Shown: one piece after another, positions 1 to 64,000 of the stretch
Layout: every line of letters starts with the position of its first letter
Numbering within the stretch: position 1 is the stretch's first letter
Source: Mobula birostris
Taxonomy: Eukaryota
Reading direction: 5' to 3'
Assembly (NCBI RefSeq): GCF_030028105.1
Contig: NC_092391.1
Coordinates: 8,591,223-8,655,222 of the forward strand
Length of the DNA stretch: 64,000 nucleotides
Notes under the pieces: generated by a model
The model's database searches: none
Told to the model about the DNA's origin: nothing
The model's input: the letters and a program-made list of their open reading frames with translations, nothing else
Position numbers and translations under genes: made by a program

Positions 1-137
1 GTCACAGGGGCAGAGGTGAGGGAGCCTAACCCCACCACTTGTTGACGATCCGATATGAAGTCCAGGATCCAGCTGTACAAGGCAGGGTGCAGGCTGAAGT
101 CTCTGAGCTTCCTGTCACATCTGAAGGGAATTATGTG
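1..137 (-). mobile_element. Rex1/Babar-type LINE reverse transcriptase fragment
   Basis: Minus strand translates to IIPFRCDRKLRDFSLHPALYSWILDFISDRQQVVGLGSLTSAPVT, homologous to the RT segment [29 protein letters not shown] of the 13197-14225 ORF. Confidence 0.75.
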
Positions 138-2724
138 ATCAGAGCAAAAAGCCTTTACAGCTATGTTAGCTCTCAGTGGCAGTATAGGGGGACATCCTGA
201 TCCCCTTGAACACCAACATTTCCCAGTCGGGTTGAGTTGTTCTGATCTCGAAAATGTTTCATCACCATGCGAGGAGACATCATCAGTGCACTGTGGATTG
301 CAGTGTCCTCCAAATTGGTCTTTATATGCTTTTTGGAAACTCAACTGTGATATGTGGAGGAAATCTGATAGGCTGTGTGGTGAACTTCATGCATTGTGGG
401 ACAAGTTCATGACCACATTGGCTCAGAAATAAGACCAAGGTCTAGGTTTACAGAATTGTTGCTATACAAGAATCTGACCTGTTGTTCCTACTAAAGTGGA
501 TAATCTCACACTATTTCCCCCCCACACTATACACCGTCTGCCAAACTGTTACTCATTCACTCAGCTAAATGTCCTCCAAGTTTCTATCATCACCATTACT
601 CACATTCCCACTTAATTCTATACAATAGAAATTTTAATTTGATACCAAATACTAAAAGCAAATAGCTAAGACCCCAAAAACCAATCCCTGCGATTCTCCA
701 GAAGTCAGCCTTCCAACGTGAAAAGGATTTATTAATGTGCAATTATTTTGCTGAATGCCAAAACCTTCCCAATCCTGAAGCAATTACTTTATCTGGTCAC
801 TTGATAGACAGATTTAATACAACCTCTATGCCTGGAATCCACATCTGGATCTTTTTTGTACCTTAGCTTATTTACTGCAAATTATATAATAGTATTATAA
901 AGTTCCTTTATTCTAGCCACAGCCTGTGCACTTCTACCCATCAATAAAATTTCCAAATCTACCACATTCATCTGCCTCCTGCAATTTTATGCTTTCCACT
1001 GTAGATTTAATTACACCACATTCAAACAACGTAAAATTCCTTCATAATGGCCATTCTTCCCCCTCCCCCCAAGCTCCTTTGCAAAACTATTAGTGAACCC
1101 TTTCTTGGGGCACAGCACTAGATCCAAAATAGCTTGCTCCCCAGCCAGTCCCTCAACATACCAATCTAGAAATCCATCTCATTGTAAAAACTACATTGAC
1201 ATAGCCAATTAAAATCCCAGCATTTTACATTTAATTCAATTAAATCATAAATCAGACAATATTGGCAATAGCTTTTTTTTTAAATCATTTAGAGCATCAG
1301 CATTCATAAAAACACAAAGCTATCCTCCTGCTGGACAAGCAAGTGGAAGGCAATTTCGCCACTGATTTTACTACATAAACAGGGCTCTGACCAACAAGAA
1401 TGAATTCATTACAATCCTATCAATAGGTAGTTATAATTCTGGGAATATGCATGTCATTTTCTGCTTAGAGAAAACTTAAGATACTTGTTGAAATAAACTT
1501 AAGTCAGGCTGTTGAATTGAAAACTTGTGAGCCCATTGCCCTCATTCAATCTGTAGTAATGAATAACCAACATGATCAATTATCACATCCACTTACTATT
1601 TGCTCCACAGTCAAAATCCCCGATTGAGGCTTGTGGAAATAATTCCATAATTCCTACTGGACCTCCACCACCATTCATAGAACATGCTACATTTCTGATG
1701 AGATACTGAAGCAAAAACAGTGATCTACTTGATGGCTCAATGGCACAGTTGAAAGGAGTGTGGGAAAGTTCCCCCCGTGCTCCCAAAATAAACACCAAAA
1801 CAAACCTGTCACATGCTGGTTTGTGGGACTCCATAGCACAAGTTGATGCTGCATTTTCATGTATTACCATAACATCATAATACACCTTTAACAATATAGA
1901 ATATCACCACAGGCCAACCAATATCTGATAAGTCATTTGGGTAGATGATTAAAAGCTTTATAGAAGTTTTAACAATTACCATAGTGTAACACAGAAACAC
2001 AATAGAATCAATGGAAAACTACAAAATAAACACCAAATACAAAGCAAAAAAAAACAAATAATAAAGTAACAACAATGTTCAAAGTGGGAATTCCAGAACT
2101 TGGGACAGCTGAAGACATTGGTGCCGATGATGGAGCAAGAATATTCAAATAGCTCCAAAATGCAAAGCTTAAGGTGATTTAAAGTTTAAGAAATTTGGAA
2201 AAGGGAAGGTTGAGATGTGAAAACACAACAGAATTTCAGGTGATACATTGCTGAATCAGGAACCGATGTTGGTAACTAAACCAGCGTTGGTAACTAAACC
2301 ATGATTGACGAATAGTGGGACAAATTAGAACATAGGATAGTTTTTAAAATGACACTGAGTTTATGGAAAGTGGAACAAGGTGGGCTTTACACAAATAGCA
2401 GGAGGGGGAATGTACCTTGTTGAAAGGGGCCAACAATGCATTGTTCTTCCCAATAGTAGAAGGGAATGGCAGCAAGTAACATGAAAATGTGGATGTACAG
2501 GATTGCAAATGTACATGTGGACACAGGTAAAGTGTACTTTGATGGCACTAGAGGATAAAAGATACAGGCTTAGATACAGGGTCAGATAGACAAATGGAAA
2601 TAGCTCATACTGATATCTGATTTGCATAGACAAATTGGGTTAAGAGGTCTTCTTCCATGTTGTATAACTACAACACACAAATGAGAGATAGGAAGTTCCA
2701 AGGACAAATACTCTTGAGGGGGAT

Positions 2725-2784
2725 GCAGGAAAGGAAGAGAAAAGCAGGAAAGGAAGAGAAAAGCAGGAAAGGAAGAGAAAAGCA
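2725..2784. repeat. 19-bp tandem repeat (GCAGGAAAGGAAGAGAAAA) x3
   Basis: Three exact units at 2725, 2744 and 2763 plus a partial GCA. Confidence 0.95.
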
Positions 2785-3079
2785 TAGATGAAATGAGAAG
2801 CTAAGAGTTGATTTTCTGAGCATGATTAGCTGGATGCAAAATACATGCTGCAGCAGTAGATAGCATAGCTGCACATCAAAGCTGAAAACAAGCAAAGATT
2901 ACTTCTACTGTTAAGAGTCACAAAGGACGCTGCAAATGACTTTGATAATATCTATTCCAGCATTGTGATGAAGACAAAACCCTGACTAGAAGGATTCAGA
3001 CATGGCTTCCAAGAAAAATGGGTCAAAATTAGAAGGGAACATCAAGTAAAAAAAACACAGGGGTCTGAAAAGGGCTAGA

Positions 3080-3178
3080 GACACAACACAGCGGAGGAAC
3101 TCAGCAGGCCACACAGCATCTATGGTAACGAGTATAATCGACGTTTTGTGCTAGACACTTCATCAGGACTGGAAAGGA
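3080..3178 (-). mobile_element. Penelope-like element terminal fragment with decayed hammerhead motif
   Basis: GGAGGAACTCAGCAGG...CAGCATCTATGG...GACGTTT...CTTCATCAGGACTGG matches the terminus of the 39735-41814 element. Confidence 0.8.
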
Positions 3179-3439
3179 GTGACGGGTTATAATGGAAGAG
3201 GATGACTGCATTTATAAAGCATGATACCTTGGAGAGAAGCTATGCAACTCGCTTTGAGACAACCACAGGACCTGAAAGGACGCTGTTAAAACAAAAGTGC
3301 AACCACTACTCAAAGCCAGAATGAGTGCAGGGTACAATAACAAGCGTGTAAGGAACCATAAAATGTGATTCTGTCACATGGGAATTACCGTGTTGTCTAC
3401 TCCACACGTTATCTGTATTTATCTCACACACATGCAGGT

Positions 3440-4140
3440 GGGAAAAGGGGCGGTCGCATGCACAGGCGGCTGCAGCAACTCCCGGCGAAGCGCGCAGCCA
3501 GCCAGCCACCTGCCCTCAGCGTGCTCGCCGGTGCCGGACTCACCTCACACGCGCCGGCCCGCGGCCTACCCCCGGCACGGACCAGACCGGACAGCCGACC
3601 GTTCACCACACGACAGGCTCGAACCGGCTGCCTTCAGCAGCCCACCGCGCCCCCTCTCCACTCGTCTCCACCTGGGGGTTCGACACAACGGGGCTCCGGC
3701 TCTGTTCCGCCCTTCGTCCCTTCCGTCGGTATGCAGCACCTCGGCGGGCCGAGCACCAGGATCACGCCGTTTATTTCACCCCCAAGCGCCGCCAATATCA
3801 ACCGCCGAGCCCGCGCCACCACCATAAAGCCCTACCGCCTCTTATTACGCGCTGCTCGCACTAGCTTGATGCCTCGGCACCGCCCCCTCGCCGATCTCCG
3901 CGCACCCATTGGCCCACGCCCACGACTAAAGCCGCCCATTCCAGGCGTCCTCTCGTCCCTTTGGACCAGGCGGACGTCTCTCCCGTGACGTGGCGGAGGG
4001 CGGGCATGTCTTCGTCGCTTTTGGTTTGGTTGACTCCGGCGTTAAGGCTGGGGTGCGGAGTGCCTGGAAACCTTCAGCCAATCAGCGGCGGACGGCCGTG
4101 AACGCCGCCGAGTGAGACGTCGTTTATTAAATGTGCCGAG
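3440..4140 (-). promoter_or_regulatory. CpG-island promoter and probable first exon of a leftward-transcribed gene (identity not determinable; SCAI/GOLGA1 side by human synteny)
   Basis: Sharp rise in GC and CpG. CCAAT at 4078-4082, ATTGG at 3908, GC box near 3994, TGACGTGG at 3986-3993, and a strong minus-strand donor AG|GTGAGT at 3544|3543. Confidence 0.7.
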
Positions 4141-5498
4141 CTGATGTTCCTCTATTTACTCATTTCACAGTCGTCCCCCCCCCTTATGTAACGCGTTGCA
4201 AAGATGCACAAATGGAATTCTACCAGAAGACCTTGCAATTTGCAATGCGACATATCTAGAATTGTAAGCTTCACCCTGCCAGATGTATGAATTCTCTCAG
4301 CTTCCCCCATTCAGTCCCATCGTGTAGCAGATCTGAAATTGCCTGCCCTCTCCGACAGTTAAAAAAATCCTGGCACGGATCCAAGTTTCCATTTTACCAA
4401 CAAAGAAAGGGAAAAAGGAAGACAAAACAACAGAAAAATGCTGCTGATGCTGAACATCTGAAATATATATTTTTAATGATGGCAAGTTTCCCAGTAGATT
4501 GGGCAGCTTCCGCGGTGGCAGAAACAGGGTTAACAGAGTAAAAGTGACTTTTCAACCGCAGGGGAAGAGAGAGAATTCGTGGTCACGTACACAATGTTAT
4601 TCCTTCTATGACTGAATATTCTGTCCAGTTACCCGCCTATCATTTTAAAAGGACAGCGAAAAGAAACCACACATACAGAACTCTAAAAGTGAACGTGTTT
4701 ATTTGAGCTATAGCCCTGAACCAACACCATCACCACTACAAGATTACAAACAAGAAACTTCCAGACCTAATGAAATACCTTAGCCGGAAACGTTGATGAA
4801 GACGTATTCAGCTCCATAGATGCTATCTGACCCGCTGAGTTCCTTCAACATTTTGTATGTGCGTTGATCTAGATTTCCAGCATGTTAAATACAAGTTTCT
4901 TAAACACAAGATGGGGAGGGATATAAATTGAGTTCTGTAATTACAGACCAGTTAGCTTAACTTTGGTAACGGCATACACTCTTGTAAAGGGCACAGATTA
5001 ATTAAGACTACTCATATCCCATTAAACATGTAGGAAGAGGGCGTTCAGCCCGTGCTGTTTCTCAGAGCGATTTCATTAATCCCATTGAGTACCATCTCCT
5101 ACCCGAATCTAATACCCTTACCAGTTATACTACCCAAGGAGTCACGTCGCGTGGTCAATTCTCCTACAAACAAGCACGTCTCCGGGCTATGGGAGAAAAA
5201 CGGAGCACATGGAACAAACACATGCGGCCCCCCTGGAGGACGTGCAAACTCCAAACAGACAACAACAGAAGTCAGCATTGACTCGAGGCTGTCGGGGCTA
5301 CAAGACAGCAACACCTTAGAGAGGTTTAGGAAAAGTCCTGTCTGATTACGTTGACTGAACTGCTTCGGACTGTATGGCTAACGTAATGTAAATGGATTTT
5401 ACCAAGGCATTTGACAAGATCACACACAAAAGTTCAAATTAAATTTATTATCAAACTACATTTAGGTCACCAACCCGGAGATCATTTTTCTTGCAGGC

Positions 5499-6171
5499 TC
5501 GTTCGTTCGTTATGTAACAGTTTCTTCCCCCAAGCCATCAGACTCCTCAATACCCAGAGGCTGGCTTGACACCAACCTACTATACCCTCAACTGTGCCTA
5601 CTATCTTGTTTATTATTTATTATTATTTATTGTAGTGCCTGCACTGTTTTGTGCACTTCATGCAGTCCTGGATAGGGCTGTAGTTCAGCGTAGTTTTTGT
5701 ATTGTTTCATGTAGCACCATGGCCCTGGAAAACGTTGTCTCATTTTTACTATATTCTGCACCAGCAGTCATGGTTGAAATGACAATAAAAAGTGACTTGA
5801 CTTGACTTATGTATCCTGTCTTTTTGTATGATAAAGGCGATTACGGTCTTTCCATGACTATGATCATTTTTGGCAAATCTTTCTACAGAAGTGGTTAGCC
5901 ATTGCCTTCTTTACAAGATGGGTGACCCCCAGCCATTATCAATACTCCTCAGAGATTTTCTGCCTGGCACCAGTGGTCACATAACCAGGACTTGTGATGT
6001 GCACCAGCTGCTCATACGACCGTCCACCACCTGTTCCCATGGCTTCACTCGACCCTCATTGGAGGGCTAGGCGGATGCTATACCTTGCCCAAGGATGACA
6101 TGCAGGCTAGCTGAGGGGAGGGGTGCCTTACGCCTCCTTCGGTAGAGGCGTATCTCTTCCCCGCCGCCCAA
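5499..6171 (-). mobile_element. RTE-type SINE/non-autonomous element interrupted by a Rex1-type 3' fragment (5517-5806, plus)
   Basis: RTE/BovB-like 3' motif GAAGGCAATGG..AACCACTTCTG and (AACG)n tail. TSD TTTCT(T/C)GCAGGC at 5487-5498 and 6172-6183. The inner insert has a (GACTT)n tail and TSD TTATGTA at 5510-5516 and 5807-5813. Confidence 0.75.
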
Positions 6172-6399
6172 TTTCTCGCAGGCATTCACAAAGAGTCACA
6201 GTAGAATCAATGAAAACTGCACACAAAGACAAACCAGTGTACAAATAACAAAAAGGAAAAAAAAATAAATTAATTGATAATATTGAAAATATGAGTTGTA
6301 GAGCCCATAGGCTGTGGAATCAGTTCAGTGTTGGAGTGAGTGAAGTTATCCACGCTAGTTCAGGTCAGCTGAGTCAAAATAACCAAGCAAACAAAATAA

Positions 6400-7320
6400 A
6401 TAGGACCCAAAGAAATGTCGCAAACTGCATCCAAAATTGGCTCAACAGCAGAAGGCAAATGCTTAAAGAATCTTTATGCCAGTGCAATTCTGTTAGCAGT
6501 GGAGTTCAACACGATGGGCCCAAAATTATGTGCCAAATGGCCTGTCCAGTGTTGTACTGTTTATAGCTCATTGTTCACTTCCTTGCCTTTCCTGATATAA
6601 TTAAAATTAAAAGGGTGATACAGACCGTTGCAAATGGATGTGAAGGGAATTGCTTTAGACTGCAGGAAGATACAGATGTTTTGCCCAGTTGGGCAAAAAA
6701 AAGGTAAATGAAGTTTAATCCAGGCAGATGTGAGGTGATGCATTTGGGAAGATTCAACAAGGCAAATGAATATACAACAAATAGGAGAATATTGAGTGGA
6801 AGAAGCAGACCGACTCCAGTCATTAAGGCAGAGGACAGTTAAACAGGTGTACTGGATGCTTTTCTTTATTAGTCAGGTAATAAAATATAAGATCAGAAAA
6901 GTTGTTGCAGAATTATACAGACCGGTAAGACTATAGACTGAACATTACATCTAGTTCTGCAGAAAAAAAATATCTCTGCATTGGAGAGGTTCCAGAGGAG
7001 GGGGGGTTTACTAGGATATTACCAAGACTAAACAAAAAACCTGTGATAAAACTTTAGATAGACTACATTTATTTTCTTTAGAACACAGGCAGCTATGGAG
7101 ATTTAACTGAGCTGTGTAAAATTTTGAGCGGACTTGAAAGGGTAAATAGGGATCAAAAATCAAGAGGCATAGATGGCTAGAAGGATGAGAGAGGAAGGAC
7201 ATGAAGAAAATTTATTTTGCTCAGAGATGCCAGTGTCTGCAACTCACCTGGAAGAGCAGGAAACAGAAACCCTCATCATTCCTTGGATGTAGACTTGAAG
7301 AGTCTGACCTGCAGAAGGTT
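6400..7320 (+). mobile_element. Old, degenerate CR1 LINE 3' portion
   Basis: Decayed RT C-terminal motifs (AATTGGCTCAACAGCAGAAGGCA; AGATGTGAGGTGATGCATTTGGGAAG) matching the younger CR1 copies in the window. Confidence 0.65.
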
Positions 7321-7454
7321 AGAGTAGTTCAAAAATCAGCAATGAACACATGACAGAGAGCTTGATGAGCAGTAATTATTGCTGCAGTAAATAAAAATTC
7401 ATTCATTTCTTGCGCTACAAAGTAAATTTCAGGGTATTTTACAGAAATATAGGT

Positions 7455-7965
7455 GTCGTGTGGCCACACATTTCAATTCTATTGTCCATTCCCATTCTGA
7501 CACGTTTGTCCATTGCCTCTCCTGCGGCCATGATGAAGGCACTCTCAGCTGGAGGAGCAACCTGATGGAATGGACATCAATTTCTCTAATTTCTGGTCAT
7601 TTCTCCTCCTTCTCCTTCTCTCTATTTCCATTCCCCATTCTGGCTCCCCGTTACTTATTCTCTTCTCCTCACTGGCCCATCTCCTCCCTATGGTGCCCTT
7701 CCTCCTTCCCTTTCTCCCACGGTCTGCTGTTCTCTGCTATTAAGATCCCTTCTTTAGCCTTTTATCTTTTTCCATCCATCACCTCCCAGTTTATCACTTC
7801 ATCCCACTTCTCTTCCCCACCCCCCCTTCTTATTCTGGCTTCTTTTCCCTTCTTTTCCAGTCCTGATGAAGGATGAAGAATCCTTGATGGAAACATTGAC
7901 TGCTTATTCCCCTCCACAGATGCTGCCTGACCTGCTGTTCCTCCAGCATTTCTGTGCGTGTTCCA
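7455..7965 (+). mobile_element. Penelope-like element 3' fragment
   Basis: Matches the 3' end of the 39735-41814 element (VATHFNS motif, pyrimidine-rich tract, CAGTCCTGATGAAGG, GATGCTGCCTGACC). Confidence 0.8.
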
Positions 7966-8420
7966 TTGTTGTATAAAACCCAGTATTTGTCGGCTCACCA
8001 ATTGAGATTAGACTAGAAAACCTCCAAAACAGTGGTGCAGCTGCGAATTACAGCCTTTAGATTTCTGGGTACTGCATATGTGTCATTGTCACTAACACAA
8101 TTATGTAGATTTCCATGCAATTTGAAACATTCAGTCCATGCTATTGATCTATTACTGTTTCCTCATTAAGCTCTTTCACAGTGGATCATGTGCCATTAAT
8201 ATCCCAATTCCCACAGCAATGCTGTTGTTGGCTTTGGAGAGTGTGTGGTGTCAGTCTAACAATTTTTTCCACTACAGGCATTGCTATTGGTGTAACCTTG
8301 ATCCCATACTTTCTCTGAAAGTTATCTTTGGACAGGTTTATCAGGCAATGCAGTTACTTTAAGTGGACACAATTAGTTTCTGAGATGTGATTTTGATTGA
8401 AATGTACAATTGAAAAATTA

Positions 8421-8935
8421 CAGTCAGTAGCCACTTCATTAGGTACAGGAGGTACTGAGTATACAGCTGTATGTTCATGGTCTTCAGCTGCTGTAGCCCA
8501 TCTACTTCAAGGCTTGACATTTCGTGCATTCAGAGATGCTCTTCTGCACATCTCTGTTGTAATGGCAGTTATTTAAGTTACTGTCACTTTGAAACACTCT
8601 GGCCATTCTCCTCCGATCTCTCTCATTAACAAGGCATTTTCATCCACAGAACTGCCACTCACTGGATGCTTATTTTTAGTGTTTCTACACCATTCTGTGT
8701 AAGCTCTAGAGACTGTTGCGTGTGAAAATCCCAGGAGATCAGCATTTTCTGAGATACTCTCACCACACTGTCTGGCACTAACAATTATTCCATGGCCAAA
8801 GTCATTTAGGTCACATTTCTTCACCATTCCGATGTTTGATCTGAACCTCTTGACCATGTCAGCATGCTTTTATGTATTGAATTGTTGTCAGATAATTGGG
8901 TGATTAGATATTTGCATTAAGAGTAGATGTGTAGA
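8421..8935 (-). mobile_element. Tc1/mariner deletion derivative (transposase N-terminal HTH remnant)
   Basis: ORF 8573-8857 (MVKKCDLNDFGHGIIVSARQCGESISENADLLGFSHATVSRAYTEW) resembles a Tc1 paired-like HTH. TA followed by a TIR-like CAGTCAGTAGCCACTTCATTAGGTAC at 8419-8446. Confidence 0.8.
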
Positions 8936-9489
8936 CATCCCATTAAGCCATGTTGGAAGAATAGAGCTACTAAAATTTTAATATTAGAAATGAAATAATA
9001 CAACAAACAAACATGATTTGGGTGCACAGGAGAAGGCCTCTTGGTTCTTCAAGACTGATGGGCCAGTTCAAAGGTCATGCTGACTCAGCAGTCCTGTCAG
9101 CTTGTGATGACCTTTCACCCCTCTGCTTAACAAGACTCTTCCTAACATTGCCTTAAAAATACTCAAAGATTCTGCTCTTTTGGGAACAGAATTCCGGACA
9201 TTCATCTAATCTCTTTCTTAAGGGGCATCCTGTATTGGTATTGGAATTGGTTTATTATTATCACATGTACCATGATACAGTGAAAAGCTTGTCTTGCACA
9301 CTCCATACAGATCAGTTTATTACGCAGTGACTTGAGCTGGAATAAGGTGAAACAATTACAATGCAGAATATAATGTAAAAGCTCTTGGAAAAGGTGCAGT
9401 GCAGGTAAATGATGAAGTGCAAGATCAAAATGAAGTAGATTGTGATGCCAAGAATCCATATTATCATTCAAAAGATCTGTTCAAGAGTG

Positions 9490-10781
9490 CCGACATCCCA
9501 CCTCTCCCGGAAGATCCGGGAGTCTCCTGCATATCGATAGTGGCTCCTTGACGCCCGGAAATTATATACAATATCCCGGAAATAGATTTTTTGAGAGGGA
9601 GAGGGAGCATCCTGATTGGTCTCTCTTCGTGCTAAGATTGGTCCCCAACCACCGGGCCGTGAGGAAACAATATGATTTGGCGATATGAGTCATTTGCACC
9701 TTTCCTCATTCCCTGTCACGCGCTGTTGAGCGTGAACGCATGCGAAGTCATGACCCGCGCGTCATCCGTGTCAGCGCGGGAAGGAGATCAACTCCTTCGA
9801 GCTTGCAAATGACGGTGGCCTGTAAAGTATGTTTGACATAACATCTCTGCCGGCATTCTGGATCAAAGTCAAGGCTGAATATCCTGAGATAGCCACGAAA
9901 GCACTGAAAACTTTGCTTCCATTTCCAACATCATATCGCTGCGAAGCGGAGTTTTCTGCAATGAATGCAACGAAAACTAAATTGCAGAATAGACTGGACA
10001 TAATGAACCTCCTTCGAGTATCGCTGTCTCCCATCACCCCTCGATGGGACCGTGTTGTTGCAGGGAAACAAGCCCAGGGCTCCCACTGATTCAGTGATAT
10101 TGGTGTGTTGCAATGATTTTATATATTCATACGGGGAAAATATGTGCTGTGCGTTTAATATCCAAATGTTACTTAAATGTTATGATGCTATTGACTTATC
10201 ACCTATATTCCGGTCGTGATTAACACCCACTACCCCCTCCCGGTCGGCCGGTCCGCAAGAATATTGTCGATATTAAACCGGTCTGCAGTGCAAAAAATGT
10301 TGGGGATCCCTGCTAAGTAGACCTATCAGTTCTCTCTGTGAGCGGTCTTTACAGTCGACCTCAAAAATAATGACAGTGTTGCTCACTGCACTGTTTGCAA
10401 CAGTGACTTTTCTATTGCCCATGTTGAGGTGAGTTTAACAGGTGTCATTCGTTCATTAGCATAGCTAACGTTATTTAAACCAACTGGCTAGCTGCTAAGG
10501 AGTTACACTATTGATGTCCTATATGATGAGGCCAAACTCCCTGTAGACTTGCTTAAAGTTGTAATAGAATAAACATGATAATATAATATAATATAAGCAC
10601 ATATTTTAATGTCACATTTGCTGCATATACCCAACTTGGTTTACAGATTAGACCAAAATCACAAAGCAAAGTATTACATACACCCTTGGAGGTCGACGAG
10701 CGGTGGGGGGGTGGGATATGGTGTTGCGGGGTGTGGGGGTGCTGCCTCCCTGAAATGAGTTTTTGCAGGGTGGGATGTCTG
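9490..10781. mobile_element. Non-autonomous TIR DNA transposon (hAT-like) with 6-bp TSD
   Basis: TIRs CCGACATCCCACC (from 9490) and GGTGGGATGTCTG (to 10781). AGAGTG is duplicated at 9484-9489 and 10782-10787. It interrupts a Rex1-like 3' fragment (~9235-10975). Confidence 0.8.
9637..10312 (+). mobile_element. hAT-Charlie/Buster deletion derivative retaining the transposase C-terminal dimerisation domain
   Basis: ORF 9829-10089 (FWIKVKAEYPEIATKALKTLLPFPTSY..EAEFSAM..TKTKLQNRLD..LRVSLS) is a ZBED5/SCAND3-like hATC domain. TIR-like ends GGTCCCCAACC and GTTGGGGATCCCTG. Confidence 0.85.
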
Positions 10782-12129
10782 AGAGTGATAACAGTCAAAG
10801 CTGTTAACAGACAGCAGATTGAAGCTGTCTTTGAGCCTGGTGGCACATGCTTTCAGACCCAAAGGGAGAGGGGAGAAGAGACTGTCTGGAGTGGATGGGG
10901 TCTTTGATTACACTGGCTGCTTTAATGAGGCAGTGAGAAGTGTAGACAGAATCCATGGATCAAAAGCTGGGTTCTGCGATCACATCCTTGGGTGTACTGG
11001 TAGCTAACACAAACTATGCCCTTCACTGCATGTTTCGATGTACAGTACATGTGATAAATAAATCTGAATCTAAATCTATTTTTGAGTACTTTGTTGGTTT
11101 CATCTGCTTCGAAAATCCCAAGGTTATGAAAAGCTTCATATAACTACAACTTTCCATTTGATTTCTTTAAATACTAGAGCATTATGTGTTGCGTTTTGTT
11201 TTCTGTATAATTAGGGAATATTTGAATTTTACTCTTCGAAGAGAAACACACACAGTGTATTATAAGTTGATGACAATTGAAAACAAACAATTTAGGAAAG
11301 GTGGAAAGAAAGGTCACTGGTTTGGAGCAGGTCAGAGAATGGAAGAGTTTTGCTGTCAAAGAGTAACTGACTGGCTGGATATCCTGTGGGAAATTGACCT
11401 ATCCCTTGTAATCATCTACAAGGAATCCATGATATAACACTCTCCACTTGCCTGGATCAGTCTCACTACTCAATTCAAGTCCAATAGAACCCAAAATTGT
11501 ACACAACAAGCTCTCATGAACAGGGGTAGAAAAATAACCATTTGTTTTTAGAATCATTGTTCGTAGAATCAATACTGGTAAGGGTACTTAGGACAACCAG
11601 TCTTGTCAGTACAGCATTAACTCAGTACTGCACTCTGAACTAACCTTCCTTTCTTGACAAAGGATCTAGGCCCGAAAAGTCGACTGTTTATTCATTTCCA
11701 TAGATGCTGCCTGACCTGCTGAGTTCCTCCTGCAATTTGTGAGTGTTCCAGACAAACGTGCCTGTACTACCAAGGAGGACAAAGGGAGTGGGTGTATGAA
11801 ACACCACTGTCCACAAGTCCCCCTCAGAACTGTGTACCATCCTGACTTGGCTTTCTTTCAGTGCTGCCGGGTCAAACCCTGGACCTGCCTCCAAACAATA
11901 TTGTAGGCTCCCTTATCAGCACAAGGAATACACTGGCTCAGAATGGCAGCACACCACCAACCACTTAAGAATGGGCAGTTATTTTTGTGACTCCCAGCTA
12001 AAGAATAAAGATTAGCTTTTTTATCGCATGTGTATTGAAACAGGCAGTAAAATGCGTAATTTGTGTCAAAGTAAATCAGCAAGTCATCTTGCCATGTTTC
12101 CAGTGCCAACAAAGCATGTCCACAATTCA

Positions 12130-12300
12130 CTAACCCTAAACTGTACATCATTGGAATGTGGGAGGAAACCAGAGCACCTGGAGGAAACCCACACAGTCAC
12201 AAGGTTAACATACAAAATCTTTAAGACAGTGCAGGGAATTGAACCTTGATCTTACAGCATGCACTCTAAAGTGATGCACTAGCCGCTACACTATCATGAT
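12130..12300 (-). mobile_element. HE1/V-type tRNA-derived SINE
   Basis: V-domain-like core GGAGGAAACCAGAGCACCTGGAGGAAACCCACACAGTCAC and B-box complement GGAATTGAACC. Confidence 0.75.
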
Positions 12301-12951
12301 GCCCCTAATAAAAAAATGCTAATCCAAACAATTCTTAATACTAGCAATGGAACCTTAAATTGTGCGTCAGTTATTCTGCAGATGATTCATATTTTGTTTA
12401 TGATATGTTCTTAAAGCTGATGATCAATAGTGATTCACTGCTTTTGAGGAGTTACATATTATTCATAGGAAATTTAACATTTTGTGCAGATTGGCTGTTC
12501 GAGTGTCAACAGACTGTGAGGCAATGATAGTCACTATAGAAATGATTCTGTATACCTAGTGGATATGAAGAATAGTTACATTTTGTTGTAAAATACATAA
12601 ATAATTAAATAGTGACTCATCCCGCTGCATTGGACTCCTGTACTAAAGCACATGTTTTAGAATTCTCTTCCCAGGAGGACTGTGGAGGCTCAGTCACTGA
12701 GAGTATGGAGATCAATAAAGTTTTAGCTATTAAGGAAATCAGGATTAGAGGAAGTGCCACTGAGGTAAAAATAAATTAGTCATGACCCTGGTGAATGACA
12801 CAGCTTCCAGAGGGGCTGAATGTCCACCCCTGCCCCCCCCCATAAAGAACTGTAAAGTAAATTGAACCATTTTATTTCCTTTCACTTATTCCGTTTCACA
12901 ATGTCAGAGTGGCAGTTAGTGTAATAAGACCATAAGATATAGGGACAGAAT

Positions 12952-14982
12952 TCAGAATCAGAATCAGGTTTATTATCACCAGCAAGTGACGTGAAATTTA
13001 TTAACATAGCAGCAGCAGCTGTTCAATGCAATACATAATCTAGCAGAGAGACAGAGAGAGAGAAATAATAATAAACAAAATAAAACATAATAATAAATAA
13101 ACAGGTAAATCAATTACATATATTGAATAGATTATTTAAAATGTACAAAAACAGAAATACTGTGTATTAAAAAAAGGTGAGGTAGTGTCCAAAGCTTCAA
13201 AGTCCATTTAGGAATCGGATGGCAGAGGGGAAGAAGCTGTTCCTGAATAGCTGAGTGTGTGCCTTCAGGCTTCTGTACCTCTTAACTGATGGTAGCAGTG
13301 AGAAAAGAGCATGCCCTGGGTGCTGGAGGTCTTTAATAATGGACGCTGCCTTTCTGAGACTCCGCTCCCTAAAGATGTCCTGGGTACTTTGTAGGCTAGT
13401 ACCCAAGATGGAGCTGACTAACTTTACAACCCTCTGCAGCTTCTTTCGGTCCTGTGCAGTAGCCCCTCTATACCAGACAGTGATGCAGCCTGTCAGAATG
13501 CTCTCCACGGTACAACTATAGAAGCTTTTGAGTGTATTTGTCGACATGCCAAATCTCTTCAAACTCCTAATGAAGTATAGTTGCTGTCTTGCCTTCTTCA
13601 TAACTACATCAATATGTTGGGACCAGGTTAGATCCCCAGAGATCTTGACACTCAGGAACTTGAAGCTGCTCACTCTCTCCACTTCTGATCCCTCTATGAG
13701 GATTGGTATGTGTTTCTTCATCTTACCCTTCCTGAAGTCCACAATCAACTCTTTCATCTTACTGACGTTGAGTGCCAGGTTGTTGCTGCGGCACCACTCC
13801 ACTAGTTGGCATATCTCACTCCTGTACACCCTCTTGTCACCACCTGAGATTCTACCAACAATGGTTGTATCGTCAGCAAATTTGTAGATGGTGCTTGAAC
13901 TGTGCCTAGCCACACAGTCATGTGTATATAGAGAGTAGAGCAGTGGGCTAAGCACACACCCCTGAGGTGCGCCAGTGTTAATCGTCATCGAAGAGGATAT
14001 ATTATCACCAATCCGTACAGACTGTGGTCTTCCGATTAGGAAGTCGAGGATCCAATTATAGAAGGAGGTACAGAGGCCCAGGTTCTGCAACTTCTCATTC
14101 AGGATTGTGGGAATGATGATATTAAATGCTGAGCTATAATTGATGCATAGCATCCTGACGTAGGTGTTTGTGTTGTCTAGGAGGTCTAAAGCCGTGTGAA
14201 GAGCCATGGAGATTGCGTCTGCCATTACCTATTGTGACGATAGGCAAACTGCAATGGGTCCAGGTCCTTGCTGAGGCAGGAGTTCGGTCTAGTCATAACC
14301 AACCTCTCTGTCATCACTGTCGATGTGAGTACTACTGGGTGATAGTCATTAAGGCAGCCCACATTATTCTCCCTTGGGACTGGTATAATTGTTCCCTTTT
14401 TGAAACAAGTGGGAACTTCTGCCCGTAGCAGTGGGAGATTGGTTGGCACAGGTTTTCAGAGCCTTACCAAGTTCTCTGTCAGGACCTTCTGCCTTCCAAG
14501 GGTTCACTCTCTATAAAGACAGTCCAACATTGGCCTCTGAGACAGAGATCACAGGGTCATCAGATGCAGCAGGGATCTTCACAGCTGTAGTTGCATTCTC
14601 CCTTTCAAAGTGTGCATCGAAGGCGTTGAGTTCATCTGGTCATGAAGCATCGCTGCCATTCATACTATTGGGTTTCGCTTTGTAGGAAGTAGTGTCTTGC
14701 AGTCACTGCCAGAGTTGCCGTGCATCTGATATTGCCTCCAACCTCGTTCGAAATTGTCCCTTCGCCCTTGAAAGAGCCCTCCCCAAATCATACTTGGTTT
14801 TCTGGTACAATCCTAGGTCGCCAGACTTGAATGCCCCAGATCTAGCCTACAGCAGACGACGAATCTCCTGGTTCATCCACGGCCTTTGGTTTCGGAATGT
14901 ACAGTAAGTCCCTGTAGGCACACACACATACACACAGGTTTTAATGAAGTTGGTAACAACTCCAGCATACTCATCCAGATTC
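12952..14982 (-). mobile_element. 5'-truncated Rex1/Babar LINE; RT ORF 13197-14225 (342 aa) with broken upstream frames
   Basis: RT motifs [24 protein letters not shown] and FKFL. 3' AATAAACCTG(ATTCTG)n tail. Inserted inside a CR1 3' fragment. Confidence 0.92.
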
Positions 14983-15652
14983 AAAGATGAATACCATTTG
15001 GCCCATTGAGTGCTCCGCCATTTCATCATGGCTGATCCAATTTCCCTCTCAGCCCCATTATCCTGCCTTCTCCCTGTATCCCTTTGTGCCCTGACCAATC
15101 AACAATATTTATAGTGGCGGCAATGGGGTTCAATTCCTGCCTGTAAGGAGTTTGTATGTCCTCTCTGTGACCACGTGGGTTTCCTCCCATATTCCAAAGA
15201 CGTATGGGTAAGTTGTAAGCGTGAAACGTTGGCTCGGTTGCACATTGCATTTTCTTTTTCTCAAATATTCCTAATGAAAAAAGCAAGAGTTTTCTTCTCT
15301 GATTATGCACATGTCAAAATCCGGTTTCCTAAGATAAGGCAAAATAAATACAAGAATTGGAAAAACATACTATAGCTGTACCACATATTGGTGAGAGTGC
15401 ACCTATAGAATATTGTGTGCCGTTCCGGTCACTACATGTAGGGAGGATGTGTTTACCCTGGACAGAGTGCAGGAAAGAACCACAGGGACATTGCCAAGAC
15501 TGGAGGCTTGAGTTGTAAAGAGGGACTAGATAGGCTGGGATTGTTTTCCCTGCGGAGAAGGAGACAAAGAGGTGGGTTACAAAACCATGAGGGGCACAGA
15601 TAAATTGGATTGTCACAGTCTTTGTCCCTGGGTTAGGGAGTCTAAACTTATC

Positions 15653-15946
15653 CAGGGTGGCATGGTAGCATAGTGGTTAGCACAACACTTTACTGTACTA
15701 GTAACCTGGGTTCAGTTCCCGCTACTGTCCGTAAGGAGTTTGTACGTTCTCCCCGTGACGACTTGGGTTTCCTCTGGGTGCTCTGGTTTCCTGCCGCAGT
15801 CTAAAGACATACTGATTGGTAGGTTAATTGGTCATTGTAAATTGTCCTGTGATTAGACCAGGGGTTAAATCAGGGGTTGCTGGGTGGTGTAGCTCAAAGG
15901 ACCAGAGGGCCTATTCTGTGCTGTATCTCAATAAATAAAAAATAAA
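15653..15946 (+). mobile_element. Full-length HE1/V-type tRNA-derived SINE inside a CR1 fragment
   Basis: A box TAGCATAGTGG, B box GGTTCAGTTCC, V-like core, CR1-like 3' end and (AATA)n tail. Confidence 0.85.
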
Positions 15947-17499
15947 CTAAGTTTAAGGTGAAAGGAGAAAAATTTAAAGGGGACCTGAGAGGCAAGCTTT
16001 TCACTTGGAAAACTTGTATATGAAGTGTGCTGCTTGAGGTGGGTAACTTCTAAAAGATATTTGGACAGGTACATGGCCAGAAATGGTTTAAAGGAACACA
16101 CAGGCAACAGAACTCTGAAGGCACCTTGGCTTGATGGACTGGTGGAACTGAAGGACTGGGTTCTGTGCTCTGCAACATTATGACTTTTCAGAATAAATAT
16201 ATGTCCATTTTAGGATCTCATCAGCAACATCGCTGTTTCTTTTAAGAACAAAGATTCGGTTAATCATTCTCTGGTTTGCATACTTAGGAAAGCCGGGTTG
16301 CTTTTGTGGCCAAGTAAAACTTTTGTATGACATGACATTATAAATACAATGATGATAATATATAAGAGTAAAATTTTGATGTATACATTTATATTTAGAG
16401 GTTCACATGATTCTATATCCTTGTATTTTGGATAATTGGTAGGTAGTGTGCAGTATTGTTCCTTATCCATTGAAACTATAGTGCTATAATTATCATTAAT
16501 ATATGCTATTAAAACATTTCTTAATGATCAAGTTGATAACAAAACACAAATTACATTGTTTCAGCTTTTAACTTCTGCAATATAGCTCAATTATTCTTTT
16601 GCTTTTTCAGTGCATGACTGCAGAATAGGTCACAGAAAAAAGTATTTCTCAGAAACAGTATCAGGTTTATTATCACTGACGTATGTTGTGAATTTTTTTG
16701 GCAGCAGTTCAGTGCAAGACTATGTGTTAAGATAATGAATGAATAAGTAAATAGTGTGAAAGACAAATAATGAGTTGGTGTTTGTGGTTTCATGGACCAT
16801 TCAGAAATCTGATGGTCTTCTATTCCTCCTCCCTGATGGGAGCATTGAGAAGCATGTCCTGGGTGGTGAGTGTTCTTATTGCTGGATGTCACCTTATTCA
16901 GGCACTGCCTTGTGAAGATCCACCATGGGGAAAGTTTTGAGTCTAGAAGCCTCTTTCAATCCTGTGCATTGGAGCCTCCATGCTAGGTGGTGATGCAACC
17001 AGCCAGAATGCTCTCTATTGCACATCGATCGAAATTTGCTAGAGTATTTGCTGACGTACCAAATCTCCTGTAGTATAGCTGCTGGCAAGTCTTCTTCATG
17101 AAGGCATTAATGTGTTACCTGAGTTATCTTATGACCACAAGAACAAAGAACTTAGGAGCACAATTAGGCCATTTGGCCCCTCAAGTCTGTACCTCCATTC
17201 CATCATGGCTAATTTATTTTCCTTCTCAACCCTATTCTCTTGCCTTCTCCCTGAAACCTTTGATACCCTGACTAATCAGGAACATATAAACCTTTGCTTT
17301 AAATCTATACAATGACTTGCGTCCACAGGCACCTGAGGCCAGGAATGCCACAGATTCATCACCCTCTGGCTAAAGAAATTTTTCCTCACCTTATTCGGAA
17401 GATGTGCCCTCTAGTCCTAGACCCTGTACTATTGGAAACACCCTCTCCACATCTAATCTGTCTAGACCTTTCAATATTTGATAAGTTCCAATGGGATCC

Positions 17500-20400
17500 A
17501 TATAACCATATAACAATTACAGCAGGGAAACAGGCCATCTGAGCCCTTCTAGTCTGTGCCGAACTCTTACTCTCACCTAGTCCCACCGATCTGCACTCAG
17601 CCCATAACCCTCCATTCCTTTCCTGTCTATATAGCTGTCCAATTTAACTTTAAATGACAACATAGGACCTGCCTCAACTACTTCTGCTGGAAGCTCATTC
17701 CACACAGCTACCACTCTCTGAGTAAAGAAGTTCCCCCTCACGTTACCCCTAAACTTTTGCTCTTTAACTCTCAACTCATGTCCTCTTGTTTGAATCTCCC
17801 CCACTCTCGATGGAAAAAGCCTATCCACATCAACTCTATCTATCTCCCTCAATCTTCTACGCTCCAAAGAATAAAGATCCAACTTGTTCAACCTTTCTCT
17901 ATAACTTAGGAGATGAAACCCAGGCAACATTCTAGTAAATCTCCTCTGTACTCTCTCAATTTTGTTGACATCTTTCCTATAATTCGGTGACCAGAACTGT
18001 ATACAATACTCCAAATTTGGCCTTACCAATGCCTTATACAATTTCAACGTTCCATCCCAACTCCTATACTCAATGCTCTAATAAAGGCCAGCATACCAAA
18101 AGCTTTCTTCACCACCCTATCCACGTGAGATTCCACCTTCAGGGAACTATGCACCATTATTCCTAGATCCCTCTGTTCTACTGCATTCTTCAATGCCCTA
18201 CCATTTACCATGTATGTCCTATTTTGATTAGTCCTACCAAAATGTAGCACCTCACATTTATCAGCATTAAACTCCATCTGCTATCTTTCAGCCCACTCTT
18301 CTAATTGGCCTAAATCTCTCTACAAGCTTTGAAAACCTACTTCATTATCCACAACTCCACCTATCTTAGTGTCATCTGCATACTTACTAATCCAATTTAC
18401 CACCCCATCATCCAGATCATTAATATATATGACAACAACAATATTGGACCCAGTACAGATCCCTGAGGCACACCACTAGACACCGGCCTCCAGTCTGACA
18501 AACAGTTACCCACCACTACTCTCTGGCGTCTCCCATCCAGCCACTGCTGAATCCATTTCACTACATCAATATTAATACCTAACGATTGAACCTTCCTAAC
18601 TAACCTTCCGTGTAGAGCCTTGTCAAAGGCCTTACTGAAGTCCATACAGACAACATCCACTGCTTTACCCTCGTCAACTTTCCTAGTAACCTCTTCAAAA
18701 AATTCAACAAGATTTGTCAAACATGACCTTCCACGCACAAATCCATGTTGACTATTCCTAATCAGACCCTGTCTATCCAGATAATTATATATACCATCTC
18801 TAAGAATACTTTCCATCAATTTACCCACCACTGACATCAAACTCACAGGTCAATAATTGCTAGGTTTTCTCTTAGAACCCTTTTTAATCAATGGAACAAC
18901 ATGAGCAATACGCCAATCCTTCGGCACCATCCCCGTTTCTAATGACATTTGAAATATTTCTGTCAGAGCCCCTGCTATTTCTACACTAACTTCCCTCAAG
19001 GTCCTGGGGAATATCCTGTCAGGACCCGGAGAATTATCCACTTTTATATTCCTTAGAAGCGCCAGTACTTCCTCTTCTTTAATCATCATACTTTCCATAA
19101 CTACCCTTCTTGTTTCCCTTACCTTACACAATTCAACATCCTTCTCCTTAATGAATACCGAAGAAAAGAAATTGTTCAAAATCTCCCCCATCTCTTTTGG
19201 CTCTGCACAAAGCCACCCACTCTGATTCTCTAAGGGACCAATTTTATCCTTCACTATCCTTTTGCTATTAATATAACTGTAGAAACCCTTTGGATTTATT
19301 TTCACCTTACTTGCCAAAGCAACCTCATATCTTCTTTTAGCTTTTCTAATTTCTTTCTTAAGATTCTTTTTACATTCCTTATATTCCTCGAGCACCTCAT
19401 TTACTCTAAGCTGCCTATATTTACTGTAGATCCCTCTCTTTTTCCGAACCAAGTTTCTAATATCCCTTGAAAATCATGGCTCTCTAAAACTTTTAACCTT
19501 TCCTTTCAACCTAACAGGAACATAAAGATCCTGTACCCTCAAAATTTCACCTTTAAATGACCTCCATTTCTCTGTTACATCCTTCCCATAAAATAAATTG
19601 TCCCAATCCACTCCTTCTGAATCCTTTTGCATCTCCTCAAATTTAGCCTTACTCCAATCAAAGATCTCAACCCTGGGTCCAGTCCAATCCTTCTCCATAA
19701 TTTTATTGAAACTAATGGCATTGTGATCACTGGATCCGAAGTGCTCCCCAACACATACCCCCGTCACCTGCCCTATCTCATTCCCTAACAGGAGATCCAA
19801 CAATGCCCCCTCTCTAGTTGGTACCTCTATGCATTGCTGCAAAAAACTATCTTGCACACATTTTATAAACTCCAAACCATCCAGCCCTTTTACAGAATGG
19901 GCTTCCCAGTCTATGTGTGGAAAATTAAAATCTCCCATAATCACAACCATGTGCTTACTACAAGTATCTGCTATCTCCTTACAAATTTGCTCCTCCAATT
20001 CTCACTCCCCATTAGGTGGTCTATAATACACCCCTAGAGGCGTGACTACACCTTTCCCATTCCTCAATTGCACCCAAATAGCCTCCCTAGACGAGTCCTC
20101 TAATCTATCCTGCCAAAGCACTGCTGTTATATTTTCTCTGACAAGCAATGCAACACCTCCCCCTCTTGCCCCTCTGATTCTATCACACCTGAAGCAACGA
20201 AATCCAGGAATATTTATTTGCCAATCACACCCCTCCTGCATGTTTCGCTAATGGCTACATCATATTTCCAGGTATCAATCCATGCTCTAAGCTCATCCAC
20301 CTTTCTTACAATGCTCCTAGCATTAAAATAGATGCATTTAAGAAACTCTCCACCTCTTACTCTCTGTTAATCCCTAATGGTGCAAACAACTTTGTTATAT

Positions 20401-21609
20401 TTTTCTTCCTTCTCCCCTACATCTTCGGTCTGAGTGCTCCCGTTCTCTGTCCCGCCTATCCTCCCCCACATACTGTCTACTAGCTTTCTCTATCTTCAAT
20501 CTGATTTCCACCCTGCAACTATTCTAGTTTAAAGTCTCCTCAGTAGCCTTTGCAAATCTCCCTGCCAGGATATTGGTCCCCCTTGGATTCAAGTGCAACC
20601 CATCCTTTTTGTACAGGTCACACCTGCGCCAAAAGAGGTCCCAATGATCTTAAAAACTTGAATCCCTCAGCCACGCATTTATCCTCCACCTCATTCCATT
20701 CCTACTCTCACTGTCGCGTGGCACAGGCAGTAATCCCGAGATTACTACCTTTGCGGTCCTTCTTCTCAACTCCATTCCTAACTCCCTATATTCTCCTTTC
20801 AGGACCTCTTCCCTTTTCCTACCCATGTCATTGGTACCTATATGTACCACAACCTCTGGCTCCTCACCCTCCCACTTCAGGATATCTTGGACGCGATCAG
20901 AAACATCCCGGACCCTGGCACCAGGGAGGCAAACTACCATCCGGGTCTCCTGACTGCATCCACAGAATTGCCTATCTGAGCCCCTAACTATCGAGTCCCC
21001 TATTACTACTGCCGTCCTCTTCCTTTCCCCACCCTTCTGAGCTACAGGGCCGGACTCTGTGCCGGAGGCATGGCCACTGTTGCTTCCCCCAGGTAAGCTG
21101 TCCCCCCCAACAGTAGTCAAACAGGAGTACTTATTGTCAAGGGGCACAGCCACAGGGGTACTCTCTAGTATCTGATACTTCCCCTTCCCCCTCCTAACCG
21201 TGACCCACTTGTCTGCCTCCCGTGGCCCTGGTGTGACCACCTACCTGTAACTCCTCTCTATCAACTCCTCACTCTCCCTGACCAGACGAAGGTCATCAGG
21301 CTGCAGCTCCAATTCCCTAACACGGTCCCTTAGGAGCTGCAGCTCGGCACACCTGGTGCAGATATGGACATCTGGGAGACTGGGAGACTCCAGGACCTCC
21401 CACATCCGACACCGAGAACAACAAGCTGCCCTCATACTCATACCTCCCCCTTTCCTCAAATAACAGGAAAAATTGAAAACCAAACCTACTTCGCCTCGCC
21501 CGTTGAGCCAAAGCCCTTAGGCCTTCAGTAATCTTCCGTGATTCACTGCCTGATGTCACACACCTGCGCAGTCCTGCCTCTCTTAACTCCGATGAGAAAA
21601 ACAAAAATC
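17500..21609 (-). mobile_element. Near full-length CR1 (HER1-like) LINE, inactivated
   Basis: 5' UTR ~21445-21609. ORF1 ~20650-21441 has a Cys motif, coiled coil and SGNH esterase (VIGDSIVR, HIGTND) with a premature stop at 21241. ORF2 pieces: AP endonuclease (GVYYRPP, MGDFNFP, SDHN) at 19474-20241 and RT (QHGF..GRSCLTNL, DFSKAFD, GVPQGSVLGP) at 17577-19452. (TAACCATA)n tail. It splits an older CR1 (17130-17499 / 21610-21770). Confidence 0.95.
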
Positions 21610-21880
21610 TTCCCCCCATTCTTTTAAACTCCAGTGAGTACAGACCCAGAGCAATCAAATACTCCTCATATGTTAACTCTTTCATTCCCAGAATCATTCT
21701 CATGAAGCTCTTCTTTATCCTCTCCAATGTCAGCACATCTTTTCTTAGATAAGGGGCCCAAACTGGTCACCGAATAATGTTAATTATCAAATTTAGTATC
21801 AAATGCTAGTCAAATCTGATAATCCTACAACCTACTGGTTAAATACTATCACAGTGTATGTATTAATACTTACTCCAAAG

Positions 21881-21944
21881 CAGGGGCTCCCAACCTTTTT
21901 ATGCCATGGAGCCTACCATTAACTTAGGGGTCTGGGGGCCCTTG
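21881..21944. mobile_element. 64-bp hAT-Charlie-type MITE
   Basis: Ends CAGGGGCTCCCA and TGGGGGCCCTTG. Imperfect 8-bp TSD CTCCAAAG / CTCTGAAG. Confidence 0.7.
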
Positions 21945-23119
21945 CTCTGAAGTAAATATTGTCATAATAGAGGCTAACCAAGTTCCACTTATAGAGGAAT
22001 TGAACTTGCAGATCTGGATGGGCAACTCTGCACTTACAGGATTGTGATCAAGTGCCAATATTAGAGTGAAAGTGGTATTTCCTCATTATTGTTCTTATCA
22101 TAATGACAGCATTGACTTTCAACCAAACTGCTTATCCCGTTTATATAATTAAAAACATGCAAGGTGTGGTAGTTACAGACTAAAGTGCTGGTGAATGGGA
22201 TTAGTAGAGATTAGTATTTCACGGTCAGCAGAGACACTAATAGGCCTGTTTCTGTGCCGTGTGACACCAAAACATTAAAACACCACAGAAGATTTCTTTC
22301 TCTCCCGGTTATTGGCAAGTTTTCTCAATTTTAGTGTGGATAATGCATGTTGTTTAAAATTGAGCTCAATTAATTATGAAGTTGCATTTTATTTTGTAAC
22401 TAATGTATTTGTATGTGTTTGCTGTTGTCATCATGTGTTCCAAGAAGTGTGATCAAATCCAAAAATGACCCACATGTTGGGAGCATTTCTAAAGGCAATT
22501 CAGGAAGCTGAAGCCAGAACTCAATACGCATTCGAATTTTCATGTCAAATATTCAAACTCTTTGATAATTTTAGGCCATGACAAAGAGATGTTATATTTC
22601 TCTGATATGATGTCAGGATTTTTACAATACCTTTTATTCGAGTACCAAGCTTACCTGTTGAATGCTGTCATTCTGCTCAGGATTACAATCTTCTTCTCAT
22701 CAGTATTAGGGAGGAGGTGCAGAAGCCTGAAGTCCACACTGAACAATTCAGAAACAACTTCTCCCCCTCTCCCATCAGATTTTCAAATGATCTATGAAAC
22801 CAGGAACACCACCTCATTATTCCTTCTTTTGCACTCTATTTATTCTCTAATTTATAGAACTTTGTCTTTACTCTGTCCTGTCGTTGTAAAACAACAAATT
22901 TCACGTCATGTAGGACAGTAGTAAACCTGACAGTAATATACCATTTCAAGGCCAATGGACGTTATAAAAAAAAGCCTTGAAAGGTTTTCTTTATAGTTTT
23001 TTCCATCCCAAAGGAATTTCAGACAAAGTACATCTGAATTGAATCATTGTGAAACGCACACCATCCATTTTTTGTACAAATGGTTCTCACAAGCACTACT
23101 AAAATAGATTTTGTGGTCC

Positions 23120-23625
23120 TGAAGACATAGGAACAAAATTTGGCCATTCAGCCTATTGATTCAGCTCTGCCACTCCATGTAGCTGATATATTATCCCCCC
23201 AACCCCATTCTCCTGCATTTTCCCCATAGCCTTCGACACTCTTATTAATCAACAACCTATCAAGCTCCACTTTAAATATACCCACACACCTAGTCTCCAC
23301 AGCTATCCGTGGCAATGAATTCCATAACATTACCACCCTCTAGCTAAAGAAATTCCATATCGCTGATCTAAAAGATGTCCTTGTATTCTGAGGCTTTGCC
23401 CTCTGGTCCTAGACTCCAGCACTATAGGAAACATCCTCATGTCCACTCTATATTAAATATCTTCAATGTTTTATAGTTTTCAATGAGATTCCCCCATCAT
23501 CCTTCTGAACTCCAGCATGTACAGGTCCAGAACCATCAAACACTCCTCATATGTTAACTCTTTCATTCCTTGGTCATTCTTGTGAACCTCCTGAGGACTC
23601 TCTCCAATAGCAGCACATCCTTCCA
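23120..23625 (-). mobile_element. CR1 3' fragment
   Basis: ORF 23148-23336 (LWNSLPRIAVE..FKVELDRLLI) is the CR1 ORF2 C-terminus. Confidence 0.85.
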
Positions 23626-26207
23626 TTAACATTTAAGGGAGGTGAATGCTGGCCAATATGCTGAGACTAACTCCACCTTGTGGTGCTGTATTTGCCTGTG
23701 AGAACACTCAGGTTTTTGGTCCCACTCAAAAGATGACACTTTCAATTGTACAACACTACATCTGCTGAGCTAAGATGTCAGCCAAGCATTTGTATACATC
23801 TCTGGAATGGCAGCTTATTTCATAACATTCTGAACTCAGCATTCTGAAACCTACAGAGACAGTGCTACTAACTGAACCTTATCTGACATAGATTAATGAT
23901 CTCACATTTGATCAAAGGTCAATTGAAAAATTTAAAAAAATAAACAAACATTATGCCAAGCAAGTGTTTTATTAACAAGTTACTTGAAGCAGCATTTTCT
24001 CTTCGGCAAACATCTAGGCTGTAAGAAGTGTTGGTAATTTATTTCCAAAATAATAATCCAAAAATATGCCTACCATCTTTTGAAGTGGATAGGACAGCAT
24101 GATTAGCAACCAAATTTAAGGCTTGTGACAGACAAGATTACAATTTTCAGTTCAAAGTAGAACCAGATCTTCAAATGATCAGGTAGTATTTGTTAAAAGG
24201 AGTTAGTTTTGTGAGAAAGCTCAACGTGTAATAAAATTCTTGTTGCTATATTAAATGAACCAGTAAATGTGGCTACAGATGTCTTGCTTAGAAGACGTGT
24301 AAAAGGCAACAATTAATGTTATGTAACTCTTAACACATTAAAATTAAATTGTATATTTACTCACTAGTTTAATTGAGATCATAGGATTATAATATATAGA
24401 TTTAAGTGAAACGAATTTTTACTCTCAGCCTCAAGAAAATTTGATTCCGTTTGATGGTGCATGCATGTAAATTAGTTTATCTGTTCCCCATACATGATCT
24501 GCATATCCAATTAGTAATGGAGACCTTTTGTTTGATTATCATACAATAAGTACACACCAAGTGCCACTCACACAATGTTAGCCAGGGGTACAGTGGATTA
24601 TGGAGGACAAAGTTCTATTACATGCTGCTTCATTCTGTGTGGGTGGAACTATATTCTGTACCTGGGAATATACAAACATCTCTAGATCCCTTAAGGCCAT
24701 AATAGATACAAATTTTCTACCCCCTTTTAACTGTACCCTGAAGCAAACTAAACATTAATTTCTTCTCCAAAATGAATTTATGAAGTGATCAGTGGAATTT
24801 TCATTATAAACATTAAAAACTATCAAAAGACTGATTATAGTATTATTATATATTAACTTTTATTATATCTGCCTAGATAAACAGAATAGCAGAATAATGG
24901 AAGAGTGAGGTATATCCAAGCTTGAAGGCAAGGGGTATGGACTTCCTGCTGGCTGGACTAATATGGGAGCAAGGAGAATGTTAACAGGTATGATTCCATC
25001 ATATGCCAAAAGGAAGTGCTCTTATGCAGTATAGTTCTGGAATAGTGGAGGAGGCAGACTGTGGTACTTGAATCTACTTTCAGCACATAAATTATTTACA
25101 TTAGAGGAAGGTTTTGGCTTGGGTTTCACCTAGGGAAAATAAGACAAGGTGGGAAGTTGGTGAGATTTATTGAGCTTTGCAACAGAGTATTAAAGTCTAG
25201 TAATGTAAAGCTGTTATGTCATGGCTCCAAACTTCCAGTTTGTTCGGGTCACAAAGGAATGTTACTTGTTACAGCTACGATTGCTGCTTTTGTATTAGTT
25301 AACTTTAAACTGGAAGAACTTTCAATGACTGTTGGGTTGGGAACAAAATGAATCAGTGCCTTAAAAAGGGAAGTGGTAGGCATTTGGCAGAGGATTTGCA
25401 GGTTGTTGAGGAAAAGGGACTGATACAGCTGCTGTTCTAAAGGGCCAAACAGCTTCAACATCCTGGGTTTGATCCTGTTTTGGGACTAAAATGCACATTC
25501 TCACTCTGACTGTATGGATTTCCTCCACCTCCTCTGGCTTCCCCTAACATTCTGAAGACATGATTGTAGGTTGGCCAGACCATGTCTGGGTGACTGGAGT
25601 ATCGGGGATTATTAGACAAGGGAAATCAGTTGCAGGGAAATGGAGGACTGCTCTGGGGATCGGAATAGACTTGACTGATTAAAAGGCCCCCTCCTATGCA
25701 AGAACATGTATGGTTCAGGGGTTTATATGAGAGAAATTATTAAGTAAAAAGGGAAAATAATGAGCAATTTTCCAAAACTGAACTAGAGAGAGAGAGATCA
25801 GTGTTAGTGAACTAAAGCCAGGTTTGCTCAGTGTACAAAGATGGGCAATTTTAGCAAATTGAGAAGAGGGCACAAAAGTACCTTTAAAGAAGCTGTAAGC
25901 AAGACATCAGCAGATGGCAAATAATGAGGGAATAGTGAGGATACTCAGTTTGAAATAAGGAATAAAAAAGCCAATTATTATTTGAGGATATGATAAAGGG
26001 ATTTGGGCATCCTGGTCCATGAAACACAGAACTAATGTACCAGTAATTGGGAATGTCGTCCTTTGTTACATGGGCCATAGAGCAGAACAATAGGGAAATT
26101 TTAATGCAACCGTAAGGGGTTAATGAAACAGTATACAGCTTTAGTTATGGAAAGCTATATCTTTGATACATATAATGAAAAGACAGAGTGAATGCAGAAA
26201 GAGTATC

Positions 26208-26630
26208 AGGAACACAAGAGATTTTGCAGATGCTGAAAATCCAGAACAAAATGCTGGAGGAACTCAGGTCAGGTAGCATCTATGGAAATGAATAAACAGT
26301 CGACGTTTCAGGCCAAGACCCTTCATTAGGATTGGAAACAAAGGGGGGAAAATGCCAGAATAAGGGGGAGGGGGGGTTAAGAACTACAAGCTGGAATGTG
26401 ATAGGTGAAGCCAGGTGGGTGGGGGGGTGGAATGAAGTAAGAAGCAGGGAGGAGATAGGTGGAAAAGGTAAAGGGCTGAAGAAGGAACATGACAGAAGAG
26501 GTGAGTGGATATAAAGGAGGAGGAAGGGCACAGGGAGAGGTGATAGGTAGGTGAGAAGAGTAAGGGGCGGGGGGGGGGGGGAAGAGAAAGAGAAGCAGAG
26601 TGGGCAATAGAAAGAACGTGTCCACTGGTG
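26208..26630 (-). mobile_element. Penelope-like element 3' fragment
   Basis: Same terminus as 39735-41814. Hammerhead-like segment at 26297-26334 with a mutated CTAATGA core. Confidence 0.85.
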
Positions 26631-29003
26631 AGTCTGCCTGGAACTCAGAAGCATAGTTTCAGAATAAGGGGTGCCATTTTAGAGAGAAAGAACCAAGGTG
26701 CAGGGAAAAGGAGAACAAACATACACACAGTGTGATAATGCCTGGAACACTGCTGAGGGGTGACAGTTGGGCAGAAAGAACAAGTAGACTGGCACATGAA
26801 GGTGCAGGTCATGTACAGGCAAACAGGATTAGTTTTAGGCTACACGGCTGGCACAAATATTGTGTACTGAAAGGCTTGTTCCTGTACTGTGCTGTTCTAT
26901 GTTCCATGAGCTTCAAAAGGTCATGAGTCTGGAATCCTCTACCCCAGAGCGCTATAAAGGCAGAGTCGTCAATATGTTGAAGACAGAAAGCCAGCAGAGC
27001 TACAAGGGAGCAAGAGTATGGGAGGTAATAGTGCAGATCCAGTCTTGGCCTCAACCACCAATTGCTGAACAGATTGCAGAGACCAGTTGACTTGCATTAT
27101 GCCATAATAACAAGCTATCAATATTGTTAGATGTGGAAAAAAAAGGATGAACTCAGATTAAATCCTATTCTGCATATTATATTGCTACAAGGGATGGGAT
27201 TTTAATAAAAAGAGGATGGAATACAAATCAATTTAGAAGGTGAACTTTTGGAAAAGTTACAAGTATTAATAACGACAGGGAGCAACCTCTTCTCAATAGA
27301 TACTGGATTAAATATTAGGGATTCAGTACAATAGTTCCAATTCTCCCTGCAACTATATCTCTCAGAAAAAGGGACTTGTGCTAATATTATTTTCTGACTG
27401 TACGTACTGTGTTTTGCATCTTCACCCCAAGGAACAATCTTTCATTTAGTTGTATACATATATATATGGTTCAATGACAATAACTTGAGTTAGTAATCCT
27501 GTTAGCAGCAACAACAGAATACCATTAATACCACTCATCTTCACATCTTGTAATGACTAAATTTAAAAACACTAGTATTAGTCTATACTTTTCACAACTA
27601 CAATAAAGAAACTGATTTCCTATGATAAATCATTATATGACTATTTTGTAGAAATATTATGTCTTACCACAATACAAGTTATGGATACTTACAATTAAAA
27701 TTTAGCTTCAAGTACATTTCTTCAAACCCATTGCAAATTGAATACAATGCATAATTAGCAAGTTTAAAAAATGTTACACAATTTCACATCTTAAAATTAT
27801 AGAGTCCAGCAATGGAAAAAAAAAACAAAGCAAATATGTCTTATTATCCATATGACTAGAATAGCAAGTTTCTTTTAAAAGTTGCAATTTGTTTGAAAAT
27901 ACTACAGTCATACAATCATAAAATCATATCCCATTGGGTTATGATTCACATTGCTCTTCAACATTGCAGCTCAACCTGAGCCAGGTATGTCAAATTAATC
28001 TATGGTGGAGAAGACCTCAACTACACTTAATCACGCTCTGTAAGACAGTCATTGGCATCTACAAAAAAAAACCAAGAGACACCTGTTGATGTCATTCTCC
28101 AGGCTGGGTGGTCAGTGATATTCTCTCACAATAGTGCACTGAAACAATCAGCCTTTATGATAGCCTGGATTAGGAATGACTCTATGACTACAGGAGTACC
28201 ACCATACAACCAAGCTTACAGCATGTTGGAGGGCAATGGAGAAAATGCCCAAGTGTCTCAATTCTATCAAAATAAATATTCAACTTTTCTACAAAAAAAA
28301 AAGGGAAATTGTGTATAGGAAGGTGAGTTGTTGCTTAGCAGAGCAGTTTGCCAGAACTTAACTATCACAACCATATAGTGGCACACTGCGAATCAACACC
28401 TATGAAGATTTCCCCATGTCCCCCCCACCCAAATATGAAAGAAGGCTCAGTAGATGATCGGTGACCTTTAACAAAAAGCAAAAACCTCTCAAGATTGCCT
28501 GACAACTAATAAAGATTTACAAACCCAAGACAAATTAGATTTAATTACTTCAATACTGTTGATAAATTAGTCAGTTACGAAGCTCAAAATATTCAGATAT
28601 TAACACCAGATAACATATTAAAGAATCTAAATATAAATGTTCTAAAAACAGTATCAAATAACTTGCACCACTAAATTTGCACATTAAATTGTCTAAGTAC
28701 CAGGCTTCATGCTTCAGCATAGAAATTACTCTTTAGTAATATCATGCTCCCACAATTTTAAGATCACATTTACCAATTAAAATTCAGAAAGGGCAATGAA
28801 CATTCCTTAATAATAAAGCAGTTTATTTCCAATATTTTAACCTACGAGTCATAGTTACCATATTACTATATTAAAATACAATGAGATTTGAAAACTGATC
28901 AATACACAATTAATGTACAAATTTTTAATTACCAGAGCACATAAATCAGTTTCTCAATATCTGATAGCATTAAAAACAAGAAAAAGGCAGCCCTTTAGAC
29001 CAC

Positions 29004-29009
29004 TTTATT
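29004..29009 (-). terminator. Candidate PPP6C proximal poly(A) signal AATAAA (another at 28822-28827)
   Basis: Canonical hexamers ~130 and ~310 nt downstream of the stop codon; usage unverified. Confidence 0.4.
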
Positions 29010-29139
29010 CAATGTAGCATTTAAAATTCAATAGAATAGTTGAAATTCTACATCTTGAATCCTGTCTACACAACACAATGTTTACAGTCCATTGTGCACA
29101 CTGTATTAAGAAAAAAAACTGACCAAAACAAAATATATT

Positions 29140-29388
29140 TTAAAGGAAATAGGGTGTTGTTGTTCTTGGTGGAATTACACGCTCCGAGTCTGGAACTGCC
29201 CGAAATAACTTTGGTTCCCTTGAGTTTACATTGTTGAAGACCATGATTGATGCAATATTTCCACAGCGGTAGCAATAGTTTGGAGCAGACCACACAGTCA
29301 CCAACTTTTCATCAAACATGAACTTATATCCTTCATGAACTAGTTGATGCGCTCGACAGATTAGTTTCAAGTTGTTGATATGGACAAA
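29140..29388 (-). CDS. PPP6C: PP6 catalytic subunit, exon 7 ([15 protein letters not shown]...[12 protein letters not shown]...TPYFL*)
   Basis: TAG|TTT acceptor, 249 nt, conserved PP2A-family C-terminus TPYFL. Confidence 0.98.
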
Positions 29389-30105
29389 CTACAAAACAAA
29401 AACGTTTCCCAAAAAAAAAGCATTAAAATCTTAAAAGTTTTCCCATACCTGGAGTAAATATGACTGACACATACAATTGAGAAAAAGCAAGGTTAAACTG
29501 AGAATTCCTTACTTAATGAACCTGGAACAAAAGGAAAACTTGGACTGACGTGCATGCAGGTCAACATCATGCTCATGGTACATTTAGCATGAGAGATTTT
29601 TTAAACAAGTACCCTACATATATCACCCAAAAGTCCAATTAAAGCTAATATCTCATCCAGGATGACAGTAAGTATGTGCATAACTTACAACCTTAAGATG
29701 GGGTAAAAAAAATGGCAAAGGGCAGTGTAAAACAAATCACCGTCCAGTAGTTTTTTTTTTCCCATTCTAAATACATGTGCCATACAAATGAGTGGATTCC
29801 ACATAATTTTGTAAAACTTAATAACTTCATACTTTATCCCCCCCAAATGGCCAGTTTTCCAAATTCAGAATCCAAGTCACCAAAATAATGCTGATATCAC
29901 CAAAAAGGAACTGCACGAAGTCAGAGATAAACAAAATGTGACATCGTGGAACATTAAAATACAAAAATATGGAAGTACCTTGGTCAAATGAGACAATACC
30001 AATTTTTTAAAAATATAAAGAAAAACTAGTATCCCATTACCACTTAAAATAATTCCTCAACTCATCAACACAGAAGCACTGAGAGTATGTGGTCTGACAG
30101 CTTAC

Positions 30106-30315
30106 CTCATTGGTAACCTTTGCTCCGAACAGCCAGCCCGCTCCTCGAGGGCTGATAGCCCAGGTATCCACATCTTCAGGATCTGACCACACTAGGTCAC
30201 AGAAGGCTCCTTTATGTGGGATCTCCTGGTTGCGCTCAATGGTTCGAATTTGATCTAGAGTTTTGATATCAGGAGAAAGTCCACCATGCACACACAGTAT
30301 TTGTTCATCTATCAA
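30106..30315 (-). CDS. PPP6C: PPP6C exon 6 ([15 protein letters not shown]...GAKVTNE)
   Basis: CCCAG|TTG acceptor, GAG|GTAAG donor, 210 nt. Confidence 0.98.
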
Positions 30316-31384
30316 CTGGGATGGAAAAAACACAAATTGACTTTTGCAGTTAGTTTGCTCTTAAGATCCATTTACCTGTAAAACCTCAAACATACAATAA
30401 AAAGGTCACTGGGTTCATGGAATCTGTAGAACTTCCTTATAGGAATGAAAAATACAATCCTTCTCCTTCACTCCTCCCCCCCCCGCAAAAGTCCTGAATG
30501 GCCTTTTTGCTTCAAATATCAGACCAATTGTTCTTAGAAAGCTCATTAAAACTCTACCTTTCCTGATGTGACAAATTAAAATGGCTCAAAGCAATTGAAG
30601 GTTTAGTTTGGCTCAGAACGCCTATCTATTGCAAAATGCTCAAAACTGGGCATAACATCAACTGTAACCTAACCAATTTTACAAGTTATCTGATATTGTT
30701 TTGGTATACATTGCAAATAATGTTTTGGAATATTATTTTCAGACAACTAGATATTCAGTTCTCTTGATTTAGCCACATTCTTAAGCATTTTCTCATTGAA
30801 AGCCAAGTCCCATATCTGGTATTCCTGACAAAAGTGCACGGCCTCCTCCATCTTTCATTGGTGACCTGGCTGCCATCCTCTTCATTAGACTTGAGTAATA
30901 CAGAAAATTTTTCAAAATTCTTTGCCAAATAATCTACTTGTTAACCAAATGTGATTTTGCAATGGGCATCCAAAAACAAATTATTTATATTTTTGCATAT
31001 GCATACAAAATAGTAGACTTGAAAGACAGCCACAGGTTTTATCATTTCCAATTTCCTTTTTACAAGCAGAACAACATATATTTAATCAACCTACCAAGGC
31101 CACACAATATCCTTTTAAAATCAGGCTACTAAACTTGTCTCTCACAAGTCTTCAGAGTCTCATCAAAAACAACTTGCATTATATAATGCCTTTAATACAG
31201 AAAAGCATTCCAAGATGCTCAAGGGACACGAGTGGAAAAACATGCATATGTGCCAAGGAAAGAAATAAAAACACAATCTGAAAATATAGGAAGATTTCTG
31301 AGTACACGGGGGTAAAGTATTTTATGGAGGGAAACCCAGTATAGGCACTAATGTGCAAGAAGTACTTGGGCTGGGGATGAAGTT

Positions 31385-32337
31385 AGGCATAGCTCAAATA
31401 CCATCTATAGATTTGCTGACAATACAACCATCATTCGTAGAATCTCAGATGGTGAAGAGAGGGCATACAGGAGTGAGATATGCCAACTAGTGGAATGGTG
31501 CTACAGCAACAATCTGGCACTCAACGTCAGTAAGACGAAAGAGCTGATTGTGGACTCCAGGAAGTGTAAGACGAAGGAGCACATACCAATCCTCAGAGGG
31601 ATCAGAAGTGGAGAGAGTGAGCAGCTTCAAGTTCCTGGGTGTCAAGATATCTGAGGACCTAACCTGGTCCCAGCATATCAATGCAGTTGTAAAGAACGCA
31701 AGACAGTGGTTATACTTCATTAGGAGTTTGAAGAGATTTGGTGTGTTAACAAATACACTCAAAAACTTCTATAAATGTACCGTGGAGAGCATTCTGACCG
31801 GCTGCATCACTGTCTGGTATGGGGGGAGAGGGGCTACAGCATAGGATTTAAAGAAGCTGCAGAGGGTTGGAAATTTAGTCGGCTCCATCTTGGGTACTAA
31901 CCTACAAAGTACCCTGGAGAGACATCTTCAAGGAGCGGTGTCTCAGAAAGGCAGCGCCCATTATTAAGGACCTTCAGTACCCAGAGCATGCCCTTTTCTC
32001 ACTGTTACTATCAGATAGGAGGTACAAAAGCCTGAAGGCACACACTCAGCAATTCAGGAACAGCTTCTTCCCCTCTGCCATCTGATTCCTAAATGGACAT
32101 TGAACCCTTGGACACTACCTCACATTTTAAGTATATATTACCTGTTTTTTTGCAGGATCTAAAATCTATTATATATACACACAGATATATACACACATAC
32201 ACACACACACTGTAATTGATCTACTTATTTATTCACTATTTTTTCTTTCTTCTATATTATCTATTGCATTGAACTGCTGCTGCTGCTAAATTAACAAATT
32301 TAATGACACATGCTTGTGATAATAAACCTGATTCTGA
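31385..32337 (+). mobile_element. 5'-truncated Rex1/Babar LINE in PPP6C intron 5 (same family as 12952-14982)
   Basis: [44 protein letters not shown] tail. Internal (TA/CA)n at ~32170-32210. Confidence 0.92.
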
Positions 32338-32744
32338 AATATAGAGTAATGAAGGCACATACTCCAGCTACAGGAGGGAACTCAAAATTTTAAAATGAAG
32401 GTTACCGGTACTGCAGCTCTAAATATATGGCAGTTGTAATTGTACAGTATTTTATTACCACATCTTCAAACCACACACAAACTATTAAAGATTCAGCATT
32501 ATGAACTGGAATAATTTAATTATTATTGAGCAAAAAAGAAACAATTGAACCGCAATTTCATTGCGTGGCAGGGCAAAAAAATTCAAAGGCAAGCTATTAA
32601 AGCCAATTAAGGCAACAAATACATCTTAGCGTAAGGCAACTTTTTGAACTCTTCCAAAAGTTATAATCCCTGCCACTGTGGGCCAAAGGGCTGTTCTATG
32701 CTATACTATGCACTTTGCTAGAATAATTGAACAATGTTCTGGCT

Positions 32745-33397
32745 ACGCAGGTTGACTGTGGTTAAGGCGGCATACGGTGCATTGGCCTTCATCAACCGTA
32801 GGATTGAGTTTAAGAGCCTAGAGGTAATGTTGCAGCTATGGAGGACCCTGGTCAGACCCAACTTGGAGTACTGTGCTCAGTTCTGGTGGCCTCACTACAG
32901 GAAGGACGTGGAAACCATAGAAAGGGTGCAGAGGAGATTTACACCGATGTTGCCTGGATTGGGGAGCATGCCTTAGGAGAATAGGTTGAGTGAACTCGGC
33001 CTTTTCTCCTTGGAGCGACGGAGGATGAGAGATGACTTGATAGAGGTGTACAAGATAATGAGAGGCACTGATTGTGTGGATAGTCAGAGGCTTTTCCCCA
33101 GGGCTGAAATGGCTAGCACGAAAGGGCATAGTTTTAAGGTGCTTGGAAGTAGGTACAGAGGAGATATTAGGGGTAAGTTGTTTTTTTTTAAAAACGCAGA
33201 GTGGTGAGTGCGTGGAATGGGCTGCTAACAGCGGCGGTGGAGGCAGAAACGATAGGGTATTTTAAGAGACTCCTGGATAGGTACATGGAGCTTAGAGAAA
33301 TAGAGGCCTAGTTAGTTCTAAGGTAAGGAGATGTTTGGCACAGCTTTGTGGGCTGAAGGGCGTGTATTGTGCTGTAGGTTTTTTATGTTTCCATGTT
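32745..33397 (+). mobile_element. CR1 3' fragment in PPP6C intron 5
   Basis: [21 protein letters not shown] and LFSLERRRMR; TTTCCATGTT tail. Confidence 0.9.
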
Positions 33398-33540
33398 CAA
33401 CATAAATTCCAGCAATTTTGGCTCCTCATGCCAAGCACTGACCCCTAGTGTTAACAAGCCTGTTGTACAGGGATGCTAACACTGCATTGAACTTCCATGG
33501 AGTATGGCTGTTGTACATCACAAAACAAGTATATACTTAC

Positions 33541-33620
33541 AGCTGCTACTGTGAGCATGTCGAAGACTTTGGTACAGTACCGCCAAGCATTAGCATTTCC
33601 ATATTTTGTTTGACATTCAT
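33541..33620 (-). CDS. PPP6C: PPP6C exon 5 ((D)[26 protein letters not shown])
   Basis: CAG|AT acceptor, GCT|GTAAGT donor, 80 nt, phase matches exon 4. Confidence 0.98.
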
Positions 33621-33768
33621 CTGTTAAAATAAACCAGCTTCAGTTTTTTTTTGAAACATGCAAAATACGGAATTTGACAAAAAGATTGAAGAAGAATTTC
33701 CTTGTCCCCAGCAGGGAAGGTAATTCATTCAAAACTTTACAATTTTAAAGTAGGTGCTAATTAATTAC

Positions 33769-33910
33769 CATAGAACCCGTAGACTTGAGTAATCTGCCTG
33801 CTTTCATGATTTCCTCTGAGGAGTGTAATGCGATCAGGCCATTTTGCTTTCAATGCGAGGAGGTAGGTAAAAGTTTCAAGACTGTAATACCCTCTGTCCA
33901 CAAAGTCACC
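33769..33910 (-). CDS. PPP6C: PPP6C exon 4 (GDFVDRG...LRGNHE...YGFY)
   Basis: TAG|GGT acceptor, G|GTAATT donor, 142 nt. PPP signature motifs GDFVDRG and RGNHE. Confidence 0.98.
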
Positions 33911-34453
33911 CTATTTTAAAATGGCAAAGGTGTTAATGTTACATTGATTTAAAAAGTATAGATGTAAATCTCTTAACCCACGTGACAATGGAAACAGTTG
34001 GGAATAGAACAACTAATAGTGTTCCTAATACAAATATTATTGAATAACATTGTTAGGCAGCTCTTGTACTGAATATAACACACCTGAAGTCCATAATTCA
34101 AGTGAATATAAAATACTGGAATTACTTAGGTTATGCAGCTTTGTTGGAGGTGCAATAAAAGATTCACTTTTCTCTCTATAAATGTTCAACCCAACACTTT
34201 CAGCCTTTTCTGTTTATTTTGGATTACAAGCCCATATAATATTTTGCTTTCACAAGACAGTCACTGGATCCTCACTTTTGATGCTCAGATACACATCACT
34301 TAGGCTTTTTTCTTCCGCGTCAATACATTTGTTCTCTCAGTTCATAAAATCCTCATCTGCACGAACACATTACTGTACCAATTTTGTAACATGCAGAATT
34401 AACCCAAGTCAGATTTGCAACTGAATCAAAACTCAAGGAATTTACATACTTAC

Positions 34454-34519
34454 CATGAAAATATAATTTGTGTCAGGAACTTGTCCTCCAGTTCTAAACA
34501 GCTCACCCAAGTCATAAAA
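34454..34519 (-). CDS. PPP6C: PPP6C exon 3 (FYDLGELFRTGGQVPDTNYIFM)
   Basis: CAG|TTT acceptor, ATG|GTAAGT donor, 66 nt. Confidence 0.98.
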
Positions 34520-34714
34520 CTGTAAAAACGTTTAGAATACATCTGCAGTTTAGGGCTTGGTTATTTTGTACATTACAAACAGAAAGTTTATTTGTAAAGC
34601 AAAGGAAACTATTGGATATACAGTGAATTTAGGTTATGTACATCATTTCTTCATGCAGAACCTTCACAATACCGAATACTCAAATTATTAACTGTGCACA
34701 CATCACTGTGCACT

Positions 34715-35760
34715 TTATCCATTTTCCTTTTTGGCTCCCTTCTTATCCCTTCTCTTCTCACCTTCCTCCTTCCTTTTCATGCATGGTCCACTGTTATTGG
34801 CTATTACTTCTTCATCAACCCTTTACCTCCTCCACCTATCCTTTCCCAGCTTCTTATTTCAGACCCTCCTCCCACACACCCACCTTCCCCCTCACCTGGT
34901 TTCATCTAACATCTGCCAATGTGTACTTCTTCTCACGCCCCCTCCCACATTCTTTCCCTTTCCCCGTCCTGATGAAAGCTCTCAGTCCAAGACTTTGACT
35001 GTTTATTCTCATCCATAGATGTTGTCTGACTTGCTGTGTTTATTGAGTACTTATTGTGTGCTTTTCAATTTTAGCTTCCCGCATCTGAAAATACTCAAAC
35101 ATGAAGATCAGGGTTAAGAGAGGAAAGCTAGAAAGACATTGGTGAAGCCAGATGGTTAGGGAAAACAAAGGTCTGAAGAGGAAGGAATCTGATAGCAGAG
35201 GAGAGTGGACCAAAGGAGAAAGGGAAGGTGGGGAGGAAAGACACCCTGGGGGAGGTAAGAAGAGGTAAAGAGGCCAGAGTGGGGAAATGGGGACAGGGGG
35301 AATATTTTTAAACTGGAAGGAAAAAAATCAATATTCATAGCATCAGGTTGGAGGCTACCAGAAGGAACACAAGGTGTTGCTCCTCCACCCCAAGGGTGGC
35401 TTCAGCGTGACACAAGAGGAGGCCATGGACTGACATGTTGGAACTGCAATGGAAATCGAAATTAAAATGTTCTGCTTTTGGCAGATGGAGTGGAGGTGCT
35501 CGATGAAGCGCGCCCCCCCCCACACAAATTTATGATGGGTCTCTCTAACAAACAGGAGGCTGCATTGGGAGCACTGGACACTGCAGACAACCCCAGCAGA
35601 TTCGCAAGTGAAGTGTCGCCTCATCTGGAAGGACTGCTTGGGGCCCTGAATGGAAGTGAATGGGCAGGTGTAGCTCTTTGGCTGCTTGCAGGGAGAAGTA
35701 CTGGGAGGGAGATGAGAGCGAGAGAGAGAGCAAGAGATGGGTGAATGGACAAGGGAACAC
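34715..35760. mobile_element. Two oppositely oriented Penelope fragments in PPP6C intron 2 (plus ~34715-35090; minus ~35140-35760 with GIY-YIG remnant)
   Basis: HFTCESAGVVCSVQCSQCSLLFVRET in ORF 35355-35771, plus shared terminal sequence. Confidence 0.8.
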
Positions 35761-36546
35761 TTGCAACACATTTTCTAGATTACCAGTAAGCATTTAATAC
35801 ATTACTAATCTCATTAGATGTCTACTGAAGTAGCCCCAGTGACTGCATAGAACATTGGTTATTCTATTAAAACCCACATGCAAGAATGCACAGAGGTAGA
35901 ATTTGTGTGGTGAAATATGGAGGAAATCATTTATTGTTACCAAGTCGTGTACTGCACACTTGTAACCCTGTACAAATGGCATAAAGGAATAAAGTGAGGA
36001 GAGAGAAAAAAAAGCACAAAATCCTTTTTGGAGTTGTGGAAAGCTGCCCCAATGAGGAAGTGTATGAACATACAGACCCTAAAATGGGAAACCATAAGAC
36101 CCAAGAGTAGAATTAGGCCATTCAGTTCATCAAGTCTCCTTCACCATTCCATCATGGCTGATTTATTATCCCTATCAACCCCATTATCCTGTCTTTTCCC
36201 TGTAATCTTTGACATCCTTACTCATTACATCGTGAGAATTATCTCATTCCTAAGAAGCAATTTTTTCCCATGATAAACACACAATATTTGAAATGGGGTG
36301 GTACAAATCACTTTAGTTATGTAAAGTTATTTAAAGTGGGTTTTAGTTATTTAAAAAACAAGGTTGTACTCGAATCTTTGGTCATTGCTGTCAAATCCAC
36401 AATGGAAAACAAACAGGCTCAAATGGCATTTAAAATCAGATATTAAAGGATAACAATTATCAAGCAACTATGCATTTCTGATTTAACAAGAGTCTGGAAT
36501 AACTAACTTCAAGAAAGATTTAATCTTCAAACAATGTAAAATTTAC

Positions 36547-36642
36547 CTGCCCATGTATGTCCCCACAGACTGTAACAGGTGTAGACACTGGCTGGACATT
36601 AGACTCTTCCAAAAGCAAGTCACATACATAGTCACAGAGTCG
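36547..36642 (-). CDS. PPP6C: PPP6C exon 2 ([32 protein letters not shown])
   Basis: TTTCAG|CGA acceptor, CAG|GTAAAT donor, 96 nt, GDIHGQ motif. Confidence 0.98.
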
Positions 36643-37125
36643 CTGAAAAAAATAAATTAAAGTTGGTATCTCTAGCTTCCAAGGAAATTATACAAGCTCC
36701 CATAGTCACTATTCAATTTAAATTTGAGCGTTGGGAGTCTCACTCCATTAAAGGTGTGGATCACACATACAGGTTGTAAAGTCAATACACATTTTCTTTA
36801 GAACTGATTAAAGACAGTAGTTTTAGACTCTAACCACCACAACTATCCTTAGATGCTCACTTAAGACAATTTGTGGACTTCTTAAAAGATCAGCAAGGCT
36901 TGAACTGCAGCCTTCTAATATCCCTAAACAAATGATTCTCTTTAAGATATGTTATGATTTAAACATTCTCTTTCTTGTTCCATGCTCATCCCACCCCATC
37001 TCCAACCTCCAGTCATCCAATTCTACGTCGGCCTCCTAAACTACCAAGGAATTGCACAGCACAGAAACGGGCATTTTTGACCCACCTTGTCCATGCCCAC
37101 TGTGATGCTTCTCTATGCTATCCAT

Positions 37126-37410
37126 TTTATTTATTTAGCACTGCAGCATGGAGTAGCCCTCCCAGCCCTTTGAGCCATGCCACCCAGCATCCCTACAACC
37201 CCAATCGATCCTAGATGAACCAAAGAACAATTTACAATGACCAATCTTCCCTGCACACCTTTGGACTGGGGAGGAAACTGAAGTACCAGGGGAAAACCCA
37301 TGCATTTTACAGGGAACACTTAGACTCCTTACAGAACAGTGCTGGAATTAAACTCTGAAAAGCCCCAAGCTGCAATAGTGTCATGCTAACCACTGCATTT
37401 CTGTGGTGCC
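37126..37410 (-). mobile_element. HE1/V-type tRNA SINE
   Basis: Reverse complement of the 15653 SINE family; (TTTA)n tail on the plus strand. Confidence 0.8.
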
Positions 37411-37462
37411 ATATGCCTGCATAAAGTCCATATCTATGTATTTCCTGCCCGAGTGCCTTTTA

Positions 37463-39273
37463 AAAGACTGGTAAAGACAAATGTAGGTCCCCTACAGACA
37501 GAAACAGGTGAATTGATTATGGGGAGCAAGGACATGGCAGACCAACTGAATAATTACTTTGGTTCTGTCTTCACTAAGGAGGACATAAATAATCTTCTAG
37601 AAATAGTAGGGGACAGAGGGTCCAGTGAGATGGAGGAACTGAGCGAAATACATGTTAGTAGGGAAGTGGTGTTAGGTAAATTGAAGGGATTAAAGGCAGA
37701 TAAATCCCCAGGGCCAGATGGTCTGCATCCCAGAGTGCTTAAGGAAGTAGCCCAAGAAATAGTGGATGCATTAGTAATAATTTTTCAAAACTCTTTAGAT
37801 TCTGGACTAGTTCCTGAGGATTGGAGGTGGCTAATGTAACCCCACTTTTTAAAAAAGGAGGGAGAGAGAAACCGGAGAATTATAGACTGGTTAGCCTAAC
37901 GTCGGTGGTGGGGAAACTGCTGGAGTCAGTTATCAAAGATGTGATAACAGCACATTTGGAAAGCAGTGAAATCATCGGACAAAGTCAGCATGGATTTGTG
38001 AAAGGAAAATCATGTCTGACAAATCTCATAGAATTTTTTGAGGATGTAACTAGTAGAGTGGATAGGGGAGAACCAGTGGATGTGGTATATTTGGATTTTC
38101 AAAAGGCTTTTGACAAGGTCCCACACAGGAGATTAGTGTGCAAACTTAAAGCACACGGTATTGGGGGTAAGGTATTGATGTGGATAGAGAATTGGTTAGC
38201 AGACAGAAAGCAAAGAGTGGGAATAAACGGGACCTTTACAGAATGGCAGGCAGTGACTAGTGGGGTACCGCAAGGCTCAATGCTGGGACCCCAGTTGTTT
38301 AAGATATATATTAATGACTTGGATGAGCGAATTAAATGCAGCATCTCCAAGTTTGCGGATGACACCAAGCTGGGCGGCAGTGTTAGCTGTGAGGAGGATG
38401 CTAAGAGGATGCAGGGTGACTTGGATAGGTTGGGTGAGTGGGCAAATTCATGGCAGATGCAATTTAATGTGGATAAATGTGAAGTTATCCACTTTGGTGG
38501 CAAAAATAGGAAAACAGATTATTATCTGAATGGTGGCCGATTAGGAAAAGGGGAGGTGCAACGAGACCTGGGTGTCATTATGCACCAGTCATTGAAAGTG
38601 GGCATGCAGGTACAGCAGGCGGTGAAAAGGGCGAATGGTATGCTGACATTTATAGCAAGAGAATTTGAGTACAGGAGCAGGGAGGTACTACTGCAGTTGT
38701 ACAAGGCCTTGGTGAGACCACACCTGGACTATTGTGTGCAGTTTTGGTCCCCTAATCTGAGGAAAGACATCCTTGCCATAGAGGGAGTACAAAGAAAGTT
38801 CACCAGATTGATTCCTGGGATGGCAGGACTTTCATATGAAGAAAGACTGGATGAACTAGGCTTGTACTTGTTGGAATTTAGAAGATTGAGGGGGGATCTG
38901 AGTGAAACGTATAAAATCCTAAAGGGATTGGACAGTCTAGATGCAGGAAGATTGTTCCCGATGTTGGGGAAGTCCAGAATGAGGGGTTACAGTTTGAGGA
39001 TAAAGGGGAAGCCTTTTAGGACTGAGATTAGGAAAAACTTCTTCACACAGAGAGTGGTGAATCTGTGGAACTCTCTGCCACAGGAAACAGTTGAGGCCAG
39101 TTCATTTAAGAGGGAGTTCGATATGGCCTTTGTGGCTAGGGGGATCAGAGGGTATGGAGGGAAGGCTGGGGCAGGGTTCTGAGTTGGATGATCAGCCATG
39201 ATCATAATAAATGGCGGTGCAGGCTCAAAGGGCCAAATGGCCTACTCCTGCACCTATTTTCTATGTTTCTATG
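37463..39273 (+). mobile_element. 5'-truncated young CR1 LINE; RT ORF (37821-39182) joined to 37453-37839 by a 1-nt frameshift
   Basis: QHGFVKGKSCLTNL, YLDFQKAFDKV, GVPQGSMLGP and KFADDTKL; (TTTCTATG)n tail. Confidence 0.95.
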
Positions 39274-39734
39274 TAAACTCTACCAAACACTCTGGCAGCA
39301 TTTTCCAGCTATTCACCATCCTGTGTTGAAAACTTTCCCTTCAGATCGCCTTAAATTTCTTCCCTCTTACCTATGGCCTGTGCCTTCAGAGGGAAAAAAA
39401 AACACTATATCCCTTGATTTTATAAACCTCTATAAAAATCAAAGTCCCCACTCACCCCAAAGCCCCCCTCCATTCTGATGATGGATTTATTCTCACTTCC
39501 AAGGTTAATGTCTCCACAACAGCAGCAATGACTCGAGCTCTAGAAATCTATTCAAAAAGCTTCTTATTTCTCTCCTCTGTGGCAAACCTTAGAACCCATG
39601 CTCGATTAAATCCTTGGTTTCCAAAATCTCGTTGTGACCCAATGTCAAATTGTGTTCGATGATGACACTGAAATTCCTTGGAACATTTTGCTGCTTTAAA
39701 AAGGCAAAATACAAACACAAGCCATTGTTGTTGA

Positions 39735-41814
39735 CGCAAACATGAGGAAATCTGCAGATGCTGGAATTTCAAGCAACACACATAAAAGTTGCTGGTGAAC
39801 GCAGCAGGCCAGGCAGCATCTCTAGGATGAGGTACAGTCAACGTTTCGGGCCGAGACCCTTCGTCAGGACTAACTGAAAGAAGAGCTAGTAAGAGATTTG
39901 AAAGTGAGAGAGGGAGGGGCAGATCTGAAATGATAGGAGAAGACAGGAGGGGGAGGGATGGAGGCAAGAGCTGGACAGGTGATTGGCAAAAGGGATATGA
40001 GAGGATCATGGGACAGGAGGCCCAGGGAGAAGGTAAAGGGGGAGGGGGGGGAATCCCAGAGGATGGGCAAGGGGTATAGTGAGAGGGACAGAGGGAGAAA
40101 AAGGAGAGAGAGAAAAAGAATGTGTGTGTATATAAATAAATAAATAACGGATGGGGTACGCGGGGGAGGTGGGGCATTAGCGGAAGTTTGAGAAGTCAAT
40201 GTTCATGCCATCAGGTTGGAGGCTACCCAGACGGAATATAAGGTGTTGTTCCTCCAACCTGAGTGTGGCTTCATCTTTACAGTGGAGGAGGCCGTGGATA
40301 GACATGTCAATGGGAATGGGATGTGGAATTAAAATGCGTGGCCACTGGGAGATCCTGCTTTCTCTGATGGACAGAGAGTAGATGTTCAGCAAAACGATCT
40401 CCCAGTCTGCGTCGGGTCTCGCCAATATATAGGAGGCCGCATCGGGAGCACCGGATGCAGTATATCACCCCAGCCGACTCACAGGTGAAGTGTCGCCTCA
40501 CCTGGAAGGACTGTCTGGGGCCCTGAATGGTAGTGAGGAAGGAAGTGTAAGGGCATGTGTAGCACTTGTTCCGCTTACAAGGATAAGTGCCATGAGGGAG
40601 ATCGGTGGGGAGGGATGGGGGGGGGCGGGAGAGAACGAATGGACAAGGGAGTCGCGTAGGGAGCGATCTCTGCGGAAAGCGCGGGGGGGGGGGAAGAGGG
40701 AAAGATGTGCTTGGTGGTGGGATCCTGTTGGAGCTGGTGGAAGTTACGGAGAATTATATGTTGGACCCGGAGGCTGGTGGGGTGGTAGGTGAGGACAAGG
40801 GGAACCCTATTCCTAGTGGGGTGGCGGGAGGATGGAGTGAGAGCAGATGTGCGTGAAATGGGGGAGATGCGTTTGAGAGCAAAGTTGATGGTGGAGGAAG
40901 GGAAGCCCCTTTCTTTAAAAAAGGAGGACATCTCCTTTGTCCTGGAATGAAAAGCCTCATCCCGAGAGCAGATGCGGTGCAGATGGAGGAATTGCGAGAA
41001 GGGGATGGCAGTTTTGCAAGAGACGGTGAGAAGAGGAATAGTCCAAATAGCTGTGAGAGTCAGGAGGCTTATAGTAGACATCAGTGGATAAGCTGTCTCC
41101 AGAGATAGAGACAGAAAGATCTAGAAAGGGGAGGGAGGTGTCGGAAATGGACCAGGTAAACTTGAGGGCAGGGTGAAAGTTGGAGGCAAAGTTAATAAAG
41201 TCAACGAGCTCAGCATGCGTGCAGGAAGCAGTGCTAATGCAGTCGTCGACGTAGCGAAGGAAAAGTGGGGGACAGATATCAGAATAGGTTTGGAACATAG
41301 ATTGTTCCACAAACCCAACAAAAAGGCAGGCATAGCTGGGACCCATACGGGTGTCCATGGTTACACCTTTAGTTTGGAGGAAGTGGGAGGAGCCAAAGGA
41401 GAAACTTTTAAGAGTAAGGACTAATTCCGCTAGACAGAGCAGAGTGGTGGTAGAGGGGGACTGGTTGGGTCTGGAATCCAAAAAGAAGCGGAGAGCTTTG
41501 AGACCTTCCTGATGGGGGATGGAAGTATATTGGGACTGGACATGCATGGTGAAAATAAAGTGGTGGGGGCCAGGGAACTTAAAATCATCGAAAAGTTTCA
41601 GAGCGTGAGAAGTGTCACGAACATAGGTAGGAAGGGATTGAACAAGGGGGGGATAAAACCGTGTCGAGGTATGCAGAAGTGAGTTCGGTGGGGCAGGAGC
41701 AAGCTGAAACAATGGGCCACCCTGGACAGGCAGGTTTGTGGATCTTGGGTAGGAGGTAGAAACAGGAAGTGCGGGGTGTGGGAACTATAAGGTTGGTAGC
41801 AGTGAATGGGAGAT
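39735..41814 (-). mobile_element. 5'-truncated Penelope-like retroelement (RT + GIY-YIG endonuclease) with 13-bp TSD
   Basis: RT motifs (YLLPKIHK, QTKGVTM, LRYVDD, PFLD) in ORFs spanning 40957-41914. GIY-YIG VIYCIRCSRCGLLYIGETRRRLGDRFAEHL at 40307-40501. CCATTGTTGTTGA duplicated at 39722-39734 and 41815-41827. Confidence 0.95.
39835..39872 (-). ncRNA. Minimal type I hammerhead ribozyme motif in the Penelope terminus
   Basis: UAGUC-CUGACGA-A-GGG-UCUCGG-CCC-GAAA-CG-UU-GACUG: stem I UAGUC/GACUG, stem II GGG/CCC, palindromic ACGU helix III. Confidence 0.75.
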
Positions 41815-42726
41815 CCATTGTTGTTGAATTGAGTTTGTAATAACTGATGTGGAATGACTTATTACCTTCACACTTGATCAATCTGTATTCTGACTCACGG
41901 ATAACAAGACCCAAAAACAGCAGATGAATAGAGAAGCCACTAAAAAATAAAAATCCTCATTCAAACTATCAAAGGACATTACTTTAAAATTAAATTCCTT
42001 CAAATTTGTACAAAACACAATCTGTACACTAGGATGAATGATCTATCATGAACAAATTATTTGAATCAGAGGTACAGAGGAACAAATTTATGCAACGGTA
42101 GAGTGTAAGATTGCAAGACTATTCGATTATGGTTGATTTATTATCATTCTCAACCTCATTCTCCAGGCTTCTTCCCATAACTTTTGATGCCCTGACTAAT
42201 CAAGAATCTATCAAACTCCACTTTAACTATAGCAAATGACTGGACCTCCACAGCTGTCTGCAGCAATGAATTCCACAGATTCATCACCCTCTGGCTACAG
42301 AAATTCCTCATCTCTGTTCTAAAGTCCCAGACTCACCATTACAATTCTAGCCATGTACTTCAGAAAGGATATGAAGGTTTTGAAAAATTACAGAAGACTC
42401 TTTCAAGTATGTGTACAGGAATGAGGAATCATTGTTAAGTTAATGGAATAGCTGGTGCGTCCCGGAAGCAATATGATTGAGGTATTTGCATATTAAAATA
42501 AGGACAAATGAAAAACAAATTAAGATTTCGACTCACTGAATAGTCATTAACCACATTCAATACACTATGAACTAATTGGATTAAGAACCAGAAATAACAT
42601 GAGGAAAATACTTCCTCTATACACATGGGTCAAGTGATAATGAAGTAATTGATTCAGCCTCAATAGAAAGCAATTGAATAAGCAGAATCAGGTTTACTGG
42701 CATGTTGTGAGCTATGTACATACATC

Positions 42727-43275
42727 TACTGATGCTTCTGGACACATCTTCAGTGACGTTCCTGGAATCATCGGGTGTTTCGGGTCTTTCAACATCATAC
42801 AACCTCCTCCAGGTGACCCAGCCGGGGCTGATCAGACCCCAGCTTGTGTCCAGATGGCTAGCTACTTATGACTCCATGGCTGCCCTCTTTTGAGTCACAG
42901 CCATCTTGAGGCCCTCTCTGCCGCATCGGTGGTACTGCAGATGGCTCTCCTCTTCCCCTCTCCCTCGATGCCCAAAATGCTGAAGGCTCTAACTAAGGAA
43001 CGGGCTGCGAATCCCCTACAACCACCCTCCACTGGGAGATACCTCATTCTCCATCCAGCCTGCTGACAGTTGCTGACCAGTCCTGCGTACTTGGAGAGCT
43101 TCCTTTCAAAGGCCTCTTCCAAGCTATCTTCCCATGGGACTGTCAGCTCCAGCAGCACCACTTGCTTAGTAGACCAGACACTAGGACAATGTCTGGTCGC
43201 AGGGTGGTGGCTGCGATATGGTTGGGGAACTTCAGCTGCCCTTTGAGGTCCACCAACAGTTGCCAGTCCCTTGCA
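42727..43275 (-). mobile_element. R2-Hero/NeSL-type non-LTR retrotransposon 3' fragment (restriction-like endonuclease end + 3' UTR)
   Basis: ORF 42895-43326 contains LLELTVPWEDSLEEAFERKLSKY...PVEGGCRGF...AERASRWL, the PD-(D/E)xK RLE C-terminus typical of Hero elements. Confidence 0.85.
42741..42804 (-). ncRNA. Candidate non-circularly permuted hammerhead ribozyme
   Basis: GGUUG-UA^-UGAUGUU-GAAA-GACCC-GAAA-CACCC-GAUGAUUCCAGG-AACGUCA-CUGAAGA-UGUGUC: CUGAnGA, GAAA and GUH cores with all three helices present. Confidence 0.6.
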
Positions 43276-44942
43276 GAGGGATAGCAAAAAAGGAAAAAAA
43301 AAGTGAGGTAGCAGTGATTGGTTCATTGTCCATTCAGAAATCTGATGACAGAGGGGACAAAGCTGCTACTGGAACATTGAGTGTGTGTCTTCAGGCTCCT
43401 GTAACTCATCCTTGATGGTAGCAATGGGTAATGGGGATCCTTAATGATGGATGCCACCTTTTTTGGGGACATCACCTATTGAAGGTGCTCTTGATGCTGG
43501 GGAGGTTACTGCCCATGACAGAGCTGGCTTAGTTTACAACTCTCTGTAGCTTTCTCCAAACCTGTACCAGACTGTGATGCACAAGGAGAAAAACATTGCA
43601 AGAATACAGCAAAAAATATTTGGAACGCACCTTCAAAGAGTTGGCACTTATTTAGTTAAGCCAAAAGAACCACCGTGAAATGTTATGCCACAAATAGCCA
43701 TGAGCTACATATGGCTTTCAGGAATCTCAGGTAAATTTAAGTGAATGTCATTAAGCACAAAGACTAATTTATATGACTTTGTGCTTGTTACCCAAAAAAA
43801 GTGAATTTTGACAAATTTGGAATTGCTTTATTTTCTTGGTTAGTGAATGATGATCCAAGGAAAGTAAAATCAGTAAATGTACCCGTGTTGTGTACATGTA
43901 TAGAAGATGCCTTCAACCAGAATTAGACTACATAGGTTAAAGTAGTGTTATTATATGCCTAGTACTATCCTAAGGAAATGACAAAGTATTATGAAATGCT
44001 CTAAGTTATGACCCACCCACAGAGAAAGATTTGGGAACATAGCCAAAAAAATTGGCTGATTTCTTGTTTCTAGAAATTGAAATATACCTATTTATCTTCT
44101 CAGAGGCTATGCGGAATACATCCACAGAGAATAATTAAGTGCAAACACTTGGCAAAACTAGATATTGAAATATGCCAATGCAATAAGTTAATAGATGTTT
44201 CTACCTCTCAGCTTGAATGATTTTGATATATTCTACCATGTTGAGTAAAAGAGGCTGAGATGTTCTTTAACAATTATGTCCCCTATCCTTGAATAATTTT
44301 AAATCATCCAGTGTTATTTTTAATTTAGTAAGAATCCCCTCCGACAACCTTTCTGAAGATGTGAAATATTATCACAAATCAAACTTGAACGCATTCCAAA
44401 CATAAAACATTAATCCAACTTCTGTCTGGATGCAAACTCGATCCAATTCAGAAAGTAATCGAAAACAAGAGTGAACGCTTCTTGTTTGCAGAGGAATGAA
44501 AAGCTCCAAAAGGTTCTTCCGGCTAACTCCAAACAAACAAACTAAAAAAGAAACAGCGTCCCTCCTTAAATCTTCGCCACCAGCAGACACCGCACAAATT
44601 TAACTACGCGATCATGACTTCCTGTTGTCTTCAGAGACGCTAGTTTAGACGGAGAGCTGTTCATTGGCGGTACCCTCGACCAGTGAGGATGGGCGGTGTT
44701 TATGCAAGGCTTTTTTTAAATCTGGGATAAGTCCAGGGGCAAGACTAATGGTCGACGCGGTGAGCCAGCTGCCCTCATTCTCCTTATAAAGAAGAGCTCA
44801 GAGCAACCGCACAGGGCCTCAGATACAAGGCAGAGCCCCAATTTGACAGCTCGCACGAGTTCACCCGCCAGCCAAAGGCTAGCACGGCCGACCAGGAAGG
44901 CGGGCGTGGAGTTAAAGGAGGAGGAAATGCACAACTCGTTAC

Positions 44943-45017
44943 CTTCAGGTCATTTTCCGGGAGATACTTGCACTGCCGTGCTATCTCCACATACTTGTCC
45001 AGGTCCAGAGGCGCCAT
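44943..45017 (-). CDS. PPP6C: PPP6C exon 1 coding part ([25 protein letters not shown])
   Basis: AAAATGGCG start context and AAG|GTAACG donor. The exons sum to 918 nt = 305 aa + stop, as in vertebrate PPP6C. Confidence 0.98.
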
Positions 45018-45360
45018 TTTGGGACACTGACTGAACGGCCCCTCCGGGCCGGTGACGCGTTTCCGGTCCTCTCGACCCTCCCGATTCCCACCGCCGCCGC
45101 GGCACTCCGCTTTTCCCGACTCCTGCCGCTGCTCGCCGATTCTCCCGACTCCCTGCCGGCCCAATCGCTCACTCGGTGGTGGCCGGCTTCCCCCTTTTCC
45201 GGTTCCCTCGAATCAACGCCGCTCTCTGATTGCCTCACGCGCCGGGCGCCTCCTTCTCCATTGGTCACCGCGGGGAGGGGCGGGGGTGAAAGTTCAGGGG
45301 TCGCCGATCGTCGCAGCAGCGCCGGCGCAAGGCGAGGAGTTGGCATGGAGCCGTGAAGGT
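45018..45360. promoter_or_regulatory. Bidirectional CpG-island promoter for PPP6C and RABEPK, including non-coding RABEPK exon 1 (donor GTAAGT at 45361)
   Basis: CpG-rich ~44560-45370. CCAAT near 45161, ATTGG near 45260, GC box GGGGCGGGG near 45277. No other CpG island precedes the RABEPK ATG exon. Confidence 0.75.
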
Positions 45361-46794
45361 GTAAGTACCGCATAATAGAGAAAAAAAACAGATGTGGGAA
45401 ATCTTGACCACACACAAGATGCTGGATATCGGACGGTATCTATGGTGGGGAATAAACAGGATTGAAAAGGAAGTGGGTAGAAAACAAAGAAAGAAGGTGG
45501 GGAGGGGGTGGTCCTCTTACCCCTTCTCTTCCCCTGCTCATCACCTCCCTCTGTTTTCCCACCTCCTTTTCTTTATTCCATGGTCTATTCTTCTATTGGA
45601 TTCAGCCCTTTAGCTCTTCCACCTACCTCCACCCAGCTTTTCACAACATTTTCCCTCACCTGGGCTTCCTGCTTACTTTTAAGCCAATTTCCTTCTAGTG
45701 CTCACCTATCACATGGTCCATTTCTAGTTCCTGTCTTGATCTTAGCCACAAACAAGCATTACAAGTCAGCTTTTTGTGGATGGAACTCCTGGCCTTTCAC
45801 TCCTGGACACTATATAAATTCTCCATCGTTAGGTAAGTTGTTCTTCCATCTGTATTAGAACTAGCCATTCCTGCATTCACGCAGTTGTGATTTCAGGCTC
45901 AGCTTTTCTCTCTTTATTACTATAACCAGTCCTGCCATCAGCAACACCTAACACAGACAAAGGAGAATAGTCATTCTCCAACTGCACCATTAATACTATT
46001 AATGGTACCCATCACTCTCCAAATGACCCTCTGGGCACATAACCACAGTCTTGCGATCAGTAACTCCTTATGCAGACAAAGGAGCATAATCACTCTCTCG
46101 TATCTCCCTTAACCAATTTGACCTAGATCCCCTCTATCATAGATAATTCCTTTGTCTCATCCATTCTTCTATCTTGTTCTCCTTGAATTACCTTTCTTTT
46201 ATGTCTCCCAGTTCTGCCAGTGATCTCTGATCTGAAACTTTTAACAGCTGCTTAGCCTATTGAAAATTTCCAGCATTTTATGTTTCTGTTTCAGATTTCC
46301 AATAACTACAATTTGTTTATTTTTCTTTTGAAGGAGAGGAGTTGTATTATTCCCTTGACCTGGTATTCATTGAGGGATCACTATAGAGAGGAACGATTTT
46401 GATCAGGCATAGGGACGATCCTTCCACTGAATGGAAGAGGAACTAGGTGGTGTTGCACCAGATAAACTGTACAGAACTTTGTTGATTAGGGCTACAAGAT
46501 AGAGTACACTCCACCCACCTCTTTTGGAGTTTTCAGTAGGACCAGAAGATTTAGCAACAGAATGAGGCCATTGTGCTATTGAGTCTGCTCTGCATTCAAC
46601 CAAGGCTTATAACTCTTTCTTAACACAATTCTCAACGTAACCTTTAATGCCCTAACTAATCAAGAACCTATCAACTCTGGTTTAAATAGCTTGGCCTCCA
46701 CAGCCACCTGTGACAATGAATTCTACAGATTCATCACCCTCGGGCTAAAGAAATTCCTCCTCCTCTCTGTTCTGAAGTACAGCTATCTGTTGCA

Positions 46795-47690
46795 ACCAGA
46801 TTGAAAGTACATTTATTATCGAAGGATATGTACAGAATATGACTCTCAGATGCGTCCTCCTGCAGGCAGCTATAAGCAAAAAAGAAGCACTGTGGAACCT
46901 GCTCAAGAAAACACAAACGCACGAAAAATGAACAAATTGTGCAAATGGCAAAAAGCGAGTAAACAACACATAGAATATGAAACGTCAAACCAGCAGTATT
47001 CAGTTTAGTTCAGTTCAGTACCACTCTACTACTAGCCCGTACAGGCCACAATGCCATTCTTCACCAAAACAGCCCAGTCCGCATCCATCGTCCCGATCAA
47101 CCCGCTCAGACAGCTTAAAAAAAAGAGGAACCAGAATCCAGGAGCACGTGTGAAATATACCTCAAAGCCTCCCAAAGTGAGTCCATGGCCTGGCAACGTG
47201 GATCCCAAGACTCCTGCCCTTCCCTCCGACAGCAGCTAGCAAGAGGGAGAGGAGGATCGGTCAAACATAAGCAGACGGCGCTGAGCACCCACCTGTCCTT
47301 CGCTCTCGTCCTCATTGACTTTACCCTTGCTCAACAACTCAATTGGAGAGAGGCACCGGAGTCGATCATGGGCTCGTACCCTTAATGCTTCAGTCAGAGA
47401 GAAGCAATGGAGTCGATCATGGGCTCCTGCTCTGTCTCCAGGCTTCCAGGCCACCAGGCCACACACACTCCACTCCAAACCTCATCAAACTCCCTCGGAG
47501 ATGGCAAAGAACCAGATCACACAATCAGCCCAAAAAACACATCATCAAAATGTAAATTATAGGTTCCAATCACACACAGCGTAGTAGTAGAATCATATTT
47601 GAAAGGACAAGAAGTAAAATAAGTTGTTTCGTGAACTGTCTGCAGGACATCACTGTTGGTCATGTCCCCTGACGCTATCTTGACCACCCA
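46795..47690 (-). mobile_element. Non-autonomous LINE-dependent (Rex1/Babar-tailed) element inserted in a CR1 fragment
   Basis: AATAAATGTACTTTCAA 3' end and CAAGATAGCG 5' end. CR1 sequence lies on both sides (46545-46780 / 47710-47810). Internal direct repeat GGAGTCGATCATGGGCTC. Confidence 0.55.
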
Positions 47691-47819
47691 ATGGCTATTC
47701 ACCACCCAAATTCATTTTCATCTCTGTTCTAAAGGGGAATTTATTTATTCTGAGGCAGTGTCCTCTGGTCCTAGGCTCTCCTCCCACTACTGGAAACATC
47801 CTCTCTGAGGTGGGGAAGG

Positions 47820-48044
47820 GCGAACGTCAACTCAGACCATGAGGGGCCTGTGTCGGGCATTTTCATGCCTTACAAGGCGCAGATTGGAAGTATGTGTGGG
47901 GCGCCACTCCTCGCACAGACACTAGAGCAATGTGTGATTGAGTGCCTTGCTCAAGGACACAAATATGCTGCCTGCCACAGCTGAGGCTCGAACTAGCGAC
48001 CTTCAGATCACTAGACGAACACCTTAACCATTTGGCCATGTGCC
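47820..48044 (-). mobile_element. tRNA-derived CORE-type SINE
   Basis: A box TGGCCAAATGG, B box AGTTCGAGCC, CORE-like GTGTCCTTGAGCAAGGCACT. Confidence 0.75.
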
Positions 48045-48499
48045 TAACACTAAGGTGATCCCCCAGTAAATATCAAGGGAATCATGCAGCCCCTCATCTT
48101 CAAGTGTCTATTCTATCCCGTACTCACTTTTTCTCTATTAATATTGCTAAGGTTGATAGCTAGACGTTAGCACATTGGTATTTATAGGAGGTGGTTGAAT
48201 GCAAATTGTTGTATATTTCCTACATTTCAATTCCAAAATAATCATTGGCTTTGAAGAACTCTTGAGGTTATGAAATGTGTAACAGGAGTGCACTTTTTAA
48301 TGTCAGTGTGATTTTGTTTTGAAGTACAAAGTATTGTAATAACACAGAAGTTTAGATCTCCAGTATGCTACATGATAGAAGAATTTCAGTTTCATGTTTT
48401 AATCGATTTGGGAATTAATTATGAGACATTTTATACATGGAACACAAAAGGGTAATTGCCTACTGACTGCTCATTTTATTCCAGCTTTCTCAAGTGGTT

Positions 48500-48552
48500 A
48501 TGGGTTTGTTGCCTGTCTTGGAGCCAGACGAAATTCCCCAAGGAGCAATATG
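48500..48552 (+). CDS. RABEPK: Rab9 effector protein with kelch motifs (p40), first coding exon (MGLLPVLEPDEIPQGAIW)
   Basis: Acceptor TTCCAG at 48484 and TG|GTAGGA donor. Matches the RABEPK N-terminus LPVLEP. Confidence 0.92.
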
Positions 48553-48639
48553 GTAGGATCTCAGTGCATTTGTATCCTTTGACTATCAGTGATCAGATTA
48601 TGATCAATTGGCTATGTGATCTAAATCATTTCAATGACG

Positions 48640-49919
48640 ATAGGTTCTGGTTAATTGGTCCATTGGTTAATCGGGACAGCTGCTTATTTGGGGCAACTCT
48701 TAGATAACAAAAAGTAATAAAGTAATTGAGAAAATAACCAGGGTTCCTTTTGTTTACTTGGGACACTATGCTGCTGAATTGAGATAGGAGACTCTTGTCA
48801 CACAGCTTCTAATGAGCATCAGTCATGTGAACTTATGTCACCATTGAACAATTAGAGTGAACAGTTTTTAAATTATGTCATTTGCCTGTCTTTTGTGTTC
48901 AAAAAGCAATGGTATTTTGGCACGAATGATAAGAACTAAGCAGTAAGGCCACTGAGAGTTGTTTTGCTCACTGTGGTTTCAAGCATTCCGGCTTAGAGAT
49001 GCCAGGAATGGCCAGGAATGAAAATGAAACTGTTCCAAGTTAGGGATGATGAAGAATTTGAAGAAAAGAATAATCACTTTGAATGTGATAAGGAAAATGA
49101 AGATTTGGATGATGCAGTCATCAGAAGTATTGTATGAAGGTTATCCATTATCTGCATGAGGTGTTTGCGCTAATTTTGTTGAATTAATTGAACACTGCAG
49201 TCCTTCGTATCCGAGGATGACGGTGAAGCCTGTGCAGGAGAGTTTTTGAAGTGGAAAAGCGGTTGCACTGGGACTGTTCCACTCTCTCGACCTGGGAAAT
49301 CCCGGTCCGGTGGTACAAGTAGCCATCACAAACTGGAGTCTTTCTTGGCTGCAGAGGATAATCATGGCTTATTTTGTGTCTTTTCATGCTCTTTCCTCTC
49401 TATGAAGTGTTGCTTGGCTTCTTGATTGTTGGATCTCATTATTGATCTTTGACTTCACAAGCTAAGCAAGCATGTCCCTAACTCATCGGTTTAGCTGATT
49501 TAGCTGATCAAAGCGGTATGGCCTTCAAAGGGGTGTGGCTGCTGTCGCATACAAACAGCTACTTTGAGCCACAGGTGAGAGTTGAGTGTTTGATGGGAAC
49601 CCAAGGTGACTGAGCTGCCCCAGAATGAATAGGACAAGCCCTTCCAGCAGTGGTGCTGCCCTTCCCTGGATGGCCCATACATAACAGTGTACACTGCATG
49701 AACTCCTCCGCTGGTAGCTATTAGGAACTGATGACCAGTTTTGTAGTACTGTAATATCATTGGTAATGTTGTAATTTGTTCTGTATTTTATTTAAATACA
49801 TGCATCATTACTCAGTCTTTTTTTAACTCTTTCCTTGAAACCTTGGCTAACTGGGGCAGCCACTTAAATGGGCCAGAATGAACTGGTCCTGATGTGTCCC
49901 AATTAACCAGAAACCACTG
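48640..49919. mobile_element. Tigger/pogo-like MITE interrupted by an RTE-derived element (~49190-49680, minus)
   Basis: Right TIR CCCAATTAACCAGAAACCACTG followed by TA; degenerate left TIR GGTTCTGGTTAATTGG. Confidence 0.6.
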
Positions 49920-51454
49920 TATACCTAATCAATATGTTCAGCTTCCAATTTATTGTCATTCAACTGTACACATGTACATAAACAAAAAAAAAATTCGTCA
50001 GGAGTCAAGGTACAAAACAGTACACTATATATTACATACAGCACATAAAATAATAGCAGGTTAAAAAGTATTTCTCTGTTCTCTATGTACTAGTTTTAGA
50101 ATGATATTTAAGTATTACAAAATATTTTTTAACAAAATATTTCCAAGGAAAGTACTATAAGGTTATACAAATAAAAAGAATGAATTGATTGGTTTCCCTT
50201 TTCTCTTGAAAAGAGGTTGAGGAATATAGAAAAGATATTGGAAGATTTTGATAGGGAAGGTAGAGAATACAATAGAAGAAAACAACGTTCAGGTAAACTG
50301 TCCAGAACTTAATCCGACAAGGGTGACAAAATGAATTCCATTCTGCCTATCCCACTATTAGTTTTCAGTACTTGTTTTGTTTTCTTTCTTGAATCTTCAC
50401 TTTGCACAATTCCACAAATTCAAGTCACCTTCTAATACCTCACCAAAGGGCCTATTATTAATGCTCCAGTAAAATTAATGCTTAAGGGTAAACAAAATGT
50501 TCTACCAGAGAGTCTGCCGTAGCCAAGAACAATTCTTTTTTTTAACGTGGAATCTATCCATACCTCTGATTCCACAAATTCTGTAAATTATCAGGAATTC
50601 TCTGGTCATTTGAAATCATGGAGTCTGAATTCCCCATGCCAACCAAGTTACCTTCTTGAGCTCGTCCCATTTGCTTGTGTTTGACCCAGACACCTTTTCT
50701 ACCCATGAACCTGTCTTGAATATTGTTATTATACTTGTCTCTATCACTTACTCTGACAGCTCGTTTCATCTACCCACTACCCTTTGTGTGAAAAATATTG
50801 TGACCACCTTGTAAATGCTCCTAGCAATTATACACCTCTCTAGGCTGCCTCACGACAGAGGAACAATGGCCCAGCTTATCGAGTCTCTCCTTTATAGTTC
50901 AAGCCCTTTGGTTCTGGTATCATTGTTGGTGAATCTTTTCTGCACCCTTTCCAGCTTAATGACATAATTTCTAAAGTTAGGTGGCTAAAATTGCACACAG
51001 CATTCTAAATGAGGTCTCACCAATGACTTATACAGTGGTAACATCATATCCTGATGCTCTTGACGGAAGAAGGCTAACGAGTCAAAATCTTTCTTCACTA
51101 TCCTGACTACCTGTTGTCAGCACTTTCAAGGAACTATGTACTTGTATCCTGAGGTCATAAAACTCTGACTTCTGAAAACCATTAGATCTCAGTAGGAAAA
51201 GTTTGATCTTTATTATGAAGAATACTATTGATCAATTTGCTGATCGTTAATTTGAATGGATCAAATTTACATTTTTGTGGTATTGGCGAATCTACTGCAT
51301 GTTATTGTAAGGAAAGATGTGAGCTTTATTTGTCACATGCATTGGAACATTGAGAGATACAATGAAATGCGTTGTTTGCTTCAACAACCAATGCAGTGCG
51401 AGGATGTGCTGGGGGCAGCCCGCAACTATCGCTATTTTTCCGGCGCATAGCTAC

Positions 51455-51630
51455 AACTTACTAACCTTAACACCTCCGTCTTTGGAATGTGGAAGGAAAA
51501 CCGAGCATCCAGAGTAAACCCAAGGGGTCATGAGGTGAACATACAAACTCCTTGAAGACAGCAGTGGGAATTGAACCTGGGTCTCTGACACTGTAAAGCA
51601 TTTTGCTAAGTGCTATGCTACTGTGCTGCC
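51455..51630 (-). mobile_element. HE1/V-type tRNA SINE (similar copy at 53680-53835)
   Basis: GGAAAACCGAGCATCCAGAG...CAAACTCCTT...GGGAATTGAACC. Confidence 0.75.
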
Positions 51631-51719
51631 CCATTTCAAAGTATACACATGATCAGTTCTGTAGATTGAGCTACTTAAAGTGGATAGAAAGTAAGATAAA
51701 AGCAATTTAGTAGAGAAGG

Positions 51720-52275
51720 CACAGGAAAGGATTCACATGCTGGAATGGAGCAACACACAGAAAGTGCTAGAGGAACTCAGAGGTCAGTCAGTATCTATGG
51801 AGGGAAATGAACAGTTGATGTTTTGTGACAGGAAATTTCCAACCTGATGGCATCAACAATAATTTCTCGAAATTCTGGTAACCACACTCACCTGTACCCA
51901 CCCTGCTTCTTTGTTTTCCCTTATCCCTCTTTCCCCTATTCCCTTTCTCTTCACCTCCCCTGCCCATCACCCACACCTTCCTCCCTCCTCCGCCCACAGT
52001 CTACTGTCCTCTTCTATCCGATTCCTTCTTTAGCCTTCCACCTATCATCTCCCTGCTTCTCACATCATTCCCACTTCTTCCCCCAACTCCCCCGCCTGGA
52101 TTCACCTGCCATCCACCAGCTTATTCTCCTCCTGCCTCCACCACCAATTTATTTGTCTTCTGACCTCTTCCTTTCCATTCTCAATGAAGAATCTTGGCCT
52201 GAAAAATCAACTGCTCATTTCCCTCCATAGATGCTGCCTGACATGCTGGGATCCCCTACCATTTTTGTGTGTTAA
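51720..52275. mobile_element. Penelope fragment with inverted terminal duplication
   Basis: A minus-strand terminus (51720-51830) directly abuts a plus-strand body ending in the same terminus (52205-52273). Confidence 0.75.
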
Positions 52276-52497
52276 TCTAGAAGAGAAAATATTTGGTGCA
52301 CTAAGTTTAACAATACATTAAAAAATAATCTTTAAAAGTTATAAGGTAGAATATTGATAGCCACCCTTTAAAAAAATAAGACAATTGCCCTCAGGATCTT
52401 TAAAAAAATTATCTTTGATTTAGAGAAAATGAATTAAAATTCTTAGATGATTGTGCAGTAATGTTTGAATAATTCTTCTCACCCTTTTTTCTTTTAG

Positions 52498-52649
52498 GTA
52501 TGCTCTTGTACCCAGCGGGGAGAGACCAGGTGTCCGTGTTGGTCACACACTCACATATATTCCAGATTCCTCTGGGAAAGGGAAGATTGTCATAGTTGGA
52601 GGAGCAAACCCTAATGGAAGTTTTTCTGATGCCCATATCTTAGAACTGG
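52498..52649 (+). CDS. RABEPK: RABEPK coding exon 2 (YALVPSGERPGVRVGHT...IVGGANPNGSFSDAHILEL)
   Basis: TTTTAG|G acceptor, G|GTAACA donor, 152 nt, kelch repeat. Confidence 0.96.
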
Positions 52650-53299
52650 GTAACAACACATTTTTAATTATTTCATTGTCAAATTGAAATGTTCAATATC
52701 CCTCTGTCTAAGTAATCTTAAATAACAAATGTTAGCCACTAAGCTTATCATTGAAGGTTTAAAAATGAAAATCAAACATACTTAGACTGGTGCAAATTGG
52801 CAAGTTCCTTAGAACGTTCAATTAAGGTTCCTTGATGAAATTGTGTATCTCTGAAATCTTTGTGCCGACATCAATGGGTGCGTATCCATTTTCGTAATGT
52901 AGAAGGTTTCTAACCCTTTCCAAACTGATTGCATTTATTGTAGACCCTTTATGCTCAGTGTTTATCTAATTTATATAAAATATAAGCCTAATTTCTTTAA
53001 TATTTATTAAAATAAGTTCTCTTTCAACTCCAACTCAGTAAGTTACCCTTGATTTTATTTTTTTCTAAGTAACTTTTAACTGATTGAGATCCGGTAATGT
53101 AGTTCTGGTGTCATCTGCACATAAGTCCTACGTTCTTGGTGTTTGCTTGAAACCATATTGAGCAATCTCTGCCTCTAGTTTGTAAACTCAGTATGGTAAT
53201 TAATTATGGTAATTGAATTAATTTCCCTTTAAGATTATTTATATTTGCTGGTTTGCATCCGTTATTATATAGTATTTAATTTTGTTCCGTGTAAAACAG

Positions 53300-53452
53300 A
53301 TAGACATGAATGGAACGTACCTGAATGGAAGGGGTTACTGCCGCGTTATGAACATGCCAGCTTTGTTCCTGTGACCGTACCTGCTGGCTTGTGGCTATTT
53401 GGTGGTGCAAATGAATGTGGAAACAGGAACTGTATCCAAGTTTTGAACTTTG
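53300..53452 (+). CDS. RABEPK: RABEPK coding exon 3 (DRHEW...GLLPRYEHASF...FGGANECGNRNCIQVLNF)
   Basis: CAG|AT acceptor, G|GTAAAA donor, 153 nt. Confidence 0.96.
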
Positions 53453-54691
53453 GTAAAATAATTTAAAATCTGTTACCATTGGTCATCTACAAATAACTGA
53501 AGCTTTATTAGTTTAAAGGTTTAATGGTTAGCTTTAGTTGTTACATGCACACCAAAATATTTAAACATACAGTAAATTGTTTCATTTTTGAGTTAACAAC
53601 CACTACAGCCCAAAGATGTACTGGGGGCAGCCTGCAAGTTTCAGCAAGCTTCTGGCAACAACATAGCATCCCCACAACTTACTAACCCTAGCCAGTATAT
53701 CTTGTGGGAGGAAACCCACAAGGTTACAGGGAGAACATACAAAGTACTTACTGACAGGAGTGGAAATTGAACCCCAATCTTCCGATGGCTGATGCTGTAA
53801 AGCATTGTGTTAACCAATATGATACTGTGCCATCCTTCGTCGTAATGTCTAAGTTCCTATTTAATTAACACACAAATTAATAGACCAGAATTGGCTATCA
53901 AAGAAACAGTGAATTTATTGCTGGTATTAGTTTGTTTTTGGTGAGATGACGCTCCCAGATTTAGAACTCACAAGAAATTAATGGTTAATTTACATTGCTT
54001 TCTCACCAGCCTTGCACAGATATAGTCAGTATCAATCAACCAAGTGTTTCAAGATATTACTGCTAAAAATAATTAAACAGTGCAAAAATTTGGGAGTACT
54101 AAAGAACTTTTAATAATGATATTCCTGCAATGTCTCCCAAACCAAATAAGAAAAGGAAGAAAACATGGCATTTAGTTGCAGGTAGTAAATTGTTCAGGGT
54201 AGTTTTCCATGTTTACTTTTTATTCTCTTTGTACTTATTTCAATCTATTCTGTGTCTCCATGCCTCCACCTAATCTGAAACAGGAGAAAGTCTGTAGATG
54301 CTGGAAATCCAAGCAACACACACAAAATGCTGGAGGAACTCAGCAGGTCAGGCAACATCCTATGGAAAAGAGTACTGTACAGTTGACGTTTTGCACCAGA
54401 ACCCTTCGGCAGGACTGGAGGAAAAAGGCTGGGGAGAAGATTTAAAAGGTGGGGGGAGGAGAGGGAAACACAAGGTGATGGATGAAACCTGAAGGGGGAG
54501 GGATTTACCCCATCACTTGCTTCATTGTTCCTCTGCGTCTTTCTCTGCCCGAAAAGCCCATGGTTAAACTGCTGTCATTTACCAAGGTCCCAAGTGTTCT
54601 GTTTATCTCACATCATCTTCCAACGTTTTATAATACAGGATCGTTTTATACAGGAAATGTGGAAGGAATTCAAATAGGGTACTCCGAAAGC

Positions 54692-54925
54692 TGGGTGGCG
54701 GAGTAGAGACACGTCTCTACCATAGGAGGTGTAAGGTGCTCCTTCAGTTAGGCCTGCAGGTCACCCTTGGAAATGTAGAGCACCTACTTAGCACCCGCAC
54801 CTGTTACCTGTCTTGTAAAGACACTGCCCTGAAGAAGGCAATAGCAAACCACTTCTGCTGGAAAAAGTTGCCCAGACAATCATGTTCACCCATGTTGTAC
54901 AACACGGCACATAATGATTATGATG
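54692..54925 (+). mobile_element. RTE-type SINE, internally deleted (family of 5499-6171)
   Basis: Same 5' end TGGGTGGCGG..AGA.ACG.CTCTACC and 3' motif GAAGGCAATAGCAAACCACTTCTG. Confidence 0.75.
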
Positions 54926-55039
54926 ACTCTGTAAAGAGCTGTGCTCCAGCAAGATCTTGACCATTGTTTTGTAACTCCTTAAATTTTTATTTAGGATAAA
55001 TTAGTTTGTTATGACAAAACAAATAATGTACTAAAGGAA

Positions 55040-55558
55040 CACACATCAAAGTTGCTGGTGAACGCAGCAGGCCAGGCAGCATCTCTAGGAAGAGGTACAG
55101 TTGACGTTTCAGGCCAAGATCCTTCGTCAGGACTAACTGAAAGAAGAGCTAGTAAGAGATTTGAAAGTGGGAGGGGGAGAGGGAGATCCAAAATGATAGG
55201 AGAAGACAGGAGGGGGAGGGATGGAGCCAAGAGCTGGACAGGTGATTGGCAAAAGGGATATGAGAGGATCATGGGACAGGAGGCCCAGGGAGAAGGAAAA
55301 GGGAGAGAGGGCAAAAAACCCAGAGGATGGGCAAGGGGTATAGTGAGAGGGACAAAAAGAAGAGAGAGAGAAAGAATGTGTGTATATAAATAACTAACGG
55401 ATGGGGTACGAGGGGGAGGTGGGGCATTAGCGGAAGTTTGAGGAGTCAATGTTCATGCCATCAGGTCGGAGGCTACCCAGACAGAATATAAGGTGTTGTT
55501 CCTCCAACCTGAGTGTGGCTTCATCTTTATAGCGGAGGAGACCGTGGATAGACATATC
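55040..55558 (-). mobile_element. Young Penelope 3' fragment, near-identical to ~39775-40290
   Basis: Long identical stretches, e.g. GCTGGTGAACGCAGCAGGCCAGGCAGCATCTCTAGGA. Confidence 0.92.
55098..55135 (-). ncRNA. Minimal type I hammerhead ribozyme motif (second intact-core copy)
   Basis: UAGUC-CUGACGA-AGG-AUCUUGG-CCU-GAAA-CG-UC-AACUG: GUC triplet, one mismatch at the base of stem I. Confidence 0.65.
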
Positions 55559-55961
55559 AGAACACAGCAAGTCAGGCTGCATCTATGGAGAGGAATGAAT
55601 TGCTCAACTTTCAGCCTGAGATCCTTTATCAGGACTGGAAAGGAAGGGGGAAGAAGCCAGAATGAAAAGGTGGGGGGGAGGAGGAAGCAGTGTAAGATTG
55701 TAGGTGATATGTGAATCCAGGTGAGTGGAAGGGTTTTGAATGCTTACTCCTCTTCATAGATGCTGCCTGACTTGCTGAGTTCCTCCAGCATTTTGTTCGT
55801 TGCTGTGGATTTCCAGGATCTGCAGAATCTCTTGTGTTTAAAATGTGCTAAAGCTTAATAATTTGCAGAAAATTTTACCTGAAGAATTACCAGAACAGAG
55901 TGCCAGTTTGTTATTGGTCAAATAACAAATAATATGAGTATTATTCTGTTGATTAAACCAG

Positions 55962-56123
55962 AAACTGGAGAGTGGAGAAATCCAGCAGTAAATGGAACAC
56001 CACCTACACCGAGAACGTGCCACAGTTCCACTGCAGCTATTGGAGATTGCCTCTTTGTTTTTGGTGGAGGAGACAAGGGAGCGGAGCCTGTACAAGATAC
56101 ACAACTCCATGCTTTTGATAAAG
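55962..56123 (+). CDS. RABEPK: RABEPK coding exon 4 (ETGEWRNP...PRTCHSS...FGGGDKGAEPVQDTQLHAFDK)
   Basis: CCAG|AA acceptor, G|GTAGGA donor, 162 nt. Confidence 0.96.
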
Positions 56124-59100
56124 GTAGGAGTAAACAGATCCCCAAGTATAAGATTGTAAGTAGTGTGATCACTCAAGTGAAAATTATGTTCTCCTAGCGG
56201 GTTGTCTGTTGGTGGGTCTTCTGATGGCTATAGAGGCTGATCCAAGATCCACATCTCCAGACCTCACAATCCTGCTCCCTTTTGAACTTAATCCGGGACG
56301 TTGGGGTGCATTCCCTTAATGAAGAATGCTTGTCCGTGACTTTGTTTAACTTAGGGAGGCTGATGCATGAGGAGCCACTACATGGTCTTTGAGAAGTCAG
56401 GGTCAGGATCCAATAATACAGAATGCAAGACAACAAAAAAATTTATATAAGAGAAAATCAAACTAAAAGCTGAAAATACTAGAAATCTAAAATAATAAAA
56501 CATTTATGTAATCTTACGAAAAGGCACTTTTCAAAATGTCAGTGATCAGAAAAGAGGAGATGTAGCTCATGGGAAGTAAACAAATATTAAATCAAGAAGC
56601 ATGTTGTACAATGATACCATACTTCTTGAAGGTTGCAGAACATAGTGGCTTTGGAAGATAGTGAGTTCAGAGGGTTGTGCACCTTGGTTGGGTTGGAAGT
56701 ATAAGAGAGGTACATTGCACAGAAATTCAGTCTCACTAGAATAGAGGGTGCAAGCTGAGATGGAGCTGGATAAGATTGTGGAAGTTCGGTGGAACAAGGC
56801 TAAGGATGCAGGTTTTGAATTCAAAAGGAAAGCTTAAAATACCTAGCAGGTAGGTCGGAATCTGTAGAAAGAGAAACATCAGGAAGGATTGGTGTGTAAC
56901 TTTACAAGTTATTTACAATGTTTTAAATAGTATCACTCACTTTCAATGAATCATCCTGTAAATGAAGCAATTGTTGTTTCCTAAAGAAGCACAATAGATA
57001 ACTTCTCTACAGGGTTTTATAAATTCTATGTGTTTTCACTTCTGTCAATGCGCACTCCTTCAATAATATCGAGTGTCATATCATAATATCAGATCTTGAG
57101 GTTGTACTTGAACTCATGGACCTCTGACACAGTGCCAGACTGATAGTATGGATCAAAACTGGTCACTCCTTCAATAGATTTTGCTTCCAAAAATCTACAG
57201 CTACTGATTGAACCAGCTGCTGGATTATACTATAAAAGTTGTTGATGTATCTGTCAAGCTGGAATTGTCCAGCATTTGTTCACCTCTCTCTTGTGTCAGT
57301 CAAGAGCAGGAGCTCACTTTATTAGTTTTCTGATTCCAGATAGGACTGGTGTTAAACTGTCACATAATGGAAAAAATCAGGTATGGTAATCAGAGAAATT
57401 TTATAAATGGAAGGAGTTCATTTAGATGAACTTGTTCAGGCTATCCCCTCTCCCCATTTCAGCTTGTTGCTGTTGCAGTTCAGCAGGCGTTCATACAGCA
57501 ACTTGCACAAGATGAGAGACTGTGTCTCCATTACCCTTCCAGGCAATGGGTTCCACATTCCTATTATGCACTGGGTGAGAGAACTGTTTTTTCCCCTGCT
57601 GCTCTCAAATAGTTTAACTATTAATTTATTTCTATGCTCTTAGTGTTGACATCTTTACTAAGGGCAGCAGTCCTTTCTTGCACTTTTTCTGGGCATATGT
57701 ATCAATTAAAGGTTCCCTTAGCCTTCTCTCTACAGAGGTAACAGAAATAAATGTGGCAGCCTCATTACAAAACTTCAAATTGTGCTATGTTCTTGTACTC
57801 TACAAATTGTAGTGCCTCTTTCTTCAAATGCAGTGAACAAGACTTCAAAGTAACAATGCTTCAGCTGTGACCTTGCTACTGTTTTGTACAGATCTAGTAT
57901 TTTATCCCTGTTCTTGACTGCATTCTCCAGCAAAGGAGCTTTTTCATTTGACCCTTCCTGCTACCTCAAGCAGTCTGTGGAAACATACTTCTGAAAAGTA
58001 TTTGCCATGAAGTCACCCCATCAAGTTTACAACCTCCTCTTTCATACTCTTGCAAGTTCCTAATCATGGACGCTATTCTTAAGCACACAAAAAGGTACTG
58101 TGCCTTTTGAAAACCTTCTTGAAACAGTCACTCAGGCAGCTCATTCTCAATGATTATCCTTTTGCTTTTCTTCCCCCCACCCACTGAATATTCAACTCAA
58201 CTTGTCACCTTCCTTTCTCTTTATCAGTACTGTATGCCTTTTCTGATGCCTTTCCAAAGTCCTCGTAAGCATTGTTATTATTGACTACTCTCTAGTCTCA
58301 AAAAAATTCAAATGTCAGATGCAACATTGCCCTAACAAATTATAGATTAATTGGGAATTTTTAAAATGATGGTTTAAACTATTACTGAAATTGTTTTAGC
58401 ATGTGACTAACCTGTAGTTATTTGATTAATCTCCTTACTTTAGATAATGTTACCACTTTAGGAATCTTTCAGTATACCTGTAGCTGGAGAAGTGCTGATT
58501 AAAGCCTAAGCTATGTTTTCCCTTTGTTTTTCTTAACACGCTGAAACACATCTCATCTCAGTGATTTATTTACTACCTGTATTAAAAGATGCTAAACCTC
58601 AATATAGAGAACTGTCCTAATTTCCTTTTCAATTTCAGTTCTGCTGTTCCTATATTCTTCTAGGCTGATTTCTGTACTGAGCTCATGGCCTCTAACAAGC
58701 CTTCCTTTTTTGTGCTTTTAGTTGGGGGTGTGGTGCCTAGATTTGCAGTGTCCCATTCAGTCTATTAATCGGCACAGTATAGCTCTGAACTCTTTGGTAT
58801 CCTCAAAGATCTCCTATGGCTTGGGGTAACACATACAAAATGATGAAGGGAATTGGCTTGAAACATGAACTGTTTCTTCATTTCCGCTGCTGCCTGAACT
58901 GCTGAGTTCCTCCGACATTTTGTGTGTGTCACTATGAATTTCTGGCATCTGCAGAATCTCTTGTGTTTATCCAATTTCTTGTTGCTTTACATTCATAAAT
59001 AGATTTCTACTCTTGCTCAGTCTTATCAGTCATGTAGAATTCAATTTGCTCAAATAAGAATTTTATTCTCTCCTTGGCATTTTCTATATATCCAAGATCC

Positions 59101-59376
59101 AACTGAACAATGCTCATTTAACCAAAATGCTCTTCCTGCCTCTACCATTGCATTTGTCAATTCATCCCCAAATAGGTCCAGAACTGGCTGACCTTTTATT
59201 GCATCCCAATTTTCTCTTGAATTCTGAATCAACTGCACTTTTCATGTTTTTAATGTCAGGTGAAATCCACACCATTAAATATTCACTGCTTTTTCATTAT
59301 TAAATTACTCTTCTTAACATAATTTCCTCCCAATAAAAATCTAATGTACATTTTCCTATTCCCTGCGTATTTTCAG

Positions 59377-59526
59377 CCATACTTAGCTGGTCACAGATAT
59401 CAACAGAGGGAGAACCACCAGCCCCAAGGCACGGCCACGTGATGGTCAGTGTAGGCAGCAAGTTATTCATTCATGGAGGATTAGCAGGAGACAAGTTCTT
59501 CAATGATATGTATACCATTGACACAG
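59377..59526 (+). CDS. RABEPK: RABEPK coding exon 5 (AILSWSQ...PRHGHVMV...IHGGLAGDKFFNDMYTIDT)
   Basis: TTTCAG|CC acceptor, G|GTAGGT donor, 150 nt. Not present in the ORF track. Confidence 0.96.
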
Positions 59527-59765
59527 GTAGGTCTGCACATGGTAATTTAAAATGTGATAAATTTGTGATTTTAAATGTTATTTACAATAAACACAACAGA
59601 AATTTGTAATCAGTTTGAAGGGAAATAAAGTAGAGCCTTATTTACTGCCATATGGTGTTTGCAATGTTTTATAGTTAAATATGAAAATAAATTAATGCTA
59701 CCTTTAAAATGCACTAAATGTATTAAAGATGTTTTGACGACATCTTTTATGATATACAGCTGCAG

Positions 59766-59915
59766 TTAATATGAAATGGAAGAAAGTAAAAATGAAGGGT
59801 GATATCCCAGGCGGTCGTGCAGCTCATTCTGCAGTTTCCCATGGAAAATACCTTTTTATTTTCGGTGGTTTAGATGCCACAGGAGCACTGAATAATATGT
59901 ACAAGTACCATATCG
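59766..59915 (+). CDS. RABEPK: RABEPK coding exon 6 (VNMKWKK...RAAHSAV...IFGGLDATGALNNMYKYHI)
   Basis: G|GTAAGT donor. The exon starts at 59766 (150 nt) or at the in-frame 59760 (156 nt). Confidence 0.92.
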
Positions 59916-60606
59916 GTAAGTACTTGCCCTCTGCATTACTGGATCCCGTTATTAGGATCAACACACACAAAAGACTAGAGGAACTTGGCAAGTCAGGCAG
60001 CATACATGGATGGGAGTAGACAGTTTACATTTCAGGCTGAGACCCTTGAATCATTGAGATGTCCATTTGAAAACAATCGCATAAAAGGCAAGATGCAATA
60101 ACTGCTTTATTCAGTAAAATTGTAAGGACATAACTTCTTGGATAATATAACTTTTTGGTGGAGAATCTCTACTTGCGTGGTTTTAACAATTGTCTGTTTT
60201 CTCCACTGATCTGCATACTGTTTAAAAATGGACCTTTTGTGTTCATGGTGTTAACCAGCAAGGTGAATTGGACATCCCAATTGTGTTGCAAGATCAGGAG
60301 TTAGCAGTAGAGCTATTTAGAAACATACTCGTGTCACCACTTATTTTTGGTTACTAAGTATGTTCAAAAGGGATGCTTAGTTAAATGACTGGGCACTAGT
60401 CATACAGAAAAAAGCCAACATTTTCCTTTTTGTAGTGGGCAACTTCCTAACCATTACCATTGCTTGGAATCTAATTAGTATAAAGCTCATTCAGTATAAA
60501 TTTATGAATTAGGAAGTCTTCAAGACAGTTAAAAGAAAAAGTACAACTGAACTGGTGTGTTATGATTTTAAGTTGCCTGAACCCATATCAATTTCTCTTC
60601 TCTCAG

Positions 60607-60914
60607 AAACACAATGCTGGACCTTATTAGAGTTTGAGTCACCTCTGCCTGCAAAAAGGTTGGATCATGCCATGTGTGTTATACCCTGGAAAATGAGGAA
60701 AACTGATACACCTACTCCTAGACCAAATGATAAACAAGCTGACGAGAACAAGGAAAGTATGAGACCAAGTGATAATGGCACACATCCTACCTCTGTGAAT
60801 TGGTCAACCGTTCAGACAGACAGCATTGTGCATCTGTGCTTGATATTTGGTGGTATGGACACTCAAGGTGAAATTTACAATGACTGCTTTGTAACCCTTA
60901 TCAAAGCCAGCTAA
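60607..60914 (+). CDS. RABEPK: RABEPK last exon (ETQCWTLL...RLDHAMCVIPW...CLIFGGMDTQGEIYNDCFVTLIKAS*)
   Basis: TCTCAG|AA acceptor. Total CDS 1128 nt = 375 aa + stop. Confidence 0.97.
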
Positions 60915-61090
60915 CTGCACACTGGTCAGTTCAACTTACTGCATCCTGCTGCTCTACAGCAGAAGTTCTCAATGTGGGCCATATCCATGTTGGATTTTGT
61001 AGGAGCCACAAGTAAAAGAAGAAACTGAGCACAAGAATTTTTGAATGGCCATGATCAGTTTACTATTTTGATGAAATATTACTAAAACCA

Positions 61091-61096
61091 AATAAA
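61091..61096 (+). terminator. Candidate RABEPK poly(A) signal AATAAA
   Basis: First canonical hexamer, ~180 nt after the stop codon. Confidence 0.55.
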
Positions 61097-61107
61097 TGTA
61101 ATTTAAT

Positions 61108-61610
61108 TGAAGTTGTACCAGATGTTGGTGCGGCCTAACTTGGAATATTGTGTGCAGTTTTGGTCACCTACCTACAGAAAAGATGTAAATAAGAGTACTG
61201 TACAGAGAAAGTTTACAGGATGTTGCTGGGACTGGAGGACCTGAGTTATAAGATTGATTAGGTTTGAACTTATTCCTTGTAATGTAGAACAGAGATTTGA
61301 CAGCTGTATACAAAATTGAGGGATTATAGATAGGGTAAATGCAAGCAGGCATTTTCCACTGAGATTGGTGAGACTACAACGTGGGGTAAGGGTGAAAGGT
61401 GAAATGTGTAAGAGGAACACAAGTGGGAGCACAACTCAGCACATGTAATGGATACAACTTCAATTTCAACATTTAAGAGCTTTGATAGGTACACAAATAG
61501 GAGTATGTTAGGCTATGGTCTGGGTGTTGACAAATAAGTCTAGGCAAAATGAAATGGTTTGGCACAAACTGGATGGGTCAAAGGGTCTGTTTGTACTGTG
61601 GTTTTCTGAC
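61108..61610 (+). mobile_element. CR1 3' fragment
   Basis: TTGGTGCGGCCTAACTTGGAATATTGTGTGCAGTTTTGGTCACC encodes [15 protein letters not shown]. Confidence 0.85.
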
Positions 61611-63342
61611 TTAATTGGAACCCTGAATAAAGTGAATATGAACACACGTAGATGGTGTGATGGTGCAAAGGTAACAACAAAACAGTGATGTGTGTGGCTT
61701 GTCAATTGTTAGCTCTGCTACTGCTTCAGTGCACAAATCTGTTCACACCTTGCAGGGCAGCCCACTGGGCCGTGCTGCACATCCACCCTAAAACTAACTA
61801 CAGACTGGCCTTGCAGCTGATAACCCCACCCAATCAGTGGGAACTAGCCTTATGCTGCATTGTCTGTCTTCAACTATGTCATGCATGTTGAAGTTTTTTT
61901 TTAAAAATTCACTGCTCTTCTGTACATGACTGTTGAAGATGGATAACAATCTGCCACAATTTGGTCATTAGCAGAACAGAAGGTTCTGATTTATAAAAAT
62001 CAATGCTTTTCCAATTATGCTTAAGTCTAGAAATTCCCAGGCTCTCAAAAAGATGTCTAAATGCACAACTCTAACCATGTTTTTAAAAACCAGCACTTTT
62101 TGTCCAACATTCTAGAGCCAACTGTCAATGACCTAGTGTGCTATCCATGCTCACTTACCCATTGTGATCTTAATTCAAATTCTGAATTAGTACAGACCTG
62201 GAGTATCTAAAATGGCACATGAAATCAGATATGGATACTTGGGACAGTAGCTGCACTGTTAAATTGCAATCTGCCTTACTGCAGCATCTGAATGATTAAT
62301 ACAGTAGACAAAAGCATTGAACACCTTTTTGTAGTTTAAGAAAATTACGGTTAAAGCAGCAAATTGTCATTTAGGCAATTGATACTGCAGTAAGAAAGGT
62401 AGCTTATAACTGATCACAGAAATATACCAATTATCTACAATTAGTCTATCCTACACAAATCCCTCTTTAGCCCCAAATTTATCAGCTCCTGGAGTCTACC
62501 CTTCACCTACACTTCAACACCAATTAATCTTCTACCAGCACCTCTTTAGTACCAAATGGCAGGAAACTTGTGCAAGTTACCTGAACAAGCTTCACAGCAA
62601 TAGCACCCCAAGTCAGGACTGAATTTGGGTTGCTGGTGCTGCTTAAATGTAATGGTTAAATCACTTCAATGAGGTTGAGACAAAAATCTCACAATATTCA
62701 TTCTGTACAAGAACAAGTGACTATGTATATACACATCAAGCTTGAAAACATCTACTGGTTTCATTGCAGTATCACTTATTTTGAAAATGAAAGCCATTAT
62801 TAATAACTGGAAAAATTGGCAATACTCTGGCTAGAGGTTAAATCTCTTGCTGTGACACTGAATTTGATAACATGTATACAACATATAAGCTTTCAGTATA
62901 GTTTAAGATTTAACTTTGGAAATTGCATTCTAGGAGGCCAATCCAAAATACAGTTTTAAGTACTCCAGGTCTGATTGAAGATTGCAGTCTATTTAGACTG
63001 CCAATTCAAGAATTCAACACTACCTAGAGACTGTTAGCTCCTCCTAGGATCAATGTTTGATTTATCACTTGTGTACAAATGTAGTTCTATGGAACTACAA
63101 GGCTGGACTTGGTTTTAACTTGACCTGCACTAAGTTTCTGCAGCTCAATTTACTGACAAATCCTGTAGCAAGTGTAGTGTGTAACCCAGCTCATTCATAT
63201 CACAGTTCAAGTTAGATCCTATAGTCAAACTGCAAATTTCTGTGCAGCATGAATATTGAACTTGTACCCACAAAAGTAACCAATGCTGGTGGTCTATTCC
63301 AAATGTAAAGATGCTTGAGAAATCTTAATATCAAACATAACA

Positions 63343-63348
63343 TTTATT
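63343..63348 (-). terminator. Candidate HSPA5 poly(A) signal AATAAA
   Basis: Canonical hexamer ~280 nt downstream of the HSPA5 stop. Confidence 0.5.
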
Positions 63349-63629
63349 GGTCATAAGTAGAAAATGTCTTTCTACACTTACACAGACCAAACATGAGTTT
63401 TCAAATAAATAGAAAAAATGTGCATTCGGAGAACTGTATTTATAATCCTTGACACTTCTCCCAATCAAGTTCTCCCTCCAGATAGGTGCGGAAACTGCAA
63501 TGGAAGTTCTACACCATTTCAAATGTTCACACCACTCGTGAAAATTCTGCACATACATTCAAGAGTTAGTCCTTATAGATTTCCCAAACAGTAAAGTCCA
63601 AGTCCATTATTTACAAAATTAGGTCTTTA

Positions 63630-64000
63630 TTATAATTCATCTTTCTCAGCCTCCTCCTCTTCTGGAGGGGCACCGCCTGCACTTCCATATAGCTTACTGA
63701 CAATCGGCTGAACGATCTCTTCAAGCTCCTTCTTCTTGGCTTTGAAATCTTCTATGTCAGAATCTTGGTGACTTTCTAGCCATTCAATCTTCTCTTCCAC
63801 TGCTTTCTCTATGGTCTCTTTGTCTTCTGAGGACAGCTTGCCACCAAGTTTTTCCTTATCACCAATCTGGTTCTTCAGAGAGTAAGCATAGCTCTCTAGG
63901 TCATTCCTGGCATCGATACGCTCTTTAAGTTTCTGATCCTCTTCTGCAAATTTCTCTGCATCATTCACCATCCTCTCAATTTCTTCAGGGGTCAGGCGGT
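63630..64000 (-). CDS. HSPA5: ER chaperone BiP/GRP78, last exon (partial; continues beyond the window)
   Basis: [21 protein letters not shown]...[24 protein letters not shown]...EKDEL*. KDEL ER-retrieval signal; PPP6C-RABEPK-HSPA5 synteny. Confidence 0.98.

Follow-up and report, generated by a model that had tools for sequence, protein, structure and literature searches.

Introduction

For Penelope-like elements, it has been proposed that transcripts are cleaved, ligated into circles, and reverse transcribed over more than one unit (PMC4209133), and an internal start of reverse transcription was shown for one of these elements (PMC11167929). Like the Hero copies described in this work, Penelope-like elements and animal retrozymes are partial tandems, with a hammerhead in each terminal repeat (PMC4209133, PMC11167929, bioRxiv 10.64898/2026.07.22.740005). 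Their hammerheads are of type I, minimal, and often dimeric, whereas the Hero motif is a non-circular permutation that fits in cis, and they encode a GIY-YIG endonuclease or no protein, whereas Hero belongs to the R2 superfamily and has a C-terminal restriction-like endonuclease. The 5' HDV-like ribozymes of R2 and RTE elements share with our proposal for Hero that a self-cleaving RNA frees the template from a longer transcript, but they differ in their HDV-like fold, in being found at the 5' end only, and in serving a linear template without a terminal repeat (PMC13580325).

With regard to the ribozyme itself, Eckert et al. (2023) defined the hammerhead blocks S, G, and C and validated type SGC in vitro; their type-SGC examples came only from metatranscriptomes, and none from the genome of a known organism (PMC10085705). 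The GUA triplet is found in natural hammerheads (PMC1636495), and hammerheads with helix II shortened to the single G10.1-C11.1 pair still cleave well (PMC544870). The Hero endonuclease has been treated in PMC9004415. In the openly searchable literature, we found no ribozyme in Hero elements, no report of the sequence described below, and no cause for the tandem habit of these elements.

Here, we analyzed a 64,000-nt stretch of the Mobula birostris genome (the window). A sequence-only reading of it had reported a rearranged hammerhead on the minus strand, in the 3' UTR of a Hero element, and had suggested that its cleavage may define or process the template's 3' end.

Results

The Hero element and its families

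The location of the motif in the 3' UTR of a Hero non-LTR retrotransposon was confirmed, and the element is high-copy, with at least 1179 candidates found by DNA and at least 10294 by protein in the 4.0-Gb host genome. The window contains a 5'-truncated copy of family A, which was compared with the full-length copy L247 over the 3' end of the latter (Table 1). The family stop codon is the TAA at 42868-42866, and the window copy stops earlier, near 42895. Long copies encode a reverse transcriptase and a zinc knuckle (Pfam RVT_1 and zf-RVT), and the family A ORF ends in what we take to be a restriction-like endonuclease motif; a single ORF with reverse transcriptase, zinc knuckle, and C-terminal endonuclease is a feature of the Hero clade and is present here. 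The flanks of the copies were unrelated, i.e., there was no fixed target site. Groups of copies with identical flanks (L035 and L054-L060; L164/L165; L210-L213; L180-L183) correspond to segmental duplications and not to independent insertions.

The proteins of families B-E were about 40-65% identical to that of family A over the aligned pieces, and the protein tree of the families was built without an outgroup. The relatives of family A were teleost and lancelet proteins, the latter being 62-63% identical to it. The pufferfish proteins Q7T1J8_TETNG (66% identity) and Q76IN2_TAKRU (62% identity), presumably Zebulon and HEROFr, probably belong to the same protein clade, and the Zebulon study is said to have described partial tandem arrays of the pufferfish elements. 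The family A protein was 84-87% identical to proteins of several teleosts, and the other families of the host genome were far more distant; judged from these protein sequences, family A possibly arose by horizontal transfer.

In metagenomes, three Hero loci were found by protein search (86%, 64%, and 49% identity), two of them with the whole motif and one with the 3' part of the motif ahead of the ORF. Viral contigs contained neither a Hero locus nor the motif, and prokaryote genome contigs contained fragments or distant proteins only, without the motif. Two short contigs of a bacterial assembly (L175 and L177), 73% identical to the Hero protein, are likely animal DNA contamination. The start of the 5' UTR (reverse complement of L061, 2110-2200; L173, after the motif) was found to carry short CAGTGAC/GGTGAC repeats, alike in families A, C, and D and in L173; these lie beside the priming site and might be a protein-binding or promoter element.

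Conserved fold of the RNA domain

All the minus-strand letters reported for the motif were found at their positions (Table 1), with the predicted cleavage site between 42798 and 42797. The reported extent, 42741-42804, was too small, since the conserved domain spans 42737-42854 (118 nt). To describe it, we used an alignment of 38 natural copies from seven families, from which L224, L219, L229, L217, and L221 were left out for motif deletions. Families B-E were located by a search pattern fixing GAAAGACYCGAAAC and most of block C; the search pattern covered GACCCGAAAC and block C, and GGGUC, CCUGG, CCAGG, P0, hairpin b, and the S block lay outside it. With N7 set to letters other than A, the pattern gave 187 matches in the host genome, families B-E among them.

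The alignment supports six mutually compatible helices, each paired in all seven family majorities. Together, they comprise 39 pairs, with 92.5% of the cells paired (29-43% when slid) and two-sided changes at 11 pairs. P0 was paired in 90.5% of the cells and was present in the MFE and RNAalifold structures too, and the pair adjoining the CCUGG/CCAGG helix covaries (G-C in 25 copies, A-U in 8). The distal stem II helix, GGGUC/GACCC, is invariant and, therefore, shows no covariation; a search for a family with an altered GACCC gave 10 matches, all of them scattered point changes. Since the whole UTR is highly conserved, conservation on its own is a weak argument. An interaction helix placed downstream, GAUGAUUC/GAAGCAUC, was dropped, as it was not conserved across families. 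The loop of hairpin b (42835-42829, minus strand) contains the palindrome UGAUCA in 7/7 family majorities, and this is a candidate kissing loop for RNA dimerization, compatible with frequent template switching.

The hammerhead core in non-circular order was supported within this domain. The core letters C3 U4 G5 A6 N7 G8 A9, G12-A15.1, and U16.1 H17 were present in the window and in 7/7 family majorities, their conservation in families B-E being partly fixed by the search pattern. N7 and H17 were free, as had been predicted, and were the only core positions varying between U16.1 and G10.1: N7 is A in the window, U in five families, G in L173, and C in L219/L220, and H17 is A in five families, C in two, and G in no family majority. 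Stems I and III adjoin the core as expected for a hammerhead. The 7 bp proposed for stem I held for six of them across families and failed for the seventh, which is U.U in families C-E; the G-U pair seen in the window belongs to a minority of copies, ACAUCA being the majority form. Covariation had been expected in stems I-III and was detected in stem III (two compensatory pairs, in one sequence each), and stems I and II were without two-sided changes. In stem III, 90.5% of the cells were paired and two of five pairs had changed on both sides, and the commonest family A copies showed a U.C mismatch. Stem II could not be kept as drawn: its second pair was unpaired in 38/38 aligned copies, another was broken in 12/38, only 72% of the cells were paired, and perfect partners for both strands were found upstream of the reported motif. 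The strand order had also been thought to call for either a pseudoknot or pairing in trans or as a dimer; a dimer was not necessary, as all helices fit in cis.

Table 1. Coordinates, within the window, of the Hero copy, the RNA domain and its core letters, and the host gene.
Feature	Positions	Strand	Remarks
5'-truncated Hero copy, family A: ORF end and 3' UTR	42710..43279	-	571 nt, 94.7% identical to L247
ORF remnant, endonuclease C-terminus	42866..43279	-	149 other copies share 86-96% identity
P0 5' strand (closing helix, pairs with 42745-42737)	42846..42854	-	6/10 pairs changed on both sides
Hairpin b, 8 bp	42820..42844	-	two-sided changes at 3/8 pairs; 93% paired
GGGUC, true partner of GACCC (distal stem II)	42815..42819	-	5/5 pairs in 7 family majorities; 94.7% of cells
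Stem I-II interaction helix, 5' strand CCUGG	42809..42813	-	5/5 with CCAGG in 7/7 family majorities
Predicted k-turn, non-bulged strand (4n, 3n, G2n, A1n)	42805..42808	-	G and A kept in 7/7 family majorities
Block S, first half: stem III 5' strand, U16.1, H17=A	42798..42804	-	alignment
Stem I 5' strand (pairs with 42759-42754)	42792..42797	-	96% of cells paired, no two-sided change
Block G: GACCC, G12-A13-A14-A15.1, CACCC	42773..42786	-	alignment; partly fixed by the pattern in families B-E, free in L171 and L172
Predicted k-turn, bulged strand (3-nt bulge, G1b, A2b, 3b, 4b)	42766..42772	-	alignment
Interaction helix, 3' strand CCAGG	42761..42765	-	alignment
Block C: stem I 3' strand, C3-U4-G5-A6-N7(A)-G8-A9, extra U, G10.1	42745..42759	-	
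P0 3' strand	42737..42745	-	first G may pair with C11.1 (42782) after one migration step
3' tail: small hairpin and reverse transcription start site	42710..42736	-	85-88 nt past the cut
GGUUG	42804-42800	-	letters as first reported
U16.1-A17	42799-42798	-	letters as first reported
UGAUGU(U)	starts at 42797	-	letters as first reported
GACCC	42786-42782	-	letters as first reported
GAAA	42781-42778	-	letters as first reported
CACCC	42777-42773	-	letters as first reported
ACGUCA	42759-42754	-	letters as first reported
CUGAAGA	42753-42747	-	letters as first reported
Extra U	42746	-	letters as first reported
GUGUC	from 42745	-	letters as first reported
Phosphatase gene, exon 1	45017-44943	-	
Phosphatase motifs	GDIHGQ near 36564; GDFVDRG/RGNHE near 33900; HGGLSP 30288; SAPNY 29289	-	

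Junction, k-turn, and relation to type-SGC hammerheads

GUGUC and GGGUC, like GACAC and GACCC, differ at one place each, so the junction of P0, hairpin b, and the distal stem II could migrate by one step. These helices are predicted to meet in a four-way junction behind G10.1-C11.1, and a one-step branch migration would produce the canonical A9-U-G10.1:C11.1-G12 core. The migrated junction was paired equally well in the alignment, and its four letters are invariant, permitting exactly one migration step. The G10.1-C11.1 pair, the one pair before the junction, is possible in 36/38 copies and competes with P0 and GGGUC/GACCC. ViennaRNA gave -34.0 kcal/mol for the unmigrated and -21.4 kcal/mol for the migrated state, a gap of 12.6 kcal/mol calculated with core stacking outside the energy model. 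In addition, an alternative hairpin, ACAUC/GAUGU, can mask block C.

Between stem III and the interaction helix, the sequence matches the k-turn consensus, with a 3-nt bulge followed by tandem G.A/A.G. This was found in 7/7 family majorities, with C:G at -1b:-1n (U:G at -1 in family B); 3b:3n is U.G, C.C, or C.U, and each family majority has 3b=C or 3n=G. All three 3b:3n combinations are allowed by the k-turn consensus and folding rules (PMC8191799). Eckert et al. considered the lack of a sharp reversal in the SGC path hard to account for (PMC10085705), and a reversal of this kind, required by the S-G-C path, would be given by the predicted k-turn.

The blocks follow one another, 5' to 3', as S, G, and C, and this order is the published type-SGC permutation (PMC10085705). 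As in HRIMA-1, there is an extra U after A9, stem I has the letters AUGU/ACAU, the interaction helix is directly reached from stem III, and CCAGG precedes stem I; as in active HRIMA-1, a 5-bp stem II is followed by one purine and then by the helix that connects stem I with stem II. In Hero, CCUGG/CCAGG, placed as in HRIMA-1, provides the tertiary contact of stem I with stem II that is typical of hammerheads. In contrast to HRIMA-1, the distal stem II and interaction strands of Hero precede block S on the 5' side, the RNA following A9-U-G enters a separate covarying helix with a hairpin (the four-way junction), stem III is connected to the interaction helix by the k-turn consensus, and stem I has 6 bp. 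Block C of Hero is interrupted, as the strand after CUGAnGA pairs in P0, which makes the motif a type-SGC variant and not a member of HRIMA-1; according to Eckert et al., inserted letters beside CUGAnGA never rise above one or two in any hammerhead alignment, and their descriptor needs N7=U and a continuous stem II, so the Hero motif would be missed (PMC10085705).

Ends of the copies

Full-length copies carry a second motif at the 5' end, i.e., they are partial tandems, and families C and D, like L173, have the 5' repeat too. The 3' end was joined seamlessly to the 5' UTR in 119 copies, this seamlessness being partly built into the search pattern. Ninety junction copies were mapped, L125 giving no alignment and standing outside this set: 59 pass through the cut site, reaching up to more than 1.1 kb into the preceding unit, 3 stop within 3 nt of the cut, and 28 stop after it. 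Hence, of 62 informative copies, 59 cross the cut site without interruption, and the upstream half of the 5' ribozyme is complete in 52/90 junction copies. L062 had hinted at an accumulation of 5' ends at the cut, but none was seen among the 90 copies (p 0.14-0.48 against background). The density of 5' stops was 0.0045-0.0071 per nt between +73 and the cut and 0.0009-0.0037 before the cut, a difference of about twofold. A linear 5' end at the start of the 5' UTR was likewise rejected, as there was no pile-up; 8 of 26 extra copies stop at 88-104, and 18 of the 26 are junction copies. Among 106 flanks, none was shared beside a breakpoint or inherited from a parent copy, except for one segmental duplicate.

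The 3' ends were uniform, with 54/61 true ends lying within -2 to +1 of one position, about 86 nt past the cut. Of 23 distinct copies selected by ORF (30 loci), not one has its end at the cut; by BLAST, the end lies 85-94 nt beyond it in 20 copies, 2 continue into the next unit, and 1 ends before the motif. The suggestion that cleavage defines or processes the template's 3' end has in its favor the location of the motif in the 3' UTR, but with 0/23 copies ending at the cut and most true ends about 86 nt beyond it, this function was ruled out, and we leave it hardly any weight.

Linkage and concordance between the repeats

In 100 junction copies, markers 200-300 nt before the cut were linked to markers after it (p 3e-5 to 6e-3). 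Moreover, in 42 full-length copies, the 5' and 3' repeats share 44 minor non-CpG variants, compared with 8.35 by permutation (0/5000); in the concordance set, 6/40 fetched 3' ends were without a partner. The concordance was partial: the two repeats share site 69 in 3 copies and differ at it in 6, and -44G is discordant in 7/7. A strict circle from one molecule was, therefore, rejected as too simple, the repeats being often discordant. Linkage across the cut, together with partial concordance and discordance, points to a template that behaves as if it had no end and, at the cut, no seam, switches from one molecule to another being frequent. Concordance could also stem from gene conversion between repeats. 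A ligated RNA joint has the same sequence as a tandem genomic copy, so contigs without ends make no distinction between them.

Many internally deleted copies of 0.85-1.3 kb carry both repeats (L230, L234-L236, L239, L240, L244, and L256-L269), with right breakpoints clustered near unit position 3106 and left ones at 640-820. Nineteen such copies showed no 5'/3' concordance (3 versus 1.3, p 0.12). The same deletion joint is present twice in L236, L256, and L257, and, in L256, the two laps differ at haplotype markers, with breakpoints that are hot spots. These copies are possibly retrozyme-like non-autonomous derivatives or products of template switching.

Discussion

The Hero 3' UTR domain is probably a working hammerhead. 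By analogy with the cut-and-ligate processing proposed for Penelope elements (PMC4209133), a circular-template model fits the data best, and we assign it a probability of about 0.5. The type-SGC-like hammerhead fold would cut read-through transcripts of partial-tandem copies at both ends. The ends of the cut unit may then re-pair through about 24 bp (P0, stem II, the interaction helix, and stem III) and be ligated, and the re-joined unit, about 3.6 kb long, would be a circular RNA, copied for more than one round by the reverse transcriptase of the element. The copies show that reverse transcription starts about 86 nt past the cut and crosses the cut site; on a circle, this start would be internal, and frequent template switching between RNA molecules may mix body haplotypes and yield the 1-kb deleted derivatives.

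That the resemblance to a hammerhead is due to chance is highly improbable. The S-G-C descriptor was composed after the motif had been seen, and no Rfam hammerhead match at E ≤ 10 was obtained within 40000-50000 of the window; both points would suit a chance resemblance. Against it, the relaxed descriptor gave a single match in the 64-kb window, at the motif, and 0 matches in 300 first-order Markov resamples on both strands, and the motif is kept across seven families, with proteins about 50-65% identical to that of family A. A more serious alternative, although still unlikely, is a catalytically silent fold, perhaps a ribozyme descendant, in which the core is kept inactive by P0 and GGGUC/GACCC in their unmigrated form and the domain serves the reverse transcriptase as a docking structure. 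The best-covarying helix, P0, does occupy the strand meant for stem II, the energy favors the unmigrated state, every copy was reverse transcribed through an intact cut site, and reverse transcription starts just downstream of the domain. However, a docking fold gives no reason for the free variation of N7 and H17 amid invariant neighbors, for the lack of a G at H17 in any family majority, for core strands that each adjoin the right helix, for an interaction helix like that of HRIMA-1, or for four invariant junction letters that permit exactly one migration step.

An active hammerhead could also serve a linear template, its 5' copy cleaving to form the RNA's 5' end, with the 3' copy kept inactive; the reverse transcriptase would jump in register from the 5' to the 3' repeat, on the same or another RNA, and generate partial tandems without a circle. 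Frequent jumps are indeed seen in the partial 5'/3' discordance and the many deleted copies, the density of 5' stops is roughly doubled from +73 to the cut, two copies (L062 and L113) have their start at the cut, and R2 uses a 5' ribozyme (PMC13580325). Nevertheless, stops at the cut (3/62 copies) did not exceed background, which would demand a jump efficiency of about 95%, the 5' blocks show marker linkage across the cut, and no RNase H domain was found. We regard this linear scheme as improbable, marginally more so than the silent fold. The overall proposal that Hero elements, protein-coding LINEs of the R2 superfamily, replicate via a circular RNA made by a ribozyme, whose hammerhead architecture (S-G-C order, four-way junction, and k-turn) is undescribed, is tentative and stands slightly below even odds.

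A vertebrate genome is now seen to harbor thousands of copies of a relative of the type-SGC hammerhead, which also occurs in Hero elements of other samples. If the proposal is true, cellular genomes would have their first well-supported hammerhead family with a non-circular permutation, and circular replication would explain the partial-tandem structure of Hero. If the domain cleaves, the hammerhead architecture would be widened to include a junction right behind G10.1-C11.1 and an internal k-turn, which would explain why descriptors miss it. How partial-tandem retrotransposons regenerate their terminal repeats thus becomes a directly testable question. For LINEs with a restriction-like endonuclease, the group now used for gene insertion, a template that is circular and primed internally would be a novelty.

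Genomic surroundings of the window copy

Intron 1 of a gene for a PPP-family Ser/Thr phosphatase (45017-29200, minus strand; Table 1), which we assume to be PPP6C, contains the Hero fragment in sense orientation. A PDB search with exon 1 of this gene gave no match. If active, the Hero ribozyme could cut the phosphatase pre-mRNA. Two other elements were observed nearby, a reverse transcriptase fragment of another LINE at 37818-39182 on the plus strand (Pfam RVT_1) and a broken element at 40307-41784 on the minus strand, which is without a Pfam match and which we take to be Penelope-like from its appearance.
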